Source: Flavobacteriaceae bacterium
Lineage (GTDB): Bacteria > Bacteroidota > Bacteroidia > Flavobacteriales > Flavobacteriaceae
Reading direction: 5' to 3'
Assembly: GCA_049598145.1 (NCBI GenBank)
Contig: JBMYNJ010000003.1
Coordinates: 1,489 to 65,488, forward strand
Length of the DNA stretch: 64,000 nt
Below, one piece after another: positions 1 through 64,000 of the stretch (the first letter of the stretch is position 1; each line of letters starts with the position of its first letter). Both the position numbers and the translations under genes were made by a program. The notes beneath the pieces were generated by a model. That model was not told where the DNA came from. It worked only from the letters and a program-made list of their open reading frames with translations, and searched no databases.

Positions 1-239
1 AATCCTTTGACTACATTAAATCCAGTTACTTCTTCGACTTGAGACTCCAGATGTTCGCCGATGCTTTGGGCAAGGACATGAGGTGCTTGTTTGATCTGAC
101 GGAGTAGTGGAAAAACTACAAGGGTAAGATCGCCTTCAAAATCTTTTCGGGTCGCCTGAAATTCAATTGTATGAATCTCACATGCAAAGGTTTCTTTTAA
201 AAATGCGGATATCTTTGGTTGCAGTATTTGCTGGATCAC
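1..239 (-). CDS. argS: arginine--tRNA ligase, N-terminal fragment (gene runs off the left edge)
   Basis: The reverse strand reads (V)IQQILQPKISAFLKETFACEIHTIEFQATRKDFEGDLTLVVFPLLRQIKQAPHVLAQSIGEHLESQVEEVTGFNVVKGF, which I recognise as the ArgS N-terminal domain. The frame is open to the window edge. GTG at 239 is preferred to the in-frame TTG at 260 because a TAnnTTTG box covers 258-265. Confidence 0.6.
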   Translation of the reverse strand, partial: MIQQILQPKISAFLKETFACEIHTIEFQATRKDFEGDLTLVVFPLLRQIKQAPHVLAQSIGEHLESQVEEVTGFNVVKG

Positions 240-257
240 AGAATCAAAATTTTTCGG

Positions 258-265
258 CAAAGATA
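258..265 (-). promoter_or_regulatory. candidate Bacteroidetes -7 promoter box (TATCTTTG on minus strand) for argS
   Basis: Plus-strand CAAAGATA is TATCTTTG on the minus strand, matching TAnnTTTG about 19 nt upstream of the GTG at 239. Confidence 0.35.
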
Positions 266-361
266 CACTTTTATCAGGGGGACTGCTGAGGTTCACAGCC
301 GATAAGTTTCAAGGGATTTAGAAAGAACGACCCGGTAAATATTAATATCTTTAAAACAAAA

Positions 362-787
362 ATGCTGAGGAATGTTTCCTACAATGACCCTAAGCTTCAA
401 GCGACTATTGATGCCGCTGTTGGAGCGCCTTACCCGCTGATGGAGCGATTCAAAAGGAAAGGGATCGGCTCTTCAAAACTAATAGTTAAGCAAGCTTCAA
501 AAGAGATTCACTCCTTATATGCACTGGATCACAACAATAACAGTTGCAACATCGAAATGCGACCCCAGGGGATTATAATTCGATTCCGCAGTCTTTTGGA
601 AACTTATGCCTTAGTGATTCCTTACTATAAACTACAGCTCTACAAAGGGGAAGCCGAAGCCTATACGGTTTACATGGATCACCATTTCCTTCGAATCAAA
701 GCCCGAGCAGAAGCGGATCACCGTTTTTTTAGAAAAATTTTGGCTGAAAAGGCGGCGCAAACACCGCCTTCATTAGAAGATTTATAA
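362..787 (+). CDS. hypothetical protein, 141 aa, no signal peptide
   Basis: An intact ORF in an otherwise empty interval. It is convergent with gltA and overlaps its 3' end by 6 nt. I recognise no family. Confidence 0.5.
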   Translation: MLRNVSYNDPKLQATIDAAVGAPYPLMERFKRKGIGSSKLIVKQASKEIHSLYALDHNNNSCNIEMRPQGIIIRFRSLLETYALVIPYYKLQLYKGEAEAYTVYMDHHFLRIKARAEADHRFFRKILAEKAAQTPPSLEDL

Positions 788-2053
788 GTTTCTTTCTGTC
801 GCTCCCGTATAGATTTGACGAGGGCGTCCGATGGGTTCCCTCTGCATACGCATTTCACGCCATTGGGCAATCCAACCCGGCAAACGCCCTAGCGCAAACA
901 TAACCGTAAACATCTCCGTAGGGATCCCGAGAGCTCGGTAAATAATTCCGGAATAAAAATCCACATTGGGGTATAACTTACGCTCAACGAAATAAGGATC
1001 TTTAAGTGCTTCTTGTTCCAAGCCTTTGGCAATCTCCAAAATAGGGTCTTCAATTCCCAAATCATTCAGAACTTCATCTGCTGCCTTTTTGATGATACGA
1101 GCTCGGGGATCAAAGTTTTTATACACCCGATGTCCAAAGCCCATTAAACGGAAGGGATCGTTTTTATCTTTGGCCTTGGCCATATACTTCTTCGTGTCTC
1201 CCCCATCCTGTCGAATAGCTTCCAACATTTCTAAAACCGCTTGATTGGCGCCCCCATGTAACGGACCCCACAGAGCGGAAATCCCTGAGGAAACCGAAGC
1301 AAACAAACCCGCTTGGGAGGACCCAACAATGCGAACGGTAGAGGTCGAACAGTTCTGTTCGTGATCGGCATGTAAAATCAATAGCTTGTTAATGGCATTA
1401 ATGACCTTCATATTGGGGACATAATCCTGATGGGGCATTTTAAACATCATGTGCGCGATGTTTTGCTCATAATCCAGAGATGTATTTGCATAATTTAAAG
1501 GAAGCCCTTTGACCTTTCGATGTGCCCAGGCACAAAGAATCGGAAATTTAGCCATCAGTAGTACAATGGCATCATACATATCCTTTTCCGAATCAACGTC
1601 AACGGAGGAGGGATTAAATGCGATTAATGCCGATGTCAATGAAGACAAAACTCCCATTGGATGTGCCGCTTTAGGGAAGCTTTTTAAGATGATTTTAATG
1701 TCTTCATCTACCAAAGATTCTGTACGGATATCGGCATCAAACTTCTTAATCTGTTGTGCCGTAGGCATATCCCCAAAAATAAGGAGATAAGCGACCTCCA
1801 AAAAAGAGGCCTTATCAGCCAATTCTTCAATAGAATATCCTCGGTAGCGAAGTATTCCTTGCTCCCCATCCAAGAAAGTGATCCCGCTTTGGCAAGAGCC
1901 GGTATTCTTAAATCCTGGATCGTAAGTAATTAATCCGGTTTGGGATCGAAGGCTTTTAATATCAATTCCTAGTTCGCTTTCGGAACCTTGAACAAGGGGA
2001 AATTCAAAGCTTTTATCTCCATGGGTTAAAGTAACTGACTGACTCATATTCAA
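782..2053 (-). CDS. gltA: citrate synthase
   Basis: 423 aa with the GFGHRVYKNFDPRA signature and the HADHEQN active-site region. Confidence 0.95.
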   Translation of the reverse strand: MNMSQSVTLTHGDKSFEFPLVQGSESELGIDIKSLRSQTGLITYDPGFKNTGSCQSGITFLDGEQGILRYRGYSIEELADKASFLEVAYLLIFGDMPTAQQIKKFDADIRTESLVDEDIKIILKSFPKAAHPMGVLSSLTSALIAFNPSSVDVDSEKDMYDAIVLLMAKFPILCAWAHRKVKGLPLNYANTSLDYEQNIAHMMFKMPHQDYVPNMKVINAINKLLILHADHEQNCSTSTVRIVGSSQAGLFASVSSGISALWGPLHGGANQAVLEMLEAIRQDGGDTKKYMAKAKDKNDPFRLMGFGHRVYKNFDPRARIIKKAADEVLNDLGIEDPILEIAKGLEQEALKDPYFVERKLYPNVDFYSGIIYRALGIPTEMFTVMFALGRLPGWIAQWREMRMQREPIGRPRQIYTGATERNL

Positions 2054-2080
2054 ATTATTTTAGATAACAGGATTCCTAAA

Positions 2081-3370
<1,290 letters not shown>

Positions 3371-3376
3371 TTAAAT

Positions 3377-4489
3377 TCAATTGGTTTTATAGGTTAATAA
3401 TAGTTCTTTAAACTGATCAAATAAGTAGGTGGCATCGTTTGTTCCGGGAGCTGCTTCAGGATGGTATTGAACTGAAAAACAGTTGTGTCCTTCCACCTCA
3501 ATTCCAGCGACGGTATCGTCGTTTAAGTGTAAGTGTGTGATCGTAACATTGGGATGCGCTTCCGTAGCTGCTTTATCGATCGCGAACCCGTGATTTTGCG
3601 AAGTGATTTCCCCTTTTTTCGTTTTAAGATTAATCACTGGATGGTTAATCCCCCGGTGTCCATTAAACATTTTATAAGTAGGAATACCGTTGGCCAAAGC
3701 AATGACTTGATGTCCTAAACAGATTCCAAAAAGAGGTTTTTTATCGGCCAAAATGGCTTGAGCTAAGGCAATAGGTTCTTTTAATGGCTCAGGGTCTCCC
3801 GGACCATTCGAAAGAAAATACCCATCAGGTTCCCAGGCTCGCATGGTTTCATAGGTGGTGTCATACGGAAATACTTTGACCTGAATCCCTCTTGCTGTAA
3901 TGTGATTTAGGATATTTTGCTTTACTCCTAAATCCAATACAGCTACTTTTAGAGGAGCATTAGGATTTCCCAGAGTGTAGGGCTCTTGGGTAGAGACTTT
4001 AGAAGCCAACTCTAGGCCTTCCATAGCGGGTTGTTGCTGCAATTGTTTGTGGATTTGATCTAATCGATCCAAATCGGTAGTAATCGCAGCATTCATAGCT
4101 CCATGATCACGAATATAGCGAACCAGGGCACGGGTGTCTACGTCAGAAATCGTCAGGCGTTCGGCCGCTTTTAAATAAGCGTCTAAGCTGTTGTCCGCTG
4201 CCGGACGTGAATACGGGTAGCTAAAATTTTTACAGACCAACCCGGCAATCTTAATTCCTTGGGACTGATCATCTTCACTAAACACGCCGTAGTTTCCAAT
4301 ATGAGCGTTCGTAGTAACCATGATCTGACCAAAATATGAGGGATCAGTGAAAATCTCTTGATATCCAGTCATTCCGGTGTTAAAACAAATCTCACCGAAG
4401 GAAGTTCCCACTAATCCGGTTGTTTTTCCTCGAAATTGGGTTCCATCAGCAAGCAGTAAAACGGCGGGTTTTCTTTCAGTATATTTCAT
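3377..4489 (-). CDS. carA: carbamoyl-phosphate synthase small (glutaminase) subunit
   Basis: 370 aa with the GICLGHQ class-I amidotransferase nucleophile elbow and a CPSase small-subunit N-domain. Confidence 0.93.
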   Translation of the reverse strand: MKYTERKPAVLLLADGTQFRGKTTGLVGTSFGEICFNTGMTGYQEIFTDPSYFGQIMVTTNAHIGNYGVFSEDDQSQGIKIAGLVCKNFSYPYSRPAADNSLDAYLKAAERLTISDVDTRALVRYIRDHGAMNAAITTDLDRLDQIHKQLQQQPAMEGLELASKVSTQEPYTLGNPNAPLKVAVLDLGVKQNILNHITARGIQVKVFPYDTTYETMRAWEPDGYFLSNGPGDPEPLKEPIALAQAILADKKPLFGICLGHQVIALANGIPTYKMFNGHRGINHPVINLKTKKGEITSQNHGFAIDKAATEAHPNVTITHLHLNDDTVAGIEVEGHNCFSVQYHPEAAPGTNDATYLFDQFKELLLTYKTN

Positions 4490-4512
4490 TTGATTTCGAT
4501 GTAAAATTAAGA

Positions 4513-4545
4513 TAAAAAAAAGGACAAACCATAGGGTTTGTCCTT
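4513..4545 (-). terminator. rho-independent terminator ending the ribosomal superoperon
   Basis: An 11-bp stem (AAGGACAAACC / GGTTTGTCCTT) with a 4-nt loop. On the minus strand it is followed by a run of T (plus-strand A-run 4514-4521). It lies about 30 nt downstream of the rplQ stop. Confidence 0.75.
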
Positions 4546-4576
4546 CAGAATATTGGAGCCGGGAAACACCTGAGTG

Positions 4577-5119
4577 TTAGGCATTATCATCGGCAGTATC
4601 TTCAGATTTTTCAACGGCTTTCTCTTCAACAGTTGGAGTTTCCTCGGCTGAAGCCTCAACTGGTGGAGCTTCCTGGACCTCTTCCACTGGAGCAGCTTCC
4701 TTTTTGGTGCGGCTACGGCGTGTAGTCTTTTTCTTGGCCGGTTTTTCAGTGGTGTAAGTTTCGTTAAAATCCACCAATTCAATCATGGCCATAGATGCGT
4801 TATCTCCCAAACGATTTCCCAATCGGATGATTCGCGTATATCCTCCTGGACGGTCCCCTACCTTTTGGGCTACTGGGCCGAAAAGTTCGGTCACAGCATA
4901 TTTGTTCCGTAAGGAACTAAAAGCGAGTCGTCGGTTATGGGTCGTATCGTTTTTGGCTTTGGTGATGATAGGCTCTACAAAAACCTTGAGCGCCTTGGCC
5001 TTAGTTAAGGTCGTATTGATTCGTTTATGTTCAATCAAACTGCAAGCCATATTGGCAAGCATCGACTTGCGGTGGGCGGTTTTACGCCCCAAGTGCATTA
5101 CTTTTTTTCCGTGTCTCAT
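4577..5119 (-). CDS. rplQ: 50S ribosomal protein L17 with a long basic-then-acidic C-terminal tail
   Basis: The N-terminus [24 protein letters not shown] is canonical L17. The protein is 180 aa. Confidence 0.95.
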
Positions 5120-5144
5120 CTCAGATCATTTGTGCGCTAAGCGC

Positions 5145-6137
5145 TTATTCTTTATCTAATTTGTATTTCGAGAGGTCCATTCCAAATTGAAGTCCCTTTA
5201 ACACCACAAGCTCTTCCAGCTCGGTAAGAGATTTCTTTCCAAAGTTTCGGAATTTCATCAAATCGTTTTTGTTATAGGAAACCAGATCGCCTAAGGTATC
5301 TACTTCGGCCGCCTTTAAGCAGTTTAAAGCGCGAACGGATAGATCCATATCGGTCAGTTTAGTTTTTAACAACTGTCGCATGTGTAAAGACTCCTCATCA
5401 TAGGTTTCTGTTTCAGCGATCTCATCAGATTCTAAAGTGATGCGCTCATCGGAGAACAACAAGAAGTGGTGGATTAAAGTTTTAGCCGCTTCGGTCAATG
5501 CATCTTTCGGATGGATAGAGCCATCGGTGACTACTTCAAAAAGGAGTTTTTCGTAATCCGTTTTTTGTTCCACACGGAAATTTTCGATGCTATACTTCAC
5601 ATTTTTAATCGGAGTATAAATGGAATCGATAGCGATTACTCCTAAGGCAGCATTCGGATTTTTATTTTCCTCAGCTGGAACATAACCTCTACCCTTTTCT
5701 ATAGTGACTTCCATATTTAACTGAACGTCCTTTTCCAAATTACAGATCACCAAATCGGGATTTAATACCTGAAAACCGGAAATGAATTTTTGAAAGTCAG
5801 AAGCTTTCAATTGATCCTGGCCTCCAAAGGAAATGGTTACTTTTTCGTTTTCCACTTCATCAATCTGACGCTTGAGTCGGATTTGTTTGAGGTTGAGGAT
5901 AATCTCAGTTACGTCTTCAACCACTCCGGGGATCGTAGAGAATTCGTGTTCTACTCCCTCGATTTTAAGCGATGTGATGGCAAATCCTTCCAAGGAAGAA
6001 AGCAACACTCGGCGAAGTGCGTTTCCAACCGTCAACCCATAACCGGGTTCCAGAGGACGAAATTCGAATTTGCCTTCGAATTCGGAGGAATCGATCATGA
6101 TGACTTTGTCGGGTTTTTGAAAATTTAATATAGCCAT
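5145..6137 (-). CDS. rpoA: DNA-directed RNA polymerase alpha subunit
   Basis: 330 aa, with the [11 protein letters not shown] motif and the expected position in the alpha operon. Confidence 0.96.
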
Positions 6138-6157
6138 AGTACGTAATTGCTGATTAA

Positions 6158-6766
6158 TTATTTAGAGTAAAGTTCGACGATGAGTTGTTCCTTGATTTGC
6201 TCAGGAATCTGTAAACGCTGGGGTAGGGTAACATAAGTACCTTCCATGGTATCGCGGTTCCAGGTCAACCACTCATAGACATTACTACTACTCCCGTCAA
6301 GCGATTCGGCGATCACTTGAAGAGATTTTGATTTTTCGCGGACTCCCACAACATCCCCTACCCGTAATTGATACGAAGGAACATTTACGATGTTTCCGTT
6401 GACAGTGATGTGGCGATGAGAAACCAATTGGCGGGCGCCTGAACGCGTTTTCCCGATCCCCAATCGATAAACTACGTTATCCAAACGAGATTCACATAGC
6501 TGTAAAAGTACTTCCCCGGTCACCCCTTTACTGCGACTGGCTTTTTCGAAAAGGTTACGGAATTGACGTTCCAAAATGCCATAGGTAAATTTGGCTTTTT
6601 GCTTCTCCATCAATTGGATGGCATATTCAGATTTTTTACCTCGGCGACGGTTGTTTCCGTGTTGTCCCGGAGGATAATTGCGTTTTTCAAACGACTTGTC
6701 TTCTCCAAAAATGGGTTCTCCAAATTTGCGAGCAATTTTTGTTTTTGGACCGGTATATCTAGCCAT
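6158..6766 (-). CDS. rpsD: 30S ribosomal protein S4
   Basis: [20 protein letters not shown]; 202 aa. Confidence 0.96.
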
Positions 6767-6852
6767 AGTTTTAAATTTTGTGCGGGCCTGTGAATTAAGG
6801 TCTTTAATCCTTCGACAGGGGGCTCCTGCACGTGGTTAATGATAATACTGTA

Positions 6853-7236
6853 TTAGACGCGTCGACGTTTAGGAGGACGACATCCGTTGTGTGGAAGTGG
6901 AGTAACATCAACAATTTCAGTTACTTCAATTCCATTATTATGTAAGGTTCGGATAGCCGACTCACGACCATTTCCGGGGCCTTTAACGAAAACACGCACT
7001 TTTCTTAATCCGGCTTCCTGCGCAATTTTGGCACAATCTTCTGCAGCAGTTTGAGCAGCATAGGGCGTGTTCTTTTTGGAGCCTCTAAAGCCCATTTTTC
7101 CGGCAGAGGACCAAGAGATCACTTCTCCTTTGAGGTTGGTTAAAGAAATGATGATGTTGTTAAATGAAGCATTGATGTGTGCTTCACCGTTTGACTCTAC
7201 CACCACCTTGCGTTTTTTACTAGATGCTTTTGCCAT
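6853..7236 (-). CDS. rpsK: 30S ribosomal protein S11
   Basis: 127 aa with a C-terminus of [13 protein letters not shown]. Confidence 0.96.
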
Positions 7237-7246
7237 AATCTAATGC

Positions 7247-7621
7247 TTATTTGGTTGCTTTCTTCTTGTTTGCAACAGTTTTTCTTTTCCCTTTGCGCGT
7301 ACGAGAGTTGTTTTTAGTACGCTGTCCACGAAGGGGTAATCCTGATCGGTGACGGATTCCTCGTTGACATCCAATATCCATCAAACGCTTGATGTTTAAT
7401 TGGATTTCAGAGCGGAGCTCCCCTTCGATTTTATATTGTCCGACAACGTCCCGGATTCGAGAGATCTCATCGTCGCTCCAGTCCGATACTTTAGTGTCTT
7501 CGCTTACTTTCGCAGCAGCGAGGATTTCTTGTGCTCGGCTTTTTCCGATTCCGAAGATATACGTCAACGAAATAACACCGCGCTTTTGTTTGGGGATATC
7601 AACCCCTGAAATTCGTGCCAT
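7247..7621 (-). CDS. rpsM: 30S ribosomal protein S13
   Basis: [14 protein letters not shown]; 124 aa. Confidence 0.96.
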
Positions 7622-7624
7622 AAT

Positions 7625-7741
7625 TTATCCTTGTCTTTGTTTGAATCGAGGATTCTTTTTGTTAATCACATATAAACGTCCTTTGCGGCGTACAATTTTG
7701 CACTCCGGACTTCTTTTCTTTAAGGAAGCTCTTACTTTCAT
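7625..7741 (-). CDS. rpmJ: 50S ribosomal protein L36 (not in the ORF track, below the size cutoff)
   Basis: My own translation of the reverse strand gives [38 protein letters not shown]. It sits in the canonical slot between infA and rpsM. Confidence 0.92.
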
Positions 7742-7750
7742 CGCTTGTAT

Positions 7751-7966
7751 TTAAAATCTATAAGTAATCCTTGCTTTGGTTAAATCGTAAGGACTCATTT
7801 CTAATTTGACTTTGTCTCCCGGGAGCAATTTGATATAATGCAACCGCATTTTTCCGGAAATATGGGCGGTAACTACATGCCCATTTTCCAATTCCACTCG
7901 AAACATTGCGTTAGATAATGCTTCGATGATGGTTCCTTCTTGTTCTATTGCTGCTTGTTTGGCCAT
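7751..7966 (-). CDS. infA: translation initiation factor IF-1
   Basis: 71 aa; [30 protein letters not shown], an S1-like fold. Confidence 0.96.
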
Positions 7967-7969
7967 AGC

Positions 7970-9316
7970 TTATGCAGTTCTTCGGTTTTTACCTGTTTTC
8001 ATTAAACCGTCGTAATGGCGGTTCAACAGGTATGAGTTCACCTGCTGGATCGTATCAATAGCAACGCCTACTAAAATCAGTAAAGACGTTCCACCGTAGA
8101 ACAAGGCCCAACCTTGCTGCATCCCAATCAATTTTACAACGATGGCCGGAAAAACGGCTAAAATCGCAAGGAAAAGAGAACCGGGAAGAGTGATGTGCGA
8201 CATAACAGTATCAAGATATTCGGACGTTTCATTCCCCGGACGAATCCCAGGAATAAACCCTCCGCTTCTTTTTAAATCGTCTGACATTCGATTGGTCGGG
8301 ACGGTAATTGCAGTATAGAAATACGTAAATACGATGATCAATAAACCAAATACAATATTGTACCACAATCCGAAGATATCAGAGAAGTTCGCCTGCAACC
8401 ACTGGCCTGCGTTGGAATTCCCCATAGCTCCACCGATATAAGCTGGAGCAAACATAATCGCCTGGGCAAAAATGATGGGCATCACTCCAGAGGCGTTTAA
8501 GCGGAGCGGAATATATTGGCGACTGCCTAAAGCCGAACGGTCAGCGGAAGGTCCTTGAGTACGGCGGGCATATTGCACAGGGATTTGCCGAACCGCTAGG
8601 ACCAGTAAAATACTGCACAGGACCACCACTACAAAAAGAACCAATTCTATCAGGACAAGCATTAGCCCACCGTTGTTTTCACTTACACGAGAAACGACTT
8701 CCTGAGCAAACGAAAGCGGAAGGTTGGCAATGATCCCTACCATGATTAAGAGGGAAATCCCATTTCCGATTCCCCGATCAGTAATTTTTTCTCCCAGCCA
8801 CATGGCAAATATGGTTCCGGTTACTAAGATCACTACCGAAGAACCAATGAATAAAGGACCTCGTCCGAGAACAAAGGCAGATTCTGGCACACCCAAAGCA
8901 CTTAAACCATACAAATAAGCTGGGGCTTGAACCACACAGATTAAGATGGTTAACCATCGCGTAATTTGTGTAATTTTTTTACGACCGCTCTCCCCTTCTT
9001 TCTGAAGTTTTTGGAGATAGGGAATTGCTATTCCCATCAGTTGGACCACAATAGAGGCAGAGATATAAGGCATGATTCCGAGGGCAAACACTGAGGCATT
9101 GGCAAAGGCGCCCCCAGTAAAGGCGTTAAGAATTCCTAATAATCCTGCACCACTCGAACGAGAGGATAATTCAGCCAACTGAACGGAGTCGATCCCTGGT
9201 AAAACAATCTGGGCTCCAAAACGGTAGACCAACAACAGCAAAAGAGTGGTACCAATACGGTTGCGCAACTCTTCGATGTTGTACATATTAACGAGGGTGT
9301 CGATTATTTTTTTCAT
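7970..9316 (-). CDS. secY: preprotein translocase subunit SecY
   Basis: A 448-aa polytopic membrane protein at the end of the spc block. Confidence 0.95.
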   Translation of the reverse strand: MKKIIDTLVNMYNIEELRNRIGTTLLLLLVYRFGAQIVLPGIDSVQLAELSSRSSGAGLLGILNAFTGGAFANASVFALGIMPYISASIVVQLMGIAIPYLQKLQKEGESGRKKITQITRWLTILICVVQAPAYLYGLSALGVPESAFVLGRGPLFIGSSVVILVTGTIFAMWLGEKITDRGIGNGISLLIMVGIIANLPLSFAQEVVSRVSENNGGLMLVLIELVLFVVVVLCSILLVLAVRQIPVQYARRTQGPSADRSALGSRQYIPLRLNASGVMPIIFAQAIMFAPAYIGGAMGNSNAGQWLQANFSDIFGLWYNIVFGLLIIVFTYFYTAITVPTNRMSDDLKRSGGFIPGIRPGNETSEYLDTVMSHITLPGSLFLAILAVFPAIVVKLIGMQQGWALFYGGTSLLILVGVAIDTIQQVNSYLLNRHYDGLMKTGKNRRTA

Positions 9317-9325
9317 AGGCCTGTA

Positions 9326-9781
9326 TTATTCAATCACTACAGCTTCACCTCCAGCGGCTTCAATCGCGCTTTTAGCAGAAGCGGTGAATTTGTGAGCACT
9401 AATCTTGATCCCTGCTTTTAATTCGCCTCGACCTAAAATTTTTACTAAGTCGCTTTTTCCGGCTAAGCGAAGCTCCACCAATTGATCAAAAGAGACTTCT
9501 GTACCAATTTGTTTGGCTTCGGATAAGGCTTGCAGGGTATCCAGATTAATCCCGGTATATTCTTTTCTATTGATATTTTTGAATCCAAACTTTGGAACGC
9601 GGCGTTGTAGGGGCATTTGACCTCCTTCAAAACCAATCTTTTTGGAATATCCTGAACGCGACTTCGCTCCTTTGTGACCACGGGTAGCCGTGCCGCCTTT
9701 TCCGGAACCTTGACCACGACCAACACGCTTGGCGTTCTTATGGGTAGCGCCCGATGCTGGGCTTAAACTATCTAAACTCAT
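9326..9781 (-). CDS. rplO: 50S ribosomal protein L15
   Basis: 151 aa with a Gly/Lys/Arg-rich N-terminus, RVGRGQGSGKGGTATRGHKG. Confidence 0.95.
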   Translation of the reverse strand: MSLDSLSPASGATHKNAKRVGRGQGSGKGGTATRGHKGAKSRSGYSKKIGFEGGQMPLQRRVPKFGFKNINRKEYTGINLDTLQALSEAKQIGTEVSFDQLVELRLAGKSDLVKILGRGELKAGIKISAHKFTASAKSAIEAAGGEAVVIE

Positions 9782-9793
9782 ACGACTATTCTT

Positions 9794-9973
9794 TTAGGCT
9801 TCGCTTACGCTTACCAAATGTTTTACTTTTTCGACCATCCCTAAAATACTGGGGCTTGCCTCATGTGTAACGGTTTTCCCAATCCCCTTTAACCCTAAAG
9901 CTTCTAAGGTGCGCTTTTGGGATTGAAGGCGTTTAATTCCGCTTTTGATTTGTGTTACTTTAATCTGCGCCAT
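9794..9973 (-). CDS. rpmD: 50S ribosomal protein L30 (not in the ORF track, below the size cutoff)
   Basis: My own translation gives MAQIKVTQIKSGIKRLQSQKRTLEALGLKGIGKTVTHEASPSILGMVEKVKHLVSVSEA*. It sits between rpsE and rplO. Confidence 0.9.
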   Translation of the reverse strand: MAQIKVTQIKSGIKRLQSQKRTLEALGLKGIGKTVTHEASPSILGMVEKVKHLVSVSEA

Positions 9974-9983
9974 TTACCTGAAT

Positions 9984-10508
9984 TTAACCGTTAAATACTT
10001 TATCCAATGAAATTCCACGTTGTTTGGCCACCATCCCCGGACTTCTGAGTTGAAGAAGCGCATCAAAGGTTGCTTTCACCACATTGTGAGGGTTTGAAGA
10101 ACCTTGAGACTTCGAGAGTACGTTATGCACCCCCACCGCTTCCAAAACCGAACGAACGGCTCCTCCGGCAATCACTCCAGTACCGGCAGAAGCAGGCTTT
10201 AAAAAAACACGAGCTCCACCAAACTTTCCTTTTTGTTCGTGGGGAAGCGTCCCATTTTGAATCGGGATGCGCACCAAGTTTTTCTTGGCATCTTCCACGG
10301 CTTTAGCGATCGCTTCAGAAACTTCTTTAGACTTTCCAAGACCTTGGCCTACCACTCCGTTTTCGTCTCCTACCACTACAATGGCAGAAAAACCGAATGC
10401 ACGACCTCCCTTGGTTACTTTAGTGACGCGTTGTACCCCCACCAAACGATCGTTGAGTTCTAAGCCTACAGGCTTTACAAGTTCTACATTAGGATAATTC
10501 TGATACAT
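9984..10508 (-). CDS. rpsE: 30S ribosomal protein S5
   Basis: 174 aa with the [21 protein letters not shown] motif. Confidence 0.96.
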
Positions 10509-10517
10509 ATTAGTTTT

Positions 10518-10874
10518 TTAAAATTTTAATCCCCCTTCACGTGCTCCGTCAGCCAATGCTTTCACTCGGCCATGGTAGAGGTATCCCCCTCGGTCGAATT
10601 GAATTGCTGAGATTCCCGCAGCTTGAGCTTTAGCGGCAATGGATTGCCCGACTAAAGCAGCTGTTTCAATTTTTGACTTCCCGGCAGCCTCTACATCTTT
10701 ATCACGAGAGGAAGCCGCAGCAAGGGTGGTTCCGTTTATATCATCGATCAACTGCGCATAGATTTCTTTGTTGCTTCGAAAGACGGAAAGTCTGGGAGTC
10801 GAAGCAGACCCGGAAATCGTTTTGCGAATACGAAATCGCAAGCGTTGTCTTCTGTCTGTTTTTGATAAGGCCAT
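10518..10874 (-). CDS. rplR: 50S ribosomal protein L18
   Basis: The listed 158-aa ORF is an over-extension. L18 starts at [18 protein letters not shown] (ATG 10872-10874), giving 118 aa and removing the overlap with rplF. Confidence 0.93.
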
Positions 10875-10885
10875 AAGTAAATATT

Positions 10886-11428
10886 TTAGGCGGATTTCCC
10901 CGCTTTTCTTCGAATTTGTTCCCCGACAAAACGGACTCCTTTTCCTTTGTAAGGCTCGGGCTTGCGGAACGAACGAATCTTGGCCGCAACCCATCCCAAC
11001 AATTGCTTGTCGTGTGAGGAGAGTTTAACAATAGGATTTTTTCCTTTTTCAGAAATGGTTTCCACTTTCACCTCTGGAGCAATATCGAAAAGGATATTGT
11101 GAGAAAACCCAAGGGCTAAGTCCAATTTCTGTCCTTGGTTGGATGCGCGGTACCCGACCCCAACCAATTCCAACTCCTTAGTGAATCCTTGGCTTACACC
11201 CATCACCATGTTGTTGACCAAAGCGCGGTAGAGACCGTGCTTAGCCTTGTGGTCTTTGGATTCAGAAGATCTGGCGACCGTAAGCACATTGTCCTTTAGA
11301 TCAAAGCTTACGTCTGAATATTCTTGACTTAATTCTCCCAACTTCCCTTTTACGGTGATCTGACTCGGTTGAATATCAACGGTCACACCTTCGGGGATCG
11401 CAATGGGATTGTTACCTACTCTTGACAT
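10886..11428 (-). CDS. rplF: 50S ribosomal protein L6
   Basis: [17 protein letters not shown]; 180 aa. Confidence 0.96.
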
Positions 11429-11443
11429 AATTCAGTCGGTTTA

Positions 11444-11845
11444 TTAATGGACGTAGCACAGCAATTCGCCGCCTACATTCTGTTGTTTTGCTTGTTTTTC
11501 GGTCATCACCCCTTTGGAAGTAGAAACGATGGCAATTCCTAATCCGTTGAGGATACGAGGCATCTCTGTAGCTCCTGAATACTTGCGAAGCCCAGGCGTG
11601 CTGATGCGTTGCAAGGTTTTGATCACAGGTTCTTTGGTGAGCTTATCGTATTTTAAGGCGATTTTAATATTACCTTGTCCATTAGAGGTTTCTTCAAATT
11701 TGTAGCTGAGAATATAGCCCTGATCAAAAAGAATCTTGGTGATTTCTTTTTTCAAGTTGGAAGCAGGAACATCCACTACACGGTGTCCAGCGGAATTGGC
11801 GTTCCGGATTCGGGTTAAATAATCTGCAATAGGATCTGTAAACAT
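11444..11845 (-). CDS. rpsH: 30S ribosomal protein S8
   Basis: [16 protein letters not shown]; 133 aa. Confidence 0.96.
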
Positions 11846-11866
11846 AATTCGTTCTTCTTTTAAGGA

Positions 11867-12136
11867 TTACCAGCTGGCTTTCGTTACACCAGGAATTAAG
11901 CCTTTATTGGCCATCTCTCGAAAAGTTACACGGGAAATACCGAACTGACGCATATATCCCTTCGGACGCCCCGTGAGTTTGCAACGGTTGTGCATACGGA
12001 TAGGGGAAGCGTTTTTCGGTAATTTTTGTAAGGCATCGTAGTCGCCTGCTGCTTTTAAAGCTTTACGCTTTTCAGCATATTTGGCTACGGTTTTGGCACG
12101 CTTAATTTCACGTGCTTTCATGGATTCTTTTGCCAT
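11867..12136 (-). CDS. rpsN: 30S ribosomal protein S14 (long form)
   Basis: 89 aa with a C-terminus of [21 protein letters not shown]. Confidence 0.95.
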
Positions 12137-12137
12137 C

Positions 12138-12689
12138 TTAATTCTTTTTAAAAGGTAAACCTAATTCGTGAAGGAGTGATTTGGCTTCCTTGTCTGTGGA
12201 AGCATTGGTCACAAAAGTGATGTCCATCCCAGCAATTCGATTGACTTTATCGATATCGATTTCCGGGAAAATAATTTGTTCGCGGATTCCAAGGTTATAG
12301 TTTCCACGGCCGTCAAAACCGTTGGCTTTCACTCCTTGAAAATCACGTACTCGAGGCAATGCAGCCGTCACCAAACGATCAAGAAACTCAAACATCTGGT
12401 TCCCACGAAGGGTTACTTTCGCACCGATGGGCATGCCTTTCCGCAGTTTAAAACTCGCCACGTCCTTTTTGGAAAGTGTCGGAATCGCTTTTTGTCCGCT
12501 GATTTGCGAAAGCTCTTCTATGGCATGGTCGATTAGTTTCTTATCGGCCACAGCAGCACCAACCCCACGGCTCAGTATGATTTTTTCCAAACGGGGAACT
12601 TGCATCACATTGCGGTAGCCAAACTCTTCCTTGAGGGCTCCTTTGATGCGATCATTGTATTCTTGCTTAAGTCTTGGAATATAACTCAT
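12138..12689 (-). CDS. rplE: 50S ribosomal protein L5
   Basis: 183 aa in the expected spc-operon position. Confidence 0.96.
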
Positions 12690-12691
12690 GA

Positions 12692-13003
12692 CTAAATTAC
12701 TTCGTTTGATTTTTTAGCATAACGCACTTTTTGTCCGTCTTCGATACGGTAGCCTACTCGTGTAGGGACTCCGTCTGTCGTTAATAAACTCAGGTTCGAA
12801 ACGTGAAGCGGGGCTTCTTTTTCATCGATCCCTCCTTGAGGATTTTGGGCGCTAGGCTTGTTGTGCTTCTTTACAAGGTTTACTCCTTCAACAATCGCCT
12901 TGTTCGAATCGAGTAAAACTTTTTGGACAACTCCTTCTTGGCCTTTGTGCTCTCCGCTCATCACGCGAACTTTATCTCCTTTTTTAATTTTAAACTTTCC
13001 CAT
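12692..13003 (-). CDS. rplX: 50S ribosomal protein L24
   Basis: 103 aa with the KOW motif [17 protein letters not shown]. Confidence 0.95.
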
Positions 13004-13012
13004 GATTCAATT

Positions 13013-13381
13013 TTATAATACCTCAGGGGCTAATGATACAATTTTCATAAACTGCTTGTCTCGGAGCTCCCGAGCCACCGGGCCAAACACACGGGTACCG
13101 CGCATTTCTCCTGTAGGATTCAGCAACACACAAGCATTGTCGTCGAAACGAATGTAAGAACCGTCGGGACGACGGACTTCTTTGACCGTGCGCACCACTA
13201 CTGCGGTAGAGACTTGTCCTTTTTTTACAGTTCCGTTTGGCGTGGCATCTTTAACTGTTACCACAATTTTATCCCCAACAGAAGCATAGCGCTTTTTGGT
13301 ACCTCCCAACACTCGGATGGTGAGCACCTCTTTGGCTCCTGTATTGTCTGCGACACGAAGTCTGGATTCTTGTTGTACCAT
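13013..13381 (-). CDS. rplN: 50S ribosomal protein L14
   Basis: [18 protein letters not shown]; 122 aa. Confidence 0.97.
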
Positions 13382-13383
13382 TT

Positions 13384-13641
13384 TTACTTAGCTCTTTCAA
13401 TGATTTCTACTAATCGCCAGCATTTGGATTTGCTTAACGGGCGTGTCTCCATAATGCGTACCGTATCGCCTACATTACAGTCTTGCGCTTCGTCGTGAGC
13501 GACATATTTTTTGGTCTTTAATACGAATTTTCCGTACATGGGATGCTTTACGCGTTTCACTTCTGAAACAACGATAGACTTAGTCATTTTGTTGCTGGTC
13601 ACTATCCCAATTCGTTCTTTACGCAGGTTTCTCGTTTCCAT
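13384..13641 (-). CDS. rpsQ: 30S ribosomal protein S17
   Basis: 85 aa in the expected position after rpmC. Confidence 0.95.
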
Positions 13642-13644
13642 ACC

Positions 13645-13833
13645 TTAATCTTGTTTTTGCTTTAGAGCCGTTTTTAAACGCGCTACAGTTCGGCGAAGGC
13701 CTCGGATTTGCAATGGGTTTTCCAAGGGTGAGATCGCATGTGTGAGTTGCAAATCGGAGAGTTGCTTTTGTACTTCGGTCAGCTTGTCTTGCAAGTCGGC
13801 CGGAGATAATAGTTGAATTTCTGATTGTTTCAT
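13645..13833 (-). CDS. rpmC: 50S ribosomal protein L29
   Basis: The listed ORF is trimmed to MKQSEIQLLSPADLQDKL (ATG 13831-13833), so it no longer overlaps rplP. 62 aa. Confidence 0.9.
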   Translation of the reverse strand: MKQSEIQLLSPADLQDKLTEVQKQLSDLQLTHAISPLENPLQIRGLRRTVARLKTALKQKQD

Positions 13834-13843
13834 GAGCAAAAAA

Positions 13844-14263
13844 TTAAGCATCGTAATCGCGAGCAATCACAAATTTAGTTCGTACGGGAAGTTTTTGAGC
13901 CGCGAGGCGCAAAGCTTCTTTTGCCACATCGATCGGTACACCGGCTACTTCAAACATGATACGACCCGGCTTTACCACGGCCACAAAGTATTCGGGTGCT
14001 CCTTTCCCTTTTCCCATCCGAACTTCCAAAGGCTTTTTGGTAATCGGCTTGTCTGGGAAAATTTTAATCCACAACTGTCCTTCCCTTTTCATATAACGAG
14101 TCGCTGCGACACGAGCGGCCTCGATCTGGCGGGAAGTAATAAACTTTGAATCTAATGCTTTGATCCCAAACATCCCGTTGGAAAGCTGATGCCCCCTTTG
14201 GGAAAGACCTTTCATACGGCCTTTCTGCGCTTTTCGGAATTTGGTTTTTCTAGGTTGTAACAT
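13844..14263 (-). CDS. rplP: 50S ribosomal protein L16
   Basis: [19 protein letters not shown]; 139 aa. Confidence 0.97.
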
Positions 14264-14283
14264 AACTCTGTCTTGTTAATCCT

Positions 14284-15000
14284 TTATTTTCTTCTGCGTT
14301 GGCGACCGCCGCCCTGGCCTTTGTTTCCACCGCCTGATTTCTTGGTCATTCCTACTAGAGGGGATAGTTCACGCTTTCCGTAGACCTCCCCTTTCATGAT
14401 CCATACCTTGACCCCCAAACGACCGTAAGTCGTGTGGGCTTCCACTAAAGCGTAGTCGATATCGGCACGGAAAGTAGAAAGTGGAATACGTCCTTCTTTG
14501 TAAGATTCGGAACGGGCCATCTCGGCCCCGTTTAAACGTCCGGAAATCTGGATTTTAATTCCTTCAGCATTCATACGCATGGCAGCTGCAATGGCCATCT
14601 TGATGGCTCGGCGGTATGAAATACGGCTTTCGATCTGGCGGGCGATAGAAGCCCCGACCAATTGAGCATCCAACTCAGGACGCTTGATCTCATGGATATT
14701 GATTTGAACTTCTTTATCCGTAAGTTTCTTAAGCTCTTCTTTGAGTTTATCGACTTCTTGTCCGGCTTTACCGATGATAATTCCCGGGCGAGCCGTGGTA
14801 ATGGTAACGGTGATCAGCTTCAACGTACGCTCGATGATCACATTGGATACGCTGGCTTTAGACAAACGTGCGTGGATGTATCGACGAATTTTATCGTCTT
14901 CAGCAAGTTTATCTCCGTAGTTACGGCCTCCATACCAGTTGGAGTCCCATCCACGAATGATCCCTAAGCGATTCCCGATTGGATTAGTTTTTTGTCCCAT
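14284..15000 (-). CDS. rpsC: 30S ribosomal protein S3
   Basis: [20 protein letters not shown]; 238 aa. Confidence 0.97.
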
Positions 15001-15001
15001 A

Positions 15002-15406
15002 TTAATTTTCCAAGTTTGAAGCTCCGAGCACGAGAGTCACGTGGTTGGAACGTTTACGAATTCTGTGAGCACGTCCTTGTGGAGCCGTCTGAAGTCGCTT
15101 GAGCATACTCCCCCCGTCTACACGAATTTCTTTAACAAAAAGGTTTGCTTTTTCGACATCGGCCTCTTCGTTTTTGGCTTGCCAGTTGGCAATAGCCGAT
15201 AACAAGAGTTTTTCCAAACGTCGGGAAGCTTCTTTCGGGCTAAATTTCAGGATCGCTAAGGCGTTGTTAATTTGAGCGCCCCGAACCTGGTCGGCGACCA
15301 ACCGCATTTTGCGTGGTGAAGTCGGACAATTGTTCAACTTGGCAAAGGCCACATTCTTTTGGGCTTCTTTGCGGGCTTGAGCAGCGTTGTATTTACGATT
15401 TCCCAT
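15002..15406 (-). CDS. rplV: 50S ribosomal protein L22
   Basis: 134 aa in the expected S10-operon position. Confidence 0.95.
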
Positions 15407-15411
15407 GAGCC

Positions 15412-15690
15412 TTATTTTTTACCTTTATTCTTAGCACCGGCATGCCCCCGGAACGATCGCGTGGGCGAAAATTCTCCGAGCTTGTGGCCTACCATGTTTT
15501 CTGTTACATATACCGGAACAAACTGACGGCCGTTGTGCACGGCAATGGTTTGTCCAACAAAGTCGGGCGTAATCATCGAGGCACGAGACCAGGTTTTGAT
15601 CACCGACTTTTTGTTGTCTTCAATATTTTGTTGCACCTTCTTCTCTAAGCTGTGGTGCACATAGGGTCCTTTTTTTAGTGAACGAGCCAT
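15412..15690 (-). CDS. rpsS: 30S ribosomal protein S19
   Basis: [15 protein letters not shown]; 92 aa. Confidence 0.97.
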
Positions 15691-15693
15691 ATC

Positions 15694-16518
15694 TTATTTT
15701 TTTCTGCGTTCCACAATAAATTTACTACTCGCCTTTTTGCGGTCCCGAGTGCGGTATCCTTTGGCAGGGACGCCGTTTCGGTTACGCGGATGTCCTCCAG
15801 AGGCACGGCCTTCTCCACCACCCATGGGGTGATCGATCGGGTTCATGGCTACCGGTCTGGTGCGTGGGCGACGCCCTAACCAACGAGAACGTCCTGCTTT
15901 TCCAGAAACCAACAATTGGTGGTCTGAGTTGGAAACAGCGCCGATCACTGCAAGTGAATTGACCAAGATCAATCGCGTTTCTCCAGAAGGCATTTTCACG
16001 GTAGCAAACTTTCCTTCACGAGCCATCAACTGTGCAAATGCTCCGGCACTGCGTGCAATGGAGGCTCCATTGCCAGGGGTGAGCTCAATACAAGAAATGA
16101 TGGTTCCTAATGGAATTTTTGAGAGGGGTAAGGCATTGCCCACCTCAGGAGCAGCATTTGCTCCCGATTGGATGGTTTGTCCTACTTGCAATCCATTGGG
16201 CGCGACGATGTAGCGCTTTTCTCCATCGGTATACTGCACTAAGGCAATAAAAGCCGATCGGTTAGGATCATACTCAATGGTTTTAACTTCAGCGGCAACA
16301 TCAAATTTGTTGCGCTTAAAGTCAATGATTCGGTAACGACGTTTGTGTCCCCCACCGCGATGACGGACGGTCATTTTCCCTTTGTTGTTTCGGCCCCCAG
16401 TACGCTTTTTCGAATCGAGCAAGCTCTTCTCCGGCTTATCAGTAGTAATTGCGTCAAATCCATTTACTACTCTAAAACGCTGCGCCGGGGTGATCGGTTT
16501 TAATTTTCTAACTGACAT
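15694..16518 (-). CDS. rplB: 50S ribosomal protein L2
   Basis: 274 aa with the motif [15 protein letters not shown]. Confidence 0.97.
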
Positions 16519-16527
16519 GTGACGCTT

Positions 16528-16818
16528 TTATAAATTGCTATATAAATCAATAGAATCGCCTTCCGCAACCTGCACAATGGCTTTTTTGGTTGCGACAGAC
16601 TTTCCTCGTTGAATTCCGGTCTTGGTGTAGCGTGTTCGGCGTTCGAGCCCGTAATTGAGGGTTCGAACGTTTTCTACTGCTACCCCATAAGCTGCTTCCA
16701 CAGCCTTCTTGATTTCAATCTTATTGGCACGCGTGTCCACCAAAAAGGTGTACTTGTTGTTCATTTCGCTATCGTGCGTGGCCTTTTCCGTGATGATAGG
16801 TTTAATCAAAATAGCCAT
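16528..16818 (-). CDS. rplW: 50S ribosomal protein L23
   Basis: 96 aa in the expected position between rplD and rplB. Confidence 0.94.
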   Translation of the reverse strand: MAILIKPIITEKATHDSEMNNKYTFLVDTRANKIEIKKAVEAAYGVAVENVRTLNYGLERRTRYTKTGIQRGKSVATKKAIVQVAEGDSIDLYSNL

Positions 16819-16821
16819 GAG

Positions 16822-17451
16822 TTATTGCTTTAAGATTGAAGTGATACTTGCTACGGCACTTTCTGCCAATATCAAAGTATTGGCATTGGCAATTCCGTAG
16901 GTATGGAGTTCGTCTTTGGTCGTTACCTGAGCTTTGGGGAGATTTCTAGAAGAAAGGTATACGTTCGGCTCATTGGCATTGAGGACCAACAACGATTTTT
17001 TATCCGCTACTCCTAGTGCTTGAAGTACTTCAGAGTATGCTTTAGTTTTCGGTGCTTCAAAGTTGAAGTCTTCCACAATAATGATGGATTTGTCTGCTGC
17101 CTTTTGGCTTAAAGCCGAACGACGCGCCAGACGCTTCACTTTTTTATTCACCTTTTGACTGTAGTCGCGAGGAGTAGGACCAAACACACGTCCTCCTCCA
17201 CGGAAGAGAGGGTTTTTGATGGAACCAGCACGTGCTGTTCCTGTTCCCTTTTGACGTTTGATCTTACGTGTACTACCCACAATCTCGGCACGTTCTTTTG
17301 CCTTGTGAGTTCCTTGACGACGATTGGCCAAATGCTGCTTAACGTCCAGATAAATGGCGTGTTGGCTGGGTTCGATTCCGAAAACGGATGCGTCGAGCTC
17401 CGTTTTACGGCCGGTATCTTTTCCTGAGATTGATAATACAGCTACTTTCAT
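16822..17451 (-). CDS. rplD: 50S ribosomal protein L4
   Basis: The listed ORF is trimmed to [15 protein letters not shown] (ATG 17449-17451). This start shares 1 nt with the rplC stop. Confidence 0.93.
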
Positions 17452-18068
17452 TATTTCCGAACGATTACGTAAGCGTTTTTGTGCCCGGGAACACATCCCT
17501 TGACCACGAGTAGATTTTTTTCAGCCACTACTTTTAAAACGCGTAGATTTTGCACTTTAACTTTTTCATTTCCCATTTGTCCTGCCATACGCATTCCTTT
17601 GAAAACTCGTGCAGGATAGGAAGCCGCTCCAATGGATCCAGGGGCACGCAAACGGTTGTGTTGTCCGTGAGTGGCTTGTCCCACTCCGCCAAAACCGTGG
17701 CGTTTCACTACACCTTGGAATCCTTTTCCTTTGGAGGTTCCAGACACATCGACAAATTCCCCTTCTTCAAAGAGGTCTACCCCGACGGTGTCTCCTAAAT
17801 TTAATTCTTGCTCGAAATCTCGAAACTCAGCGACTTTCTTTTTCGGAGCCGTGTTGGCTTTTTTAAAGTGGCCAATGGCCGCCTTGTTGCTCCGTTTGTC
17901 TGCCTTGTCATCGAAACCGAGTTGTACTGCATTGTACCCGTCAACCGCTTCGGTTCTGACTTGGGTGACCACGCATGGCCCGACTTCTAAGACGGTGCAA
18001 GGGATGTTTTTCCCTTTCTCGTCAAAGAGGCTGGTCATACCGATCTTTTTTCCTATTAACCCAGACAT
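17451..18068 (-). CDS. rplC: 50S ribosomal protein L3
   Basis: [19 protein letters not shown]; 205 aa. Confidence 0.97.
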
Positions 18069-18106
18069 GATTTATTCTTTAGTATAATTGTTTTTATATA
18101 TAATGA

Positions 18107-18412
18107 TCAAACTTTGATTTCTACTTCAACACCACTTGGCAACTCTAGCTTCATCAACGCATCGATCGTTTTAGAAGAAGAACTGTAGATGTCCAACAAG
18201 CGTTTATAGGAGCACAATTTGAATTGCTCACGCGATTTTTTGTTGACGTGTGGAGAACGCAATACGGTAAAGTATTTTTTGTGGGTAGGCAGTGGAATAG
18301 GTCCCGTGACTACTGCACCAGTGGTTTTTACCGTTTTTACGATCTTATCGGCAGACTTGTCCACCAGGTTGTGATCGTAAGATTTAAGTTTAATTCTAAT
18401 TTTTTGACTCAT
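18107..18412 (-). CDS. rpsJ: 30S ribosomal protein S10
   Basis: [18 protein letters not shown]; 101 aa. It starts 5 nt downstream of fusA. Confidence 0.97.
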
Positions 18413-18417
18413 ATCAC

Positions 18418-20547
18418 TTATGCGTTTTTACCTTGCACGTCGGCAATTACTTGTTCAGAAATATTGGATGGTGTCTCGCTGTAGTGCGAAAACTCCATAG
18501 TGGAAGTGGCCCGTCCGGAAGAAAGGGTTCGTAAAGAAGTCACATAGCCAAACATTTCGGAGAGGGGCACTTCGGCTTTGACCACCTTAGATCCGGCACG
18601 ATCGTCCATAGAGTTCACTTGTCCGCGACGACGGTTCAAATCCCCTACAATATCTCCCATGTTTTCTTCTGGCGTTAATACCTCCAACTTCATGATGGGT
18701 TCCATAATCACGGCGCGCGCTGCTTTGGCAGACTCTTTAAACCCGAGTTTTGCAGCCAATTCGAAAGAAAGGGAATCGGAATCCACCGGGTGGAACGATC
18801 CGTCTTTCAGAGTAATTTTCATGGCATCTACCTCGAATCCGGCCAAGGGTCCATTTTTCATGGAGTCTTTAAATCCTTTTTCTACCGAGGGAATGTATTC
18901 TTTAGGAATATTTCCACCTTTGATCTCGTTGACAAATTCGAGACCAACTTTTCCATCTTCCGCAGGCTCGATAGTAAATACGATATCGGCGAATTTTCCA
19001 CGACCTCCTGTTTGCTTTTTGTATACTTCCCGGTGATCGGCAGCTGCCGTCAAGGCTTCTTTATATTCTACCTGAGGTTGTCCTTGGTTGACTTCCACCT
19101 TAAACTCACGTCTTAAACGGTCTACGATGATATCCAAGTGAAGCTCACCCATTCCGGAGATAACCGTTTGGCCAGAAGCCTCATCGGTTTTTACCTGGAA
19201 AGTGGGGTCTTCTTCGGCCAACTTGGCCAAAGACATCCCGAGCTTGTCTACATCAGCTTTGGTCTTGGGCTCCACCGCGATCCCGATTACCGGATCGGGG
19301 AAGTCCATACTTTCTAAGATGATGGGCGATTTTTCTGCAGAAAGGGTATCTCCTGTTTTGATATCTTTAAATCCTACCGCAGCTCCAATATCTCCTGCTT
19401 CAATAAAGTCGATGGAGTTTTGTTTATTGGAGTGCATCTGGTAGATACGAGAAATTCGCTCTTTGTTGCCGGAGCGATTGTTCAAGACATAAGACCCTGC
19501 ATCTAAACGACCGGAATACGCTCTAAAGAAAGCCAAACGCCCTACAAAAGGATCGGTAGCAATCTTAAAGGCAAGCGCAGAAAAGGGCTCATTTACGTCG
19601 GGCTTACGGGAAATTTCCTCCTCTGTATTGGGATCGGTTCCCACGATGGCTTCTTTGTCTTCCGGAGAAGGTAAGTAACGACATACTGCATCTAACAAAA
19701 ACTGAACTCCTTTATTCTTAAAGGAAGAACCACATACCATAGGAATGATACTCATGTCCTGAGTAGCCGCGCGAAGGGCGTTGTGTACCTCGTCCTCGGA
19801 AATCGATTCCGGATCTTCAAAATATTTTTCGAGTAAAGCTTCGTCATATTCGGCAACAGCCTCGATCAGTGCTCCACGGAGTTGTTCAGCCTCGTCTTTG
19901 AGGTCGTCCGGAATATCGATCACATCGAAAGTCGATCCAAAGTTATCATCGTGCCAAACAATGGCCCGGTTTTTAACCAAGTCTACGATACCCCGAAAAT
20001 CCTCTTCATCACCAATATTTAATACGATCGGCACCGCATTGGATTTAAGCATGTCGCGTACTTGCTGGCACACCCCGAGGAAGTTTGATCCTTGGCGATC
20101 CATTTTATTGACAAATCCGATCCGAGGCACTTTGTAGTTGTCTGCCAAACGCCAGTTGGTTTCCGACTGTGGCTCTACACCGTCTACAGCACTAAAGAGA
20201 AATACCAATCCATCCAATACGCGGAGGGAACGGTTTACCTCTACCGTAAAGTCTACGTGACCGGGAGTATCGATAATATTAAACTGATAAGGCTTGGCGT
20301 CGGGAGTAGGCTGCCCTTGTTCGGAGGGAAAATTCCACGTACAGGTGGTTGCAGCGGAGGTAATGGTGATTCCGCGTTCCTGCTCCTGCTCCATCCAGTC
20401 CATGGTAGCGGCACCGTCGTGTACCTCTCCAATTTTATGACTCACCCCTGTGTAGAATAAGATCCGCTCAGTGGTGGTGGTTTTACCAGCGTCGATATGG
20501 GCTGCAATTCCAATATTTCGCGTGTATTTTAAATCTCTTTTTGCCAT
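18418..20547 (-). CDS. fusA: elongation factor G
   Basis: 709 aa with the [16 protein letters not shown]1 motif and DTPGHVDF. Confidence 0.97.
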
Positions 20548-20581
20548 GATAGTGTTCTAGTAGTATAAGCTCAAAAGTGGG

Positions 20582-21058
20582 TTAAAATCTAAAGTGAGAG
20601 AATGCTTTGTTGGCTTCAGCCATTTTGTGGGTATCGACTCGTTTTTTGACTGCTGCTCCTTCTTCTTTAGCGGCTGCCAAAATTTCTCCGGCTAAACGGA
20701 GTGCCATAGACTTCTCGTTGCGCTTGCGTGCGAAACTGATCATCCACTTCATGGCGAGGGATACTTTGCGGTCGGGTCGAATTTGCATCGGGATTTGGAA
20801 GGTAGCACCCCCTACTCGTCGGCTGCGTACCTCGACATGAGGCATCACATTGGAGAGGGCATCTTTCCAAATTTCTAATGCTGTTTTTTCTTCTTCCTGA
20901 TTGCGTTCTTCTACGATAGCCATTGCATCGTAGAAAATTTTGAAGGCAACGGATTTTTTTCCGTCCCACATTAAGTTATTGACGAAACGGGTGACCAACT
21001 GATCTCCAAATTTAGGATCGGGAAGTAAGGGACGTTTTTTGGCTTGTCTTTTTCTCAT
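20582..21058 (-). CDS. rpsG: 30S ribosomal protein S7
   Basis: [17 protein letters not shown]; 158 aa. Confidence 0.97.
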
Positions 21059-21065
21059 GGTTCAA

Positions 21066-21440
21066 TTATTTTTTAGGGCGTTTAGCACCGTATTTCGAAC
21101 GTCGTTGTAAACGGCCTTCCACACCGGCGGTATCGAGGGCACCGCGAACAATGTGATAACGAACACCCGGGAGGTCTTTTACACGTCCGCCTCGGACCAA
21201 TACTATCGAGTGCTCTTGGAGGTTGTGTCCTTCTCCCGGAATATAGGCGTTGACTTCTTTCCCGTTGGTTAACCGCACCCGGGCGACTTTACGCATCGCA
21301 GAGTTTGGTTTTTTCGGGGTCGTCGTATATACTCGCGTACATACTCCTCGCCTTTGTGGACACGAATCCAAAGCAGCCGATTTACTCTTCTTGGCCATGG
21401 AAGCTCTTCCTTTTCTTACTAATTGTGCAATTGTTGGCAT
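21066..21440 (-). CDS. rpsL: 30S ribosomal protein S12
   Basis: The listed ORF is trimmed to [12 protein letters not shown] (ATG 21438-21440), giving 124 aa. It has the [16 protein letters not shown] motif. Confidence 0.95.
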
Positions 21441-21476
21441 ATATTCAATATATAATTCCCCATAATTATGGGCGTG

Positions 21477-21507
21477 CAAATGTAGCAATTAATTTTTGGG
21501 TTTCAAA
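21477..21507 (-). promoter_or_regulatory. candidate sigma-A promoter of the rpsL-to-rplQ superoperon (-7 TACATTTG, -33 TTTG)
   Basis: Plus-strand CAAATGTA at 21477-21484 is TACATTTG (TAnnTTTG) on the minus strand, 36 nt upstream of the rpsL ATG. A minus-strand TTTG lies at 21504-21507 with a 19-nt spacer, and it sits inside the palindrome GGGTTTCAAACCC at 21498-21510. Confidence 0.5.
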
Positions 21508-21770
21508 CCCCTCAGCAAACATTCATTCATCTTTTTTTTAGCCCGGGCTTTTAGGGGGGGAATTGCTCCCAAAAATCCCTCCAAAACCCCAAAGAAATTC
21601 ACTCGCTTTTTGCAATCCATTTTACACTATAATTATATAGTCAGTAAATATGTTAAATTGTTGTTTTTAAGGGGGTTATATTGGTACTTTTATAGGGTTT
21701 CATTTGCAAAAGATTAACAGTTTCCACATCTTCGGATCCTCATTTTTATTATTAAACGAACCCAAATCTT

Positions 21771-22406
21771 ATGCTTATGAAAGTACACTTCTATTTTTGG
21801 GGCTGCTTATTGCTCTGTATGAGTCAATTGGCGATTGCCCAAATCCGCACAGGACAGGTGACCGACGAAAACAACCTCCCCCTCCCCGGGGCCACCGTTA
21901 TCGTCGAAGGCACTACCCGAGGAACCACCACCGATTTTGACGGTAACTTCCAGATCGAAGCCGCCGCAGGCGATGTCCGTGCTGGAATTTTAGGTTATCA
22001 AGGCGCTCGCCTTCGAAATATGGGAAAATATCCCGATATCAATGGTTGGGACAATATCCCGATTATTCGCTACGAAGAAGTGATCCTGAACTATGCCGAA
22101 GCTTTAGCCGAATCTGGAAATAGTAGTGCTGCCCTTGAACAGTTAACTGCACTGACCAGTAAACGAAACGCCACCGCGTACACCAGCGCAACCAAGTCGA
22201 ATATTCTTCTGGAACGTCGAAAAGAGTTGATTTTTGAAGGCTTTCGTTGGGACGATCTTATGCGAACCGGCAGTGCTATCGAGTCGTATGGGACTCTGAT
22301 GGAACTTTTGGCAACCTACAATTATCCCAACAATGTGTTTGCTTACCCTATTCCGGCAGCGGAACTCAATGCAAATTCAAACATAGAACAAAACGAAGGC
22401 TATTAA
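21771..22406 (+). pseudogene. chimeric remnant: SusC-like N-terminus (signal peptide plus carboxypeptidase-regulatory-like domain) fused in frame to a SusD-like C-terminus
   Basis: Residues 1-69 read MLMKVHFYFWGCLLLCMSQLAIAQIRTGQVTDENNLPLPGATVIVEGTTRGTTTDFDGNFQIEAAAGDV, paralleling the starts of the SusC genes at 22609 and 28040. From IPIIRYEEVILNYAEALAESGN... to ILLERRKELIFEGFRWDDLMRTG...YPIPAAELNANSNIEQNEGY the sequence is a typical SusD/RagB C-terminus. No plug or barrel is present. Confidence 0.8.
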
Positions 22407-22465
22407 ACAAAAACCCCAACTATACATTAATGATGAACAAGTGCCCTGTTTACTCCAGGGAAAAA

Positions 22466-22494
22466 GCCCCCGCACAAGCGGGGGTTTTTATTTT
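22466..22494 (+). terminator. rho-independent terminator after the chimeric ORF
   Basis: A CCCCCGC / GCGGGGG stem with an ACAA loop, followed by TTTTTATTTT. Confidence 0.7.
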
Positions 22495-22560
22495 AACAAA
22501 GATTAACATGGGTAAGTTCAGGGAATAAAGGGATTTTAATATTTATTAACATAATTTTAA

Positions 22561-22568
22561 TATATTTG
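22561..22568 (+). promoter_or_regulatory. candidate -7 promoter box (TATATTTG) for the first intact susC-like gene
   Basis: An exact TAnnTTTG 40 nt upstream of the ATG at 22609, flanked by two copies of ATTTATTAAC. Confidence 0.45.
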
Positions 22569-22608
22569 GAAACTTTATTATTTATTAACTAATTATTAAT
22601 CGAAACAA

Positions 22609-25600
22609 ATGAAAAGCGTAATGCAAGTTTTGCTGTTAAGTGTTTTTTGCCTTTCTATGGCTCTGGCACAAAAAACAGTAACCGGTATGGTACTCGACGA
22701 TGCAGGGATGCCTCTGCCTGGAGCTACCGTACTTGAACAAGGAACTTCCAATGGGGTGACTACAGACTTTGATGGAAACTATTCTATCGAAGTAGCTGAA
22801 GGTGCTATTTTGGAAGTGAGCTTCGTGGGCTACACTACTGCATCTGAGCAAGTAGGAGCTGGCGACACTCTCAACTTTACTTTGACTTCTGACAACGAAC
22901 TCGACGAGATCGTAGTTTCTGCTCTTGGGGTTTCTCGAGATCAAAAGTCTATTGGTTATGCCCAACAAACCGTTGTTGGAGACCGATTAGTACAGGCAAA
23001 AGATACCGACCTGAACGTGTCTCTTACCGGTAAAGTTGCTGGAGTACAGATGATTGGTGGATCTTCTTCTACTTTCGATGCAGGTTTCTTACGTCTTCGT
23101 GGTGAAACTGGTGTCCTCTATGTAGTGGATGGAGTTAAATTATTCTCACAGACCGATGTTAACACCGACAACATTGCTAATCTTACCGTACTTAAAGGTG
23201 CTGCAGCAACTGCACTTTACGGGGTAGATGCAAGAAACGGGGTTGTATTAATTACAACTAAATCCGCAGAAAAAGGACAATCGAACTTCTCGATCGACCA
23301 TACAACGCAGATGACTAACGTTTCTATCTTACCGAACTATCAAGACGAGTACGGTGGTGGATACTACCAACAATGGGATACTTTTGCCTACAACGCTGCT
23401 ACTGATCCAGTAGAATGGGCGGCCTTCAACGGTCAAAGAATTCCTTACTATGCAGCTGACGAGTCTTGGGGACCTCGTTTAGATGGTACGCTTGTACGTC
23501 ATTGGGACAGCTGGATTCCTGGACACCCAGAATTTGGACAACTACGTCCTTGGGAAGCCAACCCAGATAACGTTCGTGATTTCTACCAAACAGCCATTTC
23601 TAACAACACTTCATTGGTGTGGGCTAAAGGTGGAGATGATTACAGCATCCGTACAGCCATCCGTAACTTAAAGCAAACTTTAGTAATGCCAAACTCTGGT
23701 CGTGACCAAGTAGATGTTAACGTTCGTGGATCCTTCAATCTAACTGATAAAATTGAATTATATGCCGGAATGAATTACCAATTCCGTGAAACACGTAACA
23801 GCCCAACCAATGGTTACGGTGGATTAGGATCCAACTTCAACCAATGGTGGCAGCGCCAATTGGATATGGACCGCTTAAAGAGCAATTATTTCTTCGAAGG
23901 AAACTACTACAGCTGGAACTCTCGTTCTGCACGTAACTCACGTCCTCTGTACTGGGATGCTCCGCACTTCGGTCCTGACAACAACCTTAACATCCAACGC
24001 AAAGATGTCATCTTTGGAAATGTTGGAGCAAACTTCGACTTAGGTCCTGGTCTTAAAGCCAACTTAGAGCTTCGTCGTCGTTTCAATAACTATGTTTCTA
24101 ATGGTCGTACGGCTTTTGGAGGTCTTGAACTCCCTGCTTTTTCTGAAGCGTCTTCTCGATACATCCAAAATGAGCTTTGGGGATTCATTTCCTATGACAA
24201 GCGTTTTGCTGGAAACATCGATATGAACTTAAAAGTAGGTTACCAGATGCAACAGAACCGCTCCAATGCAATTTCTGCTTCTACTGTTGGTGGATTATCG
24301 GTTCCTAACTTCTACAGTATTGCAACTTCTGTAGACCGTCCTAACTACTCTTCTACCTTGACGCAAGATAAATTGCAGTCGAACTTTGCAGCAGTATCTT
24401 TAGGATACAGCAGCATGTTGTACTTGGATGCTTCCTATCGTTTAGACTGGGGATCTACAGCTAATGCAGATGATAACCGCTTAGAGACACTAGGTCTTTC
24501 TGCGAGTTTCGTATTCGACAAATTAGTTGACTTTGGTGGATTGCTTTCTTTCGGAAAATTACGTGGAGGTTTCTCTCAAGCGCCGATCTTCCCGGGAGCA
24601 TACCAAACAACTACAGTATATAACGTAGGAAACCCTTACGGAACAAACGCTTCTTTCGCTGTTCCGAACACCCAAGCCAATCCTGAACTTTTAGGAGGTA
24701 CACGTGACGAAATGGAATTAGGTCTCGAAATGCGTTTCCTAAAAGACCGTATCGGACTTGATGTAACATACTTCGACCGTAAGGATAAGCAACTTCCTGT
24801 TGCGATTCCTGTAGCAGCTTCTTCTGGATTTTCTGGACTTTCCATTAACTCGGGTCAGACGTCTTCTAATGGGATCGAACTTACTTTAAGTGGTACCCCA
24901 ATTCAAACAGAAAACTTGGTCTGGGATCTTTCCGTAAACTTTGCTACACTCGAGAAAAAGCAAGACTTTATTGCTGAAGGAATCGATACGCAGATTTTGG
25001 ACTCTTGGGTTAGCTGGGGTGGATTGCAATTACAAAACCGTGTTGGTGAAGAGTACGGAACCTTTGTAGGTCGTCGTCGTGCTACTGATGCGAACGGGAA
25101 CTATATCCTTACAAGCTCTGGACGTTATACCTTCGATACAGGAGAAGTTCTTGGAAGCTTACTTCCAGACTTTACCGGAGGTATCGTTTCAAACTTAGCA
25201 TACAAAAACTGGTACATGAACCTTGGACTTGACTTTCAAGGCGGTGGTCGATTCTTCACTACCTCCAACATGTTCTCTTACTACTCTGGATTACATGAAA
25301 ACACTGTTGGAAACAACGATCTTGGAAACCCACTACGTGACGATCCAGCCAATGGCGGTGGTGTTCGTCGTCAAGGGGTAGATGCAAACGGAAACACAGT
25401 GGATGTATATATGGAATCTCAAACTTGGGGAGGTAGCTACTTCGGTGTTCACGACGAGTGGTTATACGATGCAACCTACCTAAAGTTACGTCAGATGCGT
25501 ATCGGATACCAATTACCACAAGATATGATCGCCAACACGCCATTTACAGGTGTTGACATCTCCCTTATTGGAAACAACCTATTATTGTTGTATTCTAAAG

Positions 25601-25734
25601 TAGGTCACGGTGGTGGTTTAGATCCTTCAGAAATTGAAGGTAGCGGATCCATTGCAGGTTCTTACCGTCACGTAGAAGGAGGTCAGTTGCCTCCAGCACG
25701 TACCATTGGACTAAACGTGAAACTTAACTTCTAA
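22609..25734 (+). CDS. SusC/RagA-family TonB-dependent outer-membrane transporter
   Basis: 1041 aa with a signal peptide ending in ALAQ. It has the carboxypeptidase-regulatory-like domain (TVTGMVLDDAGMPLPGATVLEQGTSNGVTTDFDGNYSI), a plug (VLKGAAATALYGVDARNGVVLITTK), and a barrel ending in F. Confidence 0.93.
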   Translation: MKSVMQVLLLSVFCLSMALAQKTVTGMVLDDAGMPLPGATVLEQGTSNGVTTDFDGNYSIEVAEGAILEVSFVGYTTASEQVGAGDTLNFTLTSDNELDEIVVSALGVSRDQKSIGYAQQTVVGDRLVQAKDTDLNVSLTGKVAGVQMIGGSSSTFDAGFLRLRGETGVLYVVDGVKLFSQTDVNTDNIANLTVLKGAAATALYGVDARNGVVLITTKSAEKGQSNFSIDHTTQMTNVSILPNYQDEYGGGYYQQWDTFAYNAATDPVEWAAFNGQRIPYYAADESWGPRLDGTLVRHWDSWIPGHPEFGQLRPWEANPDNVRDFYQTAISNNTSLVWAKGGDDYSIRTAIRNLKQTLVMPNSGRDQVDVNVRGSFNLTDKIELYAGMNYQFRETRNSPTNGYGGLGSNFNQWWQRQLDMDRLKSNYFFEGNYYSWNSRSARNSRPLYWDAPHFGPDNNLNIQRKDVIFGNVGANFDLGPGLKANLELRRRFNNYVSNGRTAFGGLELPAFSEASSRYIQNELWGFISYDKRFAGNIDMNLKVGYQMQQNRSNAISASTVGGLSVPNFYSIATSVDRPNYSSTLTQDKLQSNFAAVSLGYSSMLYLDASYRLDWGSTANADDNRLETLGLSASFVFDKLVDFGGLLSFGKLRGGFSQAPIFPGAYQTTTVYNVGNPYGTNASFAVPNTQANPELLGGTRDEMELGLEMRFLKDRIGLDVTYFDRKDKQLPVAIPVAASSGFSGLSINSGQTSSNGIELTLSGTPIQTENLVWDLSVNFATLEKKQDFIAEGIDTQILDSWVSWGGLQLQNRVGEEYGTFVGRRRATDANGNYILTSSGRYTFDTGEVLGSLLPDFTGGIVSNLAYKNWYMNLGLDFQGGGRFFTTSNMFSYYSGLHENTVGNNDLGNPLRDDPANGGGVRRQGVDANGNTVDVYMESQTWGGSYFGVHDEWLYDATYLKLRQMRIGYQLPQDMIANTPFTGVDISLIGNNLLLLYSKVGHGGGLDPSEIEGSGSIAGSYRHVEGGQLPPARTIGLNVKLNF

Positions 25735-25746
25735 TATCAACGAATC

Positions 25747-27198
25747 ATGAAAAAATATTTCAATTATTTAGGAGGATTGGTGTTAGCGATGGGCCTTGCG
25801 GTCTCTTGTGACACTGTAGATTTCGGGGATGAAAACCTCAACCCGAACCAGCCCTCTACTGCCTCTACGGCGGCACTACTCACCAATGCGATTCGTACCA
25901 TTCCTTCCCACGTAAGTGAAGTGAATAGCAACCTTATGGTGCAGTATATTTCCGAGATCACTTATACTGAGGATTCTCGTTACGAACAATTCGAATGGTC
26001 TTATGACGGCTGGTACTCTGGGCCGCTAAAAGACCTTCAAGAAATCATCGATTTGAATTCTCAGGCTCCCGAAAATTATACTGGAGGGGGAACAACTGCA
26101 AATCAGATCGCTGTAGCTCGTATTTTACAAACCTACTATTTCCACTACTTAACAGACCGTTGGGGTGCAGTTCCTTACGATCGTTCAGAAATCCTCAGAG
26201 GAGCTCAAAACTTGAAGCCTGCCTTTGCACAACAAGAGGATATCTACTTAGGTAGCGGTGGTCTATTTGATGAAATCGATGCGGCTCTTGCTCAAATCGA
26301 CGACTCGGGTAGCGTTAATGGCGATATCCTTTTCGACGGAAATATGGCGCATTGGAGAAAGTTTGCTAACACCCTTAAAATGGTAATGGCTTTACGTATC
26401 TCTCAGCGTAACGCCAGTGTAGCGCAAACCAAATTCATCGAGGCACACAATGCCGGGGTCATTGGAGCTGGTGAAAACATGCACTATCCTTACCTTACTG
26501 AGGATAACAATGACAACCCCTGGCAAGACCGTTTCCAAACACGGGAAGACTACGCAGTTTCTAACGTGCTTATCGATATGCTTAATGGAGCAAACAACAC
26601 TGACCCAAGTGATGACGATCCTCGTTTAGCTCGATTTGCTGAAACCAACCAAGATGGAGACTATGTTGGATGTCCATATGGAGTAGCCAACCCTAATGTT
26701 CTTCAGTCTGAAATCTCTTTCATCACTGACGATATCATCTATGATGGTACGGGAGCCGGTGGAATGATGTTTAGCTACGCTCAAATCGCTTTCGGTTATG
26801 CAGAAGCTGCTCACCGAGGATGGAATGTTCCCGGAGATGCTCCTACTTGGTATAACATCGGAATTCAAGCATCTATGGCCCAATGGGGAGTTGATGCTGC
26901 CGCGGCTACTGCATACGCAAACGCGCACCCCATAAGCCCAACTGCTCCTATGGAGTCTATCGCTTATGAGAAATATGTGGCTCTTTATATGCAAGGTGCA
27001 GAAGCATGGGCTGAGTGGAGACGTTTAGATCACCCTCAACTAGCTCCCGCAGCAGATGCGCTTTCTGGATCAGGAATTCCTGTACGTAACGGGTACTCTG
27101 CCCTTACACGTGAGCTAAACGCTGACAACTACAATGCAGCGGTTCAAGCGCAAGGAACAGATAACCAGGATACACGACTTTGGTGGGATGTAAACTAA
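25747..27198 (+). CDS. SusD-like (SusD-like_2 type) nutrient-binding lipoprotein
   Basis: 483 aa with the lipobox LAVSC. It starts 12 nt after its SusC partner and has the N-terminal NLNPNQPSTASTAALLTNAIR pattern typical of the SusD-like_2 subfamily. Confidence 0.8.
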   Translation: MKKYFNYLGGLVLAMGLAVSCDTVDFGDENLNPNQPSTASTAALLTNAIRTIPSHVSEVNSNLMVQYISEITYTEDSRYEQFEWSYDGWYSGPLKDLQEIIDLNSQAPENYTGGGTTANQIAVARILQTYYFHYLTDRWGAVPYDRSEILRGAQNLKPAFAQQEDIYLGSGGLFDEIDAALAQIDDSGSVNGDILFDGNMAHWRKFANTLKMVMALRISQRNASVAQTKFIEAHNAGVIGAGENMHYPYLTEDNNDNPWQDRFQTREDYAVSNVLIDMLNGANNTDPSDDDPRLARFAETNQDGDYVGCPYGVANPNVLQSEISFITDDIIYDGTGAGGMMFSYAQIAFGYAEAAHRGWNVPGDAPTWYNIGIQASMAQWGVDAAAATAYANAHPISPTAPMESIAYEKYVALYMQGAEAWAEWRRLDHPQLAPAADALSGSGIPVRNGYSALTRELNADNYNAAVQAQGTDNQDTRLWWDVN

Positions 27199-27225
27199 AG
27201 TTCATATTCCAATCTATTCAAGAAA

Positions 27226-27254
27226 AGCACCTATATTGTAGGTGCTTTTTTTTT
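27226..27254 (+). terminator. rho-independent terminator after the first SusCD pair
   Basis: An 8-bp stem (AGCACCTA / TAGGTGCT) with a 5-nt loop, then a run of 9 T. Confidence 0.75.
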
Positions 27255-27262
27255 AACTATAT

Positions 27263-27958
27263 ATGATGAAAAAACTATTATTATTCTGCTTAACAGGATG
27301 GATATGCGCTGTCAATGCTCAAGTATTATCGGTCAGTGAAACGGATATGTTTCGTTCTGGAAATATGTTCCTATCCGAGAACAACAGAAAGTATTCCGAT
27401 ATGGAAGGCACCCCCTATTGGAAAGATACCTTCGAAGCTGGTGAAATTCTTTTCGTCAGCGAACAAATTTTTGAAGGGAAAATCCGCTACGATATAGCCG
27501 CCCAAGTCTTTGAGTTTAAAAACGAAAATGGACAAGTGTTCCAACTAGAGCCTGCCGAAATTTTGCAAATTGCCTATGGAGGAACCCAATTTATCCCAGC
27601 CCAGAAACTCCGTATTGACGCGATCAAAAAACCTCCTGTATACTTTCAGGTTTTGGTGACACCCGCCCCCTATGGACTATTGGCTAGTCATACCAAAAAG
27701 GTGGTCATGCCTCGAAGAGATGGAATTGCTGTACCTGGACAACCCCTCGACAGCCAGAAAAATAAGTGGGAAGATGAGATCGCTTATTATTTAGTAGTCG
27801 ATAAACGAGTAATGAATTTACCTAAAAGTGTGAAAAAATTAAACGCAATTGATGCTTTTCAAGATTTTGACCTAAAAACAATCGTTAAAAAAAATAAGAT
27901 TAGTGTAAAAAAAGAAGCAGATTTAATTCGATTACTGAAAATACTAAACGAACTATAG
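27263..27958 (+). CDS. secreted hypothetical protein, 231 aa
   Basis: The signal peptide is MMKKLLLFCLTGWICAVNAQ. I recognise no domain. The C-terminus is Lys-rich. Confidence 0.6.
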   Translation: MMKKLLLFCLTGWICAVNAQVLSVSETDMFRSGNMFLSENNRKYSDMEGTPYWKDTFEAGEILFVSEQIFEGKIRYDIAAQVFEFKNENGQVFQLEPAEILQIAYGGTQFIPAQKLRIDAIKKPPVYFQVLVTPAPYGLLASHTKKVVMPRRDGIAVPGQPLDSQKNKWEDEIAYYLVVDKRVMNLPKSVKKLNAIDAFQDFDLKTIVKKNKISVKKEADLIRLLKILNEL

Positions 27959-28039
27959 ATCTTTTTAGAATTGTATTAATTTTTAGTTATATTGGATGCC
28001 CAATTTATTAACTGTTGTTTAACAAAAAACAAAAAAAGT

Positions 28040-31000
28040 ATGAAAAGCTTGCAAAAAGTAACATTATTGTTCTTTTTGGGGATTGGTCTAACCTTTGCTC
28101 AAAAGACAATAACGGGGACAGTGACAGACGATCAAGGTCTGCCATTACCTGGAGCTACGGTACTCGTTCAAGGAAGTTCCAATGGAGTGGCCACTGATTT
28201 TGATGGGAACTATTCCATACAAGCCAACGAAGGAGATGTCCTTGAAATCAGTTTCATAGGGTATAAAACCGTCACGCTTCCAGTGGGTGCAGAGGATCAA
28301 CTCAATGCAAGCCTTCAAGCAGCGAATGAGCTGGAGGAGGTTGTCGTATCGGGATATTCTACTGCTACAAAAGAATCATTTACCGGAACCCAAAAGACAA
28401 TCCAAGCCGAAGTGTTAGAGGCCAAAAACGTGGCAAACGTTACTCAAGCACTCGCAGGGGAATCGGCTGGAGTAAATGTAATCAACACATCGGGACAGCC
28501 CGGAACGGCATCTTCCATCCGTATTAGAGGGATTGGAACCGTTAACGGGAGTCGCGGACCCCTATTAGTCTTGGATGGGGTGCCTTATGATGGGCCTTCA
28601 AGTGCCATTAACCCCGCAGACATTGAGTCGACCACTGTATTGAAAGATGCATCTGCAACGGCGATTTATGGTGCTCGTGGGGCTAACGGGGTAATCTTGA
28701 TTAACACCAAAAAAGGAGGAAAAGGAACTACACAAATCAATGTAGACACCAAAACGGGAGTCAACTTCCGTCTATTACCGCGCTACAGCACGATTGAGTC
28801 TCCTGAAACTTTTGTCGGATTGGTATGGGAAAATCTCTTTAACAGAGACTGGGCCTCTAATGGAACAGATGCCAATGGCAATTTAGATGCAGCTTATGCG
28901 CCTAGCGCAACCGCTTATGCAAATGCCAATTTGTTTGTAGGAGGAACTGGAATCGATGCACGTTATAATATGTGGAGCAGTCCAGCTGCCGATCAATTAA
29001 TCGATCCATCCACTCGTACAGTAGTGCCTTCAGCTCAGCGTTTGTATACGCCTGAAGATTGGGACGACTATGCTTTCCAAAACTCTATTCGTCAGGAAAC
29101 GAATCTAAGTATCAGCGGTGGTGATCAAAAAACCCAATACTTTACTTCTTTCGGATACTTGGAGGATGTAGGTTATGCTGTAAATACAGACTTTAAACGA
29201 TACTCTACTCGTTTAAATCTAACTTCTAAACTCAACGATTGGTTAACAGGTTCTATGCGAATCGGATATTCCTACGGTGATTTTAACGACCCTGGGCAGT
29301 CTTCGGACTCTGGAAGTGTTTTCTGGTTTACCGATAACATTCCTGCGATTTTTCCGCTCTTTAAGCGTTACGACGAAACCGTAAACCCAATCGTTCCACA
29401 AGCCACTCCATACGATGATGCAATCTATGGAGGATATCAGTATGATTATGGCCTTGGGCGTAGCTTTGGAGCCCTAACAAACTCTATTGCCGATGCCAAT
29501 TTAAGTACGCGTAATACAATTACACACGCCTTAAATACCAATACGTCATTTAAAGTTGAGTTGGCTGAGGGATTAAAATTCGAAACAAGTTTAGGTACTA
29601 CCTACTCTAATGCAGCACGTAACTATCGCAACGATCCTTTCTACGGACCTAATGCGGGACAAAACGGTTATATCTCAAAATCCAAAACGGAGGTCTTAAC
29701 CACCAACCTATTGGCCCTACTTCGTTACTCACGCAACTTTGGAGCCCACTCGGTGAGTGCCTTTGCTGCACATGAAGCCTACAGTTATTCTCTATCCTTT
29801 ATGAATGCTAATAAGTTCAATCTTGTAATTCCGGATGGAGTAGAATTAAACAACGCTGTAGTCGCCGGTTCCCCAGCAACTTCCTATACCAACGAGTTCC
29901 GTTTGGAAAGTTTCTTCGGGCAAGTGGACTATGGCTATAACGACAAGTATTTCTTTAATGGAACGCTTCGTCGAGACGGATCTTCTCGTTTCGTTAGAGA
30001 AAAGTGGGATAACTTCGGAGCGATTGGATTGGCCTGGTTAGTCTCTAAAGAAGACTTTATGGCGAGCCAAAATATCTTTAGTTCCTTAAAATTTAAAGCC
30101 TCTTACGGACTCATCGGAGAACAAGGTGGGGTAGGTTTTTATCCGGGATACGACTTATTTGAAATGCAAAACCTAAACGACGAAATCTCTTTGTCTTTTT
30201 CAACCAAAGGAAATCCTGATCTCACTTGGGAGGTTTCCAAGCAATTCCAAACAGGAATCGAGTTTGAAATTGGAAATGTTTTAGAAGGTACAATCGATTA
30301 CTACGTTAAAAATACAGACGATCTCCTTTTTGACCGCCGTGTAGGGCCTTCTTTAGGATATGCATTCTTAAGGGTAAACGACGGAGCTTTACGGAATCAA
30401 GGATTGGAGTTTGATTTAACGGCTCACTTAATTCAAAAACAAAATTTCTTCCTGGACTTTACCGTGAATGGAGAAATGATCAAAAACGAAATGACTCGTT
30501 TACCGATCGATCCCGCTACTGGAGAGCAGAAAGTCATCGACATCAGTGGTTCCTTTGGACGTGCTGTCGGGTATTCTATCTTCGACTTTTACATTCGTGA
30601 ATTTGCAGGCGTAGACCCCGATTCTGGAGTACCATTATACAATCAATACTACTACGATGAAAATAGTAACGGTGCTTTAGATGCTGGTGAAGGAATCGAA
30701 TCGCTCTTTGAGTATCAAGATGAATTTCCGGATCGTGCCATCTCAATGGAAGAAACAAAAACCTATGCATCTGCTACAAAGAAATTTGTAGGCAAGTCGC
30801 CCTTCCCTAAAGTACGAGGTGCTTTCCGCTTAAATGCAGGATTTGGAAACTTTGACCTGAGTGCGCAGTTCCTTTACAGTATTGGCGGATATGCCTATGA
30901 CTCTGCATACGCCGGCCTAATGCACAACCGTGCAGCAGGAGGTAACAACTACCACACCGATATTCTTAATCGCTGGCAAGCGCCGGGAGACGCTACAGAC

Positions 31001-31294
31001 GTGCCCCGTTTGGATTCAAATTTAACTTCAAACGTAAACAGCACTTCTACGCGTTTCTTAACAAAAGCCGATTACCTCAACCTAAACAACGTTCGTTTGG
31101 GATACAGTTTCACGAAAGACCAATTAAACAGTAGTTTCCTTAAAGGAATTGATCTTTGGGTATCTGGTGATAATCTAATGCTCCTCTCTGCTCGTGACGG
31201 GTTTAACCCCGCAACTGCTGAAACAGGAGGATCGGACACTTACCGCTATCAACCCCTTTCTACGGTAACTAGTGGTGTACGTATTAAATTCTAA
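28040..31294 (+). CDS. SusC/RagA-family TonB-dependent outer-membrane transporter
   Basis: The listed ORF is trimmed to MKSLQKVTLLFFLGIGLTFAQ (ATG 28040). It has TITGTVTDDQGLPLPGATVLVQGSSNGVATDFDGNYSI, the plug VLKDASATAIYGARGANGVILINTKKG, and ends in RIKF. Confidence 0.93.
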   Translation: MKSLQKVTLLFFLGIGLTFAQKTITGTVTDDQGLPLPGATVLVQGSSNGVATDFDGNYSIQANEGDVLEISFIGYKTVTLPVGAEDQLNASLQAANELEEVVVSGYSTATKESFTGTQKTIQAEVLEAKNVANVTQALAGESAGVNVINTSGQPGTASSIRIRGIGTVNGSRGPLLVLDGVPYDGPSSAINPADIESTTVLKDASATAIYGARGANGVILINTKKGGKGTTQINVDTKTGVNFRLLPRYSTIESPETFVGLVWENLFNRDWASNGTDANGNLDAAYAPSATAYANANLFVGGTGIDARYNMWSSPAADQLIDPSTRTVVPSAQRLYTPEDWDDYAFQNSIRQETNLSISGGDQKTQYFTSFGYLEDVGYAVNTDFKRYSTRLNLTSKLNDWLTGSMRIGYSYGDFNDPGQSSDSGSVFWFTDNIPAIFPLFKRYDETVNPIVPQATPYDDAIYGGYQYDYGLGRSFGALTNSIADANLSTRNTITHALNTNTSFKVELAEGLKFETSLGTTYSNAARNYRNDPFYGPNAGQNGYISKSKTEVLTTNLLALLRYSRNFGAHSVSAFAAHEAYSYSLSFMNANKFNLVIPDGVELNNAVVAGSPATSYTNEFRLESFFGQVDYGYNDKYFFNGTLRRDGSSRFVREKWDNFGAIGLAWLVSKEDFMASQNIFSSLKFKASYGLIGEQGGVGFYPGYDLFEMQNLNDEISLSFSTKGNPDLTWEVSKQFQTGIEFEIGNVLEGTIDYYVKNTDDLLFDRRVGPSLGYAFLRVNDGALRNQGLEFDLTAHLIQKQNFFLDFTVNGEMIKNEMTRLPIDPATGEQKVIDISGSFGRAVGYSIFDFYIREFAGVDPDSGVPLYNQYYYDENSNGALDAGEGIESLFEYQDEFPDRAISMEETKTYASATKKFVGKSPFPKVRGAFRLNAGFGNFDLSAQFLYSIGGYAYDSAYAGLMHNRAAGGNNYHTDILNRWQAPGDATDVPRLDSNLTSNVNSTSTRFLTKADYLNLNNVRLGYSFTKDQLNSSFLKGIDLWVSGDNLMLLSARDGFNPATAETGGSDTYRYQPLSTVTSGVRIKF

Positions 31295-31296
31295 AA

Positions 31297-32838
31297 ATGA
31301 AGAATATGAAAAATATTAAAACCCTTTACGTAGCACTAAGTGTCGCAGTTACACTTATCGCATGTGAGAAAGATTTTCTTGAAACACGCCCTACTGAGTT
31401 AGTCTCTGCTGAGGATATTCAGGAAGCATCTGTGTTGAATCCAGGTTTGCAAGCTGCAAATGTTGGAGGTATCTATGCCACGATGTATCAGGCAGGTTCC
31501 GGAGGAACAAGTGGTCACGATGATTTTGGACACAAAGGATATGATATCTATGGAGATATGTTGTCTGGAGACATGGTATTGGGAGCAATTATCTATGGAT
31601 GGTACCGTAGCATTACAGAATTCCAAACCACGACAGACTTTACTTTTACGGATAATTATCAAGTTTGGCGCTTCTACTACCGTGTCATTTTCGCAGCAAA
31701 CATCGTCATCGATGGGTTGACTTCTGAAGATCAGCCCGTACCTGCAAATGCAGATGGACGTCACTATTTAGGCCAGGCCAAAGCCATGCGTGCATGGGCA
31801 TATTTCTACTTAGCTCAATATTTCCAAGAAAATCCTGGAAACCAGAGTGAAGAAATTTTACCCATCTACACCAATACTCAAGATCCCAACCAGGGATTGA
31901 GTTCAGCCTCTGACGTTTATGATCTAATCTTTTCCGATTTAGAAGATTCAACTGCTGGAGCAATTACGCTTTTAAGCGATTTTACTCGTTCGGCCAAGAG
32001 TGAAGTAGATGTAAACATTGCTCGCGGAATTGCTGCCTATGCTCACGGAGCTCGAGGAACTGCAGACGATTGGACTGCCGTACGCACCCTTACGGATGCG
32101 ATCTTAGCCGATGTCGGGGGGAATTTAATGACTGCATCTGAAGTAGTTTACGATTCCGCTACTGGCACTGGAGGAGGATTCAACGACGCCAGCATCCCCG
32201 GATGGATGTGGGGTGTGGATCTTACCAATGATAGCGATCTAGGACTAATCTCTTGGTGGGGAGTAATGGATGTCTTTACCTACAGCTATGCTTGGGCTGG
32301 AGACGGGAAATCCATTGACCTCGGACTACACGCTCAAATCGCTGCAAACGATGTGCGATTGGGACAATTCCAAGGCGATATTTACGGACGTCCCGGGATG
32401 TTTTTACCTTATGGGAAGTTCTTCCACCCCAACCGTACGATTGGTGGACAACGAGCCATCGATGCCGACTATGTATACATGCGGGTAGCAGAAATGCATT
32501 TACTCAATGCAGAGGCTCGTGCCAATACAGGGGATGATGCTGGTGCACAACAGAAATTAACGCAATTAATTACTGCGCGTACCTCAGACGGCACAGACCC
32601 CTACAACGTAGGTGCTCTATCTGGACAGGCTTTAAAAGATGCCATTTATCTCCAAACGAGAATTGAGCTTTGGGGAGAAGGAAAGTCCTATTTAGCTATG
32701 AAGCGTAACCGTGCAACGATTACTCGTGGATCAAACCACTTATCATTTGCTGGAGATCAGTTTAGTTTTGACGATGACAAGTTGACTTTTGAAATTCCAG
32801 AATTGGAAATTTTAAACAACCCGGAGATCAGTAACTAA
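31297..32838 (+). CDS. SusD/RagB-family nutrient-binding lipoprotein
   Basis: 513 aa with the lipobox LIAC, starting 2 nt after its SusC partner. The C-terminal pattern is YVYMRVAEMHLLNAEA ... IYLQTRIELWGEGKSYLAMKR. Confidence 0.88.
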   Translation: MKNMKNIKTLYVALSVAVTLIACEKDFLETRPTELVSAEDIQEASVLNPGLQAANVGGIYATMYQAGSGGTSGHDDFGHKGYDIYGDMLSGDMVLGAIIYGWYRSITEFQTTTDFTFTDNYQVWRFYYRVIFAANIVIDGLTSEDQPVPANADGRHYLGQAKAMRAWAYFYLAQYFQENPGNQSEEILPIYTNTQDPNQGLSSASDVYDLIFSDLEDSTAGAITLLSDFTRSAKSEVDVNIARGIAAYAHGARGTADDWTAVRTLTDAILADVGGNLMTASEVVYDSATGTGGGFNDASIPGWMWGVDLTNDSDLGLISWWGVMDVFTYSYAWAGDGKSIDLGLHAQIAANDVRLGQFQGDIYGRPGMFLPYGKFFHPNRTIGGQRAIDADYVYMRVAEMHLLNAEARANTGDDAGAQQKLTQLITARTSDGTDPYNVGALSGQALKDAIYLQTRIELWGEGKSYLAMKRNRATITRGSNHLSFAGDQFSFDDDKLTFEIPELEILNNPEISN

Positions 32839-32854
32839 GTCGATTCTTAAATTC

Positions 32855-32887
32855 CAAAAAAACCCACCCTTGCGGTGGGTTTTTTTA
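32855..32887 (+). terminator. rho-independent terminator after the second SusCD pair
   Basis: An ACCCACC / GGTGGGT stem with a 5-nt loop, flanked by an A-run and a T-run. Confidence 0.75.
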
Positions 32888-32915
32888 TGCCTATGAATTA
32901 GCTACCTTTAAACCG

Positions 32916-33650
32916 ATGACCACAACTTATATATACGGAATACGAGCCATTTTAGAAGCCTTAGAAAACGATCAAGAAATCGAAAAAGTATTTTTAGCGC
33001 AAAATGTAAAAAGCCCGCTCTTCAGAACTTTAGAGACGCAACTCCGCAACGAAAAAGTCCCCCACAGTTATGTGCCGGATGCTCGAATGCAAAAGTTTAA
33101 CGATCGAAATCATCAAGGGGCAGTAGCCCGAGTATCCCCTGTAAAATTTGTCCCGCTAGAATCCCTAATCGAAGAAGCTATCCAACTGGAGGTTCCTCCG
33201 ACTTTTATTCTTTTAGACGGCCTAACCGACCCCCGAAACCTGGGAGCGATCTTTCGCACGGCTGCTGCTCAAAAGGTCAATGGTATTGTTCTCCCTCAAA
33301 GTGGTGGAGCCCCCCTCAATGCCGATGCGATAAAAACCTCGGCAGGTGGAGTGTTTTCAGTACCCGTTGCCCAAGTCGCGCATCTGAAAGATGCTGCTTT
33401 TCTCTTCCAACAATACGAAATCCCTTTGATGGCCCTGACCGAAAAAACATCTGAATCTATATACGCTCTGGAACTCAATCAACCCTTAGCCCTGGTTCTG
33501 GGAAATGAGGAAAAGGGAATTCATCCCAGTCTTTTAAAACTCTGTTCCCTCCAAGGAAAACTGCCGATGCAAGGAAGTATCGCTTCTTTAAATGTATCCG
33601 TTGCTTGTGGGGTGTGTTTATACGAAATCTATCGACAACGCAATTTCTAA
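32916..33650 (+). CDS. rlmB: SpoU/TrmH-family 23S rRNA 2'-O-methyltransferase (RlmB-like)
   Basis: 244 aa. It has an N-terminal substrate-binding domain (YGIRAILEAL), the SpoU motifs DGLTDPRNLGAIFRTA and LVLGNEEKGI, and SLNVSVA. Confidence 0.8.
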   Translation: MTTTYIYGIRAILEALENDQEIEKVFLAQNVKSPLFRTLETQLRNEKVPHSYVPDARMQKFNDRNHQGAVARVSPVKFVPLESLIEEAIQLEVPPTFILLDGLTDPRNLGAIFRTAAAQKVNGIVLPQSGGAPLNADAIKTSAGGVFSVPVAQVAHLKDAAFLFQQYEIPLMALTEKTSESIYALELNQPLALVLGNEEKGIHPSLLKLCSLQGKLPMQGSIASLNVSVACGVCLYEIYRQRNF

Positions 33651-33654
33651 AGCA

Positions 33655-34938
33655 ATGCCCATTCCTTTAGCCGAACGGATGCGACCCAAAACATTGACCG
33701 ATTATGTCGGACAAAGCCACCTGGTTGGGCCTGAAGGAACTTTCCAACAAATGCTCACCGCAGGCACCCTCCCCTCATTGATCTTATGGGGCCCACCAGG
33801 AGTTGGGAAAACTACCCTAGCCCAAATTTTAGCCCAGGAAAGCAAACGCCCTTTCCATGCGCTTTCCGCCATTCATTCCGGAGTAAAAGAACTTCGTGAG
33901 GTCATTCAGAGTGCCGAAAATCAAGGCGCTTTGTTTCAACAATCCCCCGTGGTGTTCGTAGATGAAATTCACCGCTTTTCCAAGAGTCAGCAAGATGCCC
34001 TTTTAGGCGCAGTAGAAAAAGGGATCATCACCCTAATCGGAGCGACCACCGAAAATCCCAGTTTTGAAGTGATCAATGCCTTGTTGTCTCGCTGTCAGGT
34101 CTATACCCTAAAACCACTGGAGGATAAAGATTTATTGCATGTATTAGAAAAGGCGATTGCTGAGGATTCGGAACTTAAAGACTACACAATTGAGCTAAAA
34201 GAAAGTTCAGCCCTGATCCATCTTTCAGGAGGGGACGCCCGAAAGTTATTATCCTTATTAGAATTAGCTGTTTTTGCAGGAACAAAGGAAGCTCCCATTC
34301 AAATCACGGACCAATCGATCAAAGCACTAACGGCCAATCAGCCATTGATGTTTGATAAAAAAGGAGATTTTCACTACGATATTATTTCGGCCTTTATCAA
34401 ATCGATTCGCGGTTCCGATCCTAATGCAGCCGTTTATTGGCTCGCCCGTATGATTGAGGCAGGAGAAGACCCTAAATTTATAGCACGTCGAATGATCATT
34501 GCTGCCTCGGAGGACATCGGTAACGCCAACCCCACGGCATTGGTATTGGCCACCAATACGTTTCAGGCAGTTCAGGCAGTAGGATTTCCCGAAGCTCGAA
34601 TTATTTTAAGCCAATGCGCCCTTTATTTAGCCACTTCTGCAAAGAGTAATGCCGCCTATCAGGCGATCAAAAATGCCCAAAAAATCGTTCGGGAAACTCA
34701 AAATCTTGGGGTTCCTTTACACTTATGTAATGCCCCGACGGAACTGATGAAACGCCAAGGGAAGGGAATAGGCTATCAATATCCGCATGACCATCCGGAT
34801 AATTTTATTCCACAACAATACTTACCCGAAGAAATCGAAGATCAAATTCTTTACGCTCCCGGTAATAATCCCAGAGAAGCAGAAATCCTGAAAAAGCTCC
34901 GGCAGCAATGGAAAGGACGCTATAATTATGATGGATAA
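33655..34938 (+). CDS. rarA: replication-associated recombination protein A (AAA+ ATPase)
   Basis: The listed ORF is trimmed to [20 protein letters not shown]. It has Walker A (GPPGVGKTT), Walker B (VFVDEIHRF) and the MgsA C-terminal domain. Confidence 0.92.
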
Positions 34939-34941
34939 GGC

Positions 34942-36435
34942 TTAGAATTTCCGCCAAAAGAACGGTGAAAAAATAATAAGGACCGTAAACAATTCTAAAC
35001 GCCCGATCAACATAAGGAAGGATGCCCAGAACTTCCCTCCCACAGGAAGAGCCGCATAGTTGGCGCTGGGGCCAAAATCGCCTAAGGCAGGGCCCACATT
35101 CCCTAAAGTGGAAGCTGCAAGTCCGGCCGCTGAATCAAAACTCAGGCCCATGGCACCAAAACCCAATGCCCCCACGATAAAGGAAATCATATACAAGATA
35201 AAAAAGGCCAGGATCGTATAGGTAATATCCGTTCCTACCGTTCGGTTGTTGTAGCGCACCTGAATGATCGCGTTGGGATGAAGTGCCCGTTTAAATTCTA
35301 AAAATCCATTTTTGATCATCATCAGGTGGCGCACCACTTTAATCCCTCCCGAAGTAGAACCAGCCGACCCCCCCAAAAACATCAATCCAAAAAAGAATAA
35401 GGTCAAAAAGCCTCCCCACAACGTGAAGTCGGCCGTCGAAAATCCTGTAGTGGTCACTACAGCCACCACCTGAAAAAGGGCATGTCGGAATCTGCTCTCC
35501 AAAGCCCCCCAGGGTTGACGATCAACAAAATGAGAAAGGTCTGCCCCTATACCCGACTGCCAGGCATAAACAAAAGCAATAGTTGTAAAAACTGCTAAAA
35601 ATCCGAGGTAGGTTTTAAATTCTTCATCCTTAAAGATTTTTCGAAATTGACCGGTAAAAGCGAAGTAACTCAACACAAAATTACTGCCGGCTAAAATCAT
35701 AAAAAAGACAGTGATGTATTGAATCCAAGGAAAATCGTTCCAATGAGCTAAACTCGAATTTTTAGTGGAAAACCCTCCTGTAGAAAGGGTACTCATGGCG
35801 TGGTTTACAGCGTCGAAAAGGCTCATCCCAGCACTCCACAACAAAAGTGCATTGAGCGTGGTAAATAGCACATAAATCAACCAAAGACGTTTGGCCGTAT
35901 CTGTAATTCTAGGGTGAAGTTTATCGCTACTCGGACCTGGAGCTTCAGCCGTAAATAACTGCATTCCACCGATCCCTAACAGGGGTAAAATCGCCAAGGC
36001 CAAAACAATGATTCCCATCCCACCAATCCAATGCGTGGTACTTCTCCAAAACAAAATCCCTTTGGGAACTTTTTCGATTTCAGTTAATATCGTCGCTCCA
36101 GTGGTGGTAAATCCAGACATAGATTCAAAGAAGGCATCGGTGAAATTTGGGATAGCTCCGCTGAACAAATAAGGTAAAGTCCCTGAAAGACTCATCAAGA
36201 GCCAACCGCAACTCACTATGATATACCCGTCGCGTTTGGCCAATTGCCGGTTATTGTTCCGCATACTAACAATCAACAGCCCTCCCAAACCCAAAGCAGT
36301 AAAGGCTGCGAGAAGGATCGCTAAGGTTTGCTGGTCTTCCATAAAAAAACTTACCCCTGATGCTAACAACATAAAACCGCCGTTAAAGCAGAGCAAAACC
36401 CCCATTAAATACAATATGATCTTGGAGTGAAGCAT
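34942..36435 (-). CDS. trkH: TrkH-family potassium uptake membrane subunit
   Basis: A polytopic protein with repeated selectivity-filter-like segments (FTTTGAT, LSTGGFS, VTTTGFS, GNVGPALG). The ATG at 36433-36435 (MLHSK...) is preferred to the listed TTG at 36456, which overlaps trkA. Confidence 0.88.
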   Translation of the reverse strand: MLHSKIILYLMGVLLCFNGGFMLLASGVSFFMEDQQTLAILLAAFTALGLGGLLIVSMRNNNRQLAKRDGYIIVSCGWLLMSLSGTLPYLFSGAIPNFTDAFFESMSGFTTTGATILTEIEKVPKGILFWRSTTHWIGGMGIIVLALAILPLLGIGGMQLFTAEAPGPSSDKLHPRITDTAKRLWLIYVLFTTLNALLLWSAGMSLFDAVNHAMSTLSTGGFSTKNSSLAHWNDFPWIQYITVFFMILAGSNFVLSYFAFTGQFRKIFKDEEFKTYLGFLAVFTTIAFVYAWQSGIGADLSHFVDRQPWGALESRFRHALFQVVAVVTTTGFSTADFTLWGGFLTLFFFGLMFLGGSAGSTSGGIKVVRHLMMIKNGFLEFKRALHPNAIIQVRYNNRTVGTDITYTILAFFILYMISFIVGALGFGAMGLSFDSAAGLAASTLGNVGPALGDFGPSANYAALPVGGKFWASFLMLIGRLELFTVLIIFSPFFWRKF

Positions 36436-36436
36436 C

Positions 36437-37786
36437 TTATAAGAATAAGCTTTCAATTCGCTTAATCGCCTTGGGCAAACAGCACACCACTACCCGATCG
36501 CCTGCTTCGATTTTGTAATCTCCCAAAGCAATGATTCCCTTGCCGTTTTTAATGACTCCGCCAATGGTAGCCGTTCGTGGGAAATCTAAATCACGAATAC
36601 AGTAGTTGACCACCTTGGAGTGTGGCTGCACTTGAAATTCTAATATTTCGGCATTAAGATTGTTTAGGGTCGTCATATCCAATACTTCACCTCGGCGAAT
36701 ATACCGGAAGATCGTATTGGCCGTTAAAAGTTTTTTATTGATTAATGTATCAATGCCGATCGACTGTGACAGTTCAAAATAGTCCATGTTTTCCACCAAA
36801 GCAATGGTCTTGTGAACCGACTTCGATTTGGCCATTAAACACGACATAATATTGGTCTCTGAATTGTGTGTCACGGCAATGAAGGCATCCATATTTTCAA
36901 TGGCTTCTTCTTCTAGCAATTCCACAGTTCTACCGTCTCCGTGAACCACCATTGCATTGGACAAACGATCGGCCAGGTCGATGGCTTTACTTTTATCTTT
37001 TTCAATCAGGGTAACGTTGAACTTTTTTTCGCTCAAAAGTTTAGCCGCATGAAAGCCGATATTCCCTCCCCCTAAAATCATGACATTTTTGATCTGCGTA
37101 TGACTCTTCCCCGTAAGGTTGAGCAACTCGGAGCCTCCTTTTTCATCCGTGATAAAAAAGGCGTGATCTCCCGCTTCAAAAATCGTATCCCCACGAGGAA
37201 TCATGGTAAACTGAGTTCCACGTCTTTGGATAGCAATAGGCATAAAGTGGACATCTGAAAAAAGAGATGCCGCCTCTTGTACCGACTTTCCTACAAAAGG
37301 AACTCCTTGTCCGATGGTAGTCCCCAAAAGATTTAAAGCACCGTCTTCAAACACATAACTGTTCGTAAAAGCCGACTGATCCAACAGACGCTCAATTTCA
37401 TCACAAGCCAAATTTTCGGGTGAAATTAAATCATCAATCCCCATGGCCTTAAAATCAATCTGGCATTGATTAGAGACATATTCAAACGAAGATATACGGG
37501 CGATGGTTCGCTTGGCTCCCAACTGTTTGGCTAAAGCACAAATGGTGATATTCATAGACTCCTCAGAAGTCACGGCAATAAACAAATCTGAACTGTAAAC
37601 ATCCGCCTCTTGTAAAATGGATAATCCACTGGCATTTCCACGAATAGTTTTAATATCCAGATGCGTTTCGGCATAATGCAATCGGTCTTTCTCCGTATCA
37701 ATTAAAGTAATATCCAAAGCCTCATAGGAAAGCAACTTGGCTAAATGGAAGCCTACTTCTCCGGCACCGGCAATAACTATTTTCAT
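36437..37786 (-). CDS. trkA: Trk system NAD-binding subunit TrkA
   Basis: 449 aa with two Rossmann motifs (IAGAGEVGFHLA and ILGGGNIGFHAA) and two RCK_C segments. Confidence 0.92.
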   Translation of the reverse strand: MKIVIAGAGEVGFHLAKLLSYEALDITLIDTEKDRLHYAETHLDIKTIRGNASGLSILQEADVYSSDLFIAVTSEESMNITICALAKQLGAKRTIARISSFEYVSNQCQIDFKAMGIDDLISPENLACDEIERLLDQSAFTNSYVFEDGALNLLGTTIGQGVPFVGKSVQEAASLFSDVHFMPIAIQRRGTQFTMIPRGDTIFEAGDHAFFITDEKGGSELLNLTGKSHTQIKNVMILGGGNIGFHAAKLLSEKKFNVTLIEKDKSKAIDLADRLSNAMVVHGDGRTVELLEEEAIENMDAFIAVTHNSETNIMSCLMAKSKSVHKTIALVENMDYFELSQSIGIDTLINKKLLTANTIFRYIRRGEVLDMTTLNNLNAEILEFQVQPHSKVVNYCIRDLDFPRTATIGGVIKNGKGIIALGDYKIEAGDRVVVCCLPKAIKRIESLFL

Positions 37787-37950
37787 AAACTTTTGAACTG
37801 AACTACAGAAATGAGCAACTCCAAGTTGGAGTGCATGAGATTATATGATTCTTCTGATCGGAATACCATTCAATCGGCTAAGAGAGTTCAAATATACTTC
37901 CTTTTTAAAAGGAAACCCAATGGACCGCTCCCAAACCCTCAAGAATGCCC

Positions 37951-37958
37951 TATATTTG
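37951..37958 (+). promoter_or_regulatory. candidate -7 promoter box (TATATTTG) immediately upstream of ubiE
   Basis: An exact TAnnTTTG ending 6 nt before the ATG at 37965. Confidence 0.35.
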
Positions 37959-37964
37959 CAGCCT

Positions 37965-38699
37965 ATGAAAAAGCCTGTAAAACCTTACGCAGCAAAGGAA
38001 ACCTCCAAAAAAATCCAAGTTCAACAAATGTTCGACGGAATCTCGGATCGATACGATCAACTCAACCGTGTGATCAGTTTTGGAATTGATATTCGTTGGC
38101 GCCAAATATTAATCCAAAAGGTATTAGAGCAACAGCCGAAAAAAGTACTGGATGTAGCCACCGGAACAGGAGACCTCGCACTTGCTTTAGCCCAAAAAAA
38201 CAATCAAATCGATATTACTGGACTCGATATTTCTGCTGGGATGCTCGATTTGGGGAAAGAAAAGGTCTTACAAGCCCAAAAATCGAAACAAATACAAATG
38301 ATTCTCGGCGATTCGGAGGACCTCCCTTTCGAAGACCATAGTTTCGATGGGGTCATGGTGGCCTTTGGCGTTCGAAATTTTGAAAATTTAGATCTGGGAT
38401 TGCAAGAAATTTATCGGGTCTTAAAACCGGGAGGACAGTTAACCATTCTGGAGACCTCTGTCCCGCAGCAGTGGTTTTTCCGTCTGGGGTATCGCATCTA
38501 TACCGGCGGGATTATGCCCATCATCGGTCGGCTATTCTCCAGCGATAAAAATGCTTACAGCTATCTTTCCGATTCTGCTGCCTCATTTCCCTATGGGGAA
38601 GCTTTCAACAATATTTTGATTAAAAATGGGTTTATAGAGGTAAAGGATTATCCCCAAACCTTAGGGGTGGCATCTATCTACTGTGCATCGAAAACCTAA
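37965..38699 (+). CDS. ubiE: demethylmenaquinone / ubiquinone-menaquinone methyltransferase
   Basis: The listed ORF is trimmed to MKKPVKPYAAKETSKKIQVQQMFDGISDRYDQLN. It has the SAM motif VLDVATGTGDLA. Confidence 0.9.
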   Translation: MKKPVKPYAAKETSKKIQVQQMFDGISDRYDQLNRVISFGIDIRWRQILIQKVLEQQPKKVLDVATGTGDLALALAQKNNQIDITGLDISAGMLDLGKEKVLQAQKSKQIQMILGDSEDLPFEDHSFDGVMVAFGVRNFENLDLGLQEIYRVLKPGGQLTILETSVPQQWFFRLGYRIYTGGIMPIIGRLFSSDKNAYSYLSDSAASFPYGEAFNNILIKNGFIEVKDYPQTLGVASIYCASKT

Positions 38700-39453
38700 C
38701 ATAAAAACACTCTTCTTTTGTTTGGCCATGATTGGCCTTAAGGCCTGGGGGCAATACCCCACCGTTCGGGAACGGATCACAAACCTCCCCGTTTTCGACG
38801 ATCGGTTTTTACATTACGGCTATTTTTTAGGCGTAAATCAATACGACTTTAAATTCCAATATGTAGATGATTTTTACAAGGCTAATCAGGAATATACAGA
38901 GCGGACCGACATTATCGTGGAGCAAAGCACAGGCTTTCAGGTGGGTTTAATTGGAGACATGCGATTGGCTTCCTTTGCGAATTTAAGGATTGAGCCAGGG
39001 CTTTATTACAACCAGCGGAACTTGGTCTATCCTGAAAATTTTGGCTTGGATGAGGAAACCGATCGTTTTCGGGAAGTCAAATCAACTAACATACGTTTGC
39101 CTCTGGTTTTAAAATTGAGTGCCAAACGAATCAATAATTTTCGTCCGTTTGTATTGGTCGGTGCTGCCATGGAATTCGATTTGTCCTCCAATGAAAAAAA
39201 TAGAGACGACAATACCAGTGGAATTTTCCGGACCACGGCCCAAAACCTGACCTATGAATTGGGATTTGGTTTCGATTTTTATCTGTTTTATTTTAAGTTC
39301 TCACCTTCCATCCGAGGCATATTTATGATTAATGACCAATTGGTACAGGATACCCAACCCAATGGAGCTCCAAATAACTGGCGAAGTCCCTGGACCGGTT
39401 GGCTGAAACAGATGCAAACCCGGGGAATCGTACTTACCCTAACTTTTGAGTAA
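38683..39453 (+). CDS. porT: PorT-family outer-membrane beta-barrel protein (T9SS-associated)
   Basis: 256 aa with a GTG start and a signal peptide ending in KAWGQ. The sequence has a beta-barrel character and ends in F. The position directly after ubiE is the synteny I recall for porT/sprT in Flavobacteriia. Confidence 0.6.
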   Translation: MHRKPNIKTLFFCLAMIGLKAWGQYPTVRERITNLPVFDDRFLHYGYFLGVNQYDFKFQYVDDFYKANQEYTERTDIIVEQSTGFQVGLIGDMRLASFANLRIEPGLYYNQRNLVYPENFGLDEETDRFREVKSTNIRLPLVLKLSAKRINNFRPFVLVGAAMEFDLSSNEKNRDDNTSGIFRTTAQNLTYELGFGFDFYLFYFKFSPSIRGIFMINDQLVQDTQPNGAPNNWRSPWTGWLKQMQTRGIVLTLTFE

Positions 39454-39458
39454 ATCGC

Positions 39459-40169
39459 TTACATACGTAGCTGAGCCAAAAAAATCCCCAAAGCAGTGGC
39501 CACATTGAGGCTATCAATAGGATTTTCAGGATCGTATTTTGGAATGGTAACCCTATGATCCAATCGGGACAATAAATCGGAAGAAATCCCATGAGACTCA
39601 CTTCCCATCAAGAGGACTCCTTCCTTAGGAATAGCCATTTCGGGTAGAGGACTCCCATCCAAAACGGCCCCCAAAACCCTGAAATTTGTAGCTTGTAGAA
39701 AATCAACCAAATCCGTGTAAAGGCATTCTACACGTCCGAGCGACCCCATACATGCTTGCACTACCTTAGGATTAAAACAATCCACGGTCTGAGGGGAACA
39801 ATAAATTTTTTTGACACCAAACCAATCGCACAAACGAATGATGGTTCCCAGATTTCCTGGATCGGCAACTGAATCTAAAGCGACTACCCATCCCTTTGGG
39901 GGAACCTTCTGTACTTTAGGCAACTGAAAAACTCCAAAATAGGGACTCGGATTTTTTAAAAACGTGAGTTGTTCCATTTGACGCAACGCAATGGTTTGGG
40001 CTTCCCATCGAGGGGCTTCTAAAGTCGAAAACAACGCATCAATGGCATAGCCAGCAGCTACAAATCCTTCGATACATTTTTGGCCTTCGGCTACAAACAA
40101 GCCTTCCGAAGAACGGTATTTCTTTTGCTGTAGTTTTTTAAATCGTTGGATTTGTTTTTTTGTCAGCAT
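39459..40169 (-). CDS. SpoU/TrmH-family RNA methyltransferase
   Basis: 236 aa with DSVADPGNLGTIIRLCDWFG, LLMGSESHGIS and SLNVATALGI. Confidence 0.85.
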   Translation of the reverse strand: MLTKKQIQRFKKLQQKKYRSSEGLFVAEGQKCIEGFVAAGYAIDALFSTLEAPRWEAQTIALRQMEQLTFLKNPSPYFGVFQLPKVQKVPPKGWVVALDSVADPGNLGTIIRLCDWFGVKKIYCSPQTVDCFNPKVVQACMGSLGRVECLYTDLVDFLQATNFRVLGAVLDGSPLPEMAIPKEGVLLMGSESHGISSDLLSRLDHRVTIPKYDPENPIDSLNVATALGIFLAQLRM

Positions 40170-40179
40170 AGAAAAGGCT

Positions 40180-40187
40180 TAATTTTG
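40180..40187 (+). promoter_or_regulatory. candidate -7 promoter box (TAATTTTG) for the TamA-like gene
   Basis: An exact TAnnTTTG 24 nt upstream of the in-frame TTG at 40212. Confidence 0.35.
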
Positions 40188-40211
40188 AGTTTTAGTCCAG
40201 CGGACCAGGCC

Positions 40212-42755
40212 TTGAGAACAATCACAACAAAAATAGGGTTAATTCTTTTCGTGGGGAGCCTCTTTTATGGGTGTAGTGTAACCCAAAAGATTCCTGCAGA
40301 TAAACAGTGGGTAGACCGTATCGAATATACCTTAAACGATACCCTCGTTCCTCAGCGTAAACTCAAAGTGCCTCCGAGTGATTATGTTCCTAATAAAAGA
40401 ATTTTAGGAATACCTTTGGGAGCATTGACTTATCAACAAGTAAGTGCAAAGCCTGAAGAAGACTTCCAAAGATGGTTGCTTAAAAAACCTAAACGTCAGG
40501 CCCGCCTTCAAAAATGGTGGTCTCAAAAACAAGTGGACGTTTTGGAGCGCTACTACACCCGTGGGGTAACACTGGTTCAAAATTTAGGAGAAGTTCCTAC
40601 ACTTATAGACACTTCTAAAATTGAAAAACGCACAGAAGAATTACAGCAATACTACAAGGGATTAGGCTTTTTAGATGCCCAAGTAGATTATACGATCGAT
40701 AGTATTGCACCCAAAAAAGCAACATTAACGTATCATATCGATACCGACCGACAATATACGATTGGACAGTACAAAATTCAGATCGACTCCGAGGCTTTGG
40801 ACAGTTTATATTATACCAGAGACAATCGCCCATTGGTAAATTCGGGACAAGCCTTTGAACCGCGATTGTTGGAATTGGAGCGTAAAAGATTGATTCAATT
40901 TTTTAGAAACCACGGGGTCTTTAATTTTCAAAGCCCTTCTGTTCGCTATCAGGCAGCGATTGATAGTTTAGGTTTGGATACCACAATAGACCTCACGTTG
41001 AAAGTCGGAAATTTGCAAATTCGTGCCAACGATACTTTAATCACAAATACCTATCGGACTTACCCCATTAAATCCATCGCGCTCTACATCGATCAAAATA
41101 AAGAGGGAGTGGCACTCTATCAACCCTTTTATCAACAAGACAATATCTCAATTTATGCTCAAGGAAAACTGCGCTATCGACCACAAGCCTTACTGCGTGG
41201 ATTGTTTATGAAGCCCGGGGATCTCTACAGCGACCGGGATCGAAATTTAAGCTATCGCTATTTCTCCAAGCTGCAAAATTTTAAATATCCCAGTATTGGA
41301 TACCGTTTGCACCCCGAAGACAGTACTCAGTTGGAGGCCCAGGTATTCCTGAATCCCAAAGAACGATTTTCCTTAGGGTTCGATTTAGATGTCTCGCATT
41401 CCAACATTCAGGATGTAGGAATTGCCCTGGGAACCAATGCTCAAATTCGAAATACCTTTCGAAGAACCGAAATCCTAAAGTTTCAGGTAAAAGCCAATCT
41501 GGGGGCTTCACAAGATTTGGGAACTCAAAACAACCAATTCTTTAATCTTTTTGAATTGGGAGGAGATTTGAATTTAAATTTTCCTCATATTCGCCTTCCT
41601 TTCGGAAAAAAAGATTGGGTGTCCCGAGAAGCAAACCCCAATACACGAATGTCTTTAGGTATAGGGCTTCAACAGAATATTGGGCTGGATAAAGAATTTT
41701 ATCGGGCCGGATATGAATTCAATTGGCAACCCCGGCCGGAGCTCAAACTCAGTTGGAAATGGTTGGATGCCTTGTATGTCAATAACCGGAATGCTGCAAA
41801 CTACTTCAACGTATACCGCAATAGTTTTCAACGTTTGGAAGAATTGGCTCAGCTCTATCCAAGACCCCAATACTTTGATGAGGACAATCGCCTATCGATC
41901 CCCGAGGGAGCCTCAAGTTTTATTTCCGATGTTCTTGGTGGTATCAATCCAATCGATCCAGATTCAGAAGATTATCGAGACCTCAACAATATTGCAGAAC
42001 GGCGCAATCGCCTTTCTGCCAATAATTTAATCTTAGGAAGTAATTTCAACTTTTTCTATTCTACCAAACAAAACCTTTTGGATGAAAACTTTTGGCAAGC
42101 TCAGATTAAAACCGAACTGGTAGGCAGCTTCCTAAACTGGGGACTGCAACGCTTCGATGCCGATCGAAATATCGATGGAGAATTTGTGATTGATGGAGTA
42201 GTTCCCTCCCGATACGCCAAGGCGGAAGTCAACTATATTCGTCATTTGCGATTGGGAAAAACCATATGGGCTTTCCGTGCATTTGGGGGATTAGCTCTTC
42301 CGCTGGGAGATGCCAATTCGGTTCCCTTTGCCCGTTCTTTTTTTACAGGAGGATCGAACGAAAATCGCGGATGGAAGGTGTATCAGTTGGGGCCCGGAAG
42401 TTCCAATAACAATAACGAATTCAATGAAGCCAACATGAAACTGGCCTTTAATGCCGAGTGCCGTTTCGATTTATTTGGTAAACTTAAAGGGGCCTTGTTT
42501 GCCGACTTGAGCAATATTTGGAACGTCCAAGACAATGTAACCGATCCGCGTATGCGTTTTGATGGTTGGCGGGATCTAGATGAACTAGCCTTAGCTACAG
42601 GCTTCGGACTGCGGTATGATTTTGACTTTTTTGTTTTCCGATTAGACACCGGCTTTAAAACCTATAATCCGGTCTATGCTCCAAGTCAAAGATGGGGAAC
42701 TGACTTTGAACTCAAAAAGGCTGTTTTTAATATCGGAATTAATTATCCCTTTTAA
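40212..42755 (+). CDS. BamA/TamA-family outer-membrane protein, lipoprotein form (TamL-like)
   Basis: The C-terminal Omp85 barrel has FFTGGSNENRGW and ends in INYPF, with POTRA-like repeats upstream. The proposed TTG start yields MRTITTKIGLILFVGSLFYGCS, a lipoprotein signal. The listed start at 40146 overlaps the divergent trmH-family gene. Confidence 0.75.
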   Translation: MRTITTKIGLILFVGSLFYGCSVTQKIPADKQWVDRIEYTLNDTLVPQRKLKVPPSDYVPNKRILGIPLGALTYQQVSAKPEEDFQRWLLKKPKRQARLQKWWSQKQVDVLERYYTRGVTLVQNLGEVPTLIDTSKIEKRTEELQQYYKGLGFLDAQVDYTIDSIAPKKATLTYHIDTDRQYTIGQYKIQIDSEALDSLYYTRDNRPLVNSGQAFEPRLLELERKRLIQFFRNHGVFNFQSPSVRYQAAIDSLGLDTTIDLTLKVGNLQIRANDTLITNTYRTYPIKSIALYIDQNKEGVALYQPFYQQDNISIYAQGKLRYRPQALLRGLFMKPGDLYSDRDRNLSYRYFSKLQNFKYPSIGYRLHPEDSTQLEAQVFLNPKERFSLGFDLDVSHSNIQDVGIALGTNAQIRNTFRRTEILKFQVKANLGASQDLGTQNNQFFNLFELGGDLNLNFPHIRLPFGKKDWVSREANPNTRMSLGIGLQQNIGLDKEFYRAGYEFNWQPRPELKLSWKWLDALYVNNRNAANYFNVYRNSFQRLEELAQLYPRPQYFDEDNRLSIPEGASSFISDVLGGINPIDPDSEDYRDLNNIAERRNRLSANNLILGSNFNFFYSTKQNLLDENFWQAQIKTELVGSFLNWGLQRFDADRNIDGEFVIDGVVPSRYAKAEVNYIRHLRLGKTIWAFRAFGGLALPLGDANSVPFARSFFTGGSNENRGWKVYQLGPGSSNNNNEFNEANMKLAFNAECRFDLFGKLKGALFADLSNIWNVQDNVTDPRMRFDGWRDLDELALATGFGLRYDFDFFVFRLDTGFKTYNPVYAPSQRWGTDFELKKAVFNIGINYPF

Positions 42756-42765
42756 GATAATCGTT

Positions 42766-42773
42766 TAATTTTG
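42766..42773 (+). promoter_or_regulatory. candidate -7 promoter box (TAATTTTG) for fbaA
   Basis: An exact TAnnTTTG 15 nt upstream of the ATG at 42789. It covers the listed TTG start at 42771, which argues against that start. Confidence 0.4.
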
Positions 42774-42788
42774 CCCAAAACCAAATGG

Positions 42789-43859
42789 ATGAATACAAAC
42801 TTTCCCGCCGGAGTTATTACCGGCACTCAAGTGCAAGAGGTATTTCAACTGGCTAAAGAAAAAGCTTTTGCATTGCCCGCAGTAAATGTTACTGGAAACA
42901 ACACCATTAATGCCGTATTGGAAACGGCTGCAGAACTTAATAGTCCTGTCATTGTTCAATTTTCCAACGGAGGATCTCAATTCAATGCTGGAAAAGGTCT
43001 CTCAAACGAAAACCAAAGTGCTGCAATCGCTGGAGGTATTGCTGGTGCACATCACGTACACCAACTCGCACAGGCCTATGGAGCCCGAGTAATTCTGCAT
43101 ACAGACCACTGTGCAAAAAATCTTTTACCTTGGATCGACGGACTTTTAGAGGCTTCTGAAGCGCATTTTAAAGCAACTGGAAAACCGCTTTACAGTTCAC
43201 ATATGATCGATCTTTCCGAAGAACCACTCGAAGAAAACATCGCCCTTTGTAAAACTTATTTGCAACGGATGGAAAAAATGGGAATGACACTCGAAATCGA
43301 ATTGGGAATTACCGGAGGAGAAGAAGACGGCGTGGATAATTCTGATGTAGACGTTTCTAAACTCTATACCCAGCCGGAAGAAGTGGCCTATGCCTTTGAA
43401 GAATTGCGACAAGTTTCGGATCAATTTACCGTAGCTGCTGCCTTTGGAAATGTACACGGAGTTTACAAACCCGGAAACGTAGTTTTAACTCCTAAAATTT
43501 TGAAAAATTCACAAGAATTTATCGAGAAAAAATACAATTTAGAACACAATCCTGTCGACTTTGTTTTCCATGGGGGGTCTGGGTCTTCTTTAGAAGAAAT
43601 TAGAGAGTCCATTGGTTATGGAGTTATTAAAATGAACATCGATACCGATCTTCAATTTGCGTTCACTTCCGGAATTCGCGACTATATGCTCGACAAACAA
43701 GAGTATCTAAAAACTCAAATTGGAAATCCTGAAGGGCCTGAAGTTCCCAATAAAAAGTTCTACGATCCCAGAAAGTGGCTACGTTTAGGTGAAGAGACAT
43801 TTAAATCTCGACTCAAACAAGCTTTTGAGGACCTCAACAACGTGGACACCTTAAACTAA
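42789..43859 (+). CDS. fbaA: class II fructose-bisphosphate aldolase
   Basis: 356 aa from MNTNFPAGVITG. It has a His-rich metal site (LHTDHC, FHGGSGS). Confidence 0.93.
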   Translation: MNTNFPAGVITGTQVQEVFQLAKEKAFALPAVNVTGNNTINAVLETAAELNSPVIVQFSNGGSQFNAGKGLSNENQSAAIAGGIAGAHHVHQLAQAYGARVILHTDHCAKNLLPWIDGLLEASEAHFKATGKPLYSSHMIDLSEEPLEENIALCKTYLQRMEKMGMTLEIELGITGGEEDGVDNSDVDVSKLYTQPEEVAYAFEELRQVSDQFTVAAAFGNVHGVYKPGNVVLTPKILKNSQEFIEKKYNLEHNPVDFVFHGGSGSSLEEIRESIGYGVIKMNIDTDLQFAFTSGIRDYMLDKQEYLKTQIGNPEGPEVPNKKFYDPRKWLRLGEETFKSRLKQAFEDLNNVDTLN

Positions 43860-43890
43860 ATTTTATACATTTAATTTAAAATTCATTTAA

Positions 43891-44745
43891 ATGTCTTGGT
43901 TTAAGCGAAGTGAAAAGGGGATTCAAACCCGAACAGAAGAAAAAAAAGACACCCCGATAGGACTATGGTATAAAACCCCAACCGGTAAAATTATTGAAAC
44001 ACAAGAATTAGCCGATAATTTTTATGTTTCTCCGGAAGACGACTATCACGTTCATATTGGGAGTCAGGAATATTTCCAAATTCTTTTTGACGAAAATCAA
44101 TTCGAAGAATTAGATGCCTCCTTAGAGGCTAAAGATTTCCTGAAGTTTGAAGACACCAAAAAATACAAGGACCGTATTAAAGCTGCTCAAAAAAAATCGG
44201 GTTTAAAAGATGCCATCCGGGTAGCAGTGGGGCCCTCCAAAGGAAAAAATCTGGTGGTTGCCTGTATGGATTTTCAATTTATCGGGGGCTCGATGGGGTC
44301 TGTAGTTGGGGAAAAGATCGCTCGTGCGGTAGACTACTGTATTGCTCATAATCTTCCACTATTGATCATCTCAAAATCGGGAGGGGCGCGTATGATGGAA
44401 TCGGCGACCTCCCTGGTGCAAATGGCCAAAACATCAGCCAAACTGAATGCCTTAAGCCAAGCCGGTTTGCCTTACATCTCTCTTTGTACCGATCCCACCA
44501 CAGGAGGAACGACAGCTTCATTCGCAATGCTTGGAGATATCAATATTGCCGAACCCAACGCCTTAATTGCTTTTGCAGGGCCTCGTGTCGTGCGTGACAC
44601 GACGGGTAAAGATCTTCCCGAAGGATTTCAGCGCAGTGAATTTTTGAAAGAAAAGGGGTTTTTAGACTTTATTGTCCATCGAAAAGAACTTAAAAATCAG
44701 ATCAATTTGTATTTGGATTTAATTCTAAATCAGGAGATTCGCTAA
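43891..44745 (+). CDS. accD: acetyl-CoA carboxylase carboxyltransferase beta subunit
   Basis: 284 aa. MSWFKR..., then [18 protein letters not shown] and the carboxyltransferase core. Confidence 0.92.
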
Positions 44746-44774
44746 TTCTTCCAACACACTCCAATTAATTTAGC

Positions 44775-44782
44775 TATCTTTG
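44775..44782 (+). promoter_or_regulatory. candidate -7 promoter box (TATCTTTG) for rpsO
   Basis: An exact TAnnTTTG 47 nt upstream of the ATG at 44830. Confidence 0.4.
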
Positions 44783-44829
44783 CCCCACTCTAAATGAGTG
44801 TACATAAAAATCATTTTAATAATATTGGC

Positions 44830-45099
44830 ATGTATTTATCCAAAGAAGTAAAAGAAAAAATTTTTAAAAAACACGGGAAATCAGAAAAAGACACCGGAAC
44901 CCCCGAAGGTCAAATTGCTTTGTTTTCCCACCGCATCGAACACTTATCCAACCACCTAAAATCCAATAAAAAGGACTTTAACACAGAACGCTCACTTGTG
45001 CGTTTGGTTGGGAAAAGACGTAATCTTTTAGATTATTTAAAAGCGAAAGATATTGAGCGCTACCGCGCCATTGTCAAAGAGCTAGGCTTACGCAAATAA
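44830..45099 (+). CDS. rpsO: 30S ribosomal protein S15
   Basis: The listed ORF is trimmed to MYLSKEVKEKIFKKHGKSEKDTGTPEGQIALFSHRIEHLSNHLK. 89 aa. Confidence 0.93.
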   Translation: MYLSKEVKEKIFKKHGKSEKDTGTPEGQIALFSHRIEHLSNHLKSNKKDFNTERSLVRLVGKRRNLLDYLKAKDIERYRAIVKELGLRK

Positions 45100-45178
45100 G
45101 AGCACTCTGGAATATTGTTCCTGAACCCTTAAGTTTTTCATAGGTTGCCGCAACACACAACATTTAGGTTAACCCTTA

Positions 45179-47329
45179 ATGAAAAACATGACACTAAAAT
45201 CATTTACACAAGAAATCCATCTTGAAGATGGTCGGACCATTACGCTTGAAACCGGCAAACTAGCTAAACAAGCAGACGGTTCAGTGGTTGTTCGTATGGG
45301 CGACTGTATGTTGTTGGCAACCGCAGTATCTGCCCGCCAAGCGTCGCCCGTAGACTTTTTACCCCTGACAGTAGACTACAGAGAAAAGTTTGCTGCGGCA
45401 GGGCGTTTCCCTGGAGGCTTCTTTAAACGAGAAGCGCGCCCCAGCAATGAAGAAATTTTAACCATGCGTTTGGTGGATCGAGTACTTCGTCCTCTATTCC
45501 CCAAAGATTATCACGCAGAAACACAAATCATGTTACAGTTGATGTCTCATGACGAAAATGTGATGCCGGATGCATTGGCAGGTCTTGCTGCCTCTGCCGC
45601 TATCCAACTTTCTGATATTCCCTTCGAGACGCCGATCTCTGAAGCTCGTGTGGCAAGAGTAGATGGCCAATTGGTGATTAATCCAAGTAAAGCCCAATTG
45701 GAACTTTCTGATATCGATATCATGATTGGAGCAAGTGCCGATTCTGTGGCCATGGTCGAAGGAGAATTCGATGAGGTCTCAGAAGCAGAAATGGTGGAAG
45801 CCATAAAGTTTGGACATGAAGCTATTAAAAAACAGATTGAAGCCCAGGTGGCTTTAGCTCAGCAGGTAGGCGTTAAAGAAACACGCGAATACGAAGAAGA
45901 ACGCAACGATGAGGAGCTGGAGACTAAAATCATGGATTTGGCCTATCAATCTTGCTACGATATTGCAAAATCTGCCAGTTCTAAAGGTGAACGCTCGGAA
46001 AAATTCAGTGCCCTTAAAGAAGAAATTAAAGAACCCTACAGCGAAGAAGAATTAGAAGAATTTGGAGACTTAATCTCTAAGTACTTTGGCAAAGCACAAA
46101 AGAAAGCGGTACGCGATTTGGTCCTGCAAGAAGGAATTCGTTTGGACGGTCGTGCTACGGACGAAATTCGTCCGATCTGGTGTGAGGTCAATTATCTGCC
46201 CTCAACACATGGTTCAGCTATTTTTACTCGGGGGGAAACACAGGCTTTAGCCACAACCACCCTGGGAACTTCTCGTGAAGCCAATATTATCGACCTTCCT
46301 ACCGAACAGGGGGAAGAGAATTTCTACCTCCATTACAACTTCCCTCCTTTCTCTACTGGAGAAGCCCGACCCCTACGCGGAACTTCACGGAGAGAGGTAG
46401 GTCATGGAAACTTGGCCCAACGCGCCCTTAAAAAGGTAATGCCTGATGACTGTCCTTACACAGTCCGTGTGGTTTCAGAGGTATTGGAATCCAACGGTTC
46501 CTCTTCTATGGCAACCGTATGTGCCGGAACGATGGCTTTAATGGACGCAGGAGTTCAAATTCATTCACCTGTTTCTGGGATTGCCATGGGACTTATCTCG
46601 GATGGAGATCAATATGCCGTTTTATCCGATATCCTCGGCGATGAAGATCACTTAGGAGATATGGACTTTAAAGTCACCGGAACTGAAAACGGAATTACGG
46701 CATGCCAGATGGATATTAAAATCAAAGGATTATCCTATGAGATTTTGATAGAAGCCTTAGAACAAGCCCGTACAGGTCGTTTACATATCCTCGAAAAGCT
46801 GGTGGAAACGATCGATTCTCCGGCAGAGCAAGTGAAGCCACATGCGCCAAAGATGGTCAAAATCACCATCCCGAACGACTTTATCGGAGCCGTGATTGGA
46901 CCTTCCGGAAAAGTCATTCAGGAAATGCAAAAAGAAACCGGTACGACTATAGTCATTGAAGAGGAGGGCGATGTAGGAGTCGTGGAGATCCTTGGCGTAG
47001 AACAGGAAATGATCGACGCTGTGATTCAACGAATCGAAAATATCACTTTTGTTCCTCAGGTAGACGAAACCTATGAAGTTAAAGTGATCAAATTACTGGA
47101 TTTCGGAGCGGTTGTGGAGTTTGTTCCTGGGAATGAAACCCTTTTACACATCTCTGAAATTGCATGGGAACGTATTGAAAAGGTCACGGATGTCATTAAT
47201 CTAGGAGATACAGTTGAAGTAAAATATATGGGAATTGATCCCAAAACTCGCAAACAAAAAGTATCCCGAAAAGCACTTTTACCACGTCCGGAACGAAAAA
47301 ATCGTCCGCAAAGACCAAAAAAGGAATAG
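45179..47329 (+). CDS. pnp: polyribonucleotide nucleotidyltransferase (PNPase)
   Basis: 716 aa with two RNase PH domains, a KH domain ([13 protein letters not shown]) and a C-terminal S1 domain. Confidence 0.96.
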
Positions 47330-47379
47330 TTTTTGATAGAAATTGTGTTTCAACGGGACTGAAAATTATTTAATCGTAA

Positions 47380-48243
47380 ATGAGACAACTTAAAATTACC
47401 AAGCAGGTAACCAATCGGGAGACGGCCTCTCTTGATAAGTATCTGCAAGAAATTGGAAAAGTAGACTTAATTACTGCCGAAGAAGAGGTAGAATTGGCAC
47501 AACGCATCAAAGCAGGAGATCAAATAGCCTTGGAAAAACTCACCAAAGCCAATCTCCGTTTTGTAGTATCGGTTGCCAAGCAATACCAAAATCAAGGATT
47601 AACGCTTCCGGATTTGATTAATGAAGGAAATTTGGGCTTAATCAAGGCTGCTCAACGTTTTGATGAAACCCGTGGATTTAAGTTTATTTCCTACGCTGTT
47701 TGGTGGATTAGACAATCCATTCTTCAAGCTCTTGCGGAGCAATCCCGTATTGTTCGCTTACCGCTGAATAAAATTGGTTCGATCAATAAGATCAATAAAA
47801 CCTATGCCTACCTCGAGCAAGCGCACGAACGGGCCCCCTCTGCAGAGGAAATTGCCAAAGAACTGGACATGACGATCAATGATGTCAAAGAATCCTTAAA
47901 AAATTCAGGACGTCATTTATCAATGGATGCGCCTTTGGTAGAAGGGGAAGACTCTAACCTTTACGATGTATTGAATACAGAAGAGTCGCCAAATCCCGAC
48001 AAAACACTCCTTCACGAGTCTTTGAGAACTGAAATCGAAAGAGCTTTAGAAACCCTCACGCCTCGAGAGGCCGATGTGGTGCGTTTATACTTTGGTTTGG
48101 CTAATCAGCACGCCATGACCTTAGAGGAAATTGGCGAAACCTTCGACCTGACTCGCGAACGCGTTCGTCAAATCAAAGAAAAAGCTATCCGACGGTTGAA
48201 GCACACGTCGCGAAGTAAAATCTTAAAAACCTATTTAGGATAA
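47380..48243 (+). CDS. rpoD: primary sigma factor sigma-A (short Bacteroidetes form, no region 1.1)
   Basis: 287 aa with region 2 ([13 protein letters not shown]) and region 4.2 ([27 protein letters not shown]). Confidence 0.93.
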
Positions 48244-48252
48244 ACCACAAAA

Positions 48253-48278
48253 AACAACCTCAGGGTTGTTTTTTTTTG
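48253..48278 (+). terminator. rho-independent terminator after rpoD
   Basis: An AACAACC / GGTTGTT stem with a TCAG loop, then a run of T ending about 11 nt before the rpe ATG. Confidence 0.65.
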
Positions 48279-48288
48279 ATTGCATGTT

Positions 48289-48942
48289 ATGAACAGTCCA
48301 ATTATAGCTCCCTCCCTTTTAGCCGCAGACTTCGGAAATCTTCAACGCGATTGTGAAATGGTCAACCAAAGTGCGGCCGATTGGTTTCACATCGATATCA
48401 TGGATGGCGTTTTTGTACCTAATATTTCCTTTGGTATGCCCGTACTCAAAGCCATTCAACAACACGCAACCAAACCCCTAGATGTGCACCTTATGATTGT
48501 GGACCCCGATCGATATACCGAAACCTTTGCGCAGCTTGGAGCCTCCATCCTAACGGTTCACTACGAAGCCTGTGCACACTTGCACCGCAGTCTTCAAAAC
48601 ATAAAATCCTTTGGGATGCAAGCCGGTGTGGCACTCAATCCCCATACCCCTGTTTCTCTCTTAGAAGATTTGCTTCCTGAAATAGATTTGGTGTGTTTAA
48701 TGAGTGTAAATCCCGGGTTTGGAGGACAGTCTTTTATTGAACGGACCTATGCAAAAGTGGAACAATTAAGTGCAATGATCCTCCAACAAAACACCTCGAC
48801 AAAAATTGAAATTGATGGAGGGGTTAGCTCTGCAAACGCTGCTAAACTAATCGCCGCTGGAGCAGACGTTTTAGTTGCCGGAAGTTTTGTTTTTAGAAGT
48901 GAAGATCCCCTAACAACGATCGAACAATTAAAACATATTTAG
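48289..48942 (+). CDS. rpe: ribulose-phosphate 3-epimerase
   Basis: MNSPIIAPSLLAADF, then HIDIMDGVFVPN and MSVNPGFGGQSF. The ATG at 48289 is preferred to the listed TTG at 48280, which lies in the terminator T-tract. Confidence 0.93.
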   Translation: MNSPIIAPSLLAADFGNLQRDCEMVNQSAADWFHIDIMDGVFVPNISFGMPVLKAIQQHATKPLDVHLMIVDPDRYTETFAQLGASILTVHYEACAHLHRSLQNIKSFGMQAGVALNPHTPVSLLEDLLPEIDLVCLMSVNPGFGGQSFIERTYAKVEQLSAMILQQNTSTKIEIDGGVSSANAAKLIAAGADVLVAGSFVFRSEDPLTTIEQLKHI

Positions 48943-48957
48943 ATTTAATTATTCGAC

Positions 48958-48985
48958 CAAAAAAAAGAGGAGCTTAAAGCTCCCC
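48958..48985 (-). terminator. terminator hairpin downstream of the OmpA-family gene
   Basis: A GGAGC / GCTCC stem with a 5-nt loop. On the minus strand it is followed by a T-run (plus-strand A-run 48959-48966). Confidence 0.55.
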
Positions 48986-49007
48986 TTCTTCCGTTTCGTT
49001 AAGGCAT

Positions 49008-50393
49008 TTATTTTTGTTTAAACTGTACGCGTCTGTTTTGCGCGCGCCCTTCAGCTGTTTCATCGTTTCCAATCGGATTGGCTTCTCCGAAGCTAACCAC
49101 TTCTAAGCGTTCTGCAGGAACCCCCAGTTGAATGAGGTAATCCCGAACGGCTTGGGCACGTTGCTGTGAGAGTTTCATGTTATAGGCTTCATCGCCATCG
49201 GAGGAGGCATATCCCTCAATGACAAGTATTCCGTTTGGATTTTCGTCTAAAAGAGCTTTGATTTTTTCAAGTGTTTGTCGAGGCTTTTTCCCCATGATCC
49301 GGGCACTTTGAGCTGGGAAGTTGATATTGTTTCCAAACTTGTTTAAAGTGCTCATAATTTCATCGGAAAGGGGTGGGCATCCTTGGTTTTCTTCCGTACC
49401 TGCTTCCTCTGGGCAATTGTCTTGCTCATCGGGTACTCCATCGCCATCGCCATCGGGCAATGGACACCCATTGTTGGAGGCTGGTCCTGCTTCTTCCGGA
49501 CATTCGTCAATACCATCGTGTACTTCATCTTCGTCACTATCGGGGCAACCACTCATTTCAGAAGCCCCAGGGACGTCTGGGCACAAATCATCCTTATCGG
49601 GAGTTCCGTCGCCATCAGCATCTGGACATCCTTTAAGCTCCACGGGGCCAGGTTCTTCAGGACAATCGTCCTCATTGTCAGGGATGGTATCTTCATCGGT
49701 ATCCGGGCAACCTTCATATTCTTTTAAGCCGGGTAATTGTGGACATTTATCCTTTTCATCGACAATTCCATCTTTATCTGAATCTTTCGCCCCAAATAAA
49801 TAGTTCATCCCAACCGAATGATTGAAATGATCGACCCCAAATCGCTCATAAGGATTGTTATAAGTCGATTTAAGCGACAATCGAACTTTATCAGCCAATC
49901 GGATATCAAACCCGATCCCCCCGGTCATCATTTGTGAGGTATTTTTCGATAAGAGCACACTGGAATTTGTTTCTTGATCTAAACTGGCATACCCCCATCC
50001 CCCGTATAGATAAGGACTGATGGTCTTATCCTGAAGCGGAGCAAATTTTGCAAAAGCGTTTGCAGAGTAAAATGGAAATTCGACATTGTCCAGTCCATCC
50101 ACCTTTTTAATGAGATTAACGGTCCCCTCTAATCCCAGAGATAGTCCCCCTTTGATCCGTCGTGAAAGACTTAAGGTAGGACCTCCAAGGTTCCAGTGGT
50201 CTCCTACATTCAAAAATCCTTCAAAAATTTCTCCTTGGGGCTGGATTTGTCGAGACCCTTTTTCCCCTGCACTAGAAACATCAATAACGGATGCTCCCAC
50301 GGAAATTTGCCAGGGATAGGTAGAGTTTTGCGCTTGCATGGTGAAGCTGCAAAGTCCTAATACAATCAATGACTTAAGTAATGTATTTCTCAT
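49008..50393 (-). CDS. OmpA-family outer-membrane protein with central thrombospondin type-3 (Ca-binding) repeats
   Basis: 461 aa with a signal peptide and an N-terminal beta-barrel. The central region has Asp-rich repeats of the form DxDxDGxxDxxDxCP. The C-terminal OmpA_C domain has NLKLSQQRAQAV and GRAQNRRV. Confidence 0.9.
   Translation of the reverse strand: MRNTLLKSLIVLGLCSFTMQAQNSTYPWQISVGASVIDVSSAGEKGSRQIQPQGEIFEGFLNVGDHWNLGGPTLSLSRRIKGGLSLGLEGTVNLIKKVDGLDNVEFPFYSANAFAKFAPLQDKTISPYLYGGWGYASLDQETNSSVLLSKNTSQMMTGGIGFDIRLADKVRLSLKSTYNNPYERFGVDHFNHSVGMNYLFGAKDSDKDGIVDEKDKCPQLPGLKEYEGCPDTDEDTIPDNEDDCPEEPGPVELKGCPDADGDGTPDKDDLCPDVPGASEMSGCPDSDEDEVHDGIDECPEEAGPASNNGCPLPDGDGDGVPDEQDNCPEEAGTEENQGCPPLSDEIMSTLNKFGNNINFPAQSARIMGKKPRQTLEKIKALLDENPNGILVIEGYASSDGDEAYNMKLSQQRAQAVRDYLIQLGVPAERLEVVSFGEANPIGNDETAEGRAQNRRVQFKQK
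49368..49790 (-). repeat. in-frame tandem Asp/Cys/Pro repeats (thrombospondin type-3-like) inside the OmpA-family gene
   Basis: The protein segment DSDKDGIVDEKDKCPQLPG...GCPDTDEDTIPDNEDDCPEEPG...GCPDADGDGTPDKDDLCPDVPG...GCPDSDEDEVHDGIDECPEEAG...GCPLPDGDGDGVPDEQDNCPEEAG shows about five units. Confidence 0.8.
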
Positions 50394-50496
50394 ATTGTCG
50401 CTTTTGTGCTTAATAATAACTCAAATTACTCGGGTTTATTATATTGCAAATTAATTTATTTATAACAGATACAGTAGAGTAATCCACGGACTTTCG

Positions 50497-52572
50497 ATGA
50501 AATTAACAGAATTTGACCTTATGAAATTTAAACCGATGAAATCATTGTGTTTTTTTATCTTTTTTTTAGTTCTACATTGGTCCCTTTTAGGGCAAGATTT
50601 AAAACAATCCCCATGGCATATAGTTGCCGACCAGATTGACCCCAACCATTACTACGGGGTTACCCTAGCGAACGGAATGGTGGGGATGGTATCTTCTCCC
50701 AATGCTTTACAGGTAAATGAAGTCATTCTCAATGGGGTATATGATTATTATCAAAGAGGGCGGGTCAGTAATATCCTGAAGACCTTTAGTCATATGAATA
50801 TGCATCTAGAGATCAACAATCGAAGAATTGGTCCGAAAGATGTAAAAGACTATCGACAGACCTTAAATATGAAAGAGGCTGCTTTAGAAACACGATATAT
50901 AATTCCGCAAAAGGCCCAAGTACGTCAGCAGCTTTTTGCCTTGAGAAATCTCCCTTTTTCAAGTATGGCAATTGTTGAAATTACTGCGCTATCAGATATT
51001 AATATTCGACCCATAAATTATATTGAGGCACCAGACCATTTATCGGATGTCCGGAATTATTATGCAGAAATTGACCGTCCTCATGTCTTGATTCCGTTGA
51101 TGACTTCGGTCGCTAAAAGCCCAGGAAAAAAGACGGTCGCTGCTTCTACCAGCTTTATTTTTCCAGAACCCCACGGAAAAGAACCCAAGATTATTCACGA
51201 GGATTGGGACTATAATATGCACTTAATGAAGTTTAATAAAACCTTAAAAAAAGGGGAAACTTACCGGTTTGCTTTAGTAGGGTCTACCTTGGCTTCGGTG
51301 CATAACAACGACCCACATAACGAAGCCGAAAGACTCACCCTTTTTGCAAAACTGGAAGGGATCAAACGTTTACTTGAAGGACACCAACAGGCTTGGAGTA
51401 AACTTTGGGAACACGACATCCAAATTGAGGGGGATCTAAGATCTCAAAAAGCGGTTCGATCGGCTCTCTATCATTTATATTCCTTTGCGCGGGAGGGAAC
51501 CGCCTATTCTCTCTCCCCCATGGGACTTTCGGGTTTAGGCTACAACGGTCATGTCTTTTGGGATACTGAATTATGGATGTATCCTCCCCTATTAGTCCTC
51601 CAACCCAAAATTGCCAAGTCGCTTTTAGAATATAGATTCCAACGATTAGAAGCAGCTCGAGCTAATGCTTTTGCACACGGCTATGCTGGAGCGATGTTCC
51701 CCTGGGAATCCGCTGAAGACGGATCGGAAGACACTCCCATCTGGGCACTTACAGGCCCTTTTCAGCAGCATATAAGTGCTACGGTAGGATGGGCTTTTTG
51801 GCAATATTATTGGGTCACCAAAGACCGAGATTGGCTAGAAAGTCGCGGATATCCAGTCCTTAAAGCGGTTGCAGAATTTTGGTGTAGTCGAGTGGAACGC
51901 AACGGCCCCAATCAATACGACATTAATAACGTTATTGGAGCCAATGAATGGGAAGAAAATATCGACAACAACGCCTTTACCAACGGGATGGTTAAAACCG
52001 TTTTAGAATATGCCAGTTTAGCGGCAGAGGTCCTTCAAGAAGAAGCAGACCCCGACTGGAGACATGTGGCCAAAAACATCCCTATTCTTCAATTTCCCAA
52101 CGGTATTACCCGTGAAAATGCTACTTATGATGGGGTTACGATTAAGCAAGCGGATGTAAACCTGCTTTCTTATCCACTTAAAGTAATTCAAGACCGAGAG
52201 GCCATTCGACGAGATTTGGCCTATTACGAACCGCGATTTTCTGCCGACGGTCCAGCAATGGGACAGGCCATTTTAGCTATTCTACACAGCCGTTTAGGAA
52301 ATCATAAAAAAGCCTTCCAAGTATTCGAAAAAAGTTACCAACCCAATGAGCTTCCTCCTTTCCAGGTATTGGCCGAAACTGCAGGAGGAACCAATCCATA
52401 TTTTGCCACAGGAGCGGGAGGAATGTTACAAGCAGTTCTTTTCGGATTTGGAGGGTTGGATATCAATGCAGAAGGTGTTCAACAAAAAACACCTCAACTT
52501 CCCAAAGCATGGAAAAGTCTTACTCTTAAAGGAGTAGGAATAAAAAATAACACCTATATCCTTAAACCTTAA
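50497..52572 (+). CDS. glycoside hydrolase family 65 protein with an N-terminal signal peptide (start probably at M9 or M14: 50521 or 50536)
   Basis: GLGYNGHVFWDTELWMYPPLL and FPWESAEDGSEDTP are present. VIGANEWEENIDNNAFTN is the GH65 catalytic-acid loop (GPDEY...NNAYTN type). The hydrophobic leader is KSLCFFIFFLVLHWSLLGQ. Confidence 0.85.
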   Translation: MKLTEFDLMKFKPMKSLCFFIFFLVLHWSLLGQDLKQSPWHIVADQIDPNHYYGVTLANGMVGMVSSPNALQVNEVILNGVYDYYQRGRVSNILKTFSHMNMHLEINNRRIGPKDVKDYRQTLNMKEAALETRYIIPQKAQVRQQLFALRNLPFSSMAIVEITALSDINIRPINYIEAPDHLSDVRNYYAEIDRPHVLIPLMTSVAKSPGKKTVAASTSFIFPEPHGKEPKIIHEDWDYNMHLMKFNKTLKKGETYRFALVGSTLASVHNNDPHNEAERLTLFAKLEGIKRLLEGHQQAWSKLWEHDIQIEGDLRSQKAVRSALYHLYSFAREGTAYSLSPMGLSGLGYNGHVFWDTELWMYPPLLVLQPKIAKSLLEYRFQRLEAARANAFAHGYAGAMFPWESAEDGSEDTPIWALTGPFQQHISATVGWAFWQYYWVTKDRDWLESRGYPVLKAVAEFWCSRVERNGPNQYDINNVIGANEWEENIDNNAFTNGMVKTVLEYASLAAEVLQEEADPDWRHVAKNIPILQFPNGITRENATYDGVTIKQADVNLLSYPLKVIQDREAIRRDLAYYEPRFSADGPAMGQAILAILHSRLGNHKKAFQVFEKSYQPNELPPFQVLAETAGGTNPYFATGAGGMLQAVLFGFGGLDINAEGVQQKTPQLPKAWKSLTLKGVGIKNNTYILKP

Positions 52573-52582
52573 TTCCAAATCA

Positions 52583-54193
52583 ATGGCCATCAAGTTTTTT
52601 TCTTTGAAAGCTGTAATTATCTGTTCAATAGGCCTGCTATTCCTCCAATGCTCGGACCCTGTAAAAACAAATACTATAGAAGTAGACACCCCCGAAAATC
52701 TTTACGGCGATCTATTTTATGCGGTTCAGTCCAAAGAGGTTTTTCCGGATAGTAAAACTTTTGTCGATCAAGAACCCAAAGTGGGGGTTTCGGTAATTCG
52801 TGAGGCATTTAAAAATTGGGAAGATCGCTCCGAAAAAGGACTTCGGTCATTTGTGGATCAGTATTTTGAACTCCCCAATCCGCAAGTGGATTTTCAGTCA
52901 GATACATTAACCATCGAAAATCACATCCGAAATTTATGGGCCTTTCTCAAACGCAACCAAAATACTCCTAAAAGTGGTACACTGATATCGTTGCCCAATC
53001 CCTACTTAGTCCCTGGAGGACGTTTTCGTGAAGTTTATTATTGGGACAGCTATTTCACGATGCTGGGCTTGCAACAAGATGGGGAAATTGAAACCATTGA
53101 AAATATCGTTGATAATTTTGCTTATTTAATTGAAACGATAGGTTTCATCCCGAATGCCAATCGCACCTATTACAACACACGATCGCAACCCCCGTTTTTT
53201 TCTATGATGGTGGGCATCCTTGCCGAAGAAAAAGGCTTTGAGGTCTGGACCCAATACAAAGACGCTCTGGAAAAAGAATACCAATTCTGGATGGATGGAG
53301 AAGATCAACTCAAGGATCGGCTTAATCACTACCGACGGATCGTTCGGATGCCCGATGGGAGCGTTCTCAACCGCTATTGGGATGATGCCGACACCCCTCG
53401 AGCGGAAAGTTACAAAGAAGACCTTGCCACCGTTCAAAAGGCTTTAGCTCAAGACGCTACCTTGGAGGCCCAGCAAATGTATCGCCACTTGAGAGCTGGT
53501 GCCGAATCGGGTTGGGACTATTCCTCTCGATGGATTCGACCCGATAGTTTGGGGAACTATCATTTGAAAAATATCCACACTACAGACATTGTTCCGGCAG
53601 ACTTAAATGCACTGCTCTATCATTTGGAACAACGCCTGACATTGGTTTATCATATCGAACAAAATCCGGAGAAAAAAGCCTACTATTTTAAACGTGCACA
53701 ATCACGTTTGAATACCGTCCGTAAATATTTATGGTCGGAGACCCATCATTTTTTTATGGACTATGACACTACTTTAGAAACCCATACCCCGGTAATTTCA
53801 GTCGCCGGGATGTACCCTTTAGCCTTTCATATGGGCACCACAAAACAAGCCCTTAAAGCTGCTGAAACCTTTACAGAAGAGTTATTAAAAGAGGGAGGAG
53901 TTGTTTCAACACCCAATGAAACCGGTCAGCAATGGGATGCCCCCAACGGTTGGGCTCCGCTTCAATGGATGAGTATTCAGGGCCTGCGACAATACAATCA
54001 GTTTGAACTCGCTCAGCAAGTAAAAGACCGCTGGTTAAATCAAAATCGGAATGTATTTATTCAAGAATTAAAACTGGTAGAAAAATATGATGTTATGCAT
54101 CTGGATCGGCCCGCAGGCGGAGGAGAATATCCCAATCAAGACGGGTTTGGCTGGACCAATGGGGTATTTCAGCGATTAAATGCTGAAAAATAA
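52583..54193 (+). CDS. treA: GH37 alpha,alpha-trehalase, lipoprotein
   Basis: Both trehalase signatures are present: PGGRFREVYYWDSYF and QWDAPNGWAPLQW. The lipobox is LFLQC. Confidence 0.92.
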   Translation: MAIKFFSLKAVIICSIGLLFLQCSDPVKTNTIEVDTPENLYGDLFYAVQSKEVFPDSKTFVDQEPKVGVSVIREAFKNWEDRSEKGLRSFVDQYFELPNPQVDFQSDTLTIENHIRNLWAFLKRNQNTPKSGTLISLPNPYLVPGGRFREVYYWDSYFTMLGLQQDGEIETIENIVDNFAYLIETIGFIPNANRTYYNTRSQPPFFSMMVGILAEEKGFEVWTQYKDALEKEYQFWMDGEDQLKDRLNHYRRIVRMPDGSVLNRYWDDADTPRAESYKEDLATVQKALAQDATLEAQQMYRHLRAGAESGWDYSSRWIRPDSLGNYHLKNIHTTDIVPADLNALLYHLEQRLTLVYHIEQNPEKKAYYFKRAQSRLNTVRKYLWSETHHFFMDYDTTLETHTPVISVAGMYPLAFHMGTTKQALKAAETFTEELLKEGGVVSTPNETGQQWDAPNGWAPLQWMSIQGLRQYNQFELAQQVKDRWLNQNRNVFIQELKLVEKYDVMHLDRPAGGGEYPNQDGFGWTNGVFQRLNAEK

Positions 54194-54230
54194 TCGTATA
54201 TATCATCATTTATCATTGCAATTGAAGGCT

Positions 54231-56762
54231 ATGCGGTTCAAGATAGTGTGTTTCATAACAATACTCTTTTATAAGTCGCTCGCTGCGCAAAGTCCTCCCG
54301 TATTGAGTGCTACAGGAGATGAGTGGTATTGTGTCAACACCCAACAGCCCATCGTTTCTTCATTTAATTTTCAAGAAGGAACAGAAAATATTGATGGGGT
54401 TTATATTCAGATCAGCGGAGGCTATGAATCTGGTTCCGATCAGCTATTTTTAATTGGAGAGCATCCAAAATTCAGTGCCCAATGGAACGCGACTCAAGCA
54501 AAACTCTCCTTAATCCGCCAAGCAGGAGCTACGGTCAGTGAACTAGAATATGAACAATTGGTACAAGATGTAGTTTTCGAATCTTCCAATCCCAACCCGA
54601 GTGGTACCCGAATCTTTTCCATTACGGCAGGATCGGCCAATTATTTACCTCTAACAGGACATTATTATGAATTTGTTCCGGACACCAATGTGCTTTGGAC
54701 CCAAGCCAAAGAAAGAGCAGCAACACGAACTTATTTTGGTCTTCAAGGCTACTTAGCTACCCTTACCCAAGCCGAAGAAGCCAAATTTGCTGGAGAGCTT
54801 AGTGCGGGTACTGGCTGGATTGGCGCTACGGACAAAGATGTGGAGGGCAAATGGATTTGGGATACGGGACCCGAAGCGGGACAACTTTTTTGGGATAACG
54901 GAACTCCCATTGCTTACTCGTTTTGGAATTCAGGTGAACCCAACAACTCAAATGGGATTGAACATTATGCCCATATTACCGACAATTCGATCGGTATTTT
55001 AGGTTCCTGGAACGACTTGCCCAACGAAACATCTACCAGTGGCCCTTATCAGGCCAAAGGTTATATGGTAGAATATGGAGGGATGCCAGGCGAAGCGGAT
55101 TTGGATATCGCTGTAAGCACCCAACTCCGCATTCCGCAAGTATTAAGCACGACCGCATTCGAAGCCTGTGAGGGAGTACCCGTAGTGCTCACCGCAGCTG
55201 GAAATACAGGGGAACCGCTCCGATGGTATGCTCAGGCAGACGATCTCTCGCCCCTTTACGTTGGAAATGTTTTTAGTCCGAATATTACTAGTAGTACCCT
55301 CTTTTGGGTGGAAGCGCCAACTGCTAACTGTACTAAGGGTCCCCGACTCCCTGTTCAAGTGAATATCCAATCCCCACCTGAATTGATTAACACTTTGGTG
55401 ATCCAAGAACAATGCGACAATGACACCTCCAATGACGGAATAGCTGTGTTTAACTTAAACGTGTTTAAGCCTCTTATTTCTGAAAACTATCCCCAAGAAA
55501 CCTTTCGTTACTTCAGTGATCCTCAAAAAACTCCGGAGAGTGAAATTTTCAATTTAGCTACTTTTGAAAATCAAGCCTTTGAGCAGCGAATTTACGTCAG
55601 TGTTTTAAACACTACAGGCTGTGAAAATAATGCCGAAATCGTCCTTAAGGTCGGAGCCAGCACGATCGATGGTAGTTTTAATAAAGTGTTTACCATTTGT
55701 GAATCTGTAACCAAAACAACTTCTCCGGGGATCGAATCTTGGGAGGGACAACCCTTTGCACAAATGGCACTCCAACTGATGGTTTCTGATCCAAAATACA
55801 TGGAACAAAACGTAACACTCAAGTTATACCGCAATGAAAACGATGCCATTTTGCAACGTAATCCACTGGAATACACCAACGCTAATTTCAGTTTTTTAAT
55901 GGATGAACCTTACGAACAACAAATCTGGGCACGCGTGGATAATTTGAACTTAAATGAGGTCGAGTGTTTGGGAATCAGCCCTATAGGTACCCTCAAAGTA
56001 GAAGCGCTTCCCAATTTTGAGCGCTTGGATGCTACGGAAGTTATTTGTTCGAATATTGGCCCCGAAGTGTTGGAAGTCCGTTCGGTCGATAATCGACCCT
56101 ACACCTACACTTGGTATCTAAATGGTGAACCAATCGTTCCTAATAATCCGTTGGCAACACAAAGGATTGTAGTAGACCGGGAAGGGCTTTATGAAGTGGT
56201 TGCCCAGAATACCGAGGGTACCTTATGCGAATCTAGTATACAATTTACGATTAAGGAATCTTCACCTGCCATCTTAGGATTAGAAAATTTGACCGTTACC
56301 GATTTACAAGAATCCAACAACACATTACTAATTGATGCTTCAGGGCTTGAAATTGAAGACTACGGATTTTCAATTGATGCTCCGGGCGGTCCTTTTCAAC
56401 AAGACCTACTCTTTGAGAATATACTTCCAGGAATTCATCGGCTTTATGTGAGCAATACCTCGGGCTGTGGAAATATTTATATAGAGTTTTCAGTTTTGGG
56501 ATACGATACATTTTTTACGCCAAATCAAGATGGATTTAATGATTATTGGAATGTTCAAGGGATTAACGAAGACTTTCAGCCCGAGACCCTAATTTATATT
56601 TTCGATCGCAATGGGGTGTTGCTCCATTCCCTTGACCCCTTAAGTGAAGGCTGGGACGGTACCTATAATGGTAGACCGCTACCGGCAGACGACTATTGGT
56701 TTCGAATACAGTTTCAGGATGGACGATTGATCCAAGGACATTTTAGCTTAATTCGAGGATAA
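54231..56762 (+). CDS. large secreted protein with a C-type lectin domain and a T9SS type B (gliding-motility-associated) C-terminal sorting domain
   Basis: The start is trimmed to MRFKIVCFITILFYKSLAAQ. The CTLD at 54657-55083 has WIGATDKDVEGKWIWD, GEPNN and WND. The C-terminus FFTPNQDGFNDYWNVQGI...DRNGVLLHSL...GWDGTYNGRPLPADDYWFRIQF...GHFSLIRG (about 56511-56759) fits the type B CTD pattern. Confidence 0.85.
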   Translation: MRFKIVCFITILFYKSLAAQSPPVLSATGDEWYCVNTQQPIVSSFNFQEGTENIDGVYIQISGGYESGSDQLFLIGEHPKFSAQWNATQAKLSLIRQAGATVSELEYEQLVQDVVFESSNPNPSGTRIFSITAGSANYLPLTGHYYEFVPDTNVLWTQAKERAATRTYFGLQGYLATLTQAEEAKFAGELSAGTGWIGATDKDVEGKWIWDTGPEAGQLFWDNGTPIAYSFWNSGEPNNSNGIEHYAHITDNSIGILGSWNDLPNETSTSGPYQAKGYMVEYGGMPGEADLDIAVSTQLRIPQVLSTTAFEACEGVPVVLTAAGNTGEPLRWYAQADDLSPLYVGNVFSPNITSSTLFWVEAPTANCTKGPRLPVQVNIQSPPELINTLVIQEQCDNDTSNDGIAVFNLNVFKPLISENYPQETFRYFSDPQKTPESEIFNLATFENQAFEQRIYVSVLNTTGCENNAEIVLKVGASTIDGSFNKVFTICESVTKTTSPGIESWEGQPFAQMALQLMVSDPKYMEQNVTLKLYRNENDAILQRNPLEYTNANFSFLMDEPYEQQIWARVDNLNLNEVECLGISPIGTLKVEALPNFERLDATEVICSNIGPEVLEVRSVDNRPYTYTWYLNGEPIVPNNPLATQRIVVDREGLYEVVAQNTEGTLCESSIQFTIKESSPAILGLENLTVTDLQESNNTLLIDASGLEIEDYGFSIDAPGGPFQQDLLFENILPGIHRLYVSNTSGCGNIYIEFSVLGYDTFFTPNQDGFNDYWNVQGINEDFQPETLIYIFDRNGVLLHSLDPLSEGWDGTYNGRPLPADDYWFRIQFQDGRLIQGHFSLIRG

Positions 56763-57761
56763 GTGTATAAAAAACTCACATTCTTAATCTTATGTTGCTT
56801 CCTGAACTCCCTTTGGAGTCAAGAAGATCTGCCATTATACCAAGATTATTTGAGTGAGAACTACTATGTTGTTCATCCGGCTATGCTTGGACACAATCTC
56901 ACTAAAATCCGAGTAGCTACTGGCTTAAGAAAACAGTGGTTGAATCAAAAAAAATCTCCGACTACCCAACTGTTAAGTTTAGAGTATAATCCCAATCCTA
57001 AAAATGGGTTGGGCTTGTTGGTCTACAACGATTCCAACGGGTACAATTCCCTTCAAGCTACCTATGTCACCTACAGCTACCGGATCTACTTCAACAATGA
57101 ATTCTGGAATACTCGAAGGAGTTACCCCACCAAAAACGACAATATTAACGAATTACGCTTTGGGATCAGTGCCGGGCGCATCAACCGGCAATGGAACCGC
57201 AGTCATATCGATCCCAGACTTTACGACCCCTTAATCGGAATTGATCGGCCCAATTTTAACGACTTTCTGACCTTTGATGTAGGAATGGCCTATTTAACTA
57301 CGCGCTTTTCCATTCAAGCCACGGTAAAAAACCTGGCCTTTAGCCCGATGAAAAGTAACCCCTACCAAGATTTAGAGTTGAGTCGTTCGATAAATTTTAG
57401 ACGCTATCTCTTGGGTGTTCAATATGAATTTTACACCTTGGATGGGTGGAATTTTGAACCTTCTATTTTATTTCAACACAGCCAACAAAACCACCAAAAC
57501 CTCCTTGATCTCAACTTTAAAGTTTTTCGAATATTAGGCAATGGAAGGCTTTGGGGCGGATTTTCTTATCGTCGAAATGATATTGGCACTCCCTATTCGG
57601 TCGGGGAAAATGCTCAAAGTCAGTCCTTTCAACAATGGGCTCCTATTTTAGGATTAAACCTCAGAAATTGGTCGTTCACATATTTTATGTGTAATACCAT
57701 TGGAGAGATCGCTTTCCTCCCTCCTGGAATCCATACGCTGCAGTTGGCCTTTGTTCTCTAA
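56763..57761 (+). CDS. PorP/SprF-family type IX secretion membrane protein
   Basis: 332 aa with a GTG start directly abutting the lectin gene's TAA. Signal peptide, then QEDLPLYQDYLSENYYVVHPAMLG...RKQW...SPTTQLLS, matching the PorP/SprF N-terminal pattern. Confidence 0.8.
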   Translation: MYKKLTFLILCCFLNSLWSQEDLPLYQDYLSENYYVVHPAMLGHNLTKIRVATGLRKQWLNQKKSPTTQLLSLEYNPNPKNGLGLLVYNDSNGYNSLQATYVTYSYRIYFNNEFWNTRRSYPTKNDNINELRFGISAGRINRQWNRSHIDPRLYDPLIGIDRPNFNDFLTFDVGMAYLTTRFSIQATVKNLAFSPMKSNPYQDLELSRSINFRRYLLGVQYEFYTLDGWNFEPSILFQHSQQNHQNLLDLNFKVFRILGNGRLWGGFSYRRNDIGTPYSVGENAQSQSFQQWAPILGLNLRNWSFTYFMCNTIGEIAFLPPGIHTLQLAFVL

Positions 57762-57773
57762 AGGATAATTCCA

Positions 57774-58289
57774 CTAAATAAACAAAATAATAAGGGTCAG
57801 GATCATCCCCGCAAGACTGAAGTATAAACCTTTTTTAAAGATAGACGTTTGGGGTAAAAACATCCAAAAAGAGGATCCTACAAAAAACAATAAAGACAAC
57901 CCAAAACTGATATTCAGCCAATAGATGGGGCTTTTGGTGGTCGCCTTATGGAGTTTGGTCATTTTCTCGAGCAAGAAAGGCAGTTTCATTTGAGTATATT
58001 GGGCTTTCCCTGTAGCTTTATTATAGCTTCCCTCTGAATTAAAATAAACCCAATCGCCTTCCGAACGTTCAATTGAAAGATCGCTTATATTAAGGGCTTT
58101 GCTCAGCTCCGCTTCATCCAAAAGTGGCGCTACCTCAACCAAAACTGTCGTAGGACGTTTAAATGTATCCCCTTTACGGAAGATTAATACAATTCCGCTA
58201 ATGGCATAAACTGCCATAACCCCGGCTAAGAAAAAACCGAGGTAACGGTGGAAAATTCGCATATAAAAATTCGTGTCTTTCTTCACCAA
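57774..58289 (-). CDS. small PepSY-TM-like membrane protein, 171 aa
   Basis: FHRYLGFFLAGVMAVYAISGIVLIF resembles a PepSY-associated TM helix. There is a second His-containing segment (KLHKATT) and C-terminal TM helices. The gene starts 17 nt downstream of the aconitase stop. Confidence 0.55.
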   Translation of the reverse strand: MVKKDTNFYMRIFHRYLGFFLAGVMAVYAISGIVLIFRKGDTFKRPTTVLVEVAPLLDEAELSKALNISDLSIERSEGDWVYFNSEGSYNKATGKAQYTQMKLPFLLEKMTKLHKATTKSPIYWLNISFGLSLLFFVGSSFWMFLPQTSIFKKGLYFSLAGMILTLIILFI

Positions 58290-58306
58290 TTTTTAATTAA
58301 TAGGGT

Positions 58307-60574
58307 TTAAGCGGCGTTTTGCTTCTTAATCAAATTTAAAGCAGAACCTTCTTTAAACCATTCGATTTGCTGGGCATTATAAGTATGTTCTGCGATGACG
58401 GTATCCGTGGTCCCATTAGCGTGAGTTACCTCAATCGTCAAAGGTTTCCCGGGTGCAAATGCCTCTAGGTCGGTAAAACTGAAAGTGTCGTCTTCCTGAA
58501 TTAAGTCATAATCGGATTCATTCTGGAAGGTAATTCCAAGCATGCCTTGCTTTTTGAGGTTGGTTTCATGGATCCGAGCAAAAGATTTTACCAAAACCAC
58601 ACGAACCCCTAAATGACGTGGTTCCATGGCTGCGTGTTCGCGAGAAGAGCCCTCTCCATAGTTGTGGTCTCCTACCACTATTGTTGGGATTCCGGCAGCT
58701 TTATAGGCCCGTTGAACATCCGGTACACCCCCATATTCGCCGCTCAATTGGTTTTTAACAAAGTTGGTCTTCTGGTTAAAAGCATTGACCGCACCAATGA
58801 GACAGTTGTTAGAAATATTGTCTAAATGCCCTCTAAATCGCAACCAAGGTCCTGCCATGGAAATGTGGTCGGTCGTACATTTTCCATGCGCCTTAATCAA
58901 TAGTTTTGCACCGTTGATGTTTTGCCCATCCCAGGGGGCAAATGGAGTTAATAGTTGTAAGCGTTCAGATGTTTCCTTGACTACCACTTCTACTCCCGAC
59001 CCATCTTCTTGAGGGGCCAAGTAACCGTTTTCTTCTACGGCAAAGCCTTTGGGAGGAAGTTCCATTCCTTGAGGGGCTTCAAGCATGACCTCGTCTCCGT
59101 CTTGATTGATCAAAGTATCCGTCATCGGGTTAAAATCCAAACGCCCTGAAATAGCCACAGCAGCCACCATTTCAGGAGAAGCAACAAAGGCATGGGTATT
59201 CGGGTTTCCATCAGCTCGTTTCGAAAAGTTTCGGTTAAACGAATGAATGATAGAATTCTTCTCTTGTTTGTCGGCACCTTCACGATCCCATTGTCCGATA
59301 CATGGACCACAGGCGTTGGTGAATATTTTGGCATTTAAATCTTCAAATATTCCTAAAAGTCCGTCTCTTTCAGCCGTGTAACGTACTTGCTCGGAGCCAG
59401 GGTTAATTCCAAATTCAGCTTTAGTGACCAATTTTTTATCTACGGCTTGCTTGGCAATCGATGCTGCGCGAGACAGGTCTTCGTAGGAAGAGTTTGTACA
59501 AGATCCGATAAGTCCCCATTCCACTTGTATGGGCCAATCGTTTTCTTTGGCTTTGGCCCTCATTTGATCGACTGGGGTAGCCAAATCGGGCGTAAAGGGC
59601 CCGTTCAGATGCGGTCGTAATGTGCTCAGGTCAATTTCTATCACTTGATCGAAATACTGCTCTGGTTGAGCATACACTTCGGGGTCTGCTGTGAGGTGTT
59701 GACGAACGCTGTTTGCTGCATCGGCCACATCATTTCGTCCGGTAGAGCGTAAATAACGTTCCATAGATTCATCGTAGCCAAAGGTAGAGGTCGTGGCTCC
59801 TACCTCGGCACCCATATTACAGATGGTTCCTTTACCTGTACAGGACATGGCTGTAGCACCTTCTCCAAAGTATTCTATAATCGCTCCGGTTCCCCCTTTT
59901 ACCGTCAGAATCCCAGCCACTTTTAGGATTACATCTTTTGGGGCGGTCCATCCATTCAACTTTCCAGTGAGTTTTACGCCAATAAGTTTCGGGAATTTAA
60001 GTTCCCAAGGCATTCCGGCCATCACATCGACTGCATCTGCACCTCCCACACCAATCGCCAACATTCCTAGACCTCCCGCATTAACCGTATGAGAATCAGT
60101 TCCGATCATCATCCCACCCGGGAAGGCATAATTTTCAAGAACTACCTGATGAATAATTCCAGCACCCGGTTTCCAAAACCCGATGCCGTATTTGTTTGAA
60201 ACAGACTCTAAAAAGTTAAATACCTCTGCCGAGGTGGCATTGGCGGACTTCAAGTCTACTGCTGCTCCTTCTTTGGCTTGAATCAAATGATCGCAATGTA
60301 CTGTTGTTGGGACAGCCACTTTAGGTTTCCCGGCTTGCATAAATTGTAAAAGAGCCATCTGAGCAGTAGCATCTTGACATGCAATTCGGTCGGGTGCAAA
60401 ATCTACATAGTCTATCCCACGCCCATATGGAGCTGGCGGTAAATTATTCCACAAATGATTGTACAATATTTTTTCCGAAGCTGTGAGCGGTTTTCCGAGT
60501 AAATCACGAGCTGCTTGAACATTCCCTTCGAGTTGGGAATATACTTTATTAATCATTTCGATGTCAAAAGCCAT
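58307..60574 (-). CDS. acnA: aconitate hydratase, mitochondrial-type (about 755 aa)
   Basis: [17 protein letters not shown] and GTDSHT are present, with Fe-S cluster cysteines in GSCTNSS and [10 protein letters not shown]. Confidence 0.93.
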
Positions 60575-60636
60575 AATATATGTTTAAATTCTACCCAAAA
60601 TAACGAAAAACCCCCCAGATTATTTCGCTTATACAC

Positions 60637-60659
60637 ATAGGTTTTTATGATAAACCTAT
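60637..60659. promoter_or_regulatory. perfect 8-bp inverted repeat (ATAGGTTT-N7-AAACCTAT) upstream of aconitase; possible operator
   Basis: Read directly from the sequence. It lies 63-85 nt upstream of the acnA start codon, in a region whose only apparent role is as the acnA 5' flank. Confidence 0.3.
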
Positions 60660-60745
60660 CAATTTGTGGTATCCCTATCTAGAGAAAGTTTATTTTTTCA
60701 AATTCCAATATAAATACTTCAGTAACTGAAAATCTAGAGCTTAAA

Positions 60746-60781
60746 ACACAAATAACCATCGCAATGGATGGCTATTTGTGT
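60746..60781 (-). terminator. terminator hairpin downstream of the sodium:solute symporter gene
   Basis: A 15-bp stem with one mismatch (ACACAAATAACCATC / GATGGCTATTTGTGT) and a 6-nt loop. It begins 14 nt after the stop codon, and the minus-strand tail is moderately T-rich. Confidence 0.6.
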
Positions 60782-60794
60782 GAGATAAAATCTT

Positions 60795-62456
60795 TTACCA
60801 GAAAAAGGCATAAAGACCGGCTAATACAATCATTAATGCAAAAGAACCGATGTTAAACACTGCAGAAGTATCGAATATTCCTTTTCCAAGAGGGATACCC
60901 TTGGGATCGTCTTGGTCTTTGTTCTCCCGAAGACTGACGACGGCAATCACAATCATGGATAGTATAGCAGTAAGTCCCATTTGATCCAAAAAGGGTAGGG
61001 TCGGAAAGAGCCCTTCCATCGCTGAACCAGCCATCCATCCTTTGGGTCCCACTTTAAAGAACAGAGCAATCGGGATAGAAGCCAAAGCGCCGTAGATAGC
61101 TCCTTTGTTGGAAGTTTTTTTCCAGAACAAGCCCAATACAAAAACAGCTAAGATTCCAGGACTGACCACTCCGGTGTATTCCTGAATGAATTGGAATGCC
61201 TGATCGATACCTCCCAAAAGCGGTGCCATAATCGTCGCGATAATTAAGGCGACAAAGGCCGAAATACGCCCCACATTCACGGTTTGCTTTTCATCGGCAT
61301 TGGGGTTGATGAGCTGCTTATAGATATCCATTGTAAAGATGGTTGCAGTCGAATTTAGCATAGACGCTAAAGAAGAAACGATGGCAGCCGCCAAGGCAGC
61401 AATCGCAATTCCCTTCAATCCGGAAGGCAAAAATTGCATCAACCAAGGATAAGCTTTGTCTGCAGCACCTGCGGTAGGCATATTTGACATCCCAGACTCT
61501 CCCAATGAACCTAAAAGACTCGGATCATTGACAATTACATAGGCCGCTATACCAGGGATAACTACAATTAAAGGAATAATCATTTTTAGTCCTGCTGCAA
61601 ATAAGATTCCCTTTTGAGATTCTTCTAAAGATTTGGCAGCTAAAGTTCTTTGGATGATGTACTGATTAAAGCCCCAATAGTAAAGATTAGCAATCCACAT
61701 TCCACCAATAAGCACTCCAATCCCGGGGAGGTTCATATATTCAGGATTACTTTTTTCAAGGATCATATCAAATTTTTCGGGTACCGCCTGATATATTGCA
61801 CTGAGTCCTTCCAAAAAGCCTTCACCTCCAGAGACCGTGTTGAGTGCCAAATAGGTCGTTACTAATCCTCCGAGTACCAACACCACTACCTGAATAATAT
61901 CGGTCCAAGCCACTGCAGAAAGTCCGCCATAAAGCGAATAAGCAGCTGCAAATGCGGCTAACCCAATAACTCCGGTAAGCATGTCGATTCCTAGAATGGT
62001 CTGCAAGGCTAAACCTCCTAGATACATGACAGAGGCAAGGTTCACAAAAACGTATAAACCGATCCAAAAAACGGCTAATATAGTTTTCAGCTGGCTCGAA
62101 AATCGCTTTTCAACAAATTCTGGAATGGTGTAGAGTTTCTTTTCAATAAATATGGGTAAGAAAAATTTTCCAACAATAATAAGTGTTAGCGCGGCCATCC
62201 ATTCGTATGTGGCAATAGCCAAGCCACCTGCGAAGCCCGAACCGGACATACCTATAAACTGTTCGGCGGAAATATTTGCGGCAATTAAAGAGGCTCCAAT
62301 TGCCCACCAAGGAAGGGATTTACTGGCCAAAAAATAATCTTCTGCACTCTTGGTTTCCCCTTTTTTGCTCCGGGAAACCCATAACCCCACTCCTAAAATG
62401 ACAACGGCATAAAGGGCAAAGACAGTGTAGTCCAGAGTAGTAAAACTAGTATTCAT
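60795..62456 (-). CDS. sodium:solute symporter (SSS family, SGLT-like sugar transporter)
   Basis: A 553-aa polytopic protein. YFLASKSLPWWAIGASLIAANISAEQFIGMSGSGF is typical of SGLT-type SSS proteins. Confidence 0.85.
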   Translation of the reverse strand: MNTSFTTLDYTVFALYAVVILGVGLWVSRSKKGETKSAEDYFLASKSLPWWAIGASLIAANISAEQFIGMSGSGFAGGLAIATYEWMAALTLIIVGKFFLPIFIEKKLYTIPEFVEKRFSSQLKTILAVFWIGLYVFVNLASVMYLGGLALQTILGIDMLTGVIGLAAFAAAYSLYGGLSAVAWTDIIQVVVLVLGGLVTTYLALNTVSGGEGFLEGLSAIYQAVPEKFDMILEKSNPEYMNLPGIGVLIGGMWIANLYYWGFNQYIIQRTLAAKSLEESQKGILFAAGLKMIIPLIVVIPGIAAYVIVNDPSLLGSLGESGMSNMPTAGAADKAYPWLMQFLPSGLKGIAIAALAAAIVSSLASMLNSTATIFTMDIYKQLINPNADEKQTVNVGRISAFVALIIATIMAPLLGGIDQAFQFIQEYTGVVSPGILAVFVLGLFWKKTSNKGAIYGALASIPIALFFKVGPKGWMAGSAMEGLFPTLPFLDQMGLTAILSMIVIAVVSLRENKDQDDPKGIPLGKGIFDTSAVFNIGSFALMIVLAGLYAFFW

Positions 62457-62623
62457 TTGATTTGTTTGTTAATGGAAACGTGGAGTGTACTGCGGACAGT
62501 CAAAATTCTACATTTCGTTGGTTTCACCTGCAAAATAGAAAATTTTCGAGAACCTAAACATGGATCATCAAACCTAAATAAGAATTAAACCCTCTTGGAT
62601 TTTAGTTAAAAAATGAAAACACC

Positions 62624-62631
62624 TAAATTTG
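62624..62631 (+). promoter_or_regulatory. candidate -7 promoter box (TAAATTTG) for the small membrane protein gene
   Basis: An exact TAnnTTTG 52 nt upstream of the ATG at 62684. Confidence 0.35.
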
Positions 62632-62683
62632 TTGCGGAATTATTAAAAAAAATAAAACACTCCGTGTTTTGTTTTGGGTGTTT

Positions 62684-62998
62684 ATGAAAATTGAAAAGGA
62701 AAATTTGTTTCGATCTGTTGCGCTTCTATTGTTGTGTGTCATGATTGCACAGCCTCTGATCGATTTTAGTGAAATTTTTCAAGATCAGGTTACCTATGCT
62801 TGGGAAATTGACTGGAATACCGACACTGATGATGAAGAAGAAAAAGAGGAAACAAAGCATCAACCCCCTTTCAAAAACGGGATGAATAAAAGTTTGCGAA
62901 TCGCTAAAAACCAATCCCACTTAATTCCACACAAACGAGTCGATAATCTCGCTGCTGAGATTTTCCTTCCCCCACCGGAACAGCTTTCATCCCTATAA
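62684..62998 (+). CDS. small hypothetical membrane-anchored protein with an acidic cluster, 104 aa
   Basis: MKIEKENLFRSVALLLLCVMIAQPLIDF provides one TM or signal anchor, followed by DWNTDTDDEEEKEE. The ATG at 62684 is preferred to the listed TTG at 62669. Confidence 0.45.
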   Translation: MKIEKENLFRSVALLLLCVMIAQPLIDFSEIFQDQVTYAWEIDWNTDTDDEEEKEETKHQPPFKNGMNKSLRIAKNQSHLIPHKRVDNLAAEIFLPPPEQLSSL

Positions 62999-63070
62999 AG
63001 TCCCAATCTCCTTTAAAATCTGCAACCGCCATACGGATGGGTTGCTCAATTGCTATTTAACATTTAAAAC

Positions 63071-64000
63071 ATGAATATTTTTAAACATATCAAATCAGAT
63101 TTACCGGCAAGTATTGTTGTCTTTTTCGTTGCACTTCCTCTTTGTTTGGGAATTGCTCTTGCTAGTGGAGCCCCTTTATTTTCGGGTTTAATCGCCGGAA
63201 TTGTCGGTGGAATTGTCGTAGGGTCTTTAAGTGGCTCTCATGTGGGCGTTAGTGGCCCGGCAGCTGGCTTAGCTGCTATTGTTCTAACCGCTATTGGAAC
63301 CCTTGGAGGTTTCGAAAACTTTTTAGTGGCGGTAGTGTTAGGAGGACTTATTCAATTGTTATTTGGTCTTTTAGGGGCCGGTATTATCGGTTACTACTTT
63401 CCATCATCAGTAATTAAGGGAATGCTTACAGGGATCGGTATTATCATCATCATCAAACAGGTTCCCTATTTTTTCGGGTACCAGGCCCCGTTAGCTGCGG
63501 AACTGTCGCGCAATGAAACCGGAATTTTGAGTCGCCTGAATTACATCAGTCCGGGCTCCACTTTAATTGCCTGTATAGGTATGGTTATCTTATTGCTTTG
63601 GGAAAATGTGTTGGCTAAAAAAAGTAGAATCTTTCAACTGATTCAGGGACCTTTGGTGGCGGTGATTGTGGGGGTCGTTTATGCCATCTCAACCCAAGGA
63701 AATTCCTTTTGGGGAATCTCTGCCGAAGACTTAGTGAGTGTACCGGTTCCTGAAAACCTCTCCTCCTTTGCCTCTAAGTTTACTTTTCCCAACTTTGCTG
63801 TTATTGGGAGTCCTCAAATTTGGGTCACTGCATTTACGATTGCTCTTGTCGCAAGTTTGGAAACGCTTCTTTGTGTGGAAGCCACAGACAAGCTCGATCC
63901 TGAAAAAAGAGTGACCCCAACCAATCGGGAGTTGGTCGCCCAAGGAACCGGAAATGTACTCTCCGGCTTAATCGGGGGGCTTCCCATCACGCAGGTGATC
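63071..64000 (+). CDS. SulP-family anion transporter, N-terminal part (runs off the right edge)
   Basis: My own translation gives MNIFKHIKSDLPASIVVFFVALPLCLGIALASGAPLFSGLIAGIVGGIVVGSLSGSHVGVSGPAAGLAAIV..., which is typical of SulP. The frame is open to the window end, so the gene is absent from the ORF track. Confidence 0.85.
   Translation, partial: MNIFKHIKSDLPASIVVFFVALPLCLGIALASGAPLFSGLIAGIVGGIVVGSLSGSHVGVSGPAAGLAAIVLTAIGTLGGFENFLVAVVLGGLIQLLFGLLGAGIIGYYFPSSVIKGMLTGIGIIIIIKQVPYFFGYQAPLAAELSRNETGILSRLNYISPGSTLIACIGMVILLLWENVLAKKSRIFQLIQGPLVAVIVGVVYAISTQGNSFWGISAEDLVSVPVPENLSSFASKFTFPNFAVIGSPQIWVTAFTIALVASLETLLCVEATDKLDPEKRVTPTNRELVAQGTGNVLSGLIGGLPITQVI

Follow-up and report, generated by a model that had tools for sequence, protein, structure and literature searches.

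Whether a short open reading frame (ORF) that begins like a SusC and ends like a SusD is the relic of a lost gene pair or a new secreted protein is the question raised by positions 21771-22406 of the window, i.e., the whole stretch of 64,000 nucleotides from a Flavobacteriaceae bacterium that was analysed here. The SusC/RagA TonB-dependent transporter and the SusD/RagB lipoprotein form the core pair of polysaccharide and peptide utilisation loci in Bacteroidota, and the original prediction, made from the letters of the window, took this ORF for the in-frame scar of a deletion of about 4 kb in one such pair and left the choice between a pseudogene and a neo-fusion. The analysis indicates that the 211-aa ORF is very probably a relic of a 3,822-bp deletion in the first SusCD pair in an uncultured marine Flavobacteriaceae population, and that this scar of a recent, polymorphic, microhomology-mediated deletion is almost certainly a pseudogene.

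According to the ORF list and its translation, the + strand at 21771-22406 carries an ATG-initiated ORF of 211 aa plus a TAA stop. Pfam matched two partial domains: residues 27-77 align with positions 2-56 of the 88 in the CarbopepD_reg_2/CarboxypepD_reg profile, a truncated match (E = 1.8e-12), and residues 91-211 with positions 151-297 of the 297 in the SusD_RagB profile (E = 1.2e-21). The 211-aa ORF gave no match for the Plug, the TonB-dependent barrel or the SusD N-terminal domain. The predicted in-frame fusion of a SusC N-terminus to a SusD C-terminus, and the predicted loss of the plug, the barrel and most of SusD, were thus both borne out. Comparison with metagenome contigs that carry the undeleted allele (L001-L004) delimits the parts of the locus as follows:

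21489..21770, + strand: original rpsL-susC intergenic region, presumed to carry the susC promoter and 5' UTR; one mismatch to the undeleted allele (L001 9849)
21771..22406, + strand: chimeric relic ORF, SusC 1-69 in frame to SusD 318-459 (ORF list, Pfam and base-by-base match to L001)
21771..21977, + strand: SusC-derived part, codons 1-69, with no difference from codons 1-69 of the susC 5' ORF in L001-L004 (protein P0023)
21968..21978, + strand: deletion junction, the single kept copy of the 11-bp direct repeat AGGCGATGTCC (comparison with L001)
21979..22403, + strand: SusD-derived part, chimera codons 70-211, i.e., SusD 318-459 (L001 14031-14455, Pfam)
22467..22494, + strand: intrinsic-terminator-like hairpin of susD, CCCCCGC-ACAA-GCGGGGG, with T-run (read from the sequence)
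22609-25734 and 25747-27198, + strand: intact SusC (1,041 aa)/SusD-like_2 (483 aa) pair (Pfam; same genes in L001 and L002)
27992-31294 and 31297-32838, + strand: third pair, intact, SusC (about 1,084-1,100 aa)/SusD (513 aa) (Pfam; L001 gene list)

The SusC-derived part consists of the signal peptide (MLMKVHFYFWGCLLLCMSQLAIA, followed by Q, as read from the sequence) and the first approximately 56 of the 88 positions of the carboxypeptidase-regulatory-like profile; the TonB box, the plug and the barrel are gone. The junction lies at chimera codons 67-70 (GDV/R), spanned by the residues ...AAAGDVRAGILGYQ..., and the SusD-derived part, which differs from L001 14031-14455 at a single position (22269, G versus A, Gly versus Ser), represents the C-terminal half of SusD_RagB and has neither the lipoprotein signal nor the TPR-like region of the N-terminus. 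The SusD part therefore starts at residue 70 and not, as had been estimated, at about residue 95, and the junction falls just to the left of the interval between about 21978 and 22054 in which it had been placed. The predicted terminator of the ORF was identified as a G+C-rich hairpin (22467-22484) followed by TTTTTATTTT, 60 nt past the chimera stop; the terminator scan reports this hairpin on the minus strand only, and the T-run on the + strand was taken directly from the sequence. The same hairpin element is found 3' of the intact susD in L001.

The genes rpsL, rpsG and fusA and the ribosomal-protein cluster lie upstream of the ORF and are encoded on the opposite strand; downstream, the two intact pairs follow on the + strand, so that the ORF is indeed the first in a same-strand row of three SusCD units. 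A 231-aa ORF between these pairs (27263-27958) had no Pfam match, and its position is conserved in relatives; between this ORF and the SusD gene at 25747-27198 there is a 1-bp indel relative to L001, at about position 27255. The G+C content of the window is 43.7%, and the related contigs are from marine metagenomes. The downstream 483-aa SusD has a counterpart in a relative (P0116, from the same cluster at 90% identity) that is encoded on a 1.78-Mb contig, which suggests a small genome.

As the original prediction had proposed, alignment with close relatives located both the ancestral pair and the breakpoints. A homology search identified a protein of 118 aa (P0023) whose first 69 residues are identical to those of the chimera and which, past residue 69, has the ordinary sequence of a SusC N-terminal domain. 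The gene for P0023 is present in at least four contigs assembled from different metagenome samples (L001-L004). The gene order on these contigs is rpsL on the minus strand, the 118-aa ORF, a 902-aa ORF with Plug and barrel and a 459-aa SusD with SusD-like_3 and SusD_RagB domains, followed by the same 1,041-aa SusC, 483-aa SusD and 231-aa ORF as in the window. L001-L004 thus carry the full pair (susC, 1,024 codons; susD, 459 aa) at the locus where the window has the chimera, in agreement with the predicted in-frame deletion of an ancestral pair. Comparison of the window with L001 showed 4 mismatches in 10,208 nt of left flank and 3 mismatches in about 5,290 nt of right flank up to the 1-bp intergenic indel, i.e., about 7 SNPs per 15.5 kb of flank (approximately 99.95% identity), with both flanks colinear and no further rearrangement.

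In L001, AGGCGATGTCC is found twice, at 10198-10208 within susC codons 66-70 (A-G-D-V-L, gcA GGC GAT GTC Ctt) and at 14020-14030 within susD codons 314-318 (E-G-D-V-R, gaA GGC GAT GTC Cgt). These copies are 3,822 bp apart, and the window has one copy, at 21968-21978, with susC sequence to its left and susD sequence to its right. Absent from the window are exactly 3,822 bp, or 1,274 codons, which comprise 955 susC codons (70-1024), the susC stop, a 3-nt spacer and susD codons 1-317; the predicted loss of about 4 kb, with about 1000 codons of susC and about 350 of susD, was therefore close.

The long allele can be regarded as ancestral since it encodes a complete, family-typical SusC and SusD and since intact orthologues are found elsewhere. 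The undeleted pair is also carried by a further contig (L106), intact orthologous SusDs of about 457-459 aa are encoded on other marine contigs, and SusD was intact at 75 of the 78 assessable GTDB loci among the matches listed (80 loci, two of which run off the contig end), a scan in which the query was an alignment of the chimera and its relatives and the best match among those listed had 62% identity. The intact ancestral state of the relic is thus documented in L001-L004, in L106 and in orthologues. In the JGI metagenome scan, an exact 34-mer from the junction side had no match, and a degenerate scan of the same metagenomes returned only three SusD orthologues, which were intact and more distant.

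The breakpoints have only the 11-mer in common and no other homology. The AGGCGATGTCC pair is one of about seven exact direct repeats of at least 11 nt in the 4.7-kb region, which is approximately the number expected by chance, and the other matches between the two sites in the repeat search were at chance level, with 13 nt or fewer. Pfam analysis of the neighbouring genes, which are ribosomal, SusCD and housekeeping genes, found no recombinase, integrase, invertase or transposase. In the ancestral allele the lost segment is flanked by the two repeats, of which the derived allele has exactly one, and there is no extended homology, mobile element or site-specific recombinase; one retained copy of a short direct repeat without other homology is the classical signature of a microhomology-mediated deletion. 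Because only the 11-mer is shared, the repeat count is at chance level and no recombinase or transposase is nearby, the comparison of the two alleles argues that the mechanism was illegitimate recombination at an 11-bp microhomology. Of the two routes named in the original prediction, illegitimate recombination therefore stands and paralogue-mediated recombination is ruled out, the breakpoints being located in non-homologous susC and susD sequence.

A spontaneous deletion of 3,822 bp would thus have collapsed the first of the three tandem SusC/SusD pairs, joining the two copies of AGGCGATGTCC and keeping one, in a recombinase-independent process such as replication slippage or single-strand annealing. 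The join would have put the promoter region and start codon of susC, together with its signal peptide and 69 N-terminal residues, before the last 142 residues of SusD and the susD terminator, in frame because both repeat copies are in the same codon phase.

The pair seems to have been inactive before it was deleted. In four of four undeleted contigs (L001-L004), susC has an in-frame TAG at codon 119 (...EVTG-stop-AVQLG..., L001 10355-10357), which splits the gene into the 118-aa and 902-aa ORFs; the 902-codon downstream part has no signal peptide of its own. These contigs are four independent assemblies and are identical across the entire susC-susD region. Recoding of this TAG is unsupported, since TAG is the stop of 5 of the 44 long ORFs in the window and is thus an ordinary stop here. 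The remainder of susC and the entire susD are otherwise open in the undeleted allele, and comparison of L001 with L106 showed 34 synonymous and 13 non-synonymous codon differences in the 3' part of susC and 10 synonymous and 2 non-synonymous differences in susD; because these genes are otherwise open and the differences mostly synonymous, inactivation appears to have been recent, and the undeleted pair looks like a very young pseudogene. Of the 65 differences between these haplotypes, 34 are found in a 137-nt block in the susC barrel region (L106 1461-1597, L001 12475-12611), which probably represents either a tract of recombination or a surface loop that varies. Taking into consideration that the TAG was present in all undeleted contigs found, the SusCD pair was probably dead before the deletion. 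The TAG site falls inside the segment that is missing from the window, and the direct ancestor of the window likely carried it, since the flanks of the window are near-identical to L001.

A second copy of the deleted allele was found in an independent run (L005, Logan SRR22672371), which encodes a protein of 211 aa (P0001) that is 98% identical to the chimera and has the same junction. Alignment of L005 1-1238 with window 21366-22610 showed 5-12% divergence in the susC part and both intergenic regions, up to the junction; 17 of 69 codons differ in the susC part, compared to 2 of 430 nt in the susD part. The two ORFs differ by 14 synonymous and 5 non-synonymous codon changes, from an event too recent for selection to be gauged, and these differences probably predate the deletion. 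Haplotype-specific variants of L005 are located 9, 24 and 27 nt left of the junction, and, when L106 is included as a second undeleted haplotype, every one of the four combinations of variable site and deletion is seen (a four-gamete pattern), which fits either a deletion that recurred between these repeats or a crossover no more than about 15-25 nt away from the junction. On either reading, the window and L005 ORFs are strain-level variants and no evidence of long-term conservation.

To compare codon phases, all maximal exact susC-by-susD repeats were enumerated. In L001 (10001-14458), 21 of 31 repeats of at least 9 nt (68%) and 3 of 4 repeats of at least 11 nt are in the same codon phase; for repeats of at least 9 nt, nucleotide shuffles gave 33% and codon shuffles about 61%. 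Across 70 intact SusCD pairs from 70 Bacteroidota genomes (L022-L101), 63-70% of repeats were in the same phase at thresholds from at least 8 to at least 11 nt. In-frame fusion is therefore the majority outcome from codon and amino-acid usage alone, and no selection for an open frame is needed to account for the chimera. Preservation of the reading frame, which the original prediction had singled out, is thus what these proportions lead one to expect, and microhomology deletions between same-strand genes should give in-frame fusions at approximately double the naive rate of one-third.

The chimera may plausibly be transcribed, translated and exported by Sec, since the susC upstream region, start codon and signal peptide are intact; the ORF is also uninterrupted in both the window and L005 and keeps its terminator. 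The domains that define the two families were looked for in the product. A signal peptide is present, and of the SusC N-terminal extension domain there is only the portion at profile positions 2-56 of 88, the remaining strands (LLFSYVGYSDQRITV...) being found in P0023 of the undeleted allele. Plug (PF07715) and TonB-dependent beta-barrel (PF00593) are absent from the 211-aa ORF and both present in the 902-aa ORF of the undeleted allele. The lipobox cysteine and the N-terminal TPR-like half (PF14322, SusD-like_3) are likewise absent from the chimera, the undeleted SusD having ...LFVLNGGCS... and a PF14322 match, and SusD_RagB (PF07980) is incomplete, with profile positions 151-297 of 297 only. 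Because these defining domains were looked for and found absent, the chimera is not a member of the SusC or SusD family in any functional sense. In the SusC fragment the last third of the beta-sandwich is missing, and the SusD fragment, cut from a single globular domain, has neither the lipobox nor the N-terminal half of that domain. AlphaFold2 gave a mean pLDDT of 52.5 and a pTM of 0.34; as the alignment was shallow and mixed, with 18 sequences, the low pLDDT speaks only weakly against folding. No beta-sandwich was predicted for the SusC fragment from this alignment, and only residues 101-150 were moderately confident. The product would be exported by Sec, would misfold as both domains are cut mid-fold and would then be degraded, and the non-functional relic could be expected to erode further, as has happened in a related lineage.

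At least seven other in-frame SusC-N::SusD-C ORFs were found in marine metagenomes, namely P0002 (341 aa), P0006-9 (323 aa), P0018 (218 aa), P0019 (258 aa), P0045 (174 aa), P0043 and P0050; the search query was itself a chimera, so that in-frame chimeras were favoured among the matches. Junctions differ between them, as does the extent to which each domain is left. Their genomic contexts are:

L009 8001-8972: in-frame chimera downstream of rpsL, next to intact SusCD pairs and peptidases
L016 8001-8777: in-frame chimera downstream of rpsL, next to intact SusCD pairs and peptidases
L013 8001-8657: in-frame chimera between two SusCD pairs
L006 3292-4317 and L019 8001-8525: orphan remnants between ornithine-decarboxylase-family (odc) and NMO-family genes

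P0002 and P0045 occupy the same odc/NMO site and neither can be derived from the other. An out-of-frame scar was also found (L102 7561-8468), in which a 147-aa SusC-N ORF overlaps a 155-aa SusD-C ORF by 4 nt; this scar lies between prfA and purM and was seen on six Tara contigs. Moreover, a locus that is 98% identical to that of P0002 (L107) has undergone a further 302-nt deletion between 7-nt CCTCCAA repeats (L006 about 3223-3524), which takes the upstream region, the start codon, the entire SusC part and the junction of the P0002-type chimera; L107 would thus represent a second step of erosion by the same mechanism as the first deletion. Truncated SusDs among the 78 assessable GTDB loci listed were only three, all in representative genomes:

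L040 10124-10474: lone 116-aa SusD C-terminal remnant after an intact pair, in Gelidibacter
L057 9028-10465 and L069 5934-10402: frameshifted susC/susD in metagenome-assembled genomes

The frameshifts in L057 and L069 could possibly be sequencing errors, one of the assemblies being long-read. Taken together, the sequences point to repeated, stepwise erosion of SusCD pairs in marine Flavobacteriaceae through independent events, and not to a protein family. A literature search for SusC::SusD deletion chimeras found no description of them; a paper on phage resistance in Flavobacterium describes small indels within a cluster of the SusD family, a link too indirect for use here (PMC12781566).

These remnants bear on the reading of the in-frame product as a neo-functional fusion, in which a secreted mini-protein, e.g., a periplasmic or surface decoy or a regulator, would be retained and similar chimeras in other flavobacteria would share one functional class. 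This reading could draw on the signal peptide and terminator that were kept, on the ORF being intact in the second haplotype, on the at least seven further in-frame ORFs and on the loose synteny of some of their sites, which lie close to rpsL in the window, L009 and L016 and at odc/NMO in L006 and L019. However, every chimera differs in junction and domain content, so that no architecture is conserved; each of the two domains is interrupted inside its fold and the AlphaFold structure is not confident; in-frame joins are expected in 63-70% of cases without selection; and the count of in-frame chimeras reflects a query that preferentially retrieves them, against which stand the out-of-frame scar in L102 and the relative of P0002 that has lost its SusC part and start codon. 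Persistence of the ORF is uninformative on selection, as the deletion is too recent (flanks approximately 99.95% identical). The conserved stand-alone family that would have spoken for a new protein was not found, the only other copy (L005) being a strain variant and the look-alikes having different junctions. A neo-functional fusion is therefore very unlikely, and of the two fates offered in the original prediction the pseudogene is favoured by the domains cut mid-fold, the prior nonsense codon in susC and the expected frame. There is likewise only a slim chance that the in-frame chimeras are more than neutral scars and that some are kept, or that the junction is a deletion hotspot favoured by selection. 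If so, phase-biased deletions would routinely create exported chimeric mini-proteins, and those kept could be decoys for SusD-recognising phages or predators, or periplasmic modulators; a hotspot would account for the identical junction on two haplotypes through selection to shed a dead or phage-targeted SusC.

Two further explanations place the origin of the junction elsewhere, and both are highly improbable. The join of susC 5' to susD 3' sequence could have been made by an assembler and not in the cell, given that the window is apparently metagenome-derived, its EF-G having its closest named matches (93-95% identity) in metagenome-assembled Flavobacteriaceae genomes, and that undeleted alleles co-exist in public data. 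Nevertheless, an 11-bp shared repeat is far below assembler k-mer sizes and the flanks are colinear with L001 with no other rearrangement; an assembly or binning artefact is excluded because the independent run L005 has the same junction on a diverged haplotype, linked to haplotype-specific variants. Alternatively, a recombinase could excise or invert the segment as a phase-variation switch, as in the SusC/SusD inversion systems of Bacteroides; inversions of SusC/SusD genes are described in Bacteroidota (PMC9881135), and the occurrence of one junction on two backgrounds might point to a site that is preferred. The repeats are direct, though, not inverted, are only 11 bp long and resemble the chance repeats of which the region has many; the neighbouring genes include no recombinase or invertase; and excision of a non-replicating 3.8-kb segment is irreversible and would make no switch. 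The evidence thus continues to favour a microhomology-mediated deletion that left a pseudogene.

Read in this way, the ORF is by itself an everyday instance of gene decay, and its annotation should be that of a pseudogene and not of a functionally unknown protein. It provides a clean natural example of genome reduction, in which both alleles are available at approximately 99.95% flank identity and the responsible repeat is identified, and in which a series becomes visible, with the nonsense mutation probably first, then the deletion, and the next erosion step in a related lineage. Moreover, with approximately two-thirds of microhomologies between same-strand coding regions in phase, deletion scars are biased towards in-frame chimeric ORFs, and such ORFs will inflate the counts in metagenome catalogues of "novel fusion proteins" and of short "SusD-like" or "carboxypeptidase-regulatory domain" proteins.

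Compared with a SusC/SusD pair, the relic keeps the promoter region, the signal peptide, a partial N-terminal domain, the SusD C-terminus and the terminator, and it adjoins two intact pairs; unlike such a pair, it is without the TonB box, plug and 22-strand barrel and without the SusD lipobox and N-terminal TPR-like half, and from this composition it would be unable to work as a transporter or as its lid. It resembles P0002, P0007, P0018, P0019, P0045 and the out-of-frame L102 scar in that a SusC signal peptide and N-domain are joined to a C-terminal piece of SusD, and some of these other remnants, like the relic in the window, adjoin intact SusCD pairs or sit downstream of rpsL; their junctions, lengths (174-341 aa) and lineages differ from those of the relic. 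Programmed, gene-altering DNA inversions that affect SusC/SusD genes are described in Bacteroidota (PMC9881135). Unlike this shufflon-type inversion, the relic has direct repeats, no nearby recombinase and an irreversible event behind it.

Spontaneous deletions between short direct repeats, through illegitimate recombination or replication slippage, were classically mapped in E. coli lacI, and deletional bias underlies bacterial genome reduction. The relic resembles such cases in that 11-bp exact repeats bound the lost segment, one copy is left and there is no other homology, mobile element or recombinase, and in that the loss allele is polymorphic in a natural population whose genome is apparently small. 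The kind of event is thus a known one, a deletion scar between short direct repeats, with no mechanistic difference found and nothing mechanistically new. What this locus adds to the classical deletions is that both alleles were caught at near-identical sequence, together with the evidence for a codon-phase bias.
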